Part shown: positions 1-64,000 of the stretch, piece after piece
How positions within the stretch are numbered: position 1 is the stretch's first letter
Layout: every line of letters begins with the position of its first letter
NCBI GenBank assembly: GCA_963813335.1
Contig: CAWEYL010000007.1
Location: 1-64,000, forward strand
Source of the DNA: an uncultured Chloroflexia bacterium
Lineage (GTDB): Bacteria; Chloroflexota; Limnocylindria; Limnocylindrales; CSP1-4
Length of the DNA: 64,000 bases
Direction of reading: 5' to 3'
Made by a program: the position numbers and the translations under genes
The notes under the pieces: generated by a model
Told to the model about the DNA's origin: nothing
The model's database searches: none
What the model saw: the letters and a program-made list of their open reading frames with translations, nothing else

Positions 1-2
1 TC

Positions 3-824
3 ATGGGCACCTCCACCTGCCACATGGTCCTCGCCCCGGACGAGCGCAGCGTGCCCGGGATGTGCGGGCGCGTCGAGGACGGGATCATCCCCGGCCTGAT
101 CGGCTACGAGGCCGGGCAGTCATGCGTCGGCGACCACTTCGGCTGGTTCGTGGACCAGTGCCTGCCGGGCGCCTACCACGACGAGGCCCGCGCCCGCGGC
201 ATCGACATCCACGAGCTGCTCCAGGAGAAGGCGGGCCGCCAGGTCGCCGGCGAATCCGGGCTGCTGGCCCTCGATTGGTGGAACGGCAACCGCTCGATCC
301 TCGTCGACGCGGCCGTGGGCGGCCTGCTGGTCGGGGCGACACTCTCGACGACGCCCGTGGAGATCTACCGCGCCCTGATCGAGGCGACCGCCTACGGGAC
401 GCGCGTGATCATCGAGACCCTCGAGGCCAACGGCGTGCCGGTCCGCGACATCGTCGCCTGCGGCGGCCTGGCCGAGAAGAGCCCGCTGGTGCTGCAGATC
501 TACGCCGACGTCACCGGGCGGCCGTTCCGGGTCAGCGCCTCGGACCAGACGCCCGCCCTTGGGTCCGCGATGTTCGGCGCGGTCGCCGCCGGTGCCGCTG
601 CCGGAGGCTACGCCACCATCGAGGACGCGGCGCGGGCGATGGCGCGGCTCAAGGACGTGGTGTACGCGCCGAGTGCGGCCGACCGCGCGGCCTACGATGT
701 CCTCTACCGTGAATACGTCCGGCTGCACGACTACTTCGGCCGTGGCGAGAACGACGTCATGAAGGTGCTGCGCGGCCTGCGCGCGCAGGCGAAGACCAGC
801 GGTCCCGTGACGGTGCCGGCATGA
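3..824 (+). CDS. araB: Ribulokinase, C-terminal part (5' end lies outside the window)
   Basis: FGGY kinase motifs [24 protein letters not shown] and [10 protein letters not shown]; first gene of an araB-araD-araA run. Confidence 0.93.
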
Positions 825-1471
825 CGATGCGACTCGAGGCGCTCCGCGAGGAGCTCGTCCGCCTCCACGCCGAGCTGCCACGCAACGGCCTGGTCGCCTG
901 GACCGGCGGCAACGTCAGCGCCAGAGACCCGGGGACCGGGCTCGTGGCGATCAAGCCGTCGGGCGTCCGGTACGAGGACCTGACCGCCGAATCGATGGTC
1001 GTGCTCGACATCGACGGGCGCGTCGTCGAGGGCGCCCTCCACCCCTCGTCGGACACCGCGAGCCACCTCTACATCTACCGCAAGCGGCCCGACGTCAACG
1101 GGGTCGTCCATACCCACTCCCGCTATGCGACGGCGTTCGCCGCGGTGGGCCGCTCCATCCCGGTCTACCTCACCGCCCAGGCCGACGAGTTCGGCGGCGA
1201 GATCCCCTGCGCGGACTTCGCGTTCATCGGCGACGAGGCCATCGGGACGCTCGTGGTCGACGGCCTCGGCGACAGCCCGGCCATCCTGCTCAAGCAGCAC
1301 GGCGTGTTCACGGTCGGCCCCACGGCCGAGGCCGCGGTCAAGACCGCGGTCATGGTCGAGGACATCGCCGCGACGGTCTGGGCGGCCCTCCAGATCGGGA
1401 CGCCGGAGGTCCTCCCCGACGAGGCGGTGGAGCGGCTCCACCGGCGCTACACGAACGAGTACGGCCAATGA
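821..1471 (+). CDS. araD: L-ribulose-5-phosphate 4-epimerase (class II aldolase fold)
   Basis: [25 protein letters not shown] and LLKQHG motifs; ATGA overlap with araB. Confidence 0.93.
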
Positions 1472-1494
1472 CCAGCGAGCTGAGGAGTCACGGC

Positions 1495-3000
1495 ATGCGC
1501 GACCTCGGAGCGTACGAGGTGTGGTTCGTCACCGGCAGTCAGCACTTGTATGGACCGGAGACGATCCGGACCGTCGCCGCACACGCGACGGAGGTGGCCG
1601 CCGCGCTCGATGCGGCGGCGGCGATCCCGGTCAAGGTGGTCGCGAAGCCGGTCGTCACCGACGCGGAGGGGATCCGCGCGCTCTTCCTCGAGGCGAATGC
1701 CACGCCGGCCTGCATCGGGGTCATCGCCTGGATGCACACGTTCTCGCCGGCCAAGATGTGGATCGGCGGCCTGGACGCACTGCAGCGGCCGCTCCTCCAC
1801 CTGCACACGCAGTACCACGGGGAGATCCCGTGGGACGCCATCGACATGGACTTCATGAACCTCAACCAGGCCGCCCACGGCGACCGCGAGTTCGGGTTCA
1901 TGGCGGCCCGGATGCGCATCGAGCACAAGGTCGTCGCCGGCCACTGGACGCGGCCCGAGGTCCACGAGCGCGTGGGCGCCTGGACGCGCGCCGCGGCGGC
2001 GAAGCGTGACTGGGAGACCGGCCGGATCGCCCGCTTCGGGGACAACATGCGCGACGTCGCGGTCACCGAGGGCGACAAGGTCGAGGCGACGCGGCGGCTC
2101 GGCTTCCGGGTCGACACCTTCGGGGTCGGCGACCTCGTGGCGGTCATCGCGGAGACCAGCGATGCCGAGGTCGACGCGCTGATCGCGACCTACGTCGAGG
2201 AGTACGACCTCGACCCGGTCCTCTGCCCCGGCGCCGAGCGCGCCGAGTCGCTGCGCGACGGAGCCCGTATCGAGATCGGCCTGCGCCGCTTCCTCGATGC
2301 CGGCGGCTTCTCGACCTTCACCACGACCTTCGAGGACCTCCACGGCCTGACCCAGCTACCCGGGCTCGCGGTCCAGCGGCTGATGCGCGACGGCTACGGG
2401 TTCGGCGCCGAGGGCGACTGGAAGACCGCGGCGATGGTCCGCGCGATGAAGGTCATGTCGAGCGGGCTGCCCGGCGGCGTCTCGTTCATGGAGGACTACA
2501 CCTACCACATGACCCCGAGCGGCGACCTCAGCCTCGGCGCGCACATGCTCGAGGTCTGCGAGTCGATCGCCGGGCGCAAGCCGCGGCTCGAGATCCATCC
2601 GCTGGGGATCGGCGGCAAGGCCGACCCGGTCCGGCTCGTCTTCGATGCCCACCCCGGGCCGGCGGTCGCGGCGTCGATCATCGACATGGGCTCGCGCTTC
2701 CGGATGGTGGCCACGGTCGTCGACGTCATCGACCCGCCGCAGCCGCTGCCGCGCCTGCCGGTCGCCCGGGCGGTCTGGAAGCCGCGGCCCGACCTCGCCA
2801 CCAACGCGGCGGGCTGGATCTACGCCGGTGGCTCGCACCACACGAGCTTCGGCTACCCGGTCACGCCCGAGCACCTGGCCGACTTCGCGGCGATGTCGCG
2901 GGTGGAGTTCGTCCTCATCGACGAGGAGACCCGGCTCGACCGTTTCCGCGACCAGCTCCGCTGGAACGACCTCTACTACCACCTCGCCAACGGGCTCTGA
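1495..3000 (+). CDS. araA: L-arabinose isomerase
   Basis: [36 protein letters not shown] and GAHMLEVC motifs; GAGGAG RBS before ATG 1495 (the ORF track starts at 1468). Confidence 0.96.
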
Positions 3001-3020
3001 GCCCGCGAGCGCATCTCCCA

Positions 3021-3059
3021 GCGGGCCGGGCCGGGTCCTCCTCCCACGGCCCGGCCCGC
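3021..3059 (+). terminator. 13-bp GC hairpin after araA, with a CCTCCTCCC loop
   Basis: GCGGGCCGGGCCG (3021-3033) is the perfect inverted repeat of CGGCCCGGCCCGC (3047-3059); lies between convergent genes. Confidence 0.6.
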
Positions 3060-3122
3060 ACCCTTTCCTGATGCGGGCCGGGTCGCGCTGAACGCCGGGT
3101 GCCGGCGCCGGTGCCGTGCCGG

Positions 3123-3617
3123 TCAGCCCTTGGCGATCTCCGCGGCCAGACGGTCGTAGGTGTCGAGCGCGCCACCGACCATGCCGACCTCGAGCTGGGT
3201 CTCGAGGTCCTCGATCGTCGGGAAGCGGCTCCGCTCCGTCATCCGCGTGCGCCCGCCGACGTCCTCGAGGGTGAGGGTCTCATGGCCGGCCTTGTCCGCG
3301 AACCCGGGGATGTCCACGATGAACGTCCGGACGATCCGTTCGAGCGGGACCACCTCGAGGTACTCGCCCATGAACGCGACGTCCTCGCCGTCGGTCGTGT
3401 GGTTGATATAGCGCCAGCGGCCACCCGTGCGGAGGTCCATCTCCACGACGGTCGTGGTGTAGCCGTGGGGACCCCACCAGTCGGTGATGCGCTCCGGGTC
3501 GGTGATGACCTTCCAGACCAGCTCGCGCGGGGCGTCGAAGACCCGCTCGAAGACGAGCTCGAGGCCGTCCTGGTAGATCGTGGTCCGCTCGTTGCCGAGC
3601 TGTCGTGCTGCCGTCAT
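3123..3617 (-). CDS. SRPBCC/AHSA1-like (START fold) protein
   Basis: ERVFDAPRELVWK..TDPE....WWGP and MDLRTGGRWRY signature; AAGGAG RBS; start overlaps the ArsR stop. Confidence 0.9.
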   Translation of the reverse strand: MTAARQLGNERTTIYQDGLELVFERVFDAPRELVWKVITDPERITDWWGPHGYTTTVVEMDLRTGGRWRYINHTTDGEDVAFMGEYLEVVPLERIVRTFIVDIPGFADKAGHETLTLEDVGGRTRMTERSRFPTIEDLETQLEVGMVGGALDTYDRLAAEIAKG

Positions 3618-4003
3618 CGGTCGGCTCCTTTCGTCGGTCGCGGGCCACGCGGTCCGCGCTTCGGGGCAGGCGTCGGCGCCTGGATCTCCTGGAGGTAGTC
3701 GCCAAGGCGGTCGAAGCTCGCCTCCCAATGGCGGCGGTACTGGCCGAGCCAGTCGCTGACGTCGCGCAGCGGCTCCGGCGTGAGGCGGCAGGGCCGCCAC
3801 TGGGCCTGGCGGCCCTGCTCGATCAGGCCCGCCCGCTGGAGCACCTTGAGATGCTTCGAGATCGCCGGCAGGCTCAGGTCGTACGGCGCCGCCAGCTCCG
3901 TCACGGTGGCCTCACCCTGGGCGAGCCGCGCCAGGATGCCGCGGCGGGTCGGATCGGCCAGCGCCGCGAACGTCGTGCTGATGGGATCGGACTGGGTCTG
4001 CAT
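3614..4003 (-). CDS. ArsR/SmtB family transcriptional regulator
   Basis: FAALADPTRRGIL..L and SLPAISKHLKVL..AGLI motifs; classic ArsR-SRPBCC pair; AAGGAG RBS. Confidence 0.93.
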   Translation of the reverse strand: MQTQSDPISTTFAALADPTRRGILARLAQGEATVTELAAPYDLSLPAISKHLKVLQRAGLIEQGRQAQWRPCRLTPEPLRDVSDWLGQYRRHWEASFDRLGDYLQEIQAPTPAPKRGPRGPRPTKGADR

Positions 4004-4013
4004 TTCTCCTTCC

Positions 4014-4060
4014 GGTTAATTAACCTAACGGCATAATACAGGTCCGCGGACGAGTGTCAA
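4014..4060 (-). promoter_or_regulatory. Sigma70-type promoter plus palindromic operator of the ArsR-SRPBCC operon
   Basis: On the minus strand TTGACA (4060-4055), 16-nt spacer, TATTAT (4038-4033); perfect palindrome GGTTAATTAACC at 4014-4025. Confidence 0.7.
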
Positions 4061-4105
4061 CCCCCCATCGACCGACGTGGTTTCGTCGTCCCGAATGGGG
4101 ACTGA

Positions 4106-4516
4106 TCAGGGGCACGCCGACGATGGCGAGGCGGTCGCGGACTCGATGCCCGCGGGCCGTGCTTGTCGATGGTCGCCGGCCTCGACCTCGCCGGCGTCCG
4201 TCACGGTGACATCGAGACTCGATCGGTCGAACGGGACCGTCGCGAGCTCGTTGCAGTCGGCGTCGAAGACAGTGACGGTCCAGCCCTGCTCCGGGACGCC
4301 GCCAAGGCTCGAGTCGACGGTGACCGCGCTGCGCTGCGGGACGAGGACGGTGATCGGAGCGAGCACGCCCTTCGCGACCCGCATGATTACGTCGTGGTCC
4401 GTCTCGTTGATCCCTGACACCGCGTAGCCCGCGCTGTCGCAGGCAGCCACGGCGAGCACGACGAGCGCCACGATCGACAGGCGTCCGAGGCGAGTCACGG
4501 GAGGGCGCATCCGCAT
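4106..4516 (-). CDS. Hypothetical lipoprotein
   Basis: Basic N-terminus, hydrophobic stretch and lipobox VAAC; start uncertain (4516 or 4510). Confidence 0.6.
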   Translation of the reverse strand: MRMRPPVTRLGRLSIVALVVLAVAACDSAGYAVSGINETDHDVIMRVAKGVLAPITVLVPQRSAVTVDSSLGGVPEQGWTVTVFDADCNELATVPFDRSSLDVTVTDAGEVEAGDHRQARPAGIESATASPSSACP

Positions 4517-4655
4517 GCGCCACACGGTAGCCGTGGCTGGCCAGCCGCGCGCTCGTCGAATCCGCGATCCGCCCGCCGGAGCAGCGTTCGACCGTCCCGG
4601 CGAGAATGGCGGGGTCCGCCGACCAGCGACCGGCGACCCGGGCAAGGAGATCCAC

Positions 4656-5090
4656 ATGACCGCGTCCTTCACCGTCAGCCCCTCGCCGATGCCCATCGCC
4701 GGCATCGACCCGGACGCCGCCTACCAGCCGGGCGTGTGCAACATCGGTCCGGACGAGATCCGCCGCCGACGCCGCTCCGGACTCGTCGGGCTCAGCAGCG
4801 CCGTCGGGCTGTTCGCTGTGCTCGTCGTGGTCGGCGCTCCGCCCATCGCGCGGGCGCTCGTCGGGCTGCCGGCGGTCATCGCCGCGTCCGGCTACCTCCA
4901 GGCGCACCTCCGGTTCTGCGCAGGGTTCGGCCAGCTCGGCGTGTTCAACTTCGGGACGGTCGGCGAGGCCGAGCACGTGGAGGATCCCGAAGCGCGAGCG
5001 AAGGACCGGGCGAAGGCACGCCAGATCGGGCTGATGAGCTTCGCGGTCGGAATCGTCGTCGCGATCGTCGCAGTGACGGTGCCGCTGTGA
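4656..5090 (+). CDS. Small membrane protein (YQPGVCNIG..EIRRRR type)
   Basis: AAGGAGA RBS, three hydrophobic segments, CNIG and FC.GF motifs. Confidence 0.75.
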   Translation: MTASFTVSPSPMPIAGIDPDAAYQPGVCNIGPDEIRRRRRSGLVGLSSAVGLFAVLVVVGAPPIARALVGLPAVIAASGYLQAHLRFCAGFGQLGVFNFGTVGEAEHVEDPEARAKDRAKARQIGLMSFAVGIVVAIVAVTVPL

Positions 5091-5539
5091 GCTGGGCCGC
5101 CTTTGAGGCCGCTGCACCGGATCTGGCCGCGCAGGCCCACCGGCTGATCTTCCGGAGCGGGCAGGGCTCGGTCCTGCTCGCGACCGTCCGCGGCGACGAC
5201 CCGCCGCGTATCCACCCGATCTCGGTCGCGATCGTCGACGGGCGGCTGCTCGCATTCATCATCCTGACCGGCCCCAAGCGCCGCGACCTCGAGATGGACG
5301 GCCGCTACGCGATGCACTCGCACCTCGACCTGGCCGCGCCGGACGAGGTCTCGATCCGGGGGCGGGCGACGCTGGTCACGGATCCCGCGGTCCGCGCCGC
5401 GGCGATCGCGGTCTGGCCGTTCGAGGCCGACGACGACTACGCGCTGTTCGACTTCGCGATCGAGACGTGCGTGCTCGGCCTCCGCGGCGCGGACGAGTGG
5501 CCACCGCGCTACACGTCCTGGAGCGCCGCGTCGGCGTGA
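5087..5539 (+). CDS. Pyridoxamine 5'-phosphate oxidase-like (split-barrel flavin/F420-binding) protein
   Basis: SWAAFEAAAPDLA, LATVR.D..PRIHPI and KRRDL..DGRYAMHS; GTGA overlap with the upstream stop. Confidence 0.8.
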   Translation: MSWAAFEAAAPDLAAQAHRLIFRSGQGSVLLATVRGDDPPRIHPISVAIVDGRLLAFIILTGPKRRDLEMDGRYAMHSHLDLAAPDEVSIRGRATLVTDPAVRAAAIAVWPFEADDDYALFDFAIETCVLGLRGADEWPPRYTSWSAASA

Positions 5540-5570
5540 CACCGCGGGCGCCGGCGGTCAGGCTGCACGG

Positions 5571-6230
5571 GTGACCCCCGAGCAGCGACGCAGCTTCATC
5601 GCGGCGCATGCCGTCCCGACGGCCCCGCCGCTCGTGCCGGAGGTCACGCTGCTGGAAGGCGGCGACTCCATGACCCTCTGGGAGGCCGCCGCGCTCACCG
5701 ACATGCGGCCGGCCGTGCCCCCGCCCTACTGGGCGTGGCCCTGGGCCGGCGGGCAGGCGCTGGCGCGCTACGTCCTGGACCATCCCGAGCTGGTGCGCGG
5801 TCGCGTCGCCGCCGACATCGGGACCGGCGGCGGGGTCGTCGCTATCGCCGCGGCCCTCGCCGGAGCCATCCGGGTGGCCGCTATCGACATCGAGCCATTC
5901 GCCATCGAGGCCTGTCGGCTCAACGCGGCGGCGAACGGCGTGGCCGCCATCGTCGACCCGATCGAAGCCGACCCGACGAACACCGACGACGGCTGGGACG
6001 TCGTGCTCGTCGGGGACCTCTGGTACGAGTCCGAGGTCTCGCGCCGGATCGAGCCGTGGCTGCGCTCGCTGGCCCGCCGCGGCGCCACCGTCCTCACCGG
6101 CGACCTCGGCCGCGCCTACCTGCCGACGGACGGCCTCGAGACCCTGGCCACAGGCGTGGTCCCCACGACCGTCGATCTCGAGGACGCGACCTCCAAGGCC
6201 GTCCGGGTGCTCAGGATCCTGCCCGGCTGA
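5571..6230 (+). CDS. Class I SAM-dependent methyltransferase (PrmA/lysine methyltransferase-like)
   Basis: PPPYWAWPWAGGQALARY, DIGTGGG and GDLWYE motifs. Confidence 0.88.
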   Translation: MTPEQRRSFIAAHAVPTAPPLVPEVTLLEGGDSMTLWEAAALTDMRPAVPPPYWAWPWAGGQALARYVLDHPELVRGRVAADIGTGGGVVAIAAALAGAIRVAAIDIEPFAIEACRLNAAANGVAAIVDPIEADPTNTDDGWDVVLVGDLWYESEVSRRIEPWLRSLARRGATVLTGDLGRAYLPTDGLETLATGVVPTTVDLEDATSKAVRVLRILPG

Positions 6231-7512
6231 CGCTGCCGCTCCGGGCGACGACCTCGCGCAGCCGCCCCTCGAGGAAGGCCCGTTCGGGAGCGTTGGTGGT
6301 GAGTGCCAGGGCCCGGCGGTAGGCGGCAGCCGCCTCGGACCAGCGACCGAGGCGGCGGAGCAGGTCGGCCCGCCCGGCGTGAAGGTACGGATAGGTCTCG
6401 AGCGCGCCGCTCGCCGCCAGCCCGTCCATCATCGCGAGCCCGATCGCCGGGCCGTCCGCCATCGCGACGGCCACCGCCAGGTTGAGCTCGACCACCGGCG
6501 ACGGCGCCATCCGCAGCAGCGTGTGGTAGAGCGCCGCGATCCCGGCCCAGTCCGTGTCGGCCGGGGTCGGCGCCTCGTCGTGGAGGGCCGCGATGGCGGC
6601 CTGGACCTGGTAGGGCCCCGGTCGGCCGGCGGCCATCGCCCGGTCCACCAGCGCCCGGCCTTCCTCGATCGCCTGGCGGTCCCAGCGCGAGCGGTCCTGC
6701 TCGTCGAGCAGCACCAGCTCGCCGCCCTCGCGGATCCGTGCCTCCCGACGGGCGTCGTGGAGGAGCATCAGGGCGAGCAGGCCGGTCGCCTCGGGCTCGT
6801 CGGGGAGCAGCTCCACGACGATCCGTGCCAGGCGGATGGCCTCCGCACAGAGCTCGCGCCGGATCAGGGCATCGCCCGAGGTCGCCGCGTAGCCCTCGTT
6901 GAAGACGAGGTACAGGACGTGGAGCACGCCGTCGAGCCGTTCCGGCAGCAGCTCGGCGGGCGGGACGCGGTACGGGATCCCGGCGTCGCGGATCTTGCGC
7001 TTGGCCCGGACGAGGCGCTGGGCGAGCGTCGGCTCCGGCACGAGGAACGCCCGCGCGATCTCGGGAGTGGTCAGGCCGCCGAGGGTGCGCAGGGTCAGCG
7101 CCACCCGGCCGTCCATCGGCAGCGCCGGATGGCAGCACGTGAAGATCAGCCGCAGCTGGTCGTCCGCGATCGGGCTCATCGCATCCTCGCTCAGGGCCTG
7201 CATCGCCGTCTCCCGCCGGTCCGCCTCGAAGGCCGCGTCCCGCGCCAGCAGGACCTGTCGCTCCGCGAAACGACGGTCCCGGCGGAGCCGGTCGATCGCC
7301 CGGTTGCGGGCGGTCGTCGTGATCCACGCGGCCGGGTTGTCCGGGAGGCCGCGGGCGGGCCACGTCTCGAGCGCCGCAACGAACGCTTCCTGGACCATCT
7401 CCTCGGCGAGGTCGAAGTCGCCCAGCACGCGGATGAGCGTCGCGACCGCCCGTCCCGAGCCTTCACGGAACAGGCGGTCGACGACCTCGTGCGTGACCTC
7501 GGTGGTCGGCAA
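6211..7512 (-). CDS. ECF sigma factor with C-terminal TPR extension (ECF42-like)
   Basis: Sigma2 region DFDLAEEMVQEAF and W..TTARNRAIDRLRR; DDQLRLIFTCCHPAL; LYLVFNEGY; long TPR-like tail; downstream of a DGPF gene. Confidence 0.92.
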   Translation of the reverse strand: MPTTEVTHEVVDRLFREGSGRAVATLIRVLGDFDLAEEMVQEAFVAALETWPARGLPDNPAAWITTTARNRAIDRLRRDRRFAERQVLLARDAAFEADRRETAMQALSEDAMSPIADDQLRLIFTCCHPALPMDGRVALTLRTLGGLTTPEIARAFLVPEPTLAQRLVRAKRKIRDAGIPYRVPPAELLPERLDGVLHVLYLVFNEGYAATSGDALIRRELCAEAIRLARIVVELLPDEPEATGLLALMLLHDARREARIREGGELVLLDEQDRSRWDRQAIEEGRALVDRAMAAGRPGPYQVQAAIAALHDEAPTPADTDWAGIAALYHTLLRMAPSPVVELNLAVAVAMADGPAIGLAMMDGLAASGALETYPYLHAGRADLLRRLGRWSEAAAAYRRALALTTNAPERAFLEGRLREVVARSGSVSRAGS

Positions 7513-7542
7513 GCGGGATCGTCGGGCGGTCGGGCGGACGGG

Positions 7543-7938
7543 TCAGTCGGCGGCGACGGGGCGGCGTTCCTCGTCGGTGGCCATCGATCCGTCCCCGAAG
7601 TCCCAGATCGGGCGCACCTCGATGGCGCCGTCCCGGGCGGCCGGGATCATCGCGGCATAGGCGATCGCCTCGTCGAGGTCGGCCGCCTTGACGATGTACA
7701 ACCCACCGAGCGCCTCCTTGGTCTCGGCGTACGGCCCGTCGGTGGCGATCGTCTTCCCCTCCACGACGCGCACGGTGGTCGCGGCGGTCGTCGGGTGAAG
7801 GGCCTCGCCGGCCTCGAGCGCGCCTCGATCGCGGACATGCTGGGTGAACCGGTCGTACTCGCCGATCGACTCGGCCATGGCCTCCTCGGGCGGGACCTCG
7901 GTGGCCTCGCGTGCGTAGATCAAGAGGGCGTAGCGCAT
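7543..7938 (-). CDS. YciI/DGPF family protein
   Basis: TDGPYAETKEALGG and IEVRP motifs; AAGGAG RBS; typical ECF42 partner. Confidence 0.92.
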   Translation of the reverse strand: MRYALLIYAREATEVPPEEAMAESIGEYDRFTQHVRDRGALEAGEALHPTTAATTVRVVEGKTIATDGPYAETKEALGGLYIVKAADLDEAIAYAAMIPAARDGAIEVRPIWDFGDGSMATDEERRPVAAD

Positions 7939-7987
7939 CGGACGGTCGCTCCTTCGGCTGCTCGGCCGCACGCGGCGGCCCTTGTCA

Positions 7988-9172
7988 TCACGACGAACGG
8001 GCACCCGCCGAATCGACCGGCGTCGTCAGGTACCTGGCGGGCGAGGCGGCGACCTCGGGCTCGACGGTCCCCTCGGCCTCGGCGGCGCGCCGCGCGACTT
8101 CTTCGGCGAGCACCTCGGCGAGGTAGGCCAGGTTCTGCTTCAGGGCGGTGTCCAGCATCGGCAGGACCATGGCCCAGATGCCGCGGTCCTTCGCGCTGCG
8201 CGGGCGCAGGACGCGCGCTGTCAGGCGGGTCCCGTCGCCTTCGGCCTCGTAGGCGTACATCAGCGTGAACTTCGGGATTCCCGGTTCGGGGATCTGGAGC
8301 TTCTGGGTCCAGTAGTCGTAGGGCCGCCAGTCGACGATCTCCTCGACGATCGCGTCCTTGCCGTGGACGCAGTGATTGGTTGTACCGACGCCGCGCCGTC
8401 CGCTGGTGGTCATCTCGTCCACGCGGAGCACCCCGTGCTGCCATTGCGGGCGGCGGGCCGGCGAGGTCTGATAGTCCCAGGCGAGCGCCGGAGGCGCGGG
8501 AAGGAACGCCGTGTCGGCAAAGATCGCGTCCTTCGCCTCGACGAAGACGCGGGTCCGTCCCTGCTCCTCGGCCCACGCCGCGTGCAGGTCGCGGACCCAG
8601 ACCGTGATCTCGCCGAGGTGCTCGTACGTCTCGCGGTGGGCGATGAGCCCGGCGGCCGCCGGGTCGGCCAGCCCCATCGCCTCGATGCAGGCGTCGGAGT
8701 AGAGGGCGTACGCGGACAGGCCGAGCGTCGCCTCGACCTCGTTCTTGAGCAGGCGGTGGATCTCGATGATCGGCCGACCGGCCAGCTCCTCGCGACCGGC
8801 GATCCGCTGGCGGGCGATCGTGCCGTGGTGGGCGACCATCTTCAGGTCCAGCGCGGGCATCCGGCTGCAGGCGTCGCAGTCGCAGATCGAGGACTGCCCG
8901 ATGTCGCGGAGGCGGCGCCGGAACGCGAAGTAGGTCCGCTCCATCGCGTCCTGGAGCGCCGAGCCGTCGACGGTCGGCGCGATGGCGTAGACGAACGCCG
9001 CGTCGCCCTCGAGCTTGGCCAGGCGGAACGTCGGGCGGAACGCGGTCACGACCGTGTCCATGAGGTCGGCCAGGATGTCCTGGGCGTGGTCGAGCTCGAC
9101 GCCGGCGAGGTAGCTCGTGTACCCGGAGATGTCGGCGATGATCAGGCAGGCGGGTTCGGGTGCGTTGTGCAT
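7988..9172 (-). CDS. DUF2652 (class III nucleotidyl-cyclase-like) domain fused to an SRPBCC domain
   Basis: IIADISGYTSY, KLEGDA, CDCDAC, LDLKMVAHHG and HRLLKN, followed by a START-like C-terminal domain (AWDY...R.GVGTTNHCVHG). Confidence 0.8.
   Translation of the reverse strand: MHNAPEPACLIIADISGYTSYLAGVELDHAQDILADLMDTVVTAFRPTFRLAKLEGDAAFVYAIAPTVDGSALQDAMERTYFAFRRRLRDIGQSSICDCDACSRMPALDLKMVAHHGTIARQRIAGREELAGRPIIEIHRLLKNEVEATLGLSAYALYSDACIEAMGLADPAAAGLIAHRETYEHLGEITVWVRDLHAAWAEEQGRTRVFVEAKDAIFADTAFLPAPPALAWDYQTSPARRPQWQHGVLRVDEMTTSGRRGVGTTNHCVHGKDAIVEEIVDWRPYDYWTQKLQIPEPGIPKFTLMYAYEAEGDGTRLTARVLRPRSAKDRGIWAMVLPMLDTALKQNLAYLAEVLAEEVARRAAEAEGTVEPEVAASPARYLTTPVDSAGARSS
7992..8018 (-). promoter_or_regulatory. 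Putative ECF42-type promoter of the yciI-sigma operon
   Basis: GGTCGA, 15-nt spacer, TTCGTC on the minus strand; resembles the TGTCGA / CG(A/T)C promoters described for ECF42 sigmas. Confidence 0.55.
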
Positions 9173-9250
9173 GGCGTCCCTTCGACGGGTCCCTGGGGGC
9201 CCTCATCATCCTCGCGGCCGTGACGGCTGTCGAGCGGTATCGTGTTCGAC

Positions 9251-10749
9251 ATGGCTTCGCCGAAGGAGATCCTCCGGATCGGCGACCGCGAGGTCGCGAT
9301 CTCGAATCCCGCCAAGGTCTACTTCCCCGAGACGGGCTACACCAAGCTCGACCTGGTGCAGTACTACCTCGCCGTCGCCGACGGCGCGCTGCGCGGCGTC
9401 CAGGGACGGCCGATGGCGCTCAAGCGCTTCGTCGACGGGGCCGCCGGCGAGGCGTTCTTCCAGAAGCGGGCGCCGGACAACCGGCCCGACTGGATCCGGA
9501 CGGCCGAGCTGACCTTCCCGTCCGGGCGGACCGCCGACGAGATCGTGCTCGACGAGCCGGCCGGGCTGGCCTGGGTCGCCAACCTCGGCTGCATCGACCT
9601 GAACCCGCACCCGGTCCGCGCCGACGACCTCGACCACCCGGACGAGCTGCGGGTGGACCTGGACCCCGTGCCGGGCGTGCCGTGGTCGCAGATCCGCGAG
9701 GTCGCGCTCGGCTGCCGCGAGGCGCTCGAGGCGGTCGGGCTGGTCGGCTGGCCGAAGACGTCCGGCTCGCGCGGCATCCACATCAACGTCCGCATCGAGC
9801 GGCGCTGGACGTACCCGGAGGTCCGCCGTGCCGCCCTGGCGCTGGCCCGCGACGTCGAGCGGCGGATGCCCGGCGCGGCGACGTCGAAGTGGTGGAAGGA
9901 GGAGCGCCACGGCGTCTTCCTCGACTACAACCAGAACGCCAAGGACCGGACGGTGGCCTCCGCCTACTCCGTCCGGCCGCTGCCCGATGCGCGGGTCTCG
10001 ACGCCGCTGTCCTGGGACGAGGTGCCGACCGTCGAGGCCGAGGCGTTCACGCTCGCGACGGTGCCGGCGCGGTACGCCGAGATCGGCGACCCCGGTGCCG
10101 GGATCGACGAAGCCGTCGGGTCGCTCGAGGGACTGCTCGAGCTCAGCCGGCAGCACGAGGCGGAGGGGCAGGGCGACGCCCCGTGGCCGCCGAACTACGC
10201 GAAGCAGGCCGGCGAGCCGCCGCGGGTCCAGCCGTCGAAGGCGCGCAAGAAGGCCGACGAGTACGAGCCCGGCCGCGGCGAGGCCGGCGGTCCGCCGCCC
10301 GAGGTCGCCGCCGAACGCGCGGCCGCGGTCGCCGCGGGCGACCCGAACGCCGGGCTGCCCACCGAATGGGCCGGCTCGCGCCCGACGCCGACGGGCCGGC
10401 GCAAGACGTCGATCCCGGTCATCGAGATCGCGCGGGCGAGCCACGAAGGCCGAGGCGCTCGAGGGCCTCGAGCGCTGGAAGGCACGCCATCCGGGGGTCG
10501 CGGCGCTGCTCGGAGCCCGCGGACGTGCTGGTCGACGGGATGCGCGGCCGCTCGTCGCTCTGGTACCGCGTCCGGGTCAACCTCATCCACGTCCCCGAGG
10601 CGGACCGACCCGCGCAGGCCGAGCTCGAGGTCGACTACGACCCGTGGGCCGGCTACGAATGGCCGGACCGTGCCGGCCAGCTCGAGCGAGCGCCGCGGAC
10701 GAAGACGTCGAAGGCGGCTGAGGCGCCGCCCGTCGAGCCCGAGGCGTAG
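9251..10749 (+). CDS. LigD-type primase-polymerase (Prim-PolC-like) with C-terminal extension; two apparent +1 frameshifts near 10439 and 10513
   Basis: ISNPAKVYFP, FFQKRAP, PDELRVDLDP, KTSGSRGIH, FLDYNQNA and AYSVR; the tail KAEALEGLERWKARHP...VLVDGMRGRSS continues in shifted frames. Confidence 0.88.
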
Positions 10750-10781
10750 ACCGGCGTCCGTCGCGGGCGCATCGGCCCGGA

Positions 10782-10967
10782 ACCCGGCACAACGACCACC
10801 CACAGAACGGTATGGCCGATATCGAGCCGTCGATGACGGGTGGCGACGCCAGGCGGTCCTCGCACGATCATGATCCGTGCACGGGCCGGCCGTGCCGACT
10901 CGAGGCCCTGACTGGAGGGCATGGGCCGACCGGCCATACGGCTCTGTGGATGGGAATCCTGCCGGGT
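10782..10967. repeat. Long imperfect inverted repeat (REP/MITE-like element or structured RNA) between convergent genes
   Basis: Nested arm pairs ACCCGGCA/TGCCGGGT, CCACAGA/TCTGTGG and GTATGGCCG/CGGCCATAC. Confidence 0.5.
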
Positions 10968-11041
10968 CGTGGCGGCTGGGTCAGGTGGGTCCGGATGGAC
11001 CGGACGCCCGACGGTGGCGAGGAACGCCGATGCACGCGTGC

Positions 11042-12063
11042 CTAGGCTGGCGCCCCCGTGGCGGCCACGATCGCCCGTGTGAGCCGATCCGTCCTGAGCG
11101 CGTCGGCATAGGTACACAGCACGCGCGACGGGTCGCGGCCCTCCACCGCGTCGAGGAACGCCTCGGCCTGGACCTCGTACGGGTCGCGGGCGGCGCGCCG
11201 CTCGAGGCGCGGCGCCGTCGCCCTGGAAGCGCGACCACCCACCGCCGTGGATCGCCGGTCGGCCCGTCCATCTGCTCGAGCGCCAGCGTCGTCATCAGCC
11301 CGTCCGAGGCGATCGCCAGCTCGATGATCGGCGTCACGATCCGCCGCGTCGTCGTGAACTCGCCGATCGCGCCGGTCGCGAAGCGAAGGGTCGCCGCGGT
11401 CGCGTCGGCCACTTCGACCTCGGGCGGCGAGGCGGCGCGGTCGTAGGTCGACGTCGCCCCGATCACCTCGGCCTCGCCCACGAGATGTCGTGCGAGGTCC
11501 AGGAGATGGGTCGCCTGCTCGATGACCTGGCCGCCGCCCTGGTCGATCCGGCCCCACCAGTAGGGCAACGGGGTGTCGCCCAGCCAGCGAGCGCTGACGA
11601 GGCGCGCCGGCCGCTCGGCGAGCCGCTCGCGGATCTCGGGGAGCAGGTCGAGCCCGCGCCAGTGATAGCCGACGGCGACCACCAGCCCGGCGGCGTCGAT
11701 CGCCGCGGCGACCCGCACGGGACCATCGGCATCCGCGGCGGCCAGCGGCTTCTCGACGAGGAATGGGACGCCTCGTTCGACGAGTCGCTCGCAGATGGCG
11801 ACCGAGCGATGCGGCGGCACGCAGACGTACACGACGTCCGGATGCCCCTCGTCCAGCATCGCGTCGATGTCGTCGAACGGCCGCCCGCCCCAAGCCGCGG
11901 CAGTCTCGCCGGCGGCCTCGAGGGTCCGCGACACCACGCCCACCAGCTCCGTGCGGTCCAGCCGCGCGAGGTCGGCCAGATGGGTCTTCGCGATCCACCC
12001 GGTCCCGACGATGCCGAGTCGGAGGCGAGGGCCGGTCCTCCGCGAGCCGCCGCTATCGGCCAT
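11042..12063 (-). CDS. Gfo/Idh/MocA family oxidoreductase; apparent frameshift near 11210-11240
   Basis: GIVGTGWIA, VEKPLA and GGGQVIEQATHLLD; the C-terminus DPYEVQAEAFLDAV..YADALRT lies in another frame. Confidence 0.88.
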
Positions 12064-12638
12064 CAGGCGGCCGCGCCCGTCGCCAGAGTGGGTGCCGTGT
12101 CATCGGTCGGCAACCGTCCCACGAGACCCGCCACCATCGCGACGCCGATCACGACGGCCCAGAGCATCGCCAGCGGCAGCTTGGCACCGCCGACGATCCC
12201 GTAGACGTCGGCTGGCACGATCACACCCGACGACTCGGGGAACGTGACCGCGACATCGCCGAGCGCGGCGAGCCCCACGACGAACGTGAAGAGCGCGAAC
12301 GCCCGATGGCCGGGCCAGAGCGCCACCCCCAGGCCCAGCCACCAGATCACCGAGAGCCCGATCCACGACCACTCCGGGATCGACGCCATGCCAGCACCGA
12401 TGCCCGCGGCCCAGGCCGTCAGCGACGCCACCCCGCAGACGGTCGCGACGATCGCCGCCACGGGTGCGCGGCGCGCCAGGGAGACCCCGAGGACGAGTGC
12501 GGCAGGGATCAGCAGCACGTTCCAGGCGAGGACCAGGCGGTCCTCCGTGATCCCGAACCCGTCGAGGAAGAACGACCCGAACTGGAGTACGCCGGAGACG
12601 ATCGCCGCGGCGCCCGCGAGGACCGTCACGAACCTCAC
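12063..12638 (-). CDS. Hypothetical integral membrane protein
   Basis: About six hydrophobic segments; GTG start overlaps the ligase stop. Confidence 0.65.
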   Translation of the reverse strand: MRFVTVLAGAAAIVSGVLQFGSFFLDGFGITEDRLVLAWNVLLIPAALVLGVSLARRAPVAAIVATVCGVASLTAWAAGIGAGMASIPEWSWIGLSVIWWLGLGVALWPGHRAFALFTFVVGLAALGDVAVTFPESSGVIVPADVYGIVGGAKLPLAMLWAVVIGVAMVAGLVGRLPTDDTAPTLATGAAA

Positions 12639-13729
12639 GCGCCGAAGATCCGGGCGATCTCGAACGCCGCGGTCTCCTCGAGCTGGTCGTAGCGGCAGTC
12701 GGCCGGGGACTTGTCCGGTCGCCAGCGCTTGAACGTCGTGGCGTGCCGGAACCGGTCGCCCTGGAGGTGGTCGTAGGCGACCTCGGCCACGCGTTCCGCG
12801 CGCAGCGGCTCCCACGAGAGGTCCTTGCCGCGGTTCCAGCGCGAGGTGGCGCCGGGCAGCCGCTGCCCGGACGCATCGGCCTCGCCGTAGCCCGCCCACG
12901 CCGCCCATTCGCGCCACGGGTGGTCGTCCAGCGCGTGCTCGCGCAGCGGCGCGAGCTCCTCGGCGAGCTCGGCGCGGCGGTCCCAGGTGAACGACGAGGT
13001 GATGCCGACGTGGTTCAGCTTGCCGTCGCCGTCGAACAGCCCCAGCAGCAGGGACCCGATGTGGGTCCCCGGGCCGTTCTTGTGCCAGCGGAACCCAGCG
13101 ACCACGCAGTCGGCCGTCCGCTGGTGCTTGATCTTGAGCATCGCCCGCTTGCCCGGCTGGTAGGGCGCATCGAGCCGCTTCGCGACGACCCCGTCGAGGC
13201 CCGCCCCCTCGAACCGGTCGAACCAGTCCGCGGCGGTGGCGCGATCGAGCGTGGCCGGGGTCAGGTGGACCGGCGGCGGCGCCGACCCGAGCACCGCCTC
13301 CAGCCGCGCCCGTCGCTCGCCCTGCGGGGTCGCACGCAGGTCCTCGTCGCCGAGCGCCAGCAGGTCCCACGCGACGAAGCTCGCCGGCGACTCCGCCGCG
13401 AGCATCTTCACCCGCGACGCGGCCGGGTGGATGCGCAGGAGCAGGAGCTCGAACTGGAGCGCACCGTCGCGCGAGATGACGATCTCGCCATCGAGGACGC
13501 AGCGCTCCGGGATGGCGGCCCTGAGCGGGTCGGCCAGCTCGGGGAAGTAGCGGTCGAGCGGCTTGAGGTCGCGCGACTGCGTGTAGATCTCGTCGCCGTC
13601 GCGGAAGACGATCGCCCGGAAGCCGTCCCACTTCGGCTCGAAGAGCCAGCCGTCGCCGGTCGGCAACCCGTCGGATGCCTTCGCCAGCATCGGCTCGACC
13701 GGTGGCAGGACGGGAAGGTGGAGGGGCAT
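12635..13729 (-). CDS. ligC: ATP-dependent DNA ligase, LigC type
   Basis: EPKWDGFR adenylation motif, VLDGEI, GLDGVVAK, KIKHQRTADCVVAG and DHLQGDRFRH; 364 aa minimal ligase. Confidence 0.92.
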   Translation of the reverse strand: MPLHLPVLPPVEPMLAKASDGLPTGDGWLFEPKWDGFRAIVFRDGDEIYTQSRDLKPLDRYFPELADPLRAAIPERCVLDGEIVISRDGALQFELLLLRIHPAASRVKMLAAESPASFVAWDLLALGDEDLRATPQGERRARLEAVLGSAPPPVHLTPATLDRATAADWFDRFEGAGLDGVVAKRLDAPYQPGKRAMLKIKHQRTADCVVAGFRWHKNGPGTHIGSLLLGLFDGDGKLNHVGITSSFTWDRRAELAEELAPLREHALDDHPWREWAAWAGYGEADASGQRLPGATSRWNRGKDLSWEPLRAERVAEVAYDHLQGDRFRHATTFKRWRPDKSPADCRYDQLEETAAFEIARIFGA

Positions 13730-13847
13730 GCCGCGAGTCTACGCGGGCGACCGCGGTGGAACTGCGTCAGGCGGCCGGGCGTCAACGCGCCGCGGCGCGA
13801 GCACCCTGCACGCGCCCGGCTATCGAGGCCTTTGGAGGGCTCGAGCG

Positions 13848-14858
13848 ATGCAGATCCACCAACGCGCGGGCGGACGGCGCCCGCTGATCGCCTGGCTATC
13901 CCTGATGACGCTCGTTCTGGTCGTGGCGGCCTGTTCGAGCTCCGGTGCGGCGAGTCCCGTCGGTGAGAACGGCGGGGCCACCAGGGACCAGCTGGCTGGG
14001 TACCCATCCGCCGCGCCGAGCGCGGCGAGCGCGGCCGGCGCGCCCCAGCCCGGAACGACCGACGGCCAGCCCGGGGGCGGCGATGCCGTGGGCCTGGTCG
14101 ATGACGCCAAGATCGTGCGGACCGGTTCGATGGTCCTCGACGTGGCCGATGTCGCCAAGGCCGTCGCGACCGCCCGCGACGCCATCCGCGGCATGGGCGG
14201 CTACGTCGGCGCCTCGAACACGAGCAACCAGGACGACCAGCCGGTGGCGTCCGTCACGTACCGGATTCCCGTCGACCGCTGGGAGGACGCGCTCGCGGCC
14301 CTGCGCAGCCTCAACGGCCAGACGACGAAGGTCGTCACCGAGGAGACGGCCGCGGTCGAGGTGACCGGTCAGATCGTGGACCTCCAGGCGCGGATCCGGA
14401 ACCTGCAGGCGAGCGAGACGGCGCTGCAGGCGATCGCCCTCAAGGCCGTCAAGATCTCGGACGTGCTCGAGGTGCAGGCCCAGCTCACCGACGTCCGCGG
14501 CCAGATCGAGGTGCTGACCGCGCAGTTGAAGGACCTCGGCGATCGGGCGGCCTATGCGACCCTGGCGGTCCAGTTCGGGACCCCGGTCGTCGCCGTCGAG
14601 GCGGCCAAGAAGGACTGGGATCCGGCGACCGTCGTGGACGAGGCTGCGGCGACCATGGTCGGGGTGCTGCAGGGCCTGGCCGGGGCCGGGATCTGGTTCG
14701 CCATCGTCTGGCTGCCGATCCTGCTCGTGCTGGCCGTCGTGGTGCTGGCCGCTGCGTGGGTCATCCGACGGACCGGCCTGACCGGGCGGCGGCTCCCGCC
14801 GCCGCCGAGCGCGCCGGCCGCCCCACCCCCACCGCCCGACCCGATCGGCGCGGCCTGA
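13848..14858 (+). CDS. DUF4349 domain lipoprotein with C-terminal TM helix
   Basis: Lipobox VAAC; KIVRTGS, GGYV and EVTGQIVDLQARI coiled-coil; GGAGG RBS. Confidence 0.85.
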   Translation: MQIHQRAGGRRPLIAWLSLMTLVLVVAACSSSGAASPVGENGGATRDQLAGYPSAAPSAASAAGAPQPGTTDGQPGGGDAVGLVDDAKIVRTGSMVLDVADVAKAVATARDAIRGMGGYVGASNTSNQDDQPVASVTYRIPVDRWEDALAALRSLNGQTTKVVTEETAAVEVTGQIVDLQARIRNLQASETALQAIALKAVKISDVLEVQAQLTDVRGQIEVLTAQLKDLGDRAAYATLAVQFGTPVVAVEAAKKDWDPATVVDEAAATMVGVLQGLAGAGIWFAIVWLPILLVLAVVVLAAAWVIRRTGLTGRRLPPPPSAPAAPPPPPDPIGAA

Positions 14859-14878
14859 GGGATCTGCCTCGGCCGGGC

Positions 14879-16387
14879 TCACGGGACGAGCGTGTCGAGT
14901 GCGCTTCGCGCCCGTTCCCGGCCGAGGTTCCATGCGACGACCCCGACGTACGACGGGTCCGTCGCCAGTTCGACCTGGCGGGTCCGCAGGATACGGTCCA
15001 CCTGGGCCGCCACGTCAGCGGGCAGTCGCGGCATCGCCTCGACGAGCACCGGGATGGCGTCGTCGGGCAGCACCGCGAGGTAGTCCGTGTCCAGCCCGGC
15101 GTGGCCGTCCGGCGGGACCAGCGACGGGTCGATGACGCGCGCCACGTTCTGGCTCGCCACGAACGCCGCCGGCGCGACCAGGTTCAACGCGACGAGCGAG
15201 CAGACCCCGAGGACCGCCAGCGTGTGCGGGATCCAGCGGCTGCGGTCGGCGAGGACCAGCGCCCCCATCGCCGCGAGGCCCAGCCCGATCGTGACGATCG
15301 CGGCCATGACGTAGAGCCGGAGCTCGGTCCAGCCATAGGCGTCCTGGTACAGGCGCAGCCGGAGCGCGGCCGACGCGAGCACGACCCCGGTGAGGGCGAT
15401 CAACGCGACGAGGGCCGCGAGGTACGGGCGACTCCGGCGCACGACGGTCGACTCCAGGACGATGACGATGACCGACGCGAGGCAGGCCGCGGCCACGAGC
15501 TCGAAGAACCCGCGCCTCGCGTAGTCCGCGTAGGCCATCCCGTTCGCCGCCCGGCCCCCGAAGAGATAGGCGAACTGGAGACCCACGAACAGGCCGATCA
15601 CGAGGTCGACCAGTGCCAGGATGACCAGCGCCTCGGGCAGGCCGAGGATGCGCGTGTCGGGCGTGAGCGCCGTGCGGCTCGCGGCACCGAGCGACGCGGT
15701 CTCGAACGGCGGGATCCCGCGGGCCGAGACCGAGACGACGCCGGCCGCCAGCCAGCCCGCCGCGACGATGAACAGGAGTCGGCCCGGCAACCCGCCGAGG
15801 TCGACGCGGAACCCGAGGACCGTGCCCAGCGCCCGGCTGAAGACCGGGTCGGCCGACGCGAACAGGACCGCGAAGATCAGGGCGAGCGGGACGGCGACCA
15901 CCAGGCCGCGCGCCACGGCGTACGACCACTCCGGGAGCCGGTGCGGTTCGCCGCCGGGCGCGGGACGGGCGTCCATGACCGCCCGGACCGGCTCCGCGAC
16001 GGCCGAGCCGATCACCCAGGCGCCCATCGCGGCGATCACCGACGCCGTCCGGCGCGTGACGGCCAGCCCCGAGAACGCCGCGGCGGACGCGCCGCAGCAG
16101 GCGAGCGCCACCATCGAGTCGAGGACGGCGAGGAACGGGTCGCCGCGGACCGCCACGAAGAGGGCCAGCACCACGGCGCTCACCGGCAGCCACGCATCGA
16201 GCGGGTCCGGCGCGCGGCCCGGCCGGCGCACGAGCCACGCGGCCGCGAGGAGGCCGATCGTGCCGATCGCCACGTTGATGCCGAAGGCGCGACCGTCGAA
16301 CAAGAGCTCAGCGAGCAGCCCGAGGGCCAGGCCGGTAGCGAGCAGACGGCGCGCGAGGACGCGGTCGGCCGGGGGCGTGGTGGGCAT
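14879..16387 (-). CDS. DUF4173/DUF4153 family multi-pass membrane protein
   Basis: LFASADPVF, QFAYLFGG, YADYARRGFFEL and RL.LY..AYG.TELR motifs. Confidence 0.88.
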   Translation of the reverse strand: MPTTPPADRVLARRLLATGLALGLLAELLFDGRAFGINVAIGTIGLLAAAWLVRRPGRAPDPLDAWLPVSAVVLALFVAVRGDPFLAVLDSMVALACCGASAAAFSGLAVTRRTASVIAAMGAWVIGSAVAEPVRAVMDARPAPGGEPHRLPEWSYAVARGLVVAVPLALIFAVLFASADPVFSRALGTVLGFRVDLGGLPGRLLFIVAAGWLAAGVVSVSARGIPPFETASLGAASRTALTPDTRILGLPEALVILALVDLVIGLFVGLQFAYLFGGRAANGMAYADYARRGFFELVAAACLASVIVIVLESTVVRRSRPYLAALVALIALTGVVLASAALRLRLYQDAYGWTELRLYVMAAIVTIGLGLAAMGALVLADRSRWIPHTLAVLGVCSLVALNLVAPAAFVASQNVARVIDPSLVPPDGHAGLDTDYLAVLPDDAIPVLVEAMPRLPADVAAQVDRILRTRQVELATDPSYVGVVAWNLGRERARSALDTLVP

Positions 16388-16529
16388 CGGATGGGACCCT
16401 CCGAAATTGGCCGGTCGGTCGGGCTGCACGACCCCGGCGGTCGGGTCTCGGACGATGCGCGCCCGGGTCGTGTGTCGCCCCGTCGCGCCGGACGCCGAGG
16501 CGGCCGGTCCGCGTGGCACCATGCCGGAC

Positions 16530-17348
16530 ATGACGGACCAGGGCGAGCGCTACGACCGGATCGCCGCGGGCTACGCGCGCTGGTGGGCGCCCGTGCTCGC
16601 ACCGGCGGTCATCGCCTTGCTCGAGCGGCTCGGGCCTGACGGGATGCCTCGCGACGCCCGCGTCGTCGACGTCGGGACCGGGACCGGCCAGCTCGCGATC
16701 GCGGCCATCGAGCGCTGGCCGTCGATCACCGTCGACGGGATCGACGTCTCGGCGGAGATGCGCGCGGCCGCCGACGCCGAGGCCGACCGGCGCCTTGCCC
16801 CGATGGTCCGCGGCCGCTTCCGAACCAGCGTGGCGACCGCCGACCGCCTGCCGTTCGACGACGGCGCCTTCGACCTCGCCCTGTCATCGTTCGTGCTCCA
16901 GCTGGTCCCGAACCGGCATCGAGCCCTGCGCGACGTCCGGCGCGTGCTCCGCCCGGGCGGCGCGTTCGCCTCGGTCACCTGGGTCGCGGGCCGGGTCGTC
17001 TTCGCACCGGATGACGCGTTCGACGACGCCCTCGAGGCGGTCGGCGAGGAGCCGCGCTGGTCGGACGGGCGCTCGGGCGACTTCGAGACCGCCGAGGCCG
17101 CGCTCCACGAATACCGCCGCGCCGGGTTCTCGGGCGTCGACATCGAGCCGGGCCTCGTCGAGCACCGGTTCGGCGTCGACGACTACCTCGCGTTCATGAC
17201 CGAGTTCGACGAGGAGACGCTGATCGCGGAGCTGGACGACGACATCCGCGAGCGCTTCCTCGGGGACCTGCGCGCGCGTCTCGCCAGGCTCACGCCCGAG
17301 CAGCTGACGCTGCGGCTGCCGATCGTGTACGCCGTCGGCCGGCGCTGA
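16530..17348 (+). CDS. Class I SAM-dependent methyltransferase (UbiE-like)
   Basis: VVDVGTGTG, LPFDDGAFDL and RVLRPGG; start at 16521 or 16530. Confidence 0.88.
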   Translation: MTDQGERYDRIAAGYARWWAPVLAPAVIALLERLGPDGMPRDARVVDVGTGTGQLAIAAIERWPSITVDGIDVSAEMRAAADAEADRRLAPMVRGRFRTSVATADRLPFDDGAFDLALSSFVLQLVPNRHRALRDVRRVLRPGGAFASVTWVAGRVVFAPDDAFDDALEAVGEEPRWSDGRSGDFETAEAALHEYRRAGFSGVDIEPGLVEHRFGVDDYLAFMTEFDEETLIAELDDDIRERFLGDLRARLARLTPEQLTLRLPIVYAVGRR

Positions 17349-17365
17349 ACCCGGAGGACGGACCG

Positions 17366-17401
17366 ATGCTGTTCATGATCATCGAGCACTACCGCGGCGA
17401 G
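17366..17401 (+). pseudogene. Possible remnant N-terminus of a DUF3303-like gene
   Basis: GGAGG RBS and MLFMIIEHYR, after which the frame runs into the antisense of rplY. Confidence 0.4.
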
Positions 17402-17433
17402 GGTCGGACCGGCGCGCTGACGCGCCGGGGACG

Positions 17434-18123
17434 TCAGCCGGCGTCGCCCTCGTCGCTCGACGATTCGCCGGCGGACTCGCCAGCGGCGCCCTCGGCCGCA
17501 GCAGCCTCGCCGCCCTCGGCCTCCTCGCCCTCGGCGACCACCGGGGCCTCCTCGATCTCGACGCGCGGCGCCTGGACCTTGGCGATGATCTCGTCGCCGT
17601 CGGTCACGAGGGTCACGTCCTCGGGGATCGTGAGATCGCGGACGTGGAGCGTGGTATCGAAGTCGACCAGCGACTCGACCGCGTAGGTGATGGACTCGGG
17701 CAGGTGATCGGGCAGCGCGCGGACCTTGACGCTCTCGGTCGGGTGGAGGAGGGTGCCCCCGCCGACCTCGACCGCCGGCGCGATGCCGGTGGCGACGAGC
17801 GGCACGTCGACCGTCAGCTCCTCGGTCATCTTGACCAGGAACAGGTCGACATGGAGCGTGCGGCGGTTGACCGGGTGGACCTGGACCCCGTTGACGAGGA
17901 CCGGGCGCGACTTGCCACCGTCGACGCTCAGGTCGATCAAGGTGTTGCCGCTGGTGTGCCGGCGCAGCTGCTCGAACTCGTGCGCGTCGACCGTCACGTT
18001 CGCGGAGCCTTCGCCGTGCCCATAGACCACGGCCGGCAGCTTGCCGTCGTGGCGAAGGCGGCTGACGGCCTTGCCGGTGATGTCGCGGTGCGTGGCGACC
18101 AACGTCGGTCGGGCAGTGGCCAT
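17434..18123 (-). CDS. rplY: 50S ribosomal protein L25 / general stress protein Ctc
   Basis: GK..SRLR..GKLPAVVYG, VQVHPV...LHVD, and an acidic tail. Confidence 0.95.
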   Translation of the reverse strand: MATARPTLVATHRDITGKAVSRLRHDGKLPAVVYGHGEGSANVTVDAHEFEQLRRHTSGNTLIDLSVDGGKSRPVLVNGVQVHPVNRRTLHVDLFLVKMTEELTVDVPLVATGIAPAVEVGGGTLLHPTESVKVRALPDHLPESITYAVESLVDFDTTLHVRDLTIPEDVTLVTDGDEIIAKVQAPRVEIEEAPVVAEGEEAEGGEAAAAEGAAGESAGESSSDEGDAG

Positions 18124-18289
18124 TCGGAAGGGACCTCAGGACTCGGGTGGTGGTGGTTCGTCGGTGCCGGGCTGCGGCTCGCCGGCGGGGCCGGTTCGGC
18201 GGAGGCGCCCGGGTGCGGGCCGTACCTTACCACGAGGCCCCGTCGGCGGGCCAACGGGCACTCACGGCCGCGCGGTGTAGCATCGCCGC

Positions 18290-18988
18290 GTGGCAGCCAC
18301 CATCCTCATCGTCGAAGACGAGCACGCGGTCGCGCGCGGCATCCAGTACGCCCTCCAGCAGGAGGGGTACGAGGTCGCCGTGGCCCGCTCCGGGGAAGAG
18401 GGCCTCGAGATCGCGGTCGACCAGGCCCCGGACCTCGTGGTGCTCGACGTCCGCCTGCCCGGCATCGACGGGTTCGAGGTCCTGCGCCGCGTCCGGGCGG
18501 CGGGCGCCAAGATGCCGATCCTGGTGCTCACGGCCCGCGACGACGAGGTCGACAAGGTCATCGGGCTGGAGCTCGGCGCCGACGACTACCTGACGAAGCC
18601 GTTCGGGCTGCGCGAGCTGATGAGCCGGATCAAGGCGCTGCTGCGCCGGTCCTACGGCGACCTCGCGGACGCGAGCGGCGGCCGGGTGATCCGCCACAAG
18701 GACCTGATCATCGACCTCGAGCGGCGACGGGTCCAGCGCGGCGCCAACCGGATCAGCCTGACCCCGACCGAGTTCGAGATCCTGCGCCACCTGGCCTCGC
18801 GGCCGGGCCGCGTCTACACGCGCTCCGAGCTGCTCGAGCTGCTGCGCGACTACGAGGCGCTCGACCAGGACGAGAAGACCATCAACGTCCACGTCAGCCA
18901 TCTGCGCGACAAGATCGAGGACGACCCGGCGATGCCCGCGTTCGTCCTGACGGTGCGGGGTGTCGGCTACGCCTTCGCCGAGCGCTGA
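18290..18988 (+). CDS. OmpR/PhoB family response regulator
   Basis: ILIVEDE, LDVRLP, GADDYLTKPF, LTPTEF and TVRGVGY. Confidence 0.96.
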   Translation: MAATILIVEDEHAVARGIQYALQQEGYEVAVARSGEEGLEIAVDQAPDLVVLDVRLPGIDGFEVLRRVRAAGAKMPILVLTARDDEVDKVIGLELGADDYLTKPFGLRELMSRIKALLRRSYGDLADASGGRVIRHKDLIIDLERRRVQRGANRISLTPTEFEILRHLASRPGRVYTRSELLELLRDYEALDQDEKTINVHVSHLRDKIEDDPAMPAFVLTVRGVGYAFAER

Positions 18989-20651
18989 CGCGACCGGGAG
19001 TCGTCGGATCCGGCTCCCGAACCGCCTGCGCCGGCTCATGCCGCGGACCTTCCAGGGTCGCCTGACCGTCGCGTTCGTCGCGGTCATCGCGCTGACCCTG
19101 TTCCTCGTGACGGTCCTGGTCCTGAACCGGCTCGACGCGTACTTCACCGACCAGCAGCGGGCGGACCTGCTGTTCCGGGCGAATGCCGTGGCCGCCTACG
19201 TCAAGTACGAGACCGAGTACGCCGCCAGCGGCGGGCCGGTCGTGGGGCTCGACAACAAGGTCAACCCCGAGGTCGCCGCCCGGCTGATGGACCCCCAGGT
19301 CCAGAGCATCATGGCCGACGCGTTCGGCCAGGCCGACGTCTCCATCCAGCTCGGACAGGTCGTCAAGACCGGCGAGGGCATCGCCTTCATCCCCGCAGCC
19401 GACGGCCCCTTCATCGCCCCGAACCGCGTCCCGCCGACGGAGGGCCAGACGCAGGAGGCGACGACGATCGAGCCGCCGGTCGTGACGGGCGGGACGATCT
19501 GGGGTCCCTACGCGGCGAAGATCACCCTCTCGAACCCGTACACCTTCCGGGCCACGGCCATCGGCAACGTCACCGGGCTGCTGGCCGTCATCGCGCTCTT
19601 CGCCCTGGGACTCAGCGTCGTGGTCTCGGCGTGGCTGGCACGCCGGTTCACGACCCCGCTCCGCCAGCTCACCGATGCCGCGCGCGGACTGGCCGAGGGC
19701 GACCTCGCCCGGCGCGTTCCGATGCGCCAGGTCCGCTCGGGCTCGTCCGAGATCGCCGAGCTGGCCGTCCAGTTCAACGCGATGGCCGATCGCGTCGAGG
19801 AGAGCGTCGAGGTCATCCGCCGCGACCGCGACCGCGACCGCGACTTCCTCGCCGACGTCTCGCACGAGCTGCGCACGCCGCTGGCAGCGCTGCGAACGTT
19901 CAACGACCTGCTCAAGGAGCGCGCCGGCGACGACCCCGAGGCACGCGCCGAGTTCCTCGAGTCGAGCGGCCAGCAGATCGACCGCCTGGACTGGCTGGCC
20001 CAGAACCTGCTCGAGCTCTCGAAGCTCGACTCGGGGCTGGTCCTGCTCGACCTCCGCCCGGACGACATCCGGGCCGCCGTCGAGACCGCGGCGGACCAGA
20101 CCGCGGCCGCGGCCCGCAAGCGCGGCGTGCGGCTTGAGGTCCGGCTCCCGGAGGTGCCGCTGCGGATCCGCCACGACCCGCAGCGGATCGGCCAGGTCGT
20201 GGCCAACCTCGTCGGCAACGCGGTCAAGTTCACGCCGCGCGACGGGTCCGTGACGATCGACCTCGAATCGTCGGCCGAGGGGGCCCGGATCATCGTCGCG
20301 GACACCGGCGTGGGCATCGAGCCGGCCGAGCTGCCCCACATCTTCGAGCGGTTCTATCGCGGCTCCCGGGCCAACGAGGCGCGCGGCAGCGGCAGCGGGC
20401 TCGGGCTCGCGATCGTGCGCTCGATCGTCGACATGCACGGCGGCTCGATCGTGGTCGAGAGCCGCGTCGGGGAGGGGTCGCGGTTCACGGTGGAGCTGCC
20501 GCGCGACCCGCGGTTGGTCGCAGGGACGCCGGCCGCCGAGCGTGCCGCGGTCCCCACGGCGGACGCGCCACGCACGCCGGAGGCCGGGCGGAACGTGACG
20601 GAAACTTCACCGACCGACCGCCCGCAGGTGAATCCTGAGCCTGCACCCTAA
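18960..20651 (+). CDS. Sensor histidine kinase (2 TM, HAMP, HisKA, HATPase); alternative start 19038
   Basis: FLADVSHELRTP H-box, NLVGNAVKF, DTGVGI, IFERFYR and GSGLGL. Confidence 0.95.
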   Translation: MSATPSPSADATGSRRIRLPNRLRRLMPRTFQGRLTVAFVAVIALTLFLVTVLVLNRLDAYFTDQQRADLLFRANAVAAYVKYETEYAASGGPVVGLDNKVNPEVAARLMDPQVQSIMADAFGQADVSIQLGQVVKTGEGIAFIPAADGPFIAPNRVPPTEGQTQEATTIEPPVVTGGTIWGPYAAKITLSNPYTFRATAIGNVTGLLAVIALFALGLSVVVSAWLARRFTTPLRQLTDAARGLAEGDLARRVPMRQVRSGSSEIAELAVQFNAMADRVEESVEVIRRDRDRDRDFLADVSHELRTPLAALRTFNDLLKERAGDDPEARAEFLESSGQQIDRLDWLAQNLLELSKLDSGLVLLDLRPDDIRAAVETAADQTAAAARKRGVRLEVRLPEVPLRIRHDPQRIGQVVANLVGNAVKFTPRDGSVTIDLESSAEGARIIVADTGVGIEPAELPHIFERFYRGSRANEARGSGSGLGLAIVRSIVDMHGGSIVVESRVGEGSRFTVELPRDPRLVAGTPAAERAAVPTADAPRTPEAGRNVTETSPTDRPQVNPEPAP

Positions 20652-20714
20652 GGTTCACCAAACCCCCTCGGCCGCTCACCGGCCGCCCGCCACCGACAAG
20701 GACCACCGACCATC

Positions 20715-22139
20715 ATGACCGACGATCTCCAGCACGACCCCGCCGATCCGGGCGAGGCGACCCAGCGCAGCGAGCTCACGCCCGAGGCCGCGGTCGACGC
20801 CACGCCACTGACCCCGGCGGCTCCCCTGACGCCCGCCGCCCCCGAGGCAGCGGCCGAGAGCTACTCGCCGACCCCCGAGACCCGGCCGGACTGGATCCGC
20901 ACGTATGACGCGGCGCCGGCGACCCCGACCCCCGAGCGCTGGTACGAGCCGGCGACCGAGCCGGCCCCGGCCGTCGCCGTCGCGCCGACCACGACGAGGC
21001 GGTCGTCCGGCGGCCCGATCGTCGCGGCGGCGCTGCTCTCCGCCGTGCTCGCCTCCGGCGGGACGGTCCTCGCGCTTGGCGCCACCGGCGCCCTCGATCG
21101 CACGATCCCCGGCTCGAGCGCAGCCGCGACCGGCACCCAGGTCGGCGCGGTCAAGCCCGTGACCATCGACGAGAACTCGGCGACGATCGCCGTCGCGGCC
21201 CGGGTCAGCCCCGCGGTCGTACGCATCACCGTCACCGGCAACACCAACAACGGCGACCTCGGGGTCATCCCCTCGACGGGCGTCGGCTCGGGCGTCATCT
21301 ACGACAGCCACGGCTGGATCCTCACCAACAAGCACGTCGTCGAGGGCGGCGACAAGTTCGACGTCGAGCTCAAGGACGGCCGCGTCCTCGCGGGCACCGT
21401 CTACGGCATCGACACCCTGACGGACCTCGCGATCGTCAAGGTCGACGGCACGGACCTGCCGAGCGCCGCGATCGGCGAGTCGGACGCGCTCAAGGTCGGC
21501 CAGCTGGTGGTCGCGATCGGCAGCCCGCTCGGCACCTACTCGAACTCCGTCACCAGCGGCATCGTCTCGGCGACCGGCCGCTCGATCACCACCGAGGGCT
21601 CGACCAAGCCGCTCAACAACCTCATCCAGACGGACGCGGCGATCAACCCGGGCAACTCCGGCGGGCCGCTCCTCGACGCCGACGGCAACGTCATCGGCAT
21701 CAACACCGCCATCGCGTCGGGCAGCAACGGCATCGGCTTCGCCATCCCGATCGACATCGCCCGCCCGATCATGGCCCAGGCCGTGGCCGGCCAGGCGCTG
21801 AGCCGCCCGTACATCGGGATCAGCTTCGTCAGCATCACCCGCTCCTTCGCCGACCAGAACAAGCTCCCGGCCCAGCAGGGTGCATACGTCGGCGCGGTCG
21901 ACGCCAACGGGAACCCCACCGGGGATGCCGTCAAGGCCGACGGACCCGCCGCCAAGGCCGGGATCAAGGACGGCGACATCATCACCAAGGTCGGCGACAA
22001 GACCATCGACAGCGAGCACCCGCTCGACTCGGTCCTCAGCCAGTTCTCCCCGAACCAGACGGTCCCCGTCGAGCTCCTGCGCGACGGCAAGACCGAGACG
22101 GTCCAGGTCACGCTGGGCACCCGACCGGGCAACCTCTAG
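20715..22139 (+). CDS. htrA: Membrane-anchored HtrA/DegP-like serine protease with PDZ domain
   Basis: LTNKHVV, DLAIVKV and QTDAAINPGNSGGPL catalytic triad motifs; PDZ GPAAKAGIKDGDII. Confidence 0.93.
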   Translation: MTDDLQHDPADPGEATQRSELTPEAAVDATPLTPAAPLTPAAPEAAAESYSPTPETRPDWIRTYDAAPATPTPERWYEPATEPAPAVAVAPTTTRRSSGGPIVAAALLSAVLASGGTVLALGATGALDRTIPGSSAAATGTQVGAVKPVTIDENSATIAVAARVSPAVVRITVTGNTNNGDLGVIPSTGVGSGVIYDSHGWILTNKHVVEGGDKFDVELKDGRVLAGTVYGIDTLTDLAIVKVDGTDLPSAAIGESDALKVGQLVVAIGSPLGTYSNSVTSGIVSATGRSITTEGSTKPLNNLIQTDAAINPGNSGGPLLDADGNVIGINTAIASGSNGIGFAIPIDIARPIMAQAVAGQALSRPYIGISFVSITRSFADQNKLPAQQGAYVGAVDANGNPTGDAVKADGPAAKAGIKDGDIITKVGDKTIDSEHPLDSVLSQFSPNQTVPVELLRDGKTETVQVTLGTRPGNL

Positions 22140-22145
22140 GACAGC

Positions 22146-22217
22146 GGTCGGCGGCCCTGCCGCCGACCTCGATCCGCCACTCCTGAAACCGGCGTCGCCA
22201 ACACTGCGACGCCGGTT
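22146..22217 (+). terminator. Two tandem hairpins after htrA
   Basis: GGTCGGCGGC/GCCGCCGACC (22146-22168) and AACCGGCGTCGC/GCGACGCCGGTT (22187-22217); lie between convergent htrA and folB. Confidence 0.6.
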
Positions 22218-22348
22218 CTCCATATCTGCAGGCGGCGGTCAAGCCGGTCAGGGCAAGGCGCCGGGGAGCAAGGGAGCGAGCGCACCTCACGGTGCGTGAG
22301 CGACCGGCGGACCCGGCAACGCGGCCCTGATCGAGCAGGACCGCTGCC

Positions 22349-22718
22349 TTATGCGGAACGGTCGCGGCGGATCTCGACGGCGGCGTGATCGAGCGGGCCA
22401 GCGAGGCGGACCGCCGGCTTGCGGACTCGGACCACGACGGTGTCCACGGCATCGAACCGCGTCAGGAGGGCGCCCGCGACCGCCTCGGCCAGCGACTCCA
22501 GCAGGTTGCGCGGACGGTCCGTCGAGCACGGCCGCGACCTCGTCGTAGGCGAGGCCGTAGTCGATCGTGGCGGCGAGGTCGTCGGATCGGCCGGCGGCCG
22601 CCAGGTCGAGCCAGAGCTCGACGTCCACCTCGAACGGCTGCGCGGTCTCGCGCTCCCAGTCGTGCACCCCGTGCCGCGCCTCGAAGCGCAGGTTCGTCAG
22701 CACGATCCGATCGCTCAC
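22349..22718 (-). CDS. folB: Dihydroneopterin aldolase; one apparent +1 frameshift near 22511
   Basis: SDRIVL..LRFEARHGV...ERE..QPFEVDVEL and SDDLAATIDY; then NLLESLAE...VRVRKP..AAVEIRR in the shifted frame. Confidence 0.9.
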
Positions 22719-23617
22719 GGGGTCGACCCCTCCTGCCAGGTGCCGCGGACGATGGCGTCGCTCATCCGGGCGGCCCGGACGTTGGCGGCGACATCGTGGA
22801 CGCGAACGATGTCCACGCCGTTGGCGATGCCGAGCGCCGTGGTGGCCAGTGTGGCCTCCAGCCGCTGGTCCGCCGGCAGGTCCAGGACCTTGCCGAGCGT
22901 CGACTTGCGCGACGTGCCGAGCAGGATCGGCCGGCCGAGCGCCGCCAGCGCATCGAGGTGACCGAGCAGCTCGAGGTTCTGGCCGGCCGTCTTCCCGAAA
23001 CCGATGCCCGGGTCGACGATGAGCAAGGCGCGCGGGACCCCGGCGGCGATCGCTCGCTCGATGGCGGCGCGCAGCTCGTCGACCACCTCGCTCGTGACGT
23101 CGCGGTAGACGGGCTGCGCCCGGTTGTGCATCACGATCAGCGGGACTCCGCGGGCCGCCGCGAGTCGGGCCAGCGCGTCGTCGGGGCCGACCCCCCAGAT
23201 GTCGTTGACGGCGTCGGCGCCCGCGTCGAGCGCGGCCGCGGCGACCGCGGCCTTGGTCGTGTCGATCGTCAGGGGCGTGCCCGGCAGGGCTGCCCGCACG
23301 GCCGCGACCACCGGCAGGACCCGGGCGCGCTCGTCGGTCTCGCTCACCTCGGCGTGGCCCGGCCGGGTCGATTCCCCGCCGATGTCGAGGAGGTCGGCGC
23401 CCTCGTCGACCATCCGCTGCGCCTGGGCGACCGCCGCGCCGACCGGGTCGCCGCCCGCGAGCAGGCCGTCGCCGGAGAACGAATTCGGCGTCACGTTGAG
23501 GATCCCCATCACGTAGGTCCGGGCACCCCAGGCGAAGGTCGTCGGGCCGATCGTGGTCGGCTCGATCGACCGGCGGACGGCCGGCGGGGTGGCGATGGTG
23601 GTCGGGTCGGGGCTCAT
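22715..23617 (-). CDS. folP: Dihydropteroate synthase
   Basis: MGILNVTPNSFS, DIGGESTRPG, DPGIGFGK, GTSRKS and IVRVHDV. Confidence 0.97.
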   Translation of the reverse strand: MSPDPTTIATPPAVRRSIEPTTIGPTTFAWGARTYVMGILNVTPNSFSGDGLLAGGDPVGAAVAQAQRMVDEGADLLDIGGESTRPGHAEVSETDERARVLPVVAAVRAALPGTPLTIDTTKAAVAAAALDAGADAVNDIWGVGPDDALARLAAARGVPLIVMHNRAQPVYRDVTSEVVDELRAAIERAIAAGVPRALLIVDPGIGFGKTAGQNLELLGHLDALAALGRPILLGTSRKSTLGKVLDLPADQRLEATLATTALGIANGVDIVRVHDVAANVRAARMSDAIVRGTWQEGSTP

Positions 23618-24960
23618 CGCGTCTCGTCGATGGGGTCGCGCAGCAGCGGGTCGTCGACCAGCCTGGCGCGGATCGCCCCGACAAGATAGAGCGAGCCGGC
23701 GACCACGACCGGGCCGGCCGCCCCGTCCAGCGCCCGCTCGAGCGCGGTGGCCGGGTCGGCCGCGACGACCGGCGCCGGGTCGCCGGGCCGGGCCGCGCGC
23801 CAGCGGGTGGCCAGCTCGGCCGCGGGCATGGCCCGCGGCAGGCCGACGGCGGTCGCGATGACCCGGGCGTCCGAGAGCGCGGTCGATGTAGAGAGCGCGG
23901 CGATCACGCCGTCGACGTCCTTGTCTGCCATCGACGCGGTGATGAGCGTGACCGGGCCGGGCGTGAGGTGGCCGCGCAACTCCTTGAGCGCGGTCGCGAG
24001 GGCGGCGGCGCCGGCCGGGTTGTGGGCGCCGTCGAGGAGGATGTCGCGGCCGTCCACGACCAGGAGCTCGAGCCGCCCCGGCCAGGTCGCCCTTGCATAG
24101 CCGGTCCGCCGCGCCTCGTCGTCGACCCGGGCGATGCCGGCTGCCTCGAGGGCGTCGAGGACCGCGTCGGCGACCGCGACGTTGGCGCCCTGGTGCCGTC
24201 CGAGCAGGCCGACACGGGTCCGGCCGAGGCGCCGCAGCTCGACCGTGAGCCCGTGGCGATCCCAGTCGAGCACCGGGGCCGGCTCCACGACGGTCAGCGG
24301 TGCGTTCATCCGCCGCGCGCGGCGGCGGACCACGGCCAGGGCGTCGCCCGTCGCGCCCGTCACGGCGAGGTCGCCCCGCTCGATGATGGCGGCCTTCTCG
24401 CGGGCGATCAGCGGGATGGTCGGCCCGAGCCGGTCGGTGTGGTCGAGGTCCACGTTCGTGATCGCCGCGACGCCACCATCCCAGGCGTGGGTCGCGTCGA
24501 GGCGTCCGCCGAGCCCCACCTCGACGATGGCGAGGTCGAGGCCCGCGCTCGCGAAATGGCGGAAGACGATGGCGGTCAGCAGCTCGAACTCGGTCGGCGG
24601 CCCGAGGCGGCGGGCCACGCGATCGGCAGCCGGCAGCACCTCGCTGACGAGCTGGGCGAAGGTCGGCGCGTCGATCGGCCGTCCGTCGACGACGATCCGC
24701 TCGCGATAGCTCACGAGGTGCGGCTTGGGTGTCTCGCCGACGTGCAGGCCGGCCGCGCGAAGGGCGCTCCCCGCGAGCGCGAGCACGCTGCCCTTGCCAT
24801 TGGTCCCCGCGACGAGCGCGCCGCGCACCGCGAGCTGCGGGTCGCCGAGCTCGCGCAGCAGGGCGCGCGTCCGGCCGAGGCCGAGGCGGATCCCGAACCG
24901 GCCGCGGTCCTCGATGGCGCGCAGCGCGTCCGCGTAGGCGCGCTCGGCGGCGGCCGTCAC
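23614..24960 (-). CDS. folC: Folylpolyglutamate synthase / dihydrofolate synthase
   Basis: VAGTNGKGS, EVGLGGRLDAT, WPGRLE, LDGAHN and AGSLYLVG. Confidence 0.96.
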   Translation of the reverse strand: MTAAAERAYADALRAIEDRGRFGIRLGLGRTRALLRELGDPQLAVRGALVAGTNGKGSVLALAGSALRAAGLHVGETPKPHLVSYRERIVVDGRPIDAPTFAQLVSEVLPAADRVARRLGPPTEFELLTAIVFRHFASAGLDLAIVEVGLGGRLDATHAWDGGVAAITNVDLDHTDRLGPTIPLIAREKAAIIERGDLAVTGATGDALAVVRRRARRMNAPLTVVEPAPVLDWDRHGLTVELRRLGRTRVGLLGRHQGANVAVADAVLDALEAAGIARVDDEARRTGYARATWPGRLELLVVDGRDILLDGAHNPAGAAALATALKELRGHLTPGPVTLITASMADKDVDGVIAALSTSTALSDARVIATAVGLPRAMPAAELATRWRAARPGDPAPVVAADPATALERALDGAAGPVVVAGSLYLVGAIRARLVDDPLLRDPIDETR

Positions 24961-24979
24961 GCCCGTCCCCCCGCGCCCG

Positions 24980-25441
24980 TCACTCGCGGGTCAGCTCGTC
25001 CTCGTAGAAGACGCACTGGTTGAACCGCGGCGTCAGGCAGACGTCGTTGACGTAGCCCTGGTCCAGGTGGACGCCGCCGCGGAGTTGGCAGCGGCTGACG
25101 TTGGCGTCCTGCCGGATCAGCGCCTTCAGGAGGTGCGGCGCCTGGATCGGGATGGCGCCGCGCGAGCCGGTCATGTAGAAGTGGGGACAGACGTTGCGAC
25201 GCAGGTTGGGCAACCCGAACCCGGGACGGGGCGGCACGGTGGCGTACGGGTTGACGTTCGTCGGCTCGCGCGACACGAGCGGCGACGGCGTCACCCGGGC
25301 GATGGGTCCGACGCCGAATTGCGGCCTCCCGGTCGCGCCGCTCGGCGGCTTGCCGGTCCGTGGATCGCGTGCCTGCACTCCAGCCCTCGTTGCGGGCGCG
25401 GGCGGTCTTCCGTCACGCGCGCTGACCGCGCCAGAGTACAT
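24980..25441 (-). CDS. Hypothetical protein with four Cys in the C-terminal half; start uncertain
   Basis: Coding-like C-terminal ~90 aa (NVCPHFYM...RCQLRGG...DVCLTPRFNQCVFYE); stop lies 20 nt before the folC start. Confidence 0.6.
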   Translation of the reverse strand: MYSGAVSARDGRPPAPATRAGVQARDPRTGKPPSGATGRPQFGVGPIARVTPSPLVSREPTNVNPYATVPPRPGFGLPNLRRNVCPHFYMTGSRGAIPIQAPHLLKALIRQDANVSRCQLRGGVHLDQGYVNDVCLTPRFNQCVFYEDELTRE

Positions 25442-25501
25442 CCCACCGCAACGCGACTGTGTGGCGGACCGCTCCGCGCCACCCGTGCGACAATCGGCGC
25501 G

Positions 25502-26701
25502 ATGACGACCCGGCGCGGCGATCGGCCGACTCACGTCCGACCCCGACCCCCATCCAGCGGCCGTCCTGCCCCTGTCAAGACCAAGCCGCGACAGCCGGCG
25601 TCCGGTCGTCTCGCCACCCATCGGCCGATCGAGCGCGGCCGCGGCATGCCGATCATCTTCCGCATCGCGCTGTCGCTGGCGATCATCGGGCTGGGCGCAG
25701 GCGTGCTGTACATCGCGGCCGGCGGCCTCAAGACCGTGGCCGGGAGCCTTGGCACCACGCTGACCGGGTTCGTCGATGACGTCACGGCGACCCCGAGCCC
25801 CATCCCGTCGGTACCGGTCGTCAGCGGCGCCCCGTCGCTGGATCCGCCCGACGAGCCGTACACGAACTCGCCGCAGGTAGACCTCGTGGTCACGGTCCCC
25901 GCGGCGATGGTCGGCGACACGACCCATCGGATCCGGGTCTACCTGGCCCTCCTCGACCAGAAGGCGACGGCCATCATGGAAGTGCCGATCGGGCCGACCG
26001 CCAAGACCCCCGTCCCGGTCGAGCTCACCAAGGGGATCAACGACTTCTCGGTCTCGATCGTGGGCGACAACACCGAGTCGGAGTCGTCGGCGATCGTCCG
26101 CTACGTCCTCGACAATGCGAAGCCCAAAGTGACGATCACCTCGCCCAAGGCCAACGCGCTCGTCAACGGCAAGACCGTCACCATCAAGGGCAAGGTCCAG
26201 TCCCGCTCGACGCTGCTGGCCCGCAACGAGACGAACGGGGCCACGAGCGCCGGATCTGCGGCGCCCGACGGGACCTTCACCCTGACCCTCCCGATCACCA
26301 CCGGCCAGAACACGATCACCATCGATGCGACCGACCCGGCCGGGAACGCCGGGACGACCTCCCTGACCGTCCGCCGCGGCTCGGGCAAGCTGACGGTCTC
26401 GCTCTCGGCGTCGGCCTACCAGGTCTCGCGCAAGGCGCTGCCCGAGGGGATCAAGCTCACCGCCACGGCGACCGACCCGGACGGCAACCCGCTCAAGGGT
26501 GCGGACGTGACCTTCACCCTGAGCATCCCGGGCATCCCGACCGTGACCCAGGACGCCAAGACCGGTTCGAACGGGCGTGCGGAGTGGCAGACGACGATCC
26601 CCAAGGGGGCGACCCTCGGCCAGGGGAGCGCCACGGTGCTCGTCTCGAGTGACGCGTTCGGGTCCACGCAGGACTACACGGTCATCACCGTCGTCAAGTA
26701 G
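25502..26701 (+). CDS. Membrane-anchored extracellular protein with bacterial Ig-like repeats
   Basis: Basic N-terminus, single TM, Thr/Val-rich beta domains (G.N.ITIDATDPAGN, ATDPDGNPLKGADVTF). Confidence 0.8.
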   Translation: MTTRRGDRPTHVRPRPPSSGRPAPVKTKPRQPASGRLATHRPIERGRGMPIIFRIALSLAIIGLGAGVLYIAAGGLKTVAGSLGTTLTGFVDDVTATPSPIPSVPVVSGAPSLDPPDEPYTNSPQVDLVVTVPAAMVGDTTHRIRVYLALLDQKATAIMEVPIGPTAKTPVPVELTKGINDFSVSIVGDNTESESSAIVRYVLDNAKPKVTITSPKANALVNGKTVTIKGKVQSRSTLLARNETNGATSAGSAAPDGTFTLTLPITTGQNTITIDATDPAGNAGTTSLTVRRGSGKLTVSLSASAYQVSRKALPEGIKLTATATDPDGNPLKGADVTFTLSIPGIPTVTQDAKTGSNGRAEWQTTIPKGATLGQGSATVLVSSDAFGSTQDYTVITVVK

Positions 26702-26762
26702 CGGGCCCTGGCGCCGACGCGCCGGTTCGACAGCGGGGCGACTCGCAGCTACCATCCGCGGC

Positions 26763-27188
26763 ATGCCGATGTGGCGATGTCCACACTGCGGGACACCACA
26801 GGCCGAGACGGCCAGGTGTTGGGTCTGCCGACGATCCAGCACGGCCTGCCTGACCTGTCGGCATTTCCGTCGCTCGGTCGCCGCGAACGTGGGGTACTGC
26901 GGGCTCGACCGTCGACGCGCGCCGCTCGTCGGCGACGAGATCCGGGCGTGCTGGGAGGGCGGCCCGTTCTCGATGGCGCCCACCATCCCGGCGGCGCGCG
27001 CCCGGCTGGCGGTGATCGACGGGGCGCCCGTCCAGCAGATCGAGTTCGTCGAGGTCACGGCCGGTCCGCTCGGCGCGCCCGACCCAGCCGGCACCACCGA
27101 CGCGACGGGCATCGGCGCGCCCGAACCCTCGCTCCCGATGGCACCCGACGAGCCGAGGTGGAGCCTCTGGGAGGACCCGACCGTCTAG
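26763..27188 (+). CDS. Small Cys-rich protein (8 Cys: three CxxC motifs plus two single Cys)
   Basis: CPHC, CWVC, CLTCRHF, YC and ACW; TACCAT -10 element 7 nt upstream of the ATG. Confidence 0.7.
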   Translation: MPMWRCPHCGTPQAETARCWVCRRSSTACLTCRHFRRSVAANVGYCGLDRRRAPLVGDEIRACWEGGPFSMAPTIPAARARLAVIDGAPVQQIEFVEVTAGPLGAPDPAGTTDATGIGAPEPSLPMAPDEPRWSLWEDPTV

Positions 27189-27225
27189 GCCAGCCGCGGC
27201 TCGCCCGTTCCGGACGACCGCCGGG

Positions 27226-29004
27226 TCAGGGCGCCGGCGGCGGCGGGGTCGGCGTCGGCGTCGGCGGCACCGGAGTCGGCGTGGGCGTGGGCGTCGGGGT
27301 GGGGGTCGGCGTCGGGGTCGGGGTCGGCGTGGGCGTCGGGGTCGGCGTCGGCGTCGGGGTCGGCGTGGGCGTCGGGCTCGGCGTCGGCTCGGGGCCCTTC
27401 GAGACCACGTAGTCGACCGGCGTCTGCTTGGCCACGATCAGGCCCGGTCCCGGGCTCTGGCTGATGACGCTGCCGAGGGGGATCGTCGCGTCGAACGCGT
27501 CAGTGCGCGCCCCGACCCGGAGGCCGGCGTCGTTGAGCGCCTGCAGGGCGTCCGATTCGGGCAGCTTGCGGATGTCCGGGACGGGGGTCGTGTCGACGCC
27601 CGCCGCCACGGTCACGTTGACGGTGCTGCCCGCCGTCAGGACGGTCCCGACGGGCGGGTCCTGGGCGAGGATCGTGCCGACCGGCTGGTCGGAGGGCGCG
27701 CCGGTCGTGACCAGGACGATGCCCTTCTGGTCGGCGACGCGCTGGGCGTCCGTGACGAGCTGGCCGACGAAGTTCGGGACCACGACCGGCGCCGGGGTCG
27801 CGGACGGCTTGGCGCCGCCGCCGGACGACATCTGGAAGACGAGGAAGGCGATCAGCACCAACAGGAGGATCGCGCCGATCCCGGCGGCCCACACGATCGG
27901 GCTGGTCTTCTCCGGTTCGTCCGGGGGCATCGGCGGTGGTGGCGTGCCAGCCGGCGGAGGCGGAGGCGGCGCGCTGGTGCCGGCATCGTCGGCGGTCGCG
28001 TAGGCGTCGGCGGCGTAGGGCACCGCTGACGGGTTGGCCCGTGCGACGCCGCTCATGGCGATCGTGGCACCCGCGGCGATCGCACCAGCCGCCGCCATGC
28101 CACCGGCCCCACTCCCGCTGCCAGCGCCGGGCGCCGCCATCCCGGCCGCCGCAGCGCCTGCCGCACCCGCGGCCACCGCCGCGCCGGAGACCGCGCCGTC
28201 GAGCGCGTCGGCCATCGCGGTCGCCGAGGTGAAGCGGTCGTCGGGCTCGAGGGCGAGCGCCTTGCGCGTGATCGCGGCGAGGTCGGGCGGGACGGAGGCC
28301 CGGACCGCCATCGGATCCGGGACCGGGCCGGAGAGCCGGGCCAGCCCGACCGCGGCGGCGCTGTCGCCTTCCCAAGGCCGGACCCCGGTGAGCATCTCGT
28401 ACAGGACGATGCCGAGGGCGTAGATGTCGGACGCGGCGGTCGCGGGCTCGCCACGAGCCTGCTCCGGGCTGAAGTAGTGGACCGACCCGAGGGTGGTGCC
28501 GGGGAGCGTCGTCTGGGCCTCGGCGATCGCACGGGCGATGCCGAAGTCGACGACCTTGACCTGGCCGTCCCGGCCGATCAGGACGTTGCCGGGCTTGATG
28601 TCGCGATGGACCAGGCCGCGGGCATGCGAGGCGGCGAGCGCGCGGGCGACCGCGGCGGCGATCCGGGCGGCCTGGCGCGGCGGGAGCGGCCCGCTCCGGC
28701 GCATGATCGTGGCCAGGTCCTCGCCGTCGACGAGCTCCATGACGATGTACGGGCCGGAGGGATCCTCCCCGTAGTCGTACGTCGTGACGATGTTCGGGTG
28801 GGTCAGCGACGCGGCGGCCTGCGCCTCCTGGCGGAAGCGGGACGAGAAATCGGGGTCGCGCAGGTACTCGGGTCGCAGGAGCTTGACGGCGACGTCCCGG
28901 CCCAGCTGCGTGTCGACGGCGCGGAAGATGGTCGCCATGCCGCCCTGTCCGAGCAACTCGACCAGACGGTACCGACCGCCGAGGACCGTGCCGATCTCCG
29001 CCAA
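27226..29004 (-). CDS. Hanks-type Ser/Thr kinase with TM, two PASTA domains and Pro-Thr tail (PknB-like)
   Basis: LGQGGMA, VAVK, HRDIKPGN, DFG and YFSPEQ; PASTA VPNFVG...QDP; TTG start with GAGGAG RBS. Confidence 0.94.
   Translation of the reverse strand: MAEIGTVLGGRYRLVELLGQGGMATIFRAVDTQLGRDVAVKLLRPEYLRDPDFSSRFRQEAQAAASLTHPNIVTTYDYGEDPSGPYIVMELVDGEDLATIMRRSGPLPPRQAARIAAAVARALAASHARGLVHRDIKPGNVLIGRDGQVKVVDFGIARAIAEAQTTLPGTTLGSVHYFSPEQARGEPATAASDIYALGIVLYEMLTGVRPWEGDSAAAVGLARLSGPVPDPMAVRASVPPDLAAITRKALALEPDDRFTSATAMADALDGAVSGAAVAAGAAGAAAAGMAAPGAGSGSGAGGMAAAGAIAAGATIAMSGVARANPSAVPYAADAYATADDAGTSAPPPPPPAGTPPPPMPPDEPEKTSPIVWAAGIGAILLLVLIAFLVFQMSSGGGAKPSATPAPVVVPNFVGQLVTDAQRVADQKGIVLVTTGAPSDQPVGTILAQDPPVGTVLTAGSTVNVTVAAGVDTTPVPDIRKLPESDALQALNDAGLRVGARTDAFDATIPLGSVISQSPGPGLIVAKQTPVDYVVSKGPEPTPSPTPTPTPTPTPTPTPTPTPTPTPTPTPTPTPTPTPVPPTPTPTPPPPAP
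27230..27393 (-). repeat. 6-bp coding tandem repeat for the (Pro-Thr)n tail of the kinase
   Basis: Degenerate GTCGGC/GTGGGC/GTCGGG runs on the plus strand. Confidence 0.9.
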
Positions 29005-29091
29005 ACCTTGCTCCTCGTCGTGGCCGGGCCAGCCCGGCGCGTGGGACGGCATCGTACCGTATGGCGCCGGCCGCCCTTGGGCCGGGTCAGG

Positions 29092-29970
29092 TCAGAGCTC
29101 GAGCCCCTGCAGGTAGGCGCGGAACTCGGCGCCGAGGTCGGGCCGCGTGAGCGCGATCTCGACCGATGCCTTGAGCCAGCCCATGGTGGTGCCGGCGTCA
29201 TAGCGGATCCCCTCGAACTCGTAGGCGAAGACCGCCTGCTCCTGCATCAGGTCCGAGATCGCATCGGTCAGCTGGATCTCGCCGCCGGCGCCGCGCGGGG
29301 TCTGCTCGAGCTTGTCGAAGATCTTCGGCGTCAGCACGTAGCGCCCGATGATGGCCAGGTTGGAGGGCGCGTCGGCCGCCGCCGGCTTCTCGACCAGGCT
29401 CGTGACGCGGTGGAGCCGGCCGTGGTCCAGCGGGTCCTCCGACGGCTCGCTGCCGATCACGCCGTAGCGGCTGGTGTCCTCGGGCGGGACCTCCATGACG
29501 GCCACGACCGAGCCATGGGTCTGGGTGTAGGCGTGGATCAGCTGGCCGATGCACGGCCGGTCGGCGATGACCACGTCGTCGGGCAGGATCACCGCGAACG
29601 GCTCGTGGCCGATCAGGTCCTTCGCCATCAGGACCGCGTGGCCGAGGCCGAGCTGCTCCTTCTGGCGGACGTAGGCCACCTGGGCCAGGTCGCTGATATG
29701 GCGGACCTGCCGGAGCATCTCGATGTCGCCCTTCTCCTCGAGCAGATGCTCGAGCTCGTACGACAGGTCGAAGTGGTCCTCGATCGCCCGCTTCTGGCTG
29801 GAGGTGACGATGATGACCTGCTCGATCCCCGCGGCGACGGCCTCCTCGACCGCGTACTGGATGATCGGCTTGTCCACCAGCGGCAGCATCTCCTTGGGTT
29901 GCGCCTTGGTGGCGGGCAGGAAACGGGTGCCCCAGCCGGCGGCGGGGAAGACAGCCTTGCGGACGCGCAT
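29092..29970 (-). CDS. galU: UTP--glucose-1-phosphate uridylyltransferase
   Basis: RKAVFPAAGWGTRFLPATKAQPKEMLP, GLGHAV, VEKP and GEIQLTDA. Confidence 0.97.
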   Translation of the reverse strand: MRVRKAVFPAAGWGTRFLPATKAQPKEMLPLVDKPIIQYAVEEAVAAGIEQVIIVTSSQKRAIEDHFDLSYELEHLLEEKGDIEMLRQVRHISDLAQVAYVRQKEQLGLGHAVLMAKDLIGHEPFAVILPDDVVIADRPCIGQLIHAYTQTHGSVVAVMEVPPEDTSRYGVIGSEPSEDPLDHGRLHRVTSLVEKPAAADAPSNLAIIGRYVLTPKIFDKLEQTPRGAGGEIQLTDAISDLMQEQAVFAYEFEGIRYDAGTTMGWLKASVEIALTRPDLGAEFRAYLQGLEL

Positions 29971-30032
29971 CGAACCTCGCGAAGGACGGGTGGGCGGTGC
30001 CGGCAGTATACCGCGAGGGCCGTTCCGCCCGG

Positions 30033-30794
30033 TCAGGACGCCGGGTCGAGCGAACGCTCGAATCGGCGGAGCGCCTCGTTGAAGGCTGCCGGCCGATCGA
30101 GGTTGGAGAGGTGCGACGCCCCGGCCAGGCGCACCCGGTGCGCGCCGTGGGCGGACGTCGCGAACGACCGCGAGAAGAGTCGGAACGGCAGGTCCAGCTC
30201 GCCGTTGATGATCAGCGTCGGACCGGGATAGGCCTCCAGCTGCGGCCGGAAACGATGGCCGGCGACCGCGCGCAGGGCGCTCGCCCCGCCGAGCGACCAG
30301 AACCCGCCGGCGAGGATCGGATCGGCGACCTCCGCCGGGAAGCGCGTCCGGAAGAACCAGCGATTGAGGACGTCGAGCCGGGAGCTCGGGACCGACGTCA
30401 TGACCCGCGCCAGGGCCAGGTACGGGAGCATCTTCGGGCCGGTCGGCTCCGCGGTCGCCCCGGCCAGCACGAGCCCGCGGACGCGCTCGGGCGAGCGCGC
30501 GGCAAGCTCCATCGCGACATAGCCGCCGAGCGAGAGCCCGACCACGACCGCCCGCCGGTCGCTGGCGGCCGCGTCGATCGCCGCGGCGACATGGTCCGCC
30601 GCGCCCTCCAGGGTGAATGGCTGGTCCGCGAGGGTCCCGTGGCCGGGCAGGTCCACGGCGATCGTCCGGTACGTGTCGGCGAGCCCGGCCACCTGCGGGC
30701 CCCAGGCGGCGCGGGTGAGGCGGGTCCCGTGGACGAAGACGAACGTCGGCGCCCCGGACGGGCCGCTCACGGTGTAGCCGGGATCGGCGGTCAT
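30033..30794 (-). CDS. Alpha/beta fold hydrolase
   Basis: FVHG, DLPGHG, GLSLGG nucleophile elbow, GELD and ASH. Confidence 0.9.
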   Translation of the reverse strand: MTADPGYTVSGPSGAPTFVFVHGTRLTRAAWGPQVAGLADTYRTIAVDLPGHGTLADQPFTLEGAADHVAAAIDAAASDRRAVVVGLSLGGYVAMELAARSPERVRGLVLAGATAEPTGPKMLPYLALARVMTSVPSSRLDVLNRWFFRTRFPAEVADPILAGGFWSLGGASALRAVAGHRFRPQLEAYPGPTLIINGELDLPFRLFSRSFATSAHGAHRVRLAGASHLSNLDRPAAFNEALRRFERSLDPAS

Positions 30795-31573
30795 CGCTCG
30801 GTCGGCGTCCGGGGGGCGTGCCCGGGCGCCGATCCGCCGCCCGGGACGAGCCCGTGCTGCACGGCGAACAGCGCGGCCTGGGTGCGGCTGGCGAGCCCGA
30901 GCTTGGCCAGGATGTTCGAGACGTGGGTCCGGGCGGTCCGCTCCGCGATCCCGAGTTCCTCGGCGATCTCACGGTTCGACAGCCCGCGGGCCACGCCGGA
31001 CAGCACATCGCGCTCCCGGCCGGTCAGGGTGGCGAGGCTGGCCCGCGCGCTCCCCCGTCCGCGCGGGACCGCGCCCTCCCCGGCCCCCGCCGGGCCGCCG
31101 GGCTGGGGGCCGCGGGCGTTCGCGGACTTGGTGCCGGGGCCGGACCGGTCGCGCAGGCCCCGGGCCACGATCCCGGCGATCGCCGGGTCGAGGTGGACCT
31201 CGCCGGCGACGGCGGCACGGATGGCGGCGGCCAGGTCGTCGGCCTCGGCGTCCTTGAGCAGGAAGCCGCTCGCCCCGGCCTCGATGGCCGCGGTGACGCG
31301 ATCCTCGTCGACGAAGCTGGTCAGCGCGACGACCTCGACGCCCGGGTAGCGCGCCTTGATCTCGGCCGTGGCGGCGATGCCGTCCATGACCGGCATCAGC
31401 AGGTCCATGACGACGACGTCGGGATGCAGCGCCTCGACCGCGGCCAGCGCCTCGGCGCCATCCTGGGCCTCGCCGACCACCTCGAGGTCGTCGTGGAGCG
31501 CCAGGAAGTCGCGCATGCCGCGGCGGACCATCGCGTGGTCGTCGGCGAGCAGGATCCGGATGCGCTCGGCCAC
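30791..31573 (-). CDS. NarL/FixJ family response regulator with no adjacent kinase
   Basis: ILLADDH, MDLLMP, GFLLKD and LTGRERDVL..GLSNREIA..HVSNILAKL. Confidence 0.93.
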   Translation of the reverse strand: MAERIRILLADDHAMVRRGMRDFLALHDDLEVVGEAQDGAEALAAVEALHPDVVVMDLLMPVMDGIAATAEIKARYPGVEVVALTSFVDEDRVTAAIEAGASGFLLKDAEADDLAAAIRAAVAGEVHLDPAIAGIVARGLRDRSGPGTKSANARGPQPGGPAGAGEGAVPRGRGSARASLATLTGRERDVLSGVARGLSNREIAEELGIAERTARTHVSNILAKLGLASRTQAALFAVQHGLVPGGGSAPGHAPRTPTER

Positions 31574-31574
31574 G

Positions 31575-32617
31575 TCAGGGCCCGCCCGGGACCACGAGCG
31601 CACGGCCATCGTCGGCCAGCGCATCGGCGTCGCCTGTCGGCCGCGTCGCCGGCCCCGCGCTGGAGGATGACCGCGGCGGCCAGGATCGCCAGCGCGCCGA
31701 CCGCCTGGAGCGGCACGAGCGATTCACCCAGCAACCAGGCGGCCAGGGCGACCCCGACGACCGGTTCGAAGAGCATCAGGATCCCCGCCCGCGTCCCGCC
31801 GATCGCCCGGATCCCGGTCAGGAACCCGATGGACGGGATCGCCGCCGCGAAGATCCCGGTGAACAGCAGGAGCGGCAGGAGCGAGGGCGAGCGGACCGGC
31901 TCGACCAGCGCGGCCGCGTGGCCCGAGACGATCGAGACCAGGCCCGCGCCGACCACCGTGAACCCCAGGATCACGGCCATCACCTGCTCGGTGGGAACCG
32001 TCGGGTAGCCGTCGCGACTGGTGACCATGAAGACGGTCTGGCTGAGCGCGGCCCCGAGCGCCAGGCCGAACCCGAGCGCGTCGAAGCGGATGCCGGCCGC
32101 GGGGTCCAGCTGCGACGCGACGACCGCGACCATGCCCGCCAGAGCGAGGACGAGCGCCACGACCCGCCGGCGGTCGAGCCGGTCCCGCCCGAGGACGGTG
32201 TTGGCGACGGCGACGATCGCCGGGTACGTGTAGAAGCCGAGGAGCGCGAGCGCGACCGTGATCCGGTCGAACGCGATGAACATGGCGAGGTTGAGCGTGA
32301 AGCCCATCGTCGCGGCGAGCAGCAGCATCCGGCGCGCCCTCCCCGGCAGGGTCGCCCAGCGAGTCGAGCGAGATGTCGCCGCGCCGAGCCCGCCAAGCAA
32401 CGAACACGGCTGTCCCCAGCAGCCCGACGAGCGCGCGCCAGGTCACGAACGCCGGCGGCTCCATGCCCGCGTCGTAGGCGAACCGGGACAGCGGCCCGAG
32501 CATGCCGAAGAGCGCCGCCGAGCCCACCACGATGGCCATGCCGGTCGCCGGCGAAAGCGCGACCGCGGGAGCGGTCGTCCGTTCGGCTGAGGTCCCGGTC
32601 GTCGGTGGCGGCGGCAT
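31575..32617 (-). CDS. EamA/DMT family transporter; apparent frameshifts near 32356 and 31635
   Basis: About ten TM segments, ALLGFYTYPAIV and RAGILMLFEPV; N- and C-termini lie in different frames. Confidence 0.85.
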
Positions 32618-32646
32618 CCGGCCATGGTAGGGCGGACGGGGCGAGG

Positions 32647-33756
32647 TCAGCCGGGTGCGTGCCCCGTCGCGGGCTCGGGCGGTGTCTCGTTGGCCGCGGC
32701 CAGCTGCTCGGCGGCCGGGGACTCGTGCCGCGTCCGGCCGAGGACGATCGTGGTGAACGGGACCCGGAACTCGCGGAAGACGTCGATCGAGACCAGGAAC
32801 CCGGCGAACAGGAAGATCACGCCGACGAACTTGCCCGACTGGAACAGGCCGGTCACCCCGAATCGGCTGAGGATGTCGCCGGTCGCGGCGACCAGCGCGC
32901 CGAGCGCGATGAGGATGGTCGCCGGCACCCGGCTGTGGATCCGGCCCGTGACGAGCGCCCGCAGCGCGGCTGGCAGCGACGCGACGAGGTTGACGGTGAT
33001 GGCCACGGGCGCGATCAGCAGGTTGAACAGGAACTCGTCCCCCGGCTGGTTCGGGTCCAGCGAGTAGCCCAATACACGTCGCTTCGGCATGAACACGTAC
33101 GCCGAGAAGATGGCGCCGAGGATGAGCGCGAACGCGCCCGTGATGTTCATGAACGGGGTGAGCAGCCGGAGCTGCGGCGGCAGCAGCGACGCGACCGGGA
33201 CGCCGGTCGCGGGGTCCAGCGCATAGCCCGGGGCAGGCAGCGTCGCGACCGCCATCAGGACGATCGAGAGGACGGTCGCCCCCACCACCGCGCCGACCGC
33301 GAGCATCGGCCAGCGGTCGTTCTGGAAGTACGTCTCGACCGCGACCGCGAGCGCCAGGAGGGCCGCCGCGATCAGGTACAGCAGGGGCAGCGTCCCGGCC
33401 CCGGCATACTCGGGCTTGTTGCGGACGAGGAACGTGAACAGGCCGGCCAGGAACAGGCAGAGCGCGAAGCTGTAGCCGAACCGGGTGCGACCGAGCAGGA
33501 CGGCCGTCCCCAGCCCCAGCCAGCCGGCGGTCCAGACGGCGCCCGTGAGGTACCAGGTCCGGTACAGGGCCTCGTTCCAGCCGCTCGCGCCCCCGATGGC
33601 CTCGCAGGCCGAGCCGATGCCGTAGAAGAGCATGCCGATCGCCCAGATGAGCTGGAACCCGCCGCGCCGGAGCCGCCACTGGTCGAACAGCAGCAGCGAG
33701 AACGCCAGGGCGAGGATGGCGGTCAGCGTCGGGAGCACGACCCGGGCGTCCATCAC
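32647..33756 (-). CDS. Multi-pass membrane protein of unknown function
   Basis: About ten hydrophobic segments; WAIGMLFYG...E and YRTWYLTGA motifs; start overlaps the HTH gene stop. Confidence 0.8.
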   Translation of the reverse strand: MMDARVVLPTLTAILALAFSLLLFDQWRLRRGGFQLIWAIGMLFYGIGSACEAIGGASGWNEALYRTWYLTGAVWTAGWLGLGTAVLLGRTRFGYSFALCLFLAGLFTFLVRNKPEYAGAGTLPLLYLIAAALLALAVAVETYFQNDRWPMLAVGAVVGATVLSIVLMAVATLPAPGYALDPATGVPVASLLPPQLRLLTPFMNITGAFALILGAIFSAYVFMPKRRVLGYSLDPNQPGDEFLFNLLIAPVAITVNLVASLPAALRALVTGRIHSRVPATILIALGALVAATGDILSRFGVTGLFQSGKFVGVIFLFAGFLVSIDVFREFRVPFTTIVLGRTRHESPAAEQLAAANETPPEPATGHAPG

Positions 33757-34475
33757 TCGGTCGCCGCCTGATGGGTGGCGATGAACCGAAGGAGGAGACG
33801 GTCGAGCAAGGCGGACGCGTCCTCGTAGAGCGCGCCGAGACGCGCCGGGTCGAGGGTCCGCCGCCGGCCGAGGCCGGCGAGCTCGGCGAGGAACGGGCGG
33901 CGGGCCGCCACGAACAGGGCGACCGCCTCGGTCAGGCTGACGTGGGCGGTCGCCAGCCGTCGGGCCAGGTCGTCGACGAGGCCCTCGGCGTCCGCTTCGG
34001 CCGCCGCGCGCGCCGCGCCGTCGCCCGGATCCGCGTCGAGGTGCGCGACGAGCGCGGCGACCAGGCGCCGCCCGTCGCTCCGGTAGGCCGCCCGGTCGTC
34101 GTCGTCGACGGCCGTACGGACCAGGTCGGCCGGGGCGTCCGTCGCGCTGTAGCTGCGGCGATAGACGCGCTGGAGCCGCTCGGGGGTCGCGCCAAGGCTC
34201 GCCAGCGGACGGGCGGAGGGGCGGGTCGTGCGCCGGCCCATGCCGGGACGGCGTTCCGAGGCGAGCCGCTCCAGCGCGCGGCGGTCGAAGCGGCGGTGGC
34301 CGCCCGGGGTCGTATAGACCGCGACCCGGCCCTCATCGGCCCAGCGGCGGAGCGTGCCCGGGTCGACGCCGAGGAGCGCGCTGGCCGGGCCGAGCGACAG
34401 CCACGAACGGGCCGCGGCCGGGCCGGGAGCGGGAGCGGGTGCAGCGAGCGCGACGGACGAAGGGGCGGGCGGCAT
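33753..34475 (-). CDS. MerR/excisionase-like HTH protein with an all-helical C-terminal domain
   Basis: WLSLG.AS.LLGVDPGTLRRWADEG......TPGGHRRF winged-HTH motif. Confidence 0.85.
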   Translation of the reverse strand: MPPAPSSVALAAPAPAPGPAAARSWLSLGPASALLGVDPGTLRRWADEGRVAVYTTPGGHRRFDRRALERLASERRPGMGRRTTRPSARPLASLGATPERLQRVYRRSYSATDAPADLVRTAVDDDDRAAYRSDGRRLVAALVAHLDADPGDGAARAAAEADAEGLVDDLARRLATAHVSLTEAVALFVAARRPFLAELAGLGRRRTLDPARLGALYEDASALLDRLLLRFIATHQAATE

Positions 34476-34618
34476 CGTGCCTCGCAGACGGACCCGGGCG
34501 GCGCCGGACCCTGGGAGAGGGCGCCGACGGGTCGGTCGGCTGGGGGGAAGCCGAGCCGACCCGTCGACACGGGAATCTATGCAAATCTGGGGACGGCTCG
34601 GCTGGCCCGAGCGGGCGG

Positions 34619-34648
34619 AGGATAGGTCCGGCCCGACGGCCCTGTCAA
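34619..34648 (-). promoter_or_regulatory. Sigma70-type promoter of the HTH/membrane-protein operon
   Basis: TTGACA (34648-34643), 18-nt spacer, TATCCT (34624-34619). Confidence 0.7.
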
Positions 34649-34655
34649 ACCCGCG

Positions 34656-35015
34656 TCAGGCGGGGACGAACTCGTGGTCGTCGCGGTGGATCCCGTCGCA
34701 CAGGCCCCAGCGCGTGGCGCCGTCGGGGCCGACGATCGGCACGGGCCGCATGATCTCGCGGACCTCGCCACGACGGCAGAACAGGTAGCCCTTCGCGGCC
34801 ATCCAGTGGCGGACGTGGGCGGGGTCGCCGTGGAACTGGAACGGCCCCGGATTGATCGCCGGGCGCCCGGCCCACGAGACCGGCGTCTCGGCGGTGACGA
34901 TGTCGAGGAGGTTGATCCGCCAGGGCGTGCCGTCGATGACCTCGAGGCAGCCGTCGCACCGCTTCGACACGTTGTCGTCGGTGATCGTGCGGATCGTCAC
35001 GCCCATGATCTCCAT
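34656..35015 (-). CDS. Small hypothetical protein with Cys/His motifs
   Basis: KRCDGC, FQFH...H, FCRR and GLCDGIH..DHEF; TACCAT -10 element just upstream. Confidence 0.75.
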   Translation of the reverse strand: MEIMGVTIRTITDDNVSKRCDGCLEVIDGTPWRINLLDIVTAETPVSWAGRPAINPGPFQFHGDPAHVRHWMAAKGYLFCRRGEVREIMRPVPIVGPDGATRWGLCDGIHRDDHEFVPA

Positions 35016-35074
35016 CGCCGGCGATGGTAGCAGGGGGAGCGCGGAGCGCGAGGGACGGCCGGTGGCGGGCGGCC

Positions 35075-35233
35075 TCAGCGGGACTGGAGCGACGACATCA
35101 CCGAACCGCCGAGCGAGGGGACGTGCGGTTTCGGCAGGGCCTTGCAGGAGCTCAGACCACCCGCCAGGACGATGGCAAGGATGACCATCGGGATGCAACG
35201 CGAACGCCGGGAGCGCCGTCCAGCGTTGCGCAT
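35075..35233 (-). CDS. Putative 52-aa lipoprotein (not in the ORF track)
   Basis: MRNAGRRSRRSRCIPMVILAIVLAGGLSSCKALPKPHVPSLGGSVMSSLQSR; ATG overlaps the upstream TGA (TGATG); lipobox LSSC. Confidence 0.45.
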   Translation of the reverse strand: MRNAGRRSRRSRCIPMVILAIVLAGGLSSCKALPKPHVPSLGGSVMSSLQSR

Positions 35234-35847
35234 CAAGACGGCCCCAAGGTGTCGATGACCAGTTCCGCGAAGGTGGAGACCACTTCAGGGACCGCTGCCT
35301 CCGCGAATCCCAGGATGGCCACGGTCATGCTCCGGCCGTCAGGCAGCATCATCAGGTAGTCGACCTCCTGGGCGGTCGGTGCGGAACCAAGGCTGAACGC
35401 GTACGCCAGCCGGACAGCCGGTCCGGACGCCAGCGACACGGTGGTCTGGTCGATGTTCCCGGCGCCGAAGACCGCCGTGTCCAGCTGGCGCTGGCGCTGC
35501 ACGAACGCATCGATCGACGCATCCCCCAATTCGATGATCACGACGACGGCGGCGGTGTCGAACCCGCCGATCAACGTCGGCATCTGACCCGTCATCCGCA
35601 GCCGCATCTTGCCGGAAGTCGCCAGCTCGTTGGTCGACTCGATGCTGGCGACTTCCGCGGGGGACAGCGACCCCTCGGACGGATCAAAGGTCTGGCGGGG
35701 GTCTTCGTCCTGCCACTCCGGCGGGACGGCGAGGTGCATCGCCGGATCCGACCACGTCCGATACGTCCATCCGGCCGGGATCGGGCGCGGCGTCGGCGTC
35801 GGGGTCGGGGCGGTCGCGCATGCGGAGATCAGCAGCGCGACCACCAT
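35233..35847 (-). CDS. Hypothetical lipoprotein; start may lie a few codons upstream
   Basis: Lipobox ISAC, PT linker, then a PsbP/DUF1795-like pattern (HLAVPPEW...GPAVRLAY). Confidence 0.65.
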   Translation of the reverse strand: MVVALLISACATAPTPTPTPRPIPAGWTYRTWSDPAMHLAVPPEWQDEDPRQTFDPSEGSLSPAEVASIESTNELATSGKMRLRMTGQMPTLIGGFDTAAVVVIIELGDASIDAFVQRQRQLDTAVFGAGNIDQTTVSLASGPAVRLAYAFSLGSAPTAQEVDYLMMLPDGRSMTVAILGFAEAAVPEVVSTFAELVIDTLGPS

Positions 35848-35907
35848 GGCTCCGACTCTGAGCACGACAGGGCTCCAGCAGTGACCGTCTCGTCGGGCGC
35901 CCTGAGG

Positions 35908-35984
35908 TGGTACCCCCAAGGGGATTCGAACCCCTGATCTCCACCTTGAAAGGGTGGCGTCCTAGGCCTCTAGACGATGGGGGC
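35908..35984 (-). tRNA. tRNA-Glu (anticodon TTC), CCA encoded
   Basis: Cloverleaf with acceptor GCCCCCA/TGGGGGT, anticodon arm CCACC-CTTTCAA-GGTGG, T-arm AGGGG-TTCGAAT-CCCCT and ACCA end. Confidence 0.97.
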
Positions 35985-36026
35985 AGGGGCGCACGGACCG
36001 GGGCCGAGTCTAGCAGAGGGACCCTG

Positions 36027-36410
36027 TCAGCCCGCCGTCTGGCGAAGCAGGATGAGGATGATCGCGCCCGCCACGCAGCCGGCTCCGATCATCGCCGCGA
36101 GCCCACCTCCCACGGCCAGCGCGAGGGCTCGTCCGTCGCGTCCGGCGAGGCTCGAGCGCCACACCGCCCGCGCGCAATACGCGGCGAGCGCGATGAACAC
36201 GATCGCCAGGATCACGAGCCCCGACACCAGCAGCGGGATCTGCGACGCGTCGCGGACGGTGAGGACGAACACCGTGTACACGACCGACCCGATGAGCGCG
36301 ATCGCCAGGATCACGACGCCGGGCGAGATGCGCCGGCCCGGGCGGGCGTCGGCGCCGGACGCGGCGGGCGTCGAGCGCGGGTCCGGGCGGGCCTGTCGAG
36401 AGGAGGTCAT
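36027..36410 (-). CDS. Small three-TM membrane protein
   Basis: Three hydrophobic helices; TAGGCT -10 element just upstream. Confidence 0.7.
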   Translation of the reverse strand: MTSSRQARPDPRSTPAASGADARPGRRISPGVVILAIALIGSVVYTVFVLTVRDASQIPLLVSGLVILAIVFIALAAYCARAVWRSSLAGRDGRALALAVGGGLAAMIGAGCVAGAIILILLRQTAG

Positions 36411-36455
36411 CGGCGCGAAGCCTACCAGCCGATGCCGTCGGACCCGCCCGGCGGG

Positions 36456-37097
36456 CTACCCGACGGGCGTCGCCCGCGGGGCCGCGCCGTCGCCGAAGGA
36501 GCGGTGGTAGACCGCGACGTTGTACGAGAGCCGTGGCCGCGTCATCGCCGCGCCGACCGCCTTGCCGGGCTCGCCGAACGCGTCGGCGAGGAAGCCCTGG
36601 CCGTCCTCGATCGACTCGAAGGTCCAGAAGCAGTGGATGACCCGGATCTTGAACCCACCGCGCAGGAACGGCCCGTCGCGGCGGCTCCACTGGCCGTACT
36701 CGGGCCGGTCGTCGTGCAGCCGCGACACGTCGTCGCGGCCGTAGTCGTGGACCGCCAGAAGGCGTCCGCCGGGTCGCAGGATCCGGGCGACCTCCGCCAT
36801 CTCCGTGGGGAGGACGCCGCGGAACGAGGTCCAGCAGCCGACGACGACGTCGATCGACGCGTCGTCGACCTCGGCCGCCGGCGTGCCGTCGATGGGCCCG
36901 CCGACCACGACGCGGGCGCCGAGCCCCTCGAGCTGCGCCGCACGGATCCCGCCCGGCTGCCCGTCGACGAGGTACACGTCCCGGCCGGCGACCGGCCCGA
37001 GGGTCTCGAGGGCGCGCGGGATCTTGGCCTCGACATCGAGGGCGCGCTGAAGCCGTCCCGCCAGAGCGGCGTCCAGCTCGATCGGGTAGTCGGCCAT
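36456..37097 (-). CDS. Degenerate SAM-methyltransferase-like protein
   Basis: DDASIDVVV and EVARILRPGGRLL present but motif I is degenerate; TATACT upstream. Confidence 0.65.
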   Translation of the reverse strand: MADYPIELDAALAGRLQRALDVEAKIPRALETLGPVAGRDVYLVDGQPGGIRAAQLEGLGARVVVGGPIDGTPAAEVDDASIDVVVGCWTSFRGVLPTEMAEVARILRPGGRLLAVHDYGRDDVSRLHDDRPEYGQWSRRDGPFLRGGFKIRVIHCFWTFESIEDGQGFLADAFGEPGKAVGAAMTRPRLSYNVAVYHRSFGDGAAPRATPVG

Positions 37098-37122
37098 CGA
37101 AGGCGGCAGTATAGGGTCGCGC

Positions 37123-38619
37123 TCAGCCGAGACGTAGCACGGAACCGCTTCGTGCGCCGAGCACGAGTGCCGAGCCGTCGACCTCGGGCGATGGCCCATC
37201 GGCCCCGTCCGCCGCGGTCGAGAAGACCGGCTCGAGGCGCGCCCGGTCGCCCGCTCCCTCGAGCCCGACCTCCAGCCGGGCCGGCTCGTCCGAGGCGTTG
37301 ACGGCCACGACGAGACGCGCGTCCCCGAGCCGCCGGTCGATGGCCACGGCCCCGCCCTCCGCCGCGACCACAGTGGTGCTCCCAGCCCGCAGCGCGGGTT
37401 CCGCTCGGCGCAAGCCGACCAGGTCGCGGACATACGCGTGCAGCGGGCCATCCCAGCGCGACTCGTCCCACGGGAAGGCGCCGCGGCAGTCCGGGTCGTT
37501 CCCGCCGGCCAGGCCCACCTCGTCCCCGTAGTAGAGGCACGGCGCGCCGGGCAGGGTCAGCTGGAGGAGCGCGGCGATGCGCACGCCGTCCGGATCCCCG
37601 CCGAGGATCGAGCGCAGCCGCGGCGTGTCGTGCGAGCCCAGCAGGTTGAACTGGACGGCGACGACGTCGGGGTCGTAGGCCGCGAGCAGCTCGCCGAGCC
37701 GCGCGGCGAAGGCGGGCCCGTCGATCGGGGTGATCGTCGCGCCGTACTCGCGGTGCGCGTGGACGACGCCCATGTCCAGGTGCGAACCGCCCGCGAACCC
37801 GAGGATCGCCTCCGCGAGCGGGTAGTCCATCAGGGCGTCGAAACGGCCGCCGGACAGCCATTCCGGGGCCACGCGCCAGATCTCGCCGACCAGGTAGGCG
37901 TCGGGCCGGATCGCGCGGCAGCGCGCCCGGAACTCCTCCCAGAACCCGGGTTCGTGGATCTCGTCGGGGACGTCGAGCCGCCAGCCGTCGGTGCCGAACC
38001 GCAGCCAGTGCTCGGCGACGCTCATCAGGTACTCGCGGACGGCAGGGTCGGCGGCGTTCAGCCGCGGGAGGGCCGGGATCCCCCACCACGCCTCGTAGCC
38101 GATCTGGCTCGACGGCGTCCCGAACGGCGGGTAGGCGAGGATCGGCCGGCCCGCGTCGAGTGCGCCCTGGTCGAAGTGGAACCAGGAGCGGTACGGCGAC
38201 GACGCCCCGGTCTCAAGGACGTGATGGAACGGCCAGAAGCCGCGCCCCGTGTGGTTGAAGACCCCGTCGAGGATCACCCGCATCCCGCGGCCATGGGCCG
38301 CGTCGAGCAGTTCGCGCAGGGCGGCGTCGCCACCGAGGAGCGGGTCGACCGTGAAGTAGTCGTAGGTGTGGTAGCGGTGGTTCGACGCCGACGAGAAGAC
38401 CGGGTTGAGGTAGATCGCGTCGATCCCCAGGTCCTCGAGGTAGGGCAGGCGCTCGGCGATCCCCAGCAGGTCGCCGCCCTTGAAGCCGGTCGCCGTCGGC
38501 GGCGCGTCCCACGGCTGGAGAGGCCCGGGCTTGGGGACCCGCTCGCTCGCGGCGAAGCGGTCCGGGAAGATCTGGTAGAAGACCGCATCGCGGGCCCAGG
38601 CCGGCGTGTCGACAGGCAT
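37123..38619 (-). CDS. Glycoside hydrolase family 13 (neopullulanase/cyclomaltodextrinase-like)
   Basis: FYQIFPDRF, LDGVFNH, DGWRLDV, GEIW, LLGSHD and YYGDEVG. Confidence 0.93.
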   Translation of the reverse strand: MPVDTPAWARDAVFYQIFPDRFAASERVPKPGPLQPWDAPPTATGFKGGDLLGIAERLPYLEDLGIDAIYLNPVFSSASNHRYHTYDYFTVDPLLGGDAALRELLDAAHGRGMRVILDGVFNHTGRGFWPFHHVLETGASSPYRSWFHFDQGALDAGRPILAYPPFGTPSSQIGYEAWWGIPALPRLNAADPAVREYLMSVAEHWLRFGTDGWRLDVPDEIHEPGFWEEFRARCRAIRPDAYLVGEIWRVAPEWLSGGRFDALMDYPLAEAILGFAGGSHLDMGVVHAHREYGATITPIDGPAFAARLGELLAAYDPDVVAVQFNLLGSHDTPRLRSILGGDPDGVRIAALLQLTLPGAPCLYYGDEVGLAGGNDPDCRGAFPWDESRWDGPLHAYVRDLVGLRRAEPALRAGSTTVVAAEGGAVAIDRRLGDARLVVAVNASDEPARLEVGLEGAGDRARLEPVFSTAADGADGPSPEVDGSALVLGARSGSVLRLG

Positions 38620-38669
38620 GCGGCCCAGTGTGGCGGCTCGGAGCCGGTGCTGCGGTACGATCGGCACCC

Positions 38670-39041
38670 ATGCTCGACCGCGTCCGCGAGATGCCCGGCG
38701 GCATCCGCCTGTTCCTCGCCTACGCCTTCCTGATCCTCGCCGGGATCGGGCTCAGCCTGCGCTTCGTGATCGACCAGGCGATCAGCGCCCCGGTCAGCCT
38801 GCCCGGGGTGGTGGTGATGGTCCTGCTCGCCTATACGATCTTCACGACCACGCTCGTGCTCCAGCGGAAGCAGGCCGCGCGGAATCTCGCGCTCGGGCTG
38901 GCGAGCCTGACGGTGCCGCTGATCCCGCTGCTGCTGCTGAGCGGCCTGGTCCCGCAGACCATCTTCGTGACCGCGCTGTCCATCCTGCTGTTCCGCGGCC
39001 TCCTCCGACCCGAGGTCCAGGCCTACCTCAACGAGGCCTGA
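38670..39041 (+). CDS. Small four-TM membrane protein
   Basis: Four hydrophobic segments, RPEVQAYL tail; TACGAT -10 element 8 nt upstream. Confidence 0.75.
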   Translation: MLDRVREMPGGIRLFLAYAFLILAGIGLSLRFVIDQAISAPVSLPGVVVMVLLAYTIFTTTLVLQRKQAARNLALGLASLTVPLIPLLLLSGLVPQTIFVTALSILLFRGLLRPEVQAYLNEA

Positions 39042-39136
39042 ACGGCCCGATGGGGTACCCTCTCGGCGCGCGGCCACCGTCGCCGCCGGGTCCAGCGAGA
39101 TCCCGCGACCCTTCCGACCGCACCTGAGGCATCCAC

Positions 39137-40192
39137 GTGAGCAAGGCTTCCCGCCGGCGTCAGCAACCCGGCACCCGACCGGCCACCGGCACGTCCCCCG
39201 CGCCTGGCACGATCCCGGCAGCGGCGACCTCGACGGGGACGGCCCCGTCCGGCGCGTCGGCCGCCGCGCCGTCCGCCGCCGCGGGCTCGGGTACCACCTC
39301 GCGGACGAGCGGCCAGACGACCAGGACCAGCCAGGGGCCCGGCGGCACGAGCCGGACCGGCCGCCGACCCACGTCGCGGACCTACCGCCAGCAGCAGCGG
39401 TCCTTCGCCGAGCGCTACCGCGGCTTGATCATCGCGGTCGCGGCGCTCGCCGGTGTCGCCCTGATCGGGCTCTTCGTCTTCGCCTCGGCGTCCGCCCCCG
39501 CCTACGCCTGCTCGACGCTCTTCGACCCGGCGCCGACGGCCAGCCCGGCAGCCGGCGCGACGCCGAACTGGGGCTACCCGCAGGACGACATGGGCAGGAG
39601 CCATCTCGCGGCGGGGACCAAGGTCACCTACACGTATTGCCCGCCCGCCAGTGGCAACCACTACAACGCCTCCGGCCTCGGACCGATCCAGCCACGGGTC
39701 TACGGACCCAACGACAAGACCATCCCGCAAGGCTGGATCCACAACCTGGAGCACGGGGCGCTGGTGCTGCTGTACCGCGGGGACAGCTCGGGCGCGACCC
39801 CGGAGGGCCAGCAGGCGCTCAAGGACTTCTTCTCGGTCTTCCCGGCCAGCCCGGTCTGCCAGGTCCCGCCGGGCACCACGGTCGGGCCAGTGTTCACGCG
39901 CTTCGACAGCATGAAGACGCCGTTCGCGGCCCTCGTCTGGGACCGCGTCCTGCCCCTGCAGGACCTGGACAAGGACGCGATCACCGCGTTCTACGCGCAG
40001 TGGGGCGAGCAGCTCAACCCGGAACCCCAGTGCACCCAGCCCAGCCCGAGTGCCAGCCCCGGCGCGAGCTCGAGCGCGAGCCCCGGCGCGAGCTCGAGCG
40101 CGAGCCCATCCGCCAGTCCGGCCGGCAGCCCGTCGGCGAGCCCGTCCGCGAACCCCAGCGCGAGCGCAGCGGCGTCCGCCAGCCCGAGCTGA
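39137..40192 (+). CDS. DUF3105 domain membrane-anchored protein
   Basis: [12 protein letters not shown] and IHNLEHGA motifs; single TM; Ser/Ala/Pro-rich tail. Confidence 0.85.
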
Positions 40193-40202
40193 CCGGCACG
40201 CC

Positions 40203-41228
40203 ATGCTGGCCCTGGTCAAGCCCGAGGCGGGACCGGGGCTCGTCCTGCGCGAGGTCCCGGAACCCACGATCGGGATCAACGACGTCCTGATCCGCGTCCA
40301 CAAGACGGGGATCTGCGGCACGGACCTGCACATCGAGTCGTGGGACCCGTGGGCGGCGAAGACCATCCACCCGCCGCTGATCGTCGGCCACGAGTTCGTC
40401 GGCGAGATCGTGGACGTCGGGTCCAACGTGGTGGACTTCCACGCCGGCGACCTCGTCAGCGGCGAGGGCCACGTGGTCTGCGGGCGCTGCCGCCACTGCC
40501 TCGCCGGACGGCGCCACCTGTGCGCCAACACCATCGGCCTGGGCGTCGGCCGCGACGGCGCCTTCGCGGAGTTCGTCGCCCTGCCGATGACCAACATCTG
40601 GCACCACTGGTCCGGCATCGACGAGGAGATCGCGGCGATCTTCGACCCGTTCGGCAACGCGGTCCATACCGCGCTCGCGTTCCCCGTCCTCGGCGAGGAC
40701 GTGCTGATCTCGGGGGCCGGACCCATCGGCCTGATGGCGACCGCGATCGTCCGCCACGCCGGGGCGCGCCACATCGTCGTGAGCGAACCGAACGCCTACC
40801 GGCGCGACCTCGCGATGCGGATGGGCGCGTCGCTGGCCATCGACCCGCGCGAGCGCGACCTCGCGCGACGTCTTCGGCGAGCTCGACATGGTCGAGGGCT
40901 ACGATGTCGCGCTCGAGATGTCGGGCAACGCGTCCGCGCTCCGCGGCGCCATCTCGGCCATGGCCCACGGCGGGGCGATCGCCCTCCTCGGCATCCCGAC
41001 CGGCGAGATCCCGCTCGACATCAACGAGGTCGTCTTCAAGTCGCTGACGCTGCGCGGCATCTACGGCCGCGAGATGTACGAGACCTGGTACAAGATGACG
41101 GTCATGCTCCAGTCCGGGCTGGACATCCGGCCGGCCATCACCCATCGCTTCGGCTTCCGCGAGTTCGAGGCGGCCTTCGCCGCGGCCCGCCACGGCGATT
41201 CCGGCAAGGTCGTGATGGACTGGACCGC

Positions 41229-41232
<4 letters not shown>
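40203..41232 (+). CDS. tdh: L-threonine 3-dehydrogenase; one apparent +1 frameshift near 40865
   Basis: [29 protein letters not shown] and [11 protein letters not shown]; the C-terminus [14 protein letters not shown] lies in the shifted frame. Confidence 0.95.
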
Positions 41233-42454
<1,222 letters not shown>

Positions 42455-42458
<4 letters not shown>

Positions 42459-43286
42459 CCGAGGACCGTCGCGGCCGCCACCTGCCGCTGGACGCGCACC
42501 TCCACACGGACCTGTCGCCTGACAGCGACGTCCCGATCGACGTCTACGCCCAGCAGGCAGCCGAGCTGGGCATCCGCGAGCTGGCGATCACCGACCACCT
42601 CGACTTCGAGCCCGGGGCGCCGGCCTTCGGCTACTCGACCTTCGCCGACCGCGAGCGCGTCGTCCGCGACGCCGCCGAGCGCTGGGGCCCGCTGGGGGTC
42701 ACGATCCGGTTCGGGATCGAGCTGACCTACGACCGGTCGTGGGAGGCGGACATCCGCGATCACCTGCGCCGGCACGCGCTACGACTTCACCATCGGCTCG
42801 GTCCACGACCGGGTCCGTTCGCCGTATCACGCCGCCAACGTCGCGGGCTGGGTCGCCGGCCGGCCGCTGGCGGAGATCGTGGCACCCGCATTCGACGAGG
42901 TCGAGGCGGCCGCTCGCTCGGGGCTCTTCGACACCATCGGGCACATCGACGTCGTCAAGCGCTACCTCCATCCGCACGTCCTCCCGGAGCGGTTCACCGA
43001 GCAGCCCGAGCTGTACGAGCCGATCCTGCGGGCGCTCCTCGAGAGCGGTACCGCGCTCGAGGTCAACACCAGCGGCCTCCGCCACGGGCCGGCCGAGACG
43101 TATCCGTCGGCGGCCGTCGTGGCCCGCTTCCGCGAGCTCGGCGGGGTGCGGGTCACGATCGGGTCGGACGCCCATCGCGCGAAGCACTTCGCGTGGGCCC
43201 TCGGCGACGGATACGACATCGCGCGATCGGCCGGCTTCGAGCGCATCGCCTTCCGCGACGAGGAACGAGCCCTTCCGCCACGCTAG
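42455..43286 (+). CDS. PHP-family histidinol-phosphatase-like protein (HisK/HisJ); apparent +1 frameshift near 42778
   Basis: DAHLHT, ITDH, GIE, GSVH, GHID, EVNTSG and GSDAH. Confidence 0.85.
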
Positions 43287-43296
43287 GCTACGGACC

Positions 43297-44061
43297 GTGG
43301 ACCTGACCGTCGTCGGCGCCGGACCCTCCTACACCGATCGCCCTGGCGCGACCGGTGCGGCGTATCTCCTGACGCTCGACGGCCACAGCCTCCTGCTCGA
43401 CCTGGGCCAGGGCTCGTTCACGCGGCTGGCTGGCCTGCTGGACCCGGCCACGCTCGACGCCGTCCTCGTGAGCCACCTCCACCCCGACCACTTCATCGAC
43501 CTGGTCCCGCTCCGCATCTACCTGCGCTGGGAGCCGCCGCGCGGCCGGCGGGTGCGGGTCGCCGGACCCGCCGGGCTGGCGGACCGGCTCGATGCCCTGC
43601 ATGCCGAGCCAGGGTTCACGGCCGCGGCGCTCGACGTGGAGACGCTTGCCGAGGGGACGTTCACGGTCGGCGGGCCGGGCGGCTTCGTGGTCGAGGCCCG
43701 CTTCGTCAGGCACGACGGTCCGAGCTTCGGCTTCCGTGCGACGCGGGCGGACGGCACGGGTCCGGGGCTCGTCTACTCGGGCGACTGCGGGCGCGCGGCG
43801 GACCTCGAGCCGCTGATCCGCCCGGGCGACGTGCTGCTCAGCGAAGTCAGCTTCGGGCCCGGGCCGGTCCCGGCCGACGCGCAGCACCTCGATGGGCCGA
43901 TCGTGGGCGACCTCGCGGCGCGGACCAGCGCGGGCCGCGTGCTGCTGACGCACCTGCAGATGGGCTTCGACCGCGATGCGACCGTCGCCTCGGTCCGCTT
44001 GCGCTACGACGGGCCGGTCGAGCTGGTCGATCCGGGCATGCGCTTCACCCTCGGCACCTGA
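43297..44061 (+). CDS. MBL-fold metallo-hydrolase (RNase Z/BN-like)
   Basis: LLDLG.G, SHLHPDH, YSGDC and LLTH. Confidence 0.88.
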   Translation: MDLTVVGAGPSYTDRPGATGAAYLLTLDGHSLLLDLGQGSFTRLAGLLDPATLDAVLVSHLHPDHFIDLVPLRIYLRWEPPRGRRVRVAGPAGLADRLDALHAEPGFTAAALDVETLAEGTFTVGGPGGFVVEARFVRHDGPSFGFRATRADGTGPGLVYSGDCGRAADLEPLIRPGDVLLSEVSFGPGPVPADAQHLDGPIVGDLAARTSAGRVLLTHLQMGFDRDATVASVRLRYDGPVELVDPGMRFTLGT

Positions 44062-44065
44062 ATCG

Positions 44066-44095
44066 AACGGACCGGGCCCGAAGGCCCGGTCCGTT
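44066..44095. terminator. Perfect 13-bp hairpin between convergent genes
   Basis: AACGGACCGGGCC-CGAA-GGCCCGGTCCGTT. Confidence 0.75.
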
Positions 44096-44139
44096 GCCGT
44101 TCACGCTGTGGGGGTCGGCCGTCGGCCGACACCGTTGGC

Positions 44140-44730
44140 TCAGTCGCGGTCGCCCTTGCGAACGCGCTTCGGGGTCAGGAACAGGATGCCCGCGCTCAGG
44201 CTGCTGATGAGCAGGAGCACGAGGGCCCAGCTGCTGCCGGTCGACGACTGGGTCGCGCCCAGGGTGTCGGTCGGCGGGAGGGTCGGGTTGTTCGGGCCGG
44301 AGGTCGCAGCGTCGACCTCGCCGGGGGGCGTGACGCACTGGCCCTGTTCGTTCGGGACCTGGGGCGCTGTGCATTCGGGCCCGGTGGGCTGCGAGGGCTC
44401 GGTGCTCGACGTGGGCTCCGTGCTCGCGGTCGGCTCGGTGCTGGCCGTGGGCTCCGTGCTGGCGGTCGGCTCGGTGCTCGACGTGGGTTCGGTGCTGGCG
44501 GTCGGCTCGGTGCTGGCCGTGGGCTCGGTGCTCGCGGTCGGCTCGGTGCTGGCGGTCGGCTCCGTGCTCTGGGACGGCTCCGTGCTCTGGGACGGCTCCG
44601 TCGACGGATGTGGGTGGTTATGCGCCGCGACCGACGTCGGGACGGCGAGTGCCGCCAGGACCAGCATCGGGATGGCCAACCATGTGAGTCTGCGGGTCGC
44701 GGTGCCCCGCCCGGCGCGTGATCGGTTCAT
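44140..44730 (-). CDS. Secreted STEPTA-repeat protein with C-terminal LPPTD motif, TM helix and basic tail
   Basis: Signal peptide ending SVAA; 12 hexapeptide repeats; PTLPPTDT, WALVLLLISSLSAGILFL, PKRVRK. Confidence 0.8.
   Translation of the reverse strand: MNRSRAGRGTATRRLTWLAIPMLVLAALAVPTSVAAHNHPHPSTEPSQSTEPSQSTEPTASTEPTASTEPTASTEPTASTEPTSSTEPTASTEPTASTEPTASTEPTSSTEPSQPTGPECTAPQVPNEQGQCVTPPGEVDAATSGPNNPTLPPTDTLGATQSSTGSSWALVLLLISSLSAGILFLTPKRVRKGDRD
44389..44604 (-). repeat. 18-bp coding tandem repeat, 12 copies (STEP-TA/TS/SQ)
   Basis: Degenerate GGCTC(G/C)GTGCT units at an 18-bp period on the plus strand. Confidence 0.9.
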
Positions 44731-45022
44731 CGATCATTTCCCCAAAAGGGAGGCACGCTGGCCTCGGATGAATGGTTTGCCGAACGGTGAGGGCGACGAT
44801 CCCCGATGCCCTGCCTCCGACCGAGGCTGATGTTGTCAGGGCGGCTAGTACTCGTCCAGTACCGCCGGATGAACCTGACCGCACCAGTCCATCGCGGACT
44901 GTACCAGAACCCAGTCACGTACCGGTGCACGCCGACACCGAGGGTCCTGCCCGCGGCAGTACCAAGGTCCCGACCCCGTGTCGGCGGGCGGTGCACTGGT
45001 TCGCGCGGCTACCATTCGCGCC

Positions 45023-46729
45023 GTGACCGACGCACCCGGCGATCCCCTCGCCTCCTCGATCCGCGCTCGTGCCCGGGCCGAGATCGGCCGCGCCTGGGAG
45101 GCCGCCGTCGCCGACGGCTCGCTGCCCGCCCTCCCGCCGGACGCTCCGCCCGTGGCGATCGAGGTCGAGCGGCCGTCGAACCCGGACCACGGCGACCTGG
45201 CCACCAACCTCGCGATGAAGCTGGCCCGGCCCTCCCGGATGGCACCGCTCGCGATCGCGACGGCACTCGCGGCCGCGGTCGAGCGCGGCGCGACGGCCGA
45301 CCCGACGACGGCGACCATCTCCGGCGCGACCGTGGCCGCGCCCGGGTTCCTGAACCTTCGTCTGGCCGACGCCGCGCTCGAGCGGATGGTGGCGGGGATC
45401 CTCGCCGAGCCCGCCCGCTGGGGCCGGCTCTCGGCTGCGACCCCGCGCGCCGTGAACGTCGAGTTCGTCTCGGCCAACCCGACCGGCCCGCTCCACGTGG
45501 GGAACGCCCGGGGCGCGTTCATCGGCGACCTGCTCAGCCGGGTGTTGGAGGCCGGCGGCCAGCAGGTCACACGCGAGTACTACTTCAACGATTCGGGCGG
45601 GCAGATCCGCAACCTCGGGGCGTCCGTGGCCGCCCTGCGGCGGGGCGACCCGGTCCCGGACGACGGCTACAAGGGCGACTACGTCCACGACCTGGTCGGC
45701 GAGCTGCCGGACGATGTGTGGGCTGCCGCCACCGCCCCCGGCGCCGACGCCGACGGGATCGTCGGGCACTGGGCGGCCGGCCGCGTGCGCGAGGGCATCG
45801 AGGAGAGCCTGACCGCGCTCGGCGTCCGCTTCGATGTCTGGACCAGCGAGGCCCGGCTGCACGACGAGGGCTGGGTCGGGCGCGCGGTCGAGCGCCTCCG
45901 CGAGCGCGGCCACGTCTACGAGTCCGAGGGCGCGGTCTGGTTCCGCTCGACCGACTTCGGCGACGACAAGGACCGGGTGATCTTCCGCTCCAACGGCGAG
46001 CCGACCTACTTCGCCGCCGACATCGGCTACGTGACCGAGAAGTTCAGCCGCGGCTTCGACCACCTGGTCTACATCTGGGGCGCGGACCACCACGGGACCG
46101 TCGCCCGCGTCCGGAACGCCGCCGAGGCGATGGGCTACGAGCGCGAGGCGGTCGAGATGAAGCTCTACTCGTGGGTCCGCTTCGTGCGCGACGGCGAGGA
46201 GGTCTCGATGTCGAAGCGGGCCGGCGAGTTCATCACGCTCGACGACCTGCTGGCCGAGGTGGGGGTCGACGCGGCGCGCTGGTTCTTCGCCTCACGCGCG
46301 GCCACCACCGGGATCGACTTCGACATCGAGCTGGCGAAGAAGCAGTCGAACGAGAACCCCGTCTACTACGTCCAGTACGCCCACGCCCGGATCGCCTCGA
46401 TCGTGCGCAAGGCCGCCGAAGCCGGCCTGGCGCCAGCGGCCACCGTGGACGGCCTGCTGGTCGGGGCGCCGGAGGCCGCGCTCGTGCGCGCCATCGCCCG
46501 CTTCCCGGATGTCGTCGAGGACGCCGTGGCGCTCGAGGAGACGCAGGGCGTCACCGCCTACGCGACCGACCTGGCGACGACCTTCCACGGCTTCTACCGC
46601 GACGCGCGGGTCGTCGATGCCGCGGAACCGGAACGCTCGGCCGGCCGCCTCGCACTGGCGCGCGCGGCCCAGGTCACCCTCGCGAACGCGCTCGGTCTGC
46701 TCGGGATCTCCGCGCCCGAGTCGATGTAG
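45023..46729 (+). CDS. argS: Arginine--tRNA ligase
   Basis: HGDLATN, VEFVSANPTGPLHVGNAR, GADHHG, MSKRAG and NPVYYVQYAHAR. Confidence 0.97.
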   Translation: MTDAPGDPLASSIRARARAEIGRAWEAAVADGSLPALPPDAPPVAIEVERPSNPDHGDLATNLAMKLARPSRMAPLAIATALAAAVERGATADPTTATISGATVAAPGFLNLRLADAALERMVAGILAEPARWGRLSAATPRAVNVEFVSANPTGPLHVGNARGAFIGDLLSRVLEAGGQQVTREYYFNDSGGQIRNLGASVAALRRGDPVPDDGYKGDYVHDLVGELPDDVWAAATAPGADADGIVGHWAAGRVREGIEESLTALGVRFDVWTSEARLHDEGWVGRAVERLRERGHVYESEGAVWFRSTDFGDDKDRVIFRSNGEPTYFAADIGYVTEKFSRGFDHLVYIWGADHHGTVARVRNAAEAMGYEREAVEMKLYSWVRFVRDGEEVSMSKRAGEFITLDDLLAEVGVDAARWFFASRAATTGIDFDIELAKKQSNENPVYYVQYAHARIASIVRKAAEAGLAPAATVDGLLVGAPEAALVRAIARFPDVVEDAVALEETQGVTAYATDLATTFHGFYRDARVVDAAEPERSAGRLALARAAQVTLANALGLLGISAPESM

Positions 46730-46738
46730 CCGAGGGCG

Positions 46739-48031
46739 CTAGCCGGCCAGGCCCAGGACCCCGGCGACGCGCGACATCGTGGCGGCGTCGCTTGCGACGA
46801 GCACCCAGCGGACCTTGCCGCCCTCGCCGGGGAGGACCTGGGCGATCCCCTGCGCCTTGGCCAATGCGGTCGTCGCGGCCGTCTCGAAGTCGGCCGCGTC
46901 CGCGGTCGTGTCCCAGGCGGTCTTGATCGCGACGGCCCAGGCATCGCCCGGCCCGTCGATCACCGCGAGGCGGTCGCCGCCCCAGCCCGCCGCCGCCGCG
47001 TCGGCGTCCGCCTTCGGGACGCCGGAGACGCGCAGCCAGATGCCGTCCTGGAGCTCGCCGAACGAATCGGTCATCGGGACCGTCCAGCCCTTCCCGAGGC
47101 GAGCCGCGATATCGGTCGGCAGCCCGACATCGACCGGGCCCTCGTTGGCCGTGTACTTCTCGGGATGGAGGATCTGCTCGGTCGACTCGGGCATCCGGGC
47201 GTAGAAGTCATCGACGGCGGTCCAGCCGCCGGACAGCTGCGCCGCCTGGACGTAGAACGCGCCGGTCGTGTACGGGTAGGTCAGGGTCTCGGTCATGATC
47301 GGCGGCAGCCTGGCGAGCAGCGCCTGGGTCGCCGGGTCGTTGCCCGCCTTGGCGTACTCGCCCAGCTCGGCCGGGGTCAGGTTGGCCACGGCCCAGTACG
47401 ACATCACGACCGTGGCGTCGCCCTCGAAGATGGCCTGCCGCGCGAGGAACCAGTCGCTCTGGTCCTTCACGCCCTTCTGGTCCTTGAAGACCGTGAAGTT
47501 CTGGTCCTGGAGCGCGTGGGTGTACTCGTGGGCGTAGGTGACCTGCTCGGCCGGGCCGACCCCGCCGGACCGCGAGACCACGAACATCTTGCCCTGGTCG
47601 TCGTCGTAGAACCCGGCCACACCGGCGCCGAGCATCTCGAGGGTCAGCGCGTCGAGGTCCGCGTCCGCGGGCAGCAGGCCGAGCGCCTTGTAGAGCTGCT
47701 CATTCGCGGCCACGATCTCGGGCGGGGTCTGCTTGGCCTGCTCCGCGGCGAGCATCGTCTTGAGCGTGGCCTCGTCGATCACCTCGCGCTCGACCTTGTG
47801 CTTGGCCTGGAGCTCGCGCAGCGTGGCGACCTGGCCCTCGATCTCGTCGAACGTGGCGTTCGCGTCCTGGCTCGCACCGGCCGATGGCGACGCGCCGGAC
47901 GGAGTGGCCGATGGGGCGACGGACGGAGCGACCATCGGCGAGGGGCTCACCGCGGCGGGGTCGCACGCCGCGACCAGCGCAGCGAGCGCGACCACGAGGA
48001 CGACGGAGCGAGTGGCGGAGGGTCGAGACAT
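46739..48031 (-). CDS. Lipoprotein with zincin metallopeptidase motif
   Basis: Lipobox VAAC; AHEYTHALQDQ (HExxH), EGDA, PESTEQILHPEKY and AAAGWGGDR. Confidence 0.8.
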   Translation of the reverse strand: MSRPSATRSVVLVVALAALVAACDPAAVSPSPMVAPSVAPSATPSGASPSAGASQDANATFDEIEGQVATLRELQAKHKVEREVIDEATLKTMLAAEQAKQTPPEIVAANEQLYKALGLLPADADLDALTLEMLGAGVAGFYDDDQGKMFVVSRSGGVGPAEQVTYAHEYTHALQDQNFTVFKDQKGVKDQSDWFLARQAIFEGDATVVMSYWAVANLTPAELGEYAKAGNDPATQALLARLPPIMTETLTYPYTTGAFYVQAAQLSGGWTAVDDFYARMPESTEQILHPEKYTANEGPVDVGLPTDIAARLGKGWTVPMTDSFGELQDGIWLRVSGVPKADADAAAAGWGGDRLAVIDGPGDAWAVAIKTAWDTTADAADFETAATTALAKAQGIAQVLPGEGGKVRWVLVASDAATMSRVAGVLGLAG

Positions 48032-48186
48032 CGCGGCATTCTCGCACGCGGTGGCGTTCGACCCGGATGACGCGATGGTCCTGCCGGCCGAGGCGGCGGG
48101 CCTCGTGGCCCGGACCGCGACCCCACGTGTCGCTTTCTTAACCGGTTGGCCCCTCGATGCTGAATCAGCCCGGCCTAGCGTAGTGA

Positions 48187-48262
48187 TCGGACGAACCCAC
48201 AAGGTTCCATCCTCCCTCCCTCCGACCGGGGGCGCCGATTGGGCAGGCGCCTCCGGTCTTTC
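48187..48262 (+). ncRNA. Candidate small RNA with anti-SD tract and intrinsic terminator
   Basis: TAGCGT -10 at 48176-48181; hairpin GAACC/GGTTC; CATCCTCCCTCCCTCC; hairpin 48224-48258 followed by TTT. Confidence 0.5.
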
Positions 48263-48323
48263 CATGTCCGGGCCATCCCCGATCCGCGAGCCGCCGTGCA
48301 GGGCGCTGTGTCAGAATCGGGGC

Positions 48324-48998
48324 ATGGAGATCACCTGGTACGGACGGAGCTGCGTCCGCCTGCGCGGCCGCGACGCGGTGGTCGTCGCCGACCCCTACCA
48401 ATCGGTCGTCGGTCCGACCGGCCGAGGCATCACGGCCGACATCGTCACCTTCAGCCACCCTGACGACACGAAGCTGCCGCGGGCCAAGGGCAAGCACTCG
48501 CGCGACGGGCACACGCTGCTGCCATCCAGCCTGGACGCCGCATTCGTGCTCGACGGTCCGGGTGAGTACGAGGTCAAGGAGGTCCTGCTGACCGGCGTCC
48601 GCACCTATCGCGATGACGCGAAGGGCGCGGAATCCGGCAAGCAGGTCGCATTCGTGGTCGAGCTCGACGGGCTGCACACGATCCATCTCGGCGACATCGG
48701 CCATCTCCTCTCGGAGGAGAAGCTCGGCGACATCGGCTCGGTGGACATCGCCTGCGTGCCGCTCGGCGGCGCGCTGAGCCCGACCCGCGCGGCGGCGATC
48801 GTGGCCCAGCTCGATCCGAGCATCGTCGTGCCCATGCCGCTCTGCGACGACGACGCCGACTGCGCCGAGGCACTCGCCAAGTTCTTCCACGAGATGGGCG
48901 CGGAGCCGACGACGCAGCCGAAGCTGTCGGTCAGCTTCTCCACGCTCCCCGCCGAGACCGCGGTCGTCCTGCTCGAGTCGCGCGGCAAGCAGGTCTGA
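48324..48998 (+). CDS. MBL-fold protein (Lactamase_B_3-like), metal motif partly degenerate
   Basis: MEITWYG.SC, DPY, DIVTFSH, GPGEYEV, HLGD.GH and VVPM. Confidence 0.85.
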   Translation: MEITWYGRSCVRLRGRDAVVVADPYQSVVGPTGRGITADIVTFSHPDDTKLPRAKGKHSRDGHTLLPSSLDAAFVLDGPGEYEVKEVLLTGVRTYRDDAKGAESGKQVAFVVELDGLHTIHLGDIGHLLSEEKLGDIGSVDIACVPLGGALSPTRAAAIVAQLDPSIVVPMPLCDDDADCAEALAKFFHEMGAEPTTQPKLSVSFSTLPAETAVVLLESRGKQV

Positions 48999-49016
48999 GC
49001 CGCCGGTCGAGCGGGC

Positions 49017-50387
49017 TCAGGACCGGTCGAGGACGACCCGCCCGCGCTTGATGACGGTCCGCACGAGGTCGGCGGCCGGCCAGTACGGGATCTGGGCCGT
49101 GGTGGGAACCCGCCAGACCGTCAGGTCCGCCGACTTGCCCGGCTCGATCGACCCGATCTCGTCGGCGAGGCCGAGCGCCTGCGCGGCGTTGATCGTCACC
49201 GCGCTCAGGACCTCGTCGGGGGTCATGCGCAGGCCGACGCACGCCGCGGTCATCGCCAGCGGCAGGCTCGCGGTCGGCGAGGTGCCGGGGTTGAAGTCGG
49301 TCCCGATGGCGACGGGCACGCCGCGCTCGATGAACGTCCGCGCCGGGGCGTGGTGCTCCTTCATCAGGAACCAGGTCGTCACCGGGAGCAGGGTCGCGAC
49401 GACCGGCTCGCCCGCGTCCGCGGCCGCCGCGAGGGCGGCGATCCCGGCGTCGGACGGGGTCGCGAGGTGGTCCGCCGAGGCGGCACCGAGCTCCGCGGCC
49501 AGCTCCGCGCCACCGGACGGGGCGAGCTCATCGGCATGGAGGCGCACGCCCATCCCGTAGCCCGCGGCCGCCACCAGGATCCGGCGCGACTGATCGGCGC
49601 TGAAGACGCCGTCCTCGCAGAAGACGTCGCAGAAGCGGGCCCGGCCGTGGGCCGCGATCCCGGGCAGCTGCTCCTCGATGACTGATCGGACGTACGCCTC
49701 CGTGCCCGCGGGCCGGGCGCGGAACTCCGGGGCCACCGCGTGCGCCCCGAGGTAGGTGGGGACCACGTCGATCGGGCCCTCGGTCCCCAGCCGGAAGGCG
49801 GCGTCGACCAGCCGGATCTCCGTCTCGAGGTCCAGCCCGTAGCCGGACTTCGCCTCCACGGTCGTGACGCCGTGGCCCAGCATCTCGTCGAGCCAGCGCC
49901 GGCCGTGGGCCAGCAGGTCGTCGGTCGTCGCGGCGCGCGTCGCGGCGACCGTCGAGAGGATCCCGCCGCCCGCGGCGAGGATGTCGAGGTAGCCCGCGCC
50001 GGCCTGGCGCATGACGAGCTCGCCCTCGCGGGAGCCGCCGAACAGCAGGTGGGTGTGCGGGTCGATGAGGCCCGGCGTGACCGAGCCGCCGCGGGCGTCG
50101 ACCCGGGCGAAGCGGGCCAGCGGCAGCCCGTCCGCCTCGACGATCGCCTCGACGTCCGCGCGCGGTCCGACCGCCACGATGCGCCCGTCCCAGCACGCCA
50201 CGACGGGCGCGTCGGGGGCGTCCGGCCCGGTCGCCGGGTCGGCCCGCAGCCGGTCGACATCGCCCTGGTCGGGACCGGCCCGGACGCCGCCCGCCAGCGT
50301 CGCGATCTCGGCCGCGCCGACGATCAGCAGGCCGGGCGGGTTCTCGTCGGAGCGACCCCCGTGGATCAGCCGGAACCCGCCGCTCAC
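49017..50387 (-). CDS. hutI: Imidazolonepropionase
   Basis: PGLIDPHTH, GGGILSTV.ATR, EAKSGYGL, HADEL and TDFNPG. Confidence 0.96.
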   Translation of the reverse strand: MSGGFRLIHGGRSDENPPGLLIVGAAEIATLAGGVRAGPDQGDVDRLRADPATGPDAPDAPVVACWDGRIVAVGPRADVEAIVEADGLPLARFARVDARGGSVTPGLIDPHTHLLFGGSREGELVMRQAGAGYLDILAAGGGILSTVAATRAATTDDLLAHGRRWLDEMLGHGVTTVEAKSGYGLDLETEIRLVDAAFRLGTEGPIDVVPTYLGAHAVAPEFRARPAGTEAYVRSVIEEQLPGIAAHGRARFCDVFCEDGVFSADQSRRILVAAAGYGMGVRLHADELAPSGGAELAAELGAASADHLATPSDAGIAALAAAADAGEPVVATLLPVTTWFLMKEHHAPARTFIERGVPVAIGTDFNPGTSPTASLPLAMTAACVGLRMTPDEVLSAVTINAAQALGLADEIGSIEPGKSADLTVWRVPTTAQIPYWPAADLVRTVIKRGRVVLDRS

Positions 50388-50399
50388 GATGGCCGCCGG

Positions 50400-51365
50400 T
50401 CAGCGGGGCGACGCGGCGCGGGCAGCCTGCAGCCGCAGCTCCAGGGCCTGGAGCGGGCTGAAGTCGCGGAGGCGGAGGAAGGCGGCCGCGGCGGCGAGGC
50501 GCTCCTCGACCGGTGCGTCGCGCGAGGCGCCGGCGTGGTCGGCGACGGCGAGGAACGAGGCGACCGGCATCAGCCCGATCAGCTCGGACTCGGCGAGCTC
50601 GACGCCGTCCTCGGCGGCCACCTCGCGAACTGTCTCCCAGACGACCCACAGCGGTGTCGTCTCGAAGTCGAGCACGTTCATCGAGACCTGGGCCCGCCCG
50701 AGCTCCTCGATCCAGAACCCGTTGGCCTGGACGCGCGGCAGGCCGCCGCCCGACTCGCGGATGCGCCGCGCGATCCGCTTGGCCAGGTCGACGTCGCTCG
50801 AGTCGAGGTTGATGTTGTAGGCGATGAGGAACGGCCGGGCGCCGATGGCGACCGCGCCGGCGGACGGGTGCAGTCGCGCCGGCCCGAAATCGGGCTCGCG
50901 CCCGGGCTCGGCGATGTCGACCTTCAGGCCCTCGTACTGGCCGCGCCGGACGTCCGACAGCTTGACCCGGTCGTCGCGGCGCGCGGCGGCGGCATACAGG
51001 TAGACCGGCAGCTCGAATCGGTCCGCGACGCGCGCCCCGAAGTCGCGGGCGAGGGTGACGCAGTCATCGAGCGTGGTCTCGGCGAGCGGCACGAAGGGGA
51101 TGACGTCGACCGCCCCGATCCGCGGGTGCTCCCCGGTGTGGTCGTCCATGTCGATCTCGTGGATCGCCGTCGCGAGCAGCCGCTCGAGGGCCGCGACGAC
51201 CGGGCCGTGCTCGCCGGCCATCGTGAAGACCGAGCGGTTGTGGCTGGCGTCACTCGTCCGGTCGAGGAGGAAGACCCCGTCCACGCTCGAGATGGCCTCG
51301 GCGAGGCGGTCGACGACATCGAGGCGCCGACCCTCGGACACGTTCGGGACCAATTCGATGAGCAC
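50400..51365 (-). CDS. ftcd: Glutamate formimidoyltransferase (stand-alone N-terminal half of FTCD)
   Basis: ELVPNVSEGR, D..HNRSV.T, H.GEHPRIGAVDVIPFVP, GARPFLIAYNINL and QVSMN. Confidence 0.93.
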   Translation of the reverse strand: MLIELVPNVSEGRRLDVVDRLAEAISSVDGVFLLDRTSDASHNRSVFTMAGEHGPVVAALERLLATAIHEIDMDDHTGEHPRIGAVDVIPFVPLAETTLDDCVTLARDFGARVADRFELPVYLYAAAARRDDRVKLSDVRRGQYEGLKVDIAEPGREPDFGPARLHPSAGAVAIGARPFLIAYNINLDSSDVDLAKRIARRIRESGGGLPRVQANGFWIEELGRAQVSMNVLDFETTPLWVVWETVREVAAEDGVELAESELIGLMPVASFLAVADHAGASRDAPVEERLAAAAAFLRLRDFSPLQALELRLQAARAASPR

Positions 51366-51415
51366 GGGTCGATGCTAGGCCTCTTTCCGGGCCGAGGAAC
51401 GCCCGCCGCGCGCCG

Positions 51416-53075
51416 TCAGCCGTCGAGCATCGGGACGCGGACCCCGCGCTCGCGGGCCACCTCGCGGGCGCGCTCGTAGCCGGCATCGGCGTGGCGGAGT
51501 ACGCCCATCGCCGGATCCGTGGTCAGGACCCGTTCGAGCTTCTCGGCCGCCAGCGGCGTCCCGTCGGCCACGACCACCATCCCGGCGTGCTGGCTGTAGC
51601 CGATCCCCGTCCCGCCACCATGGTGGATCGAGACCCACGTCGCGCCGGCGGCCGTGTTGACCAGGGCGTTGAGCAGTGGCCAGTCCGCGACCGCGTCCGA
51701 GCCGTCGGCCATCGCTTCGGTCTCGCGGTTCGGGGAGGCGACCGAGCCGGAGTCGAGATGGTCCCGCCCGATCACGATCGGCGCGGCGACCTCGCCCGTG
51801 CGCACGAGCTCGTTGAAGGCGAGCCCGGCGCGCGCGCGCTCGCCGTAGCCCAGCCAGCAGATCCGCGCCGGCAGCCCCTGGAACGGCACCCGCTCCTCGG
51901 CCATCGCGATCCAGCGCTGGAGGCCGGCATCGTCGGGGAAGAGCTCGAGCACGGCCCGATCGGTCCGCCGGATGTCGGCGGGATCGCCCGACAGGGCCAC
52001 CCAGCGGAACGGCCCGCGTCCCTCGCAGAACTGCGGCCGGATGAAGGCCGGGACGAAGCCGGGGTACGCGAACGCGTCCTCGACCCCGGCCTCCTGGGCG
52101 ACGGCGCGCAGGTTGTTGCCGTAGTCGAAGACCACGGCGCCGGAGCGCTGGAACTCGAGCATCGCGCGGACGTGCGCCGCCATCGAGGCGCGCGCGCGTC
52201 GCTCGTACTCGGCCGGGAGCCGCGTGCGGAGCTCGATGGCATCGGCCAGCGCGATCTCCGCCGGGACGTAGCCGCCGAGCGGGTCGTGGGCGGAGGTCTG
52301 GTCGGTCACCAGGTCGAACCGCTCCCCGGCGGCGGCCCAGGCGGGCTCGATCTCGGCGGCGTTGCCGACGAGCGCGATGCTGACCGCCTCGCGGCGGGCG
52401 GCCGCCTCGCGCGCCCAGGCGAGCGCCTCCGCGGGGTCGTGGGTCAGCCGGTCGACGTAGCCGATGTCGAGACGCCGGCGGGCCCGCGCCTCGTCGACCT
52501 CGATGACGATGGCCGCGCCGTCGTTCATGGTCACCGCGAGCGGCTGCGCCCCGCCCATCCCGCCGAGCCCCGCCGTCAGCGTCACGGTCCCGCGGAGCGT
52601 CCCGCCGAAGTGCTGGCGAGCCGCCTCGGCGAACGTCTCGAAGGTGCCCTGCAGGATGCCCTGGGTCCCGATGTAGATCCACGACCCGGCGGTCATCTGC
52701 CCGTACATCATCAGGCCGCGCCGCTCGAGGTCGCGGAAGACCTCCCACGTCGCCCACTTGCCGACGAGGTTCGAGTTGGCGATGAGGACGCGCGGCGCCC
52801 ACGGATGCGTGCGCAGGACGCCGACGGGCTTGCCCGACTGGACCAGGAGCGTCTCGTCGTCCCCGAGCGCGCGCAGCTCCCGGACGATGGCGTCGAAGGC
52901 ATCCCAGCTCCGTGCCGCGCGCCCGGTCCCGCCGTACACGACGAGGTGGTCGGGGTCCTCCGCGACCTCCGGGTCGAGGTTGTTCATCAGCATCCGGAGC
53001 ACGGCCTCCTGCTGCCAGCCGCGGCAGGTCAGCCTCGGATCCGCGAGGGGCTCGGACGGGTCGTGGTCCGGACAT
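51416..53075 (-). CDS. hutU: Urocanate hydratase; apparent +1 frameshift near 53034
   Basis: [34 protein letters not shown] and [18 protein letters not shown]; the N-terminus [16 protein letters not shown] spans the shift. Confidence 0.96.
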
Positions 53076-53085
53076 CGGGACGAGC

Positions 53086-53733
53086 CTACTCCCGCAGGTC
53101 CGTGACGATCTGCTCGCCCAGCCGGCGCGACCCCAGCGACGTCACCGAGACAAGGAGGCCGTCGCCCAGGTGGACGTGGTACGTGGTGGCGCCGCCCTGG
53201 CAGGTCCCGACGAGGACGTCGCGGCCGGCGATCGTGCGCGCCTCGGACCCGGCGGTCCCGCCCGCCTGCGCGCAGGCCACCTGGTCGTAGGCCGCCCGGA
53301 AGATCTCGCGGAAGATCGGGTTGTCGACGCCGGGGCGCAGCTTGACCACGCTGGCCACCGCGAGATCGTCACCGTTCGAGCCGCCTGGGGCCACGACGAT
53401 GGCCATCGCGATCGCCTCCGCGTTGGCGGCCAGGGTCGGGTCGGCTGCGACCGTCGCCGCCGTGGTGGGGTCAGGCGCCAGCGGGAGCCCGTCGACCGCG
53501 GCGGGCAGGTGGCCCAGCAGGGCCGGGTCGACGACGACCACGTTGCCGGACGCCGCCGGCGATCCGCTCGCGCTGGGGGCCGCCGCGGTCGGTGTCGGGA
53601 CGGGCGACGCGGTCGGCGTCGGGGTCGGGTCCGCCGGGACGCGGTTGACCGTCACGCAGCCGGTCAGGCTCACGAGCACGAGCGCGACCGCGATGCCGAG
53701 GAAGGGCCATGCCGGCGGACGATGGCGTCGCAT
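53086..53733 (-). CDS. Hypothetical lipoprotein
   Basis: Lipobox LTGC, PT/PS linker, two further Cys. Confidence 0.7.
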
Positions 53734-53738
53734 GCCGC

Positions 53739-54524
53739 TCAGGCCAGCTCCCGGCGCATGACCGGGAAGCGCTCGTCGGCGATCGCCAGCGCGAATCCCG
53801 CCGCGAGCCAGAACGCCGGCGTCGCCGCGCTGGTCGCGTCGGCCCGGGCGGCCGCTTCCGGGTAGGCCTCCACGGCGGTGAAGCCGCGCGCCTCGAGGTC
53901 CTCGCAGACGGCCGCGACCAGGCGGAGGCCCAGTCCGCTGCCACGCGCGGCCGCGGTCGTCGCGATGCACGTGATGACCGCGGGGAGCGGCGCGTCCGGC
54001 AGCGCCGGGTACAGGTCGCGCGTCCGCTGCGCGCGCGGGTACGCCGTCAGCGGCCCGAACTGGCAGTAGGCCGCGGCGACATCGTCCTGGTAGAGGACCT
54101 TGGCGTAGCTGCCGGTCACCTTCAGGCCGCGGCCGAGGAGCTGCCACTTGCGTGGCGCGTCCGGGTCGGCTGCCGGCGGTGCCGGCGGCGGCGGCGCGAA
54201 CGGGTTGGCGATCGCCGGCGCCGCCTCGTCGAGGAACGGATTCGCCGGCCGGCTGGCCGCGGGCGGCGCGAACGGGTTCGGGGCATCGGCCCGCGCGCCC
54301 GTCGCGTCGGCGAGGAACGGGTTGGCCGGCGCCGGCCGGCGTCCCGCGTCGGGGCTCGGCGGCGTCGCCTCAAGCCACGCGAGACGGGACGACTTCGAGC
54401 CGCGGGCGGCGTCCTCCCAGTAGTCGCAGGTGCGATGGTCGAAGCCGGGATCCGCGCAGGGCGGCAAAGCCCGGAACACGGCTTCGTCCAGGACGTCGGC
54501 GATGCGGATGCGCGGGTCGGTCAT
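53739..54524 (-). CDS. GNAT-family acetyltransferase with Pro-rich NPF-repeat insertion
   Basis: YCQFGP, VITCI....ARGSGLG, AVEAYP and FWLAAGF; four NPF motifs. Confidence 0.8.
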   Translation of the reverse strand: MTDPRIRIADVLDEAVFRALPPCADPGFDHRTCDYWEDAARGSKSSRLAWLEATPPSPDAGRRPAPANPFLADATGARADAPNPFAPPAASRPANPFLDEAAPAIANPFAPPPPAPPAADPDAPRKWQLLGRGLKVTGSYAKVLYQDDVAAAYCQFGPLTAYPRAQRTRDLYPALPDAPLPAVITCIATTAAARGSGLGLRLVAAVCEDLEARGFTAVEAYPEAAARADATSAATPAFWLAAGFALAIADERFPVMRRELA

Positions 54525-54643
54525 GGCATCTCCGAGTCTACGGCGCGATGTGGGTCGAGGGGCTTGTCCGATTTGCTACAGTCGGCTCGCGGCGGCCCTT
54601 CGGCGACACGGCTCGTCGAACCATCACGTGAAGGCAGGGACTG

Positions 54644-55246
54644 GTGCCCGGATCCAAAGAGTTGGACGCCTACGCGGTCCTCGGCGTCGACCCCGCCGCG
54701 GACGACGAGACGGTGGCCGCCGCCTACCGCGCCCTGGCGCGCCGCCTCCACCCGGACGTGGCGGGCGACGGAGCCACGCACCAGATGTCCGTCGTCAACG
54801 CGGCATTCGACCGGGTCCGCGACCCGAAGCGCCGGCGCGAGTACGACGAAGAGCTGCAGGAGATCGACCCGGCCCGTGCGGCCCGCGCCCGGGCCCGGCC
54901 GCGCGGCGCTCGCGTGCGATCCTCCTCGACGACCGCGGCGCCCCCGCCGCCGCAGGAGCCCGAGCACCATCGCGCCCCGTCGCCATACCACGAGTTCGAC
55001 GACTCCTCGGGCCGCGACGGGACCGGCGGCGCCGGCCGCCCGCCCGGCCGGCCGTCCGGGAGCGTGCTGACGTTCGGGCGCCACCTCGGCTGGTCGATCG
55101 GCGAGATCGCCCGGGTCGATCCCGGCTACCTGACCTGGCTCGAGGAGCGGCGCGAGGGCCGGCCGTACCTCGACGAGATCGACGCCACGCTCCGGCGCAT
55201 CGGCTACCGCGAGGACCACGTCCCCCCGCCCCAGAAGCGGCGCTGA
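54644..55246 (+). CDS. J-domain protein with C-terminal DUF3820-like (FG.H.G...YL.WL) module
   Basis: DAYAVLGV, AYRALARRLHPD, VNAAF and DP.RRREYD; then LTFGRHLGWSIGEIARVDPGYLTWL. Confidence 0.85.
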   Translation: MPGSKELDAYAVLGVDPAADDETVAAAYRALARRLHPDVAGDGATHQMSVVNAAFDRVRDPKRRREYDEELQEIDPARAARARARPRGARVRSSSTTAAPPPPQEPEHHRAPSPYHEFDDSSGRDGTGGAGRPPGRPSGSVLTFGRHLGWSIGEIARVDPGYLTWLEERREGRPYLDEIDATLRRIGYREDHVPPPQKRR

Positions 55247-55273
55247 CCGGCCTGCGCTGATCGCCGCGCGGGG

Positions 55274-56908
55274 TCAGCCGGCGAGATCCACGAGCGCGCC
55301 TCGGTGGACCAGGTCCGTCGCGGCGGCCAGGTCGGGACCAGGCTCGCGGTCCTCGTCGAGGTGCGCCACCACCGCCCGGATGCGGGCCAGCGCGTCGCGG
55401 ACCCCCACCCCCGGCGCCGGCGAATCGGCCGGGGCCAGTCGCAGGTCGAGCGCCTGCGCCGCCACGAGCGCCTCGATCGCCAGGATCCGCTCGACCCCCT
55501 CGAGCACCAGGCCGGCATGTCGTGCGGCCGTCGCGCCCATCGACACGTGGTCCTCCTGGTTGGCGCTCGTCGGGATCGAATTGGCCGAGGATGGATGGGC
55601 CAGCACCTTGTGCTCCGAGGCCAGGGCCGCCGCCGTGTACTGGTAGATCATCATCCCGGAGTCGATCCCGGACGACGCGGCAAGGAACGGCGGCAGCCCG
55701 CCGTTGAGCCGCGCATCGACCAGCAGGGCCGTCCGCCGCTCGCTGATCGCCCCCAGCTCCGCGAGCGCGAGCTTCGCGAAGTCGAGCGCCAGGGCGATGG
55801 GCTCGCCGTGGAAGTTGCCGCCGCTGATGACCCGCCCGCCGCCGGTCGCGATCGTGTCGGCGTCGGCGACGCCGCCGCCGGGGAAGACCAGCGGGTTGTC
55901 GGTCGCCGAGTTCAGCTCGATGTCGAGGACGCGACGGAGGTGGTCGAGGGCGTCGCGGACCGCGCCGTGGACCTGCGGGACGCAGCGCAGCGAGTACGGG
56001 TCCTGCACCTTGTGCGCCGAGGCGTGATGGCTGTGCTGGAGCTCGCTGTCGCGCAGCAGGTGGCGGAGCTCGGCCGCGACCGCGACCTGACCGGGGTGGG
56101 GCCGCGCCAGCTGGTAGGCCGCGGCATACGCGACATCGGTGCCGAGCAGGGCCTCCACGCTCATGGCGGCGACCACCGACGCCGTCCGCGTCAGGCGATC
56201 CGCGTCGGCGAGCAGGAGCGCCCCGATCGCGCCCATCAGCTGGGTGCCGTTGAGCAGCGCGAGGCCCTCCTTGGCCTGCAGCTCGAGCGGCTCGAGGCCG
56301 ACCTCGCGGAGGGCGAGGAGCGCGGGCAACGTCGCCCCGCGGAACTCGACCTGACCCTGGCCGATGATCGGCAGCGCGAGGTGGGCGAGCGGCGCGAGAT
56401 CGCCCGAGGCGCCGACGCTGCCCTGCTCGGGCACGACCGGGTGGATCCCGAGCTCGAGGAACGCGAGCAGGCGATCGACCAGCTCCGGCCGGCAGCCGCT
56501 ATGGCCGAGGGCCAGGGTATTGGCCCGCAGCAGCAGCATGGCCCGCACGATCTCGCGCGGGAACGGCGTCCCGACGCCGGCGGCATGGCTCATCAGCAGA
56601 CGGCGCTGGAGCTCGGCCGAGCGGGCCGGGTCCACGAACGTGGTCGCGAGATCGCCGAACCCGGTCGTCACGCCGTAGACGACCGCGCCGTCCGCGACGA
56701 GCCTCGCGATGACCGCCCGGGCCTCCGCCATCCGCTCCCGGGCGTGGACGTCGAGGGCGACCGGCGCCCCGCCGCGTGCCACCGCCTCGACGTCGGCGAT
56801 GGTCAGGTCGGCGCCGGTCAGCACGACCCGTGGAGGTCGGTCCGTCGCGCCGCCTCGAGGGGCGCCCCCGCGGTCCGGGGTGAAGTGCGGGACCTCCGGC
56901 TCACTCAC
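55274..56908 (-). CDS. hutH: Histidine ammonia-lyase
   Basis: YGVTTGFG, MSHAAG, GASGDLAPL (MIO-forming ASG), QDPYSLRCVPQVHG and SANQEDHVSM. Confidence 0.96.
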   Translation of the reverse strand: MSEPEVPHFTPDRGGAPRGGATDRPPRVVLTGADLTIADVEAVARGGAPVALDVHARERMAEARAVIARLVADGAVVYGVTTGFGDLATTFVDPARSAELQRRLLMSHAAGVGTPFPREIVRAMLLLRANTLALGHSGCRPELVDRLLAFLELGIHPVVPEQGSVGASGDLAPLAHLALPIIGQGQVEFRGATLPALLALREVGLEPLELQAKEGLALLNGTQLMGAIGALLLADADRLTRTASVVAAMSVEALLGTDVAYAAAYQLARPHPGQVAVAAELRHLLRDSELQHSHHASAHKVQDPYSLRCVPQVHGAVRDALDHLRRVLDIELNSATDNPLVFPGGGVADADTIATGGGRVISGGNFHGEPIALALDFAKLALAELGAISERRTALLVDARLNGGLPPFLAASSGIDSGMMIYQYTAAALASEHKVLAHPSSANSIPTSANQEDHVSMGATAARHAGLVLEGVERILAIEALVAAQALDLRLAPADSPAPGVGVRDALARIRAVVAHLDEDREPGPDLAAATDLVHRGALVDLAG

Positions 56909-56969
56909 CGTTGCGAGGATAGTCGGGTATCCTCCGGGCCGTCCGCCTCCCCGTCACCCAGAGGGCCGC

Positions 56970-57656
56970 GTGCTCGCGTTCATCGACCAGATCGTCATCC
57001 CGTTCCTGAACAGCCTGTACGGCGCCGTCGGCTACGTCGGCGTGATGCTGGCGATGGCCATCGAGTCGGCGATGATCCCGCTCCCCTCGGAGCTGATCCT
57101 CCCGTACGCGGGGTTCCTGGTCTCGGACCCGAGCCAGCTCGAACCGCTGACCGGATCGCCGTGGAACTTCTGGATCGTGGTGGTGTTCGCCACGATCGGG
57201 AACACGCTCGGCTCGCTGATCGCCTACGCCATCGGCGCGTACGGCGGCCGCCCGTTCCTCGAGCGCTACGGCAAGTACCTCCTGATCCGCCAGCACGAGA
57301 TCGACCTCGCGGACCGGTTCTTCCAGGAGCACGGCAACGCGACGGTGTTCATCGGCCGGCTGCTGCCGATCGTCCGGACCTTCATCAGCTTCCCGGCCGG
57401 CGTGGCCCGGATGCGGCTCGGGCCGTTCATCCTCTACTCGACCGCCGGGGCGTTCCTGTGGTCGGCGCTGCTCGTCTATGCGGGCACCGTGCTGGGCGCC
57501 AACTGGGCGGACATCCGCCACGCCCTGCAGCCGTTCGACCTCCTGATCGCGGTCGCGGTGGTCGGGGCGATCGTCCTGTTCGTCTGGTGGCGCCTGGGGA
57601 CACCTGGCAGGCCGGGGCGCTCCGCCTCCGACGAGCCGCCGACGACCGCCGCCTGA
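56970..57656 (+). CDS. DedA family membrane protein
   Basis: ESAMIPLPSELILP.AG and GRLLPIVRTFISFPAG. Confidence 0.92.
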   Translation: MLAFIDQIVIPFLNSLYGAVGYVGVMLAMAIESAMIPLPSELILPYAGFLVSDPSQLEPLTGSPWNFWIVVVFATIGNTLGSLIAYAIGAYGGRPFLERYGKYLLIRQHEIDLADRFFQEHGNATVFIGRLLPIVRTFISFPAGVARMRLGPFILYSTAGAFLWSALLVYAGTVLGANWADIRHALQPFDLLIAVAVVGAIVLFVWWRLGTPGRPGRSASDEPPTTAA

Positions 57657-57675
57657 GCGGGGTCCGAGCCGGAGA

Positions 57676-58957
57676 TCAGGTGCGGGTCGCCCGCTCCTCC
57701 GGCGGCCGGACGTGCCGGAACTCGCGGTAGAGCAGCAGGTCGTACACGATCTTGCATCCGCCGGCGAGGTAGAACGGCAGGGCCGCGTAGCCGGCGCTCG
57801 CCATCAGGACCGAGGAGAACGACGGGGAGATCGCGGCCCCGGTCGTGCGGGCCACGCCGGTCACCCCCGCGGCCGCGGACCGCTCGTCCGGATCCACGAC
57901 CGCCATCACGTACGACTGGCGGGTCGGCACGTCCATCTGGCTGAGCACGAAGCGAAGCAGCAGGACCGCCGACTGCGAGCGGCAACGTCGGCATCAGCGG
58001 CACGAGGATCAGCAGGACGTTGGACGGCAGGTGGGTGAAGACCATCGTGTTGATCAGGCCGAACCGGGCGGCGATCCGGGCGGCCGACAGCGACGACACC
58101 GCGGCCAGGAGGTTGGCGGCGAAGAAGATGAGCCCCGAGCGCCCCGGGATCGACGCCGAACTGTGTGTGGAACCAGAAGGCCATGAGGCTCTGCGGGATG
58201 AACCCGCCGCCGAAGGCGTCGAGGCTGAACAGCAGCGACGAGCCGCAGGACGATGCCCTTCGACCGGCCGAGGCCGAGGCGGCGCCGGATCCCGTCGGTG
58301 GCGGTCGCCCGGGGCGGCGCCTCGATGGTCGGCCCGAGGCGCGAGAACCCGAGCGCCATCGCGGCCCCGAAGACCGCGTAGCCGATCACGATGGCGCGGT
58401 AGGCATCGACCGGCGGGGCACCGCGATCGAGCAGCACCTGGCTCAGGAGCCCGGCGCCGAGCGCTCCGGTCGCCGTGGCCACGTATCCGGCCAGGTTGTA
58501 CCAGGCGAAGGTCGCCGTCCGGCGGCCGTCGGGGACGGTCTGCGACAGCGACGCCTGCTCGACGGCGAGGAACGGCCCGACCTCGTTGCCGGTCGGCGAG
58601 ATGACCCCGATCGTCGCGGCGAGGATCAGCAGCGGCACCCAGTCGGTGGCCGCGAACACGATCCCGGCGACCACCATCAGCAGTGCTCCGCCGACGAGGA
58701 TGCGGCGCCGGCCGAAGTGGTCGGCGTTGGTCGTGAGCCAGAGCGAGATGACCGTGTCGCCGATGAGCGTCAGCGTCAGCACGATCCCGACCGTGATGGC
58801 GTCGAGTCCCATGGCGTCGAGGTACAGCACCAGGACCACGGCGAGGAAGCCGTAGCGCGAACATCCGCAGCGTCCGCATCAGGAACAGCAGCCGGGCGTC
58901 GCGGTCCAGCGCGAGGAGGCTGGGGATCAGCCCGGGGTCCGGCGACGTGGCGGTCAC
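57676..58957 (-). CDS. MFS transporter; about four apparent frameshifts (near 58856, 58236, 58140 and 57972)
   Basis: [33 protein letters not shown] and [11 protein letters not shown] found in successive frames. Confidence 0.85.
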
Positions 58958-59028
58958 GCCGGGAGTCTACGGGCCGGGCGATGGCGTCCGCCGTCTGCGA
59001 TGATGCCGCCGGAGGTCCAGACCAGACG

Positions 59029-59265
59029 ATGAGCCACGATCCTCACGCCGACGACGAGCCGGGCCACGCCGGATCCGCGGGCCTGCATCACGCCGCGGAC
59101 GACCATGGCGACGACGGCGAGCACGACGACCACGCCCATGCCGAAGAGCCGCTCGGCCCGCTCGACCTCAAGGCGTGGGGCGCCGGCCTCCTCGGCGTCG
59201 CAGTCGCGGCGGTGATCGTCGCCTGCTTCGCCCTCTCGACGGGAGTGCTCGGCACCGTCTCCTAG
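59029..59265 (+). CDS. Small His/Asp-rich single-TM protein
   Basis: GGAGG RBS; [40 protein letters not shown] followed by a TM helix. Confidence 0.7.
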
Positions 59266-60969
59266 AAGAGCCCGACCACGTTCCCCTGGGCGTCGATGTC
59301 GATCTTCGTGCCGCCCGGTACGGACGGCAGCCCCGGCATCGTCCGCATCTCGCCGCAGATCGGCGTGACGAACCCGGCGCCGGCCGACAGCCGGAGCTCG
59401 CGGATCGGCACGGTGAACCCGGTCGGGCGGCCCTTGAGCGCGGCGTCGTGGCTCAGCGAGTACTGCGTCTTGGCCATGCAGATCGGCAGGTGGCCGTAGC
59501 CCAGGTCCTCGAACTGCTTGAGCGACTTGCGCGCCGCGGGGAGGAACTCGACGCCGGCGCCGCCGTAGATCCGCGTGACGATCGTCTCGATCTTCTCGGC
59601 CAGCGGCATCTCGTCGGGGTAGAGCAGCTTGAACCCGGCGCCGGCGTCCTCGGTCGCCGCCCAGACGGCCTCGGCCAGGTCGGTCGCGCCCGCGCCGCCG
59701 TCGACGAAGTGCGTGGCGACCACCGCGTCCCGGGCTCCGGCCGCCAGGGCGACCTCGCGGATGGCCTCGACCTCGGCGGGGGTGTCCTGCGGGAACGCGT
59801 TGATCGCGACGACCGCCGGGATCCCGTAGATGGTCACGTTCTCGATCTGCTTCGCCAGGTTCTGCGGCGCCGGCCCGGACCGCCTCGACGTTCTCCTCGA
59901 GGAGCGCCGGGTCGAGCGGCTTGCCGGCCACGATCTTGCCGACGCCGCCGTGCATCTTGAGCGCCCGGACCGTGGCGACCACGACGGCCGCCGACGGCAC
60001 CAGCCCCGACGCGCGGCACTTGATGTCGAAGAACTTCTCGGCGCCCATGTCCGCGCCGAAGCCCGCCTCGGTGCAGACGATGTCGTTGGTCACCAGCGCG
60101 ATGCGGTCGGCGATGATCGAGTTGTTGCCGTGGGCGATGTTGGCGAACGGTCCCGCGTGGACGAAGGCCGGCCCACCTTCGAGCGTCTGGAGCAGGTTGG
60201 GCTTGATGGCGTCGCGCAGGAGGACCGTCATCGAGCCGGCCACGCCCAGGTCCTCGGCGGTGACCGCCGTCCCGTCCGGGCGCGTCGCCAGCACGATCCG
60301 ACCGAGCCGCGCGCGCAGGTCGAACAGGTCGGTGGCCAGCGCCAGCACCGCCATCACCTCGGAGCCGACGGTGATGACGAACTCCGTCTCGCGCGGGACG
60401 CCGTCCTCGCGACCGCCGAGCCCGATGACCGTGTGGCGCAGGGCGCGGTCGCTGATGTCGACGACCCGCGGCCACAGGACGCCGTGCGGGTCGATGCCCA
60501 GCGGGTTCTTGTGGTGGAGGCTGTTGTCGATGAAGGCGCCGGCGAGGTTGTGGGCCGCGCCGATGGCATGGACGTCGCCGGTCAGGTGGAGGTTGAAGTC
60601 CTCCATCGGGATGACCTGGCTGTAGCCGCCGCCGGCGGCGCCGCCCTTGATGCCGAAGACCGGCCCGAGCGACGGCTGGCGGATGTTGACCGAGGCCTTG
60701 TGGCCGATCCTGTTCAGGCCCTGGGCGAGCCCGACCGTCGTCGTCGACTTGCCCTCGCCGAGCGGGGTCGGGGTGATCGCCGTCACCACCACGTACCGGC
60801 CGCGCGGGCGCTCCGCCTCCAGTCGCGTGATGGCCTCGAGCGTGATCTTGGCCTTGGTCGGACCGTAGAGCTCCAGCTCGTCGTCCCGGATGCCCAGCCC
60901 CGCGGCGATCTCGCCGATCGGGCGCGGCGTGACGGCACGGGCGATCTCCAGGTCGGACGGGAAGCTCAT
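59262..60969 (-). CDS. fhs: Formate--tetrahydrofolate ligase; apparent +1 frameshift near 59865
   Basis: [57 protein letters not shown] and RTMPGLP. Confidence 0.96.
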
Positions 60970-61895
60970 CGATCTCCTCCGGGGGTGACGGGGCGTGAGG
61001 CAGCCGAGGTCGGCGCCGCGGGCGGGCGAGCCGGCTGGCGCTCGGCGGCGCGGATCAGGTGGGTCAGCAGGATCGCGTTGGTCAGCGGCCCGACGCCGCC
61101 CGGCACGGGTGTGATGGCCGAGGCGACGGTGACCGCCGATGCGAAGTCGACGTCGCCGACGATCCGCCCCTCGACGACGTTGATCCCGACGTCGACGACG
61201 ACGGCACCAGGCTTCAGCATCGCGCCCGTGACCAGGCCGGGACGTCCGGCGGCGACGACCACGATGTCGGCGCGGGCGACGTGGCCGGCGAGGTCGCGCG
61301 TCCGCGAGTGGCAGACCGTCACCGTGGCGTCCTCCTTGACGAGCAGGAACGCCGCTGGCATCCCGACGACCGCGGAGCGGCCGATCACGACCGCGTCGCG
61401 GCCCTCGATCTCGATCCCGGACCGCCGCAGGATCTCGACCGCGGCGTGGGCGGTGGCCGGCAGGAACCCGTCGTAGCCGAGCCGGAGCAGGCCGGCATTC
61501 AGCGGGTGGATCCCGTCGATGTCCTTGGCCGGGTCGATGGCGTCGATGACGGCGCGCAGTCGGATGGTCGGCGGGAGCGGCATCTGGACGATGAGGCCGT
61601 CGACGAGGGGGTCGTCGTTGAGGCCCCGGACGGCTGCCGTCACGCGCCCCTCGGTCGCCTCGCCATCGAGCTCGACGAACCCGGCATCGATCCCGACCTT
61701 GGCGCAGCCGCGGAGGATGCGCTCGAGGTAGACCATCGACGGGGCGTCCTTGCCGACGATCAGGACGCGCAGGCCGGGCGGGCGGCCGCGGGTGTCGCGG
61801 AACCGGGCGACGTCCTCGGCCACCGCGAGCCGGATCTCGTCGGCGATCGGTCCGCCCTCGAGGAGCCGGGCCCCTCCCGGAGCTGGCGTGGTCAC
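60966..61895 (-). CDS. folD: Methylenetetrahydrofolate dehydrogenase/cyclohydrolase
   Basis: [32 protein letters not shown] and TPVPGGVGP. Confidence 0.95.
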
Positions 61896-62566
61896 CCCTC
61901 CCGGGCCGCGATGGGGTCGCGCGGCTCGCCGCTCCCGACCGTTTCCCGGGTGGCCGCGGCCAGCCGCTCCACCTCGTGGAGGAGGGTGTCGACGCGCGCG
62001 GTCATCTCGCCCTCGAACGACGGGTCGCCGACGGACGGCAGGTTGATCAGCACGTTCGCCGCGGCGCCGCGAGCCGCCGCCTCGGCGAGGAGCGAGGCGA
62101 CCGCCAGGTCACTCGAAGCGTTGACGTTGCTTCGTCCGGCCAGCGCCTCGGACGCCCCGACCAGCTCGACACAGGCCTCGACGCAGGCGAGCGGGACCAG
62201 CGACGCCTCGCGGGCGGCCGCCTGGAGCGCGGCCGAGCGGGCAGCCTTCTCGTCGTCGGTCTCGCGGGGGAGCTTCATCGCTGCGGAGAAGCCGGCATAC
62301 GCCTGCGCGTCCTCGTCGGCGAGGGTCAGGAACCGGTCGACGAGCGCCGTCCCGGTGGCGTTGGCCCAGGCCAGGAGGTCGGCGTGCTGCTCGTACTTCG
62401 GCCGGCCCGCGGAAAGGGACGCCACCATCGCCACGAGCCCGGCCCCGAGGCTGGCGGCCACGGCCGAGGCGCTGCCGCCGCCTGGTACGGGCTCGGCCGA
62501 GGCCAGGGCCCCGACGAAGCCGTCGAGCGTCAGGTCGCGGAAGCGGCTGGATCCCGAAGTCGGCAC
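61892..62566 (-). CDS. Formiminotetrahydrofolate cyclodeaminase (FTCD_C family)
   Basis: [27 protein letters not shown] and NVLINL. Confidence 0.92.
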
Positions 62567-62662
62567 CGGGCGATTGTAGGTCTCGCGGCCACGCGCGGCG
62601 GGACATGGACCGAGGGGCGAGGCACCGCCATGGGGGTGCGAGGTCCGCCTCGGGCATCGGAA

Positions 62663-62695
62663 CGGGGCGGGCGCGGTACCGGCGCGCCCGCCCCG
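62663..62695. terminator. 13-bp GC hairpin downstream of the SOS-box gene
   Basis: CGGGGCGGGCGCG / CGCGCCCGCCCCG. Confidence 0.5.
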
Positions 62696-62765
62696 CGACC
62701 GACGTTGCCGCCGTGCGGGGGAGGGATCCGACGGCGGCGCGACAGAAGGCGAGTAGCGGCGGCGA

Positions 62766-63035
62766 TCAGGCCGCGCGACGCTCCCGGTCGAAGCCGGTGA
62801 CGGTCCATCGGCGCGACCGGTGGTGGAAGGTCAGGGACAGCCGGGCGCCTGGGGTCTCGACTTCGAAGAAGGTCCGCGGGCCGGTCACGACCGGATAGGC
62901 GGCCGCTTCCTCGCGGATCGCGGCCAGTCGCGTGACGGGCAACCGCTGATCACCCCAGGTGACCTCGCGGGGTCGTCCGTCGAACCAGTTCGTGCGGACG
63001 TGGACGGGGACCGGATCGACACGGGTGAAAGCCAT
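62766..63035 (-). CDS. Small DUF6504-like protein, predicted SOS-regulated
   Basis: GRP....W, RTFFEV and W.V pattern; AAAGGAG RBS; own promoter with two LexA-like boxes. Confidence 0.75.
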
Positions 63036-63091
63036 CGGGATGGCTCCTTTCGAGGGGGCGCTGGGTCGTCGTCCGGGGCACTCGTCCGACA

Positions 63092-63146
63092 GAACGTCTG
63101 TTCGATTGCTGGTCGGACACTAGACCGAACAGGTGTTCGATGTCAA
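63092..63146 (-). promoter_or_regulatory. Sigma70 promoter overlapped by two LexA (GAAC-N4-GTTC) boxes
   Basis: GAACGTCTGTTC at 63092-63103; GAACAGGTGTTC at 63127-63138; TTGACA (63146-63141), 18-nt spacer, TAGTGT (63122-63117). Confidence 0.88.
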
Positions 63147-64000
63147 GCGTCGTCGGGCGGAATGTCGTCGAGGTCCGTGACAGCTAGCGTGTCACGGCGT
63201 CCTGGCGCGTCGGCACCCTCGTCCGGGTCGGTCGGCATGCCCCTGGCCCGGCGGTCCAGCGGGTTCCGCGGGTCGCGCTCGAACGGGGCCGGCAGGCCCG
63301 CTCCGAGCAGCCGCGCCCGGGTGACGGCGTCCTCGCCGTAGCGGCGACGCACGGCATCGGCGGCCTCCACCGCCCGTCGCCGTCGCGGATCGTCGACGCT
63401 GAACAGCCCGAGCTGCTCCCGGTCCCCCAGGTTCGACGCCGTCACTCCGAGGAGCCGGACGCGGATCCCGCGGACCTCCGGCAACGTGAGCTCCAGCGCC
63501 ACGCGGTAGATGGTCTCGGTCATGTCGGTCGGGTCGGCGAGGGTCCGCTGCCTGGTGATCGTCCGGAACGACGAGTCGCGGATCTTGACCGCGACCGTGC
63601 CGGCCCGCGTCCCCGACGAGCGCAGGCGCGCGGCGACGCCGTCGGCCATCGCGAGCAGGGTGCGCTCGATGACCTCGCGGTCACTGGTGTCGACATCGAA
63701 CGTGTGCTCGTGCCCGACCGACTTCGCCGGGTCGCCGTCGTGGACCGGGTCCGGGTCGATGCCGCGCGCCCGGTCGACGAGCGATGCGCCGTGCTTCCCG
63801 AACCGGCGGACCACGAGGTCGGGGGCGAGGCCCGCCAGGTCGCCGATCGTCCGAACGCCGTACTCGGCCAGCGACGCCCCGGTCCGCTCGCCGACGCCCC
63901 ATAGTCGCGAGATGGGCAGCGGCGCCAGGAAGGCCGCCTCCTCGCCCGGCGGCACGACCACCAGCCCGTCCGGCTTGCGCAGGTCCGAGGCGATCTTGGC
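63143..64000 (-). CDS. dinB: DNA polymerase IV (Y-family), C-terminal part (5' end lies outside the window)
   Basis: AKIASDLRKPDGL, LWGVG, KSVGHEHTF..D, VKIR...F.TITR and VRLLGV. Confidence 0.95.
   Translation of the reverse strand, partial: AKIASDLRKPDGLVVVPPGEEAAFLAPLPISRLWGVGERTGASLAEYGVRTIGDLAGLAPDLVVRRFGKHGASLVDRARGIDPDPVHDGDPAKSVGHEHTFDVDTSDREVIERTLLAMADGVAARLRSSGTRAGTVAVKIRDSSFRTITRQRTLADPTDMTETIYRVALELTLPEVRGIRVRLLGVTASNLGDREQLGLFSVDDPRRRRAVEAADAVRRRYGEDAVTRARLLGAGLPAPFERDPRNPLDRRARGMPTDPDEGADAPGRRDTLAVTDLDDIPPDDA

Follow-up and report, generated by a model that had tools for sequence, protein, structure and literature searches.

A predicted small RNA gene with an unpaired anti-Shine-Dalgarno tract in Candidatus Limnocylindria

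Between a surface-lipoprotein-like gene (46739-48031, minus strand) and an MBL-fold hydrolase gene (48324-48998, plus strand) of an uncultured Chloroflexota bacterium lies an intergenic stretch in which GC content dips to 0.60 (48120-48199) against 0.72 for the genome. Does this locus hold a gene of its own and, if so, what might the product do? The window, i.e., the whole 64,000-nt stretch of DNA that was analyzed, belongs to a 2.54-Mb, 81%-complete genome. Its initial annotation had proposed an undescribed, independently transcribed plus-strand small RNA (sRNA) of ~75 nt with a CU-rich tract complementary to Shine-Dalgarno (SD) sequences. Direct reading of the sequence found the -10 hexamer, hairpin 1, the CU tract, hairpin 2 with its TTT, and a palindrome exactly where that annotation had put them, and an inverted repeat one base away. 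Comparative evidence supports the predicted sRNA, which at ~48186-48262 (plus strand) is very probably an independent, structured gene; for the explanation that we favor as a whole, a stand-alone sRNA gene whose product would act in trans as an anti-SD RNA, we estimate a probability of roughly 0.6.

Promoter and ends of the predicted transcript

Transcription of the sRNA would be driven by a sigma-70-type promoter. The -10 hexamer TAGCGT (48176-48181, plus strand) is of the TANNNT type, and among homologues it takes 18 TANNNT forms in which T1, A2 and T6 never change and only the three bases in the middle do, a pattern that indicates a -10 box rather than an RNA helix and bears out the earlier reading of this hexamer as a genuine -10. 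A -35-like hexamer, TCGATG (48154-48159, plus strand), lies 16 nt 5' of it; relatives have TTGGGT, TTGGTC, TTGCCC or TTGTGG at this position. Further upstream, TTTCTTAA (48134-48141, plus strand, at about -54 to -47) is kept in nearly all homologues and may be either a UP-like element or an activator site; it occurs a single time in the 2.54-Mb genome, as does CCTCCCTCCCTCC. The layout (TTTCTTAA, 12 nt, T(T/C)Gnnn, 16 nt, TANNNT) has fixed spacing, with exactly 42 nt from TTTCTTAA to the -10 in 112/139 loci; by eye, the remaining 27 mostly differ by a shift of one base or by a variant of the motif word. Despite this fixed promoter spacing, 39 to 61 nt separate hairpin 2 from the -10 among homologues. 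Between the -35 and the -10, TGAATC (48161-48166, plus strand) is kept at a fixed site, where other lineages have TTCAC; the bases around TGAATC form, by eye, a covarying palindrome in some sequences.

The predicted transcript would begin 5-8 nt past the -10. A longer RNA of ~140 nt starting near 48128 had been suggested by the contigs of three RNA runs, which end at 48121-48129, and by the palindrome around TGAATCA. It was dropped in favor of the promoter because of the fixed spacing, the T-A-N-N-N-T pattern of the -10 and the TTGnnn-type -35 located 16 nt upstream. Contig ends of this kind are expected from assembly at the edge of a block common to many strains, and stretches without contig cover carry no information.

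Two details of the initial annotation fared less well. The palindrome AACCGGTT (48140-48147), put forward as part of the unit, reads AACCGCTT, AATCGCTT or AACCTTCT in relatives and finds no support as a functional part. The 10-bp inverted repeat said to bracket the unit (48106-48115 and 48266-48275) is present in the window and is not conserved: a bracketing repeat of at least 8 bp occurs in 5/125 distinct flank pairs, among which the window's own 10-mer appears in no relative and the other four repeats are different words.

At the 3' end, transcription would stop at a GC-rich 13-bp hairpin followed by a short U run (TTT, 48259-48261, plus strand), a weak intrinsic-terminator tail beyond which we place the end of the RNA. 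Relatives have TTTCC or, in other lineages, CTCCTTTT; the U run is 3 nt in the window, 4 nt in some lineages and absent from the homologues of a third, streamlined family (f2). Despite the 13-bp GC-rich stem, a consensus terminator scan called no terminator at the 48259-48261 tail. Another terminator-like site, at 48117-48133, was set aside: its upstream arm is not conserved by eye, and no plus-strand gene ends there. Metatranscriptome contigs from four studies contain the element, though these RNA-library contigs also span the promoter and the neighboring gene, are possibly DNA-derived, and give neither ends nor strand.

Structure, CU tract and distribution

The predicted RNA opens with a 5' hairpin, continues through an unpaired CUCCCUCCCUC tract and closes with a 3' hairpin whose loop contains GGGC(A). 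The covariance model matches the window at 48186-48266 with 106 bits, and the folding energy of the 83-nt stretch is -38.5 kcal/mol (z = -3.15), a value reached by 0/200 shuffles. In the 5' hairpin (GAACC-CACAA-GGTTC, 48193-48207, plus strand; loop CACAA), each of the six modelled pairs shows two-sided changes in at least some members of the family, and the share of paired cells is 86%; other lineages have a longer 5' stem and a loop with an extra CCUCC. The 3' hairpin (48224-48258, plus strand) has a 13-bp stem with arms at 48224-48236 and 48246-48258, whose complementarity is 92% owing to a single G-T pair; its loop, at 48237-48245, is GAUUGGGCA. All of its cells are paired, and 8 of the 13 pairs show compensatory changes. 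One hairpin-2 pair is GU in 38, AU in 38 and GC in 19 sequences, and would give an A-C mismatch on the minus strand; since the G-U pairs of this hairpin fit the plus strand only, the strand is plus.

Over the whole RNA, 95.9% of cells are paired and 14/19 pairs have changed on both sides (95 distinct sequences from 103 matches), counts that come from an alignment fitted to the covariance model, with most close sequences chosen by a pattern fixing 30/35 hairpin positions. None of 500 shuffles reached the observed covariation, and a plain MAFFT alignment has 0 broken hairpin-2 pairs across the 95 sequences. The CU tract lies between two hairpins, as had been proposed, and both of them covary. 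The GGGC(A) loop and the CUCCCUCCCUC core stay constant while the stems change: in a second family (f3), the 3' stem is wholly replaced, with the loop AUUGGGC and the CU tract retained, and the f2 loop retains GGGCAU.

The CU tract itself, CAUCCUCCCUCCCUCC (DNA CATCCTCCCTCCCTCC; 48208-48223, plus strand), contains three overlapping CCUCC anti-SD words. All 95 distinct homologues have CCUCC, 92 have CUCCCUCC and 89 have CUCCCUCCCUC, and the median unpaired probability of the tract is 0.79; an 11-nt single-stranded core of the RNA can be described as invariant. Each RNA has one to six CCUCC words in the window's family (f1) and three sites in f2, the extra CCUCC of f2 and several f1 lineages lying in the hairpin-1 loop or the tail. 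The 16S rRNA of the host ends in GGATCACCTCCTTTCT, and the tract repeats the CCUCC core of this 3' tail. The RNA thus has a conserved and accessible seed able to pair with the SD core, as is characteristic of anti-SD sRNAs, and the conservation of the CU tract and hairpin in relatives, on which the original proposal had been made to depend, is borne out.

By BLAST, the block 48128-48271 is 78-90% identical in 33/36 genomes of the same genus, with flanks that are not conserved. A search with the hairpin-2 pattern gave at least 119 matches, and among the record titles listed for them, 80/80 are Chloroflexota or Limnocylindria metagenome-assembled genomes (MAGs). Covariance model R1 found the element in 104/108 genomes of f1, across 26 genera, and in 9/10 genomes of f3, while a syntenic, divergent form is present in 31/42 genomes of f2; the streamlined genomes that carry it are ~1 Mb. 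In a phylum sample of 45 families, the sole match beyond f1 and f3 was a marginal one in f16 (1/10 genomes, E 0.0037, 27.5 bits). The taxonomic range of the element is Candidatus Limnocylindria, a class of soil and freshwater Chloroflexota.

A scan of the entire window with Rfam at gathering scores yielded no relevant match, and Rfam 15 gave none either in the region (E up to 10) or in seven divergent homologue loci (E up to 1), which agrees with the annotation's view of the sRNA as undescribed. Full-text literature searches on Limnocylindria sRNA or non-coding RNA and on Chloroflexi small RNA or anti-SD returned nothing relevant. We rate the RNA as a new sRNA family of an already known functional kind. 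A possible second CU-rich sRNA at C1:405693 was rejected because its conservation is weak and partial (11/30 same-genus genomes, mostly in a different sub-stretch).

Independence from the neighboring genes

The host genome mixes SD-led and leaderless starts: GGAGG peaks 4-10 nt before start codons, so SD sites are used, and leaderless mRNAs account for at least ~12% of genes. Both genes flanking the sRNA appear to be of the leaderless type. The MBL-fold gene has a promoter outside the RNA (48307-48326, plus strand), with an extended -10 (TGTG-T-CAGAAT) followed by 6 nt and ATG, which implies a leaderless mRNA; the arrangement TGn(n)-nAnAAT, 6-7 nt and start codon recurs in 84/106 distinct upstream regions and is also found in f2. 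For the divergent gene, the start (48029-48046, minus strand) as read from the sequence is TGC-GAGAAT, 6 nt and ATG, which suggests that it is leaderless too and fits the genome-wide peak, in which TANNNT ends 6-9 nt ahead of the start codon.

Synteny at the locus is strict, a hint of a local and possibly cis relationship. The MBL-fold gene lies downstream on the same strand in 114/139 loci, mostly after a gap of 35-250 nt, and adjacency to this same gene extends across f1, f2 and f3. A leader or attenuator acting in cis on the MBL-fold gene through read-through or transcriptional interference, and having no trans function, would also be consistent with the weak or missing U tail and with the RNA-library contigs that extend from the element into the gene. 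We nevertheless consider it improbable: the gene is inverted in 19 of the 139 loci and the unit itself is flipped in two, the gene's own conserved leaderless promoter stands between the hairpin and the ATG, and the invariance of the CU tract would be left unaccounted for. Moreover, in one genome (G157) the unit is repeated five times in tandem, and every copy comes with a hairpin and promoter of its own (in all five, TTGTGG/TTGTCC, 16 nt, then TATTGT/TACTGT/TATGCT). Even less credible is a purely DNA-level role, as a promoter or operator architecture or a bidirectional terminator with a functionless RNA product; fixed spacing does mark the upstream half (48128-48185) clearly as a promoter or operator, yet selection is also visible 3' of the -10, in compensatory stem changes, strand-specific G-U tolerance and the single-stranded core.

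The other strand offers a final alternative, already largely refuted and in our judgment negligible. It reads GGAGGGAGGGAGGATG, followed by an 11-codon frame, so that the function could lie in a strong SD (GGAGGGAGGGAGG) and the mini-ORF MEPCGFVRSLR, or in a leader for the divergent surface-protein gene. The initial annotation had named this mini-ORF as the feature whose conservation would count against an sRNA; however, its ATG is missing in 32/123 distinct sequences, and its peptides range from 3 to >15 aa with conservation no greater than the RNA imposes. On the minus strand, the hairpin-2 G-U pairs turn into A-C mismatches and folding does not surpass that of shuffles (z = -0.10). As for a leader, the divergent gene apparently has its own -10 six nt before the ATG, and the unit is flipped relative to it in two loci. 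As expected of a trans-acting anti-SD sRNA, the predicted transcript forms an independent unit with its own promoter and 3' hairpin, and it is comparison among relatives that shows the boundaries, strand, structure and conservation of this predicted gene, and its independence from its neighbors.

Mode of action and relation to known sRNAs

Repression by anti-SD pairing is probably the best of the mechanisms considered for this sRNA: the CU tract would pair in trans with the SD sequences of mRNAs, blocking ribosome-binding sites and hence 30S binding without Hfq. C-rich seed sRNAs act in this way in other high-GC or Gram-positive bacteria. The initial annotation added that the RNA could selectively silence the SD-led genes of a partly leaderless genome; both kinds of start do occur here. 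With CCUCC as the anti-SD core and GGAGG sites in use in the genome, such base pairing requires no added assumption, and we give this mechanism slightly better than even odds. The anti-SD model does not account for the strong conservation of the GGGC(A) loop. A search for 9-mer complements, and duplex energies computed for 1850 crude gene starts, gave no outlier; the energies form a continuum with a mean of -11.2 kcal/mol and a best non-self value of -27.9 kcal/mol. No ribosome-binding site in the genome has at least 11 nt of complementarity to the RNA, and the sole 12-nt complement, at C1:262535, was discarded as lying within long open frames on both strands.

Alternatively, the RNA may bind a protein rather than mRNAs, with the CCUCC words and the GGGC(A) loop serving as recognition sites through which a protein is titrated or delivered. 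The binder could, for instance, be a cold-shock protein, Rho or a poly(C)-type protein with a KH domain. A loop that persists through complete replacement of its stem typically reflects a protein or tertiary contact, the CCUCC words are multiple per RNA, predictions within the genome yielded no specific mRNA target, and the loop complement has no meaningful partner (TGCCCAATC occurs once elsewhere in the genome, apparently in coding sequence). We still regard protein binding as unlikely, since CCUCC is exactly the anti-SD core in a genome that uses GGAGG sites and no protein emerged as a candidate; the 81%-complete genome yielded no Hfq, CsrA or ProQ, though its incompleteness keeps this absence from being proof. 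A more ambitious version of the anti-SD reading is rather doubtful: a class-wide, global governor of translation, in which a multi-CCUCC mimic of the 16S rRNA 3' tail, induced via TTTCTTAA, would compete with ribosomes for SD sites and shift translation from SD-led to leaderless mRNAs, the GGGC(A) loop serving as a second site for protein or RNA contact.

The favored anti-SD sRNA resembles several known families. The actinobacterial 6C RNA (RF01066) is small, high in GC and Hfq-independent, with unpaired C-rich stretches thought to pair with G-rich mRNA sites, and the Limnocylindria RNA is likewise a small, high-GC RNA with a C-rich unpaired stretch. It differs in taxon and architecture: the C runs of 6C RNA are in two hairpin loops, while the loops here are CACAA and GAUUGGGCA. 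RsaE/RoxS of Firmicutes use C-rich single-stranded seeds to pair with SD regions and do not need Hfq, which again recalls the tract described here, although their seed is CCCC/UCCC instead of CUCCCUCCCUC and their phylum is another. Neither the 6C model nor that of RsaE/RoxS matched the region or the divergent homologue loci in Rfam, the latter in sequence or structure.

The RNA can also be compared with the alphaproteobacterial cuckoo or alpha-r14 sRNAs (CcsR1-4 = RSs0680a-d, NfeR1, SmelA075 and others), which, according to PMC4615179, carry a repeated unpaired CU-rich, anti-SD-like CCUCCUCCC in each loop of two to four adjacent hairpins, are modular, have a conserved neighborhood and occur in tandem or multiple copies in some genomes. 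The five tandem copies in G157 and the CCUCCC in the hairpin-1 loop of f2 homologues are similar to this arrangement. The f1 motif CUCCCUCCCUC, however, lies in the linker between two hairpins and not in each loop; the f1 hairpin-2 loop is GAUUGGGCA, and only the f2 forms have CCUCCC in one loop. RSs0680a is described there as an Hfq binder (PMC4615179), unlike an RNA whose 81%-complete host genome yielded no Hfq. The Limnocylindria RNA further differs in its phylum, in its second conserved loop word GGGC(A), and in matching no Rfam model.

Limnocylindria, a class of Chloroflexota from soil, peat and fresh water, are abundant and uncultured, and the near-universal presence of the element in three families, including ~1-Mb genomes, probably points to a core function. 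The covariance model is ready for annotating Limnocylindria MAGs, and the comparison defines a promoter architecture for an uncultured lineage. C-rich riboregulation that apparently works without Hfq can also be tested at this locus, in a genome where SD-led and leaderless initiation occur side by side. Should the CU tract act broadly on SD sites, control by this sRNA could be linked to the choice between SD-led and leaderless translation.

Structure and strand of the RNA

The intergenic region between a surface-lipoprotein-like gene (46739-48031, minus strand) and a divergent MBL-fold hydrolase gene of the Lactamase_B_3 type (48324-48998, plus strand) very probably (roughly 0.85-0.9) holds an independent, structured, plus-strand sRNA gene. 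The initial annotation had proposed a stand-alone anti-Shine-Dalgarno (anti-SD) sRNA at 48105-48276, and every feature it listed is present in the window: a 10-bp inverted repeat (48106-48115/48266-48275), a palindrome, AACCGGTT (48140-48147), and, on the plus strand, a TAGCGT hexamer (48176-48181), hairpin 1 (GAACC-CACAA-GGTTC, 48193-48207), the CU tract CATCCTCCCTCCCTCC (48208-48223) and hairpin 2, a 13-bp stem with a 9-nt loop followed by TTT (48224-48258). The GC-poor patch is also real, at 0.60 for 48120-48199 versus 0.72 genome-wide in a host genome of 2.54 Mb (72% GC, 81% complete; the window is contig C7). A Pfam search with the lipoprotein-like protein returned no match, and its match to the Hvo_1808 surface-protein family was sub-threshold. 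The neighborhood also includes genes for arginyl-tRNA synthetase (44978-46729, plus strand) and an imidazolonepropionase-like amidohydrolase (49017-50387, minus strand), both amid long, overlapping shadow ORFs of the kind expected in DNA with 72% GC.

The predicted fold of an 83-nt plus-strand stretch contains both proposed hairpins, with the CU tract unpaired (-38.5 kcal/mol, z = -3.15; 0/200 shuffles as good); on the minus strand, the fold of the intergenic region is no more stable than those of shuffled sequences (z = -0.10). In a plain MAFFT alignment of 95 distinct sequences, chosen by BLAST or by a pattern fixing 30 of 35 hairpin positions and thus leaving five free to vary, hairpin 2 has no broken pair, and its three variable pairs are distributed as GU 38/AU 38/GC 19, GC 79/GU 16, and CG 73/UG 21/UA 1. 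Since these G-U pairs would become A-C mismatches on the opposite strand, the RNA is read as plus-strand. A less biased set, drawn from distant genera with R1, a covariance model of the element, comprises 95 distinct sequences (103 matches). This alignment is fitted to R1 and hence favors the structure; the paired share of cells is 95.9%, and both sides change in 14 of 19 pairs (shuffled mean 5.7; 0/500 shuffles reach the observed values). When the 3' partners are displaced by 1-3 columns, pairing falls to 31-54%. In hairpin 2 every cell is paired (100%) and 8 of 13 pairs are compensatory; hairpin 1 is 86% paired, with all six pairs changing on both sides somewhere. The length and partner sequence of hairpin 1 vary by lineage, while the GGUUCC directly 5' of the CU tract is always used. 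In f3, another Limnocylindria family, the hairpin-2 stem is wholly different (CGAGCGCCGGUGUC/GGCACCGGCGCUCG), yet homologues retain the loop AUUGGGC and the tract CCCUCCCUCC; in f2, the streamlined sister family, the loop retains GGGCAU. Of 123 distinct sequences, 32 have no ATG for the minus-strand mini-ORF, offered initially as a possible alternative conserved unit, and neither its length nor its sequence is constant.

RNA-labeled runs from several studies contain a share of 0.23-0.35 of the 31-mers sampled across the region, approximately the fraction of the 211-nt query made up by the conserved core. Contigs from four such runs, representing four studies, cover 48125-48360 and carry no information on strand, ends or level; one 78-nt contig spans ~48185-48262. 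Some contigs also include the promoter and the next gene, and carry-over of DNA may contribute. The contigs document the presence of the element in RNA libraries and are not proof of a discrete transcript.

Distribution across Limnocylindria

BLAST matched the intergenic region in 33 of 36 same-genus genomes, aligning only 48128-48271 (78-90% identity); none of 24 f2 genomes matched. At least 119 loci fit an exact degenerate pattern for hairpin 2, and the 80 matches listed were from Chloroflexota, namely Candidatus Limnocylindria/Limnocylindrales MAGs. Built on 65 sequences, R1 matched 104 of 108 genomes of the window's own family (f1), spanning 26 genera. Across a phylum-wide sample of 151 genomes, R1 matched 3/3 f1 and 9/10 f3 genomes, with one marginal match (1/10 genomes, E 0.0037) in f16, a family elsewhere in the phylum, and none in the remaining families. 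The f2 genomes (~1 Mb) yielded one marginal R1 match only; it keeps the syntenic position directly 5' of the hydrolase gene and the build seen in f1, and as a BLAST query it recovered 31 of 42 f2 genomes, including 8/9 high-quality ones. Together, the R1 counts in f1 and f3 and the BLAST recovery in f2 indicate that the element is close to universal in three Limnocylindria families.

Consistent with the suggestion of an undescribed sRNA, no Rfam 15 family matched the locus or seven divergent homologue loci. Over the full 64-kb window, only a tRNA gene (35911-35984, minus strand) reached an Rfam gathering score. Searches of openly accessible full text on Chloroflexi or Limnocylindria sRNAs and anti-SD RNAs listed no paper describing such an RNA.

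Promoter and flanking genes

Several features lead us to read 48128-48185 as a promoter, with a predicted 5' end of the sRNA at about 48186-48189. The hexamer occurs in eighteen variants with T1, A2 and T6 constant, which identifies it as a -10 and bears out the assignment of TAGCGT to the TANNNT type. In 112 of 139 loci, the distance from a TTTCTTAA-like word on the 5' side to this box is exactly 42 nt (the other 27, judged by eye, mostly show a one-base shift or a variant of the word), and a -35-like T(T/C)Gnnn lies 16 nt 5' of the -10 (TCGATG in the window; TTGGGT, TTGCCC or TTGTGG in relatives). Spacing from the -10 to hairpin 2 is free (39-61 nt). Furthermore, a genome of another genus (G157) has a tandem array of five sRNA gene copies within ~1.1 kb (L170, G157:C1:3556400-3558000), each with its own hairpin and its own promoter, in which TTTCTT(A/C)A (or a version differing by one letter) is followed by TTGTGG or TTGTCC, 16 nt and a TANNNT box. 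The last copy adjoins the hydrolase gene; in one of the five, the CU tract is degenerate and the loop differs. Because TTTCTTAA has no second occurrence in the host genome, it is no general promoter word, and it may be an activator site or UP-like element. The spacer between -35 and -10 contains a conserved word, TGAATC or TTCAC. The conserved TGAATCA word (48158-48169, plus strand) is a near-palindrome and may be an operator; by eye, its flanking bases covary in several relatives (e.g., GCTGAATCAGC, CCGTGAATCACGG, CCATGAATCGTGG). Two proposed elements did not survive comparison: the palindrome AACCGGTT is not conserved among homologues, and just 5 of 125 distinct flank pairs have a bracketing inverted repeat of at least 8 bp, with TGGCCCGGAC found in the window alone.

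We surveyed gene positions at 139 loci, some of them duplicates of the same genomes (125 distinct among 138 sequences extracted). The hydrolase gene lies 3' of the sRNA gene and co-oriented in 114 loci, 3' yet inverted in 19 (e.g., L008, L011, L014, L017, L019, L020), upstream in two where the sRNA unit itself is flipped (L026, L093), and was not found in four. In 91 loci the lipoprotein gene is divergent and lies upstream; in the two with flipped units it lies downstream. It was not found in 46 loci, most of which are the 39 (L101-L139) with only ~300 nt of flank. The inverted genes and flipped units are local inversions inside a fixed neighborhood. Adjacency to the hydrolase gene is notably strict across three families and may reflect a local relationship, for instance transcriptional interference. 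The hydrolase gene has an extended -10 of its own, TGTG-n-CAGAAT, between the hairpin and its ATG (48307-48326, plus strand), followed after 6-7 nt (6 in the window) by the start codon; of 106 distinct upstream regions, 84 share this pattern, and f2 has it too. Its mRNA is therefore probably leaderless, judging from this geometry, and independent of the sRNA promoter. The lipoprotein gene has the same arrangement in the window (TGC-GAGAAT, 6 nt, ATG; 48029-48046, minus strand), so the sRNA gene sits between two probably leaderless genes.

The CU tract and proposed mode of action

The host 16S rRNA ends in GGATCACCTCCTTTCT, and the CU tract thus repeats the anti-SD core. All 95 distinct homologues contain CCUCC, 92 contain CUCCCUCC and 89 contain CUCCCUCCCUC, with 1-6 overlapping CCUCC words per RNA; together with the intact hairpin 2, this confirms that the tract and its 3' hairpin are conserved in relatives. 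The tract has a median unpaired probability of 0.79. Several f1 lineages have an extra CCUCC(U) in the hairpin-1 loop, and f2 RNAs have three CU sites (hairpin-1 loop, linker and 3' tail). A second CU-rich locus in the host genome (G000:C1:405680-405730; L203 ~780-830) comprises a small hairpin, CCAUCCUCCCUCCCC and another hairpin; it adjoins a gene start, and its conservation is weak and partial (11/30 same-genus genomes).

The host genome uses both SD-led and leaderless initiation. In its positional profile, TANNNT words with their end 6-9 nt ahead of candidate start codons number 116, 67, 32 and 40 versus a background of ~8, and the peak of GGAGG lies 4-10 nt ahead of these codons. On the basis of crude gene calls, the leaderless signature is seen in 255 of 1861 genes (~14%) and a 5-mer SD in 566 (~30%). 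No Hfq, CsrA or ProQ was found in the 81%-complete genome. The simplest reading, and on balance a somewhat favored one, is that the sRNA acts by anti-SD pairing: exposed CCUCC repeats would pair, independently of Hfq, with SD regions of mRNAs and block initiation. Searches for targets returned only scattered genomic matches to 9-mer complements of the tract and no outlier in duplex energy over 1850 gene starts; the single 12-nt complement in the genome, considered as a target, lies inside a coding sequence. A protein partner is a serious rival, since the anti-SD model does not account for the invariant hairpin-2 loop, for which the genome holds no complementary partner of note.

The idea of a C-rich seed is known from 6C RNA and RsaE/RoxS, which share it with the Limnocylindria sRNA and, as generally described, differ in sequence and build. 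The closest functional analogues are the cuckoo RNAs of Alphaproteobacteria, which are built of 2-4 hairpins whose loops each carry CCUCCUCCC and often occur in several copies and conserved neighborhoods (PMC4615179). The Limnocylindria sRNA lacks the defining cuckoo feature because its motif sits in the linker and the word differs; it also belongs to a different phylum. It represents a real and strongly conserved family of sRNA genes in the class Limnocylindria that had not been described before.
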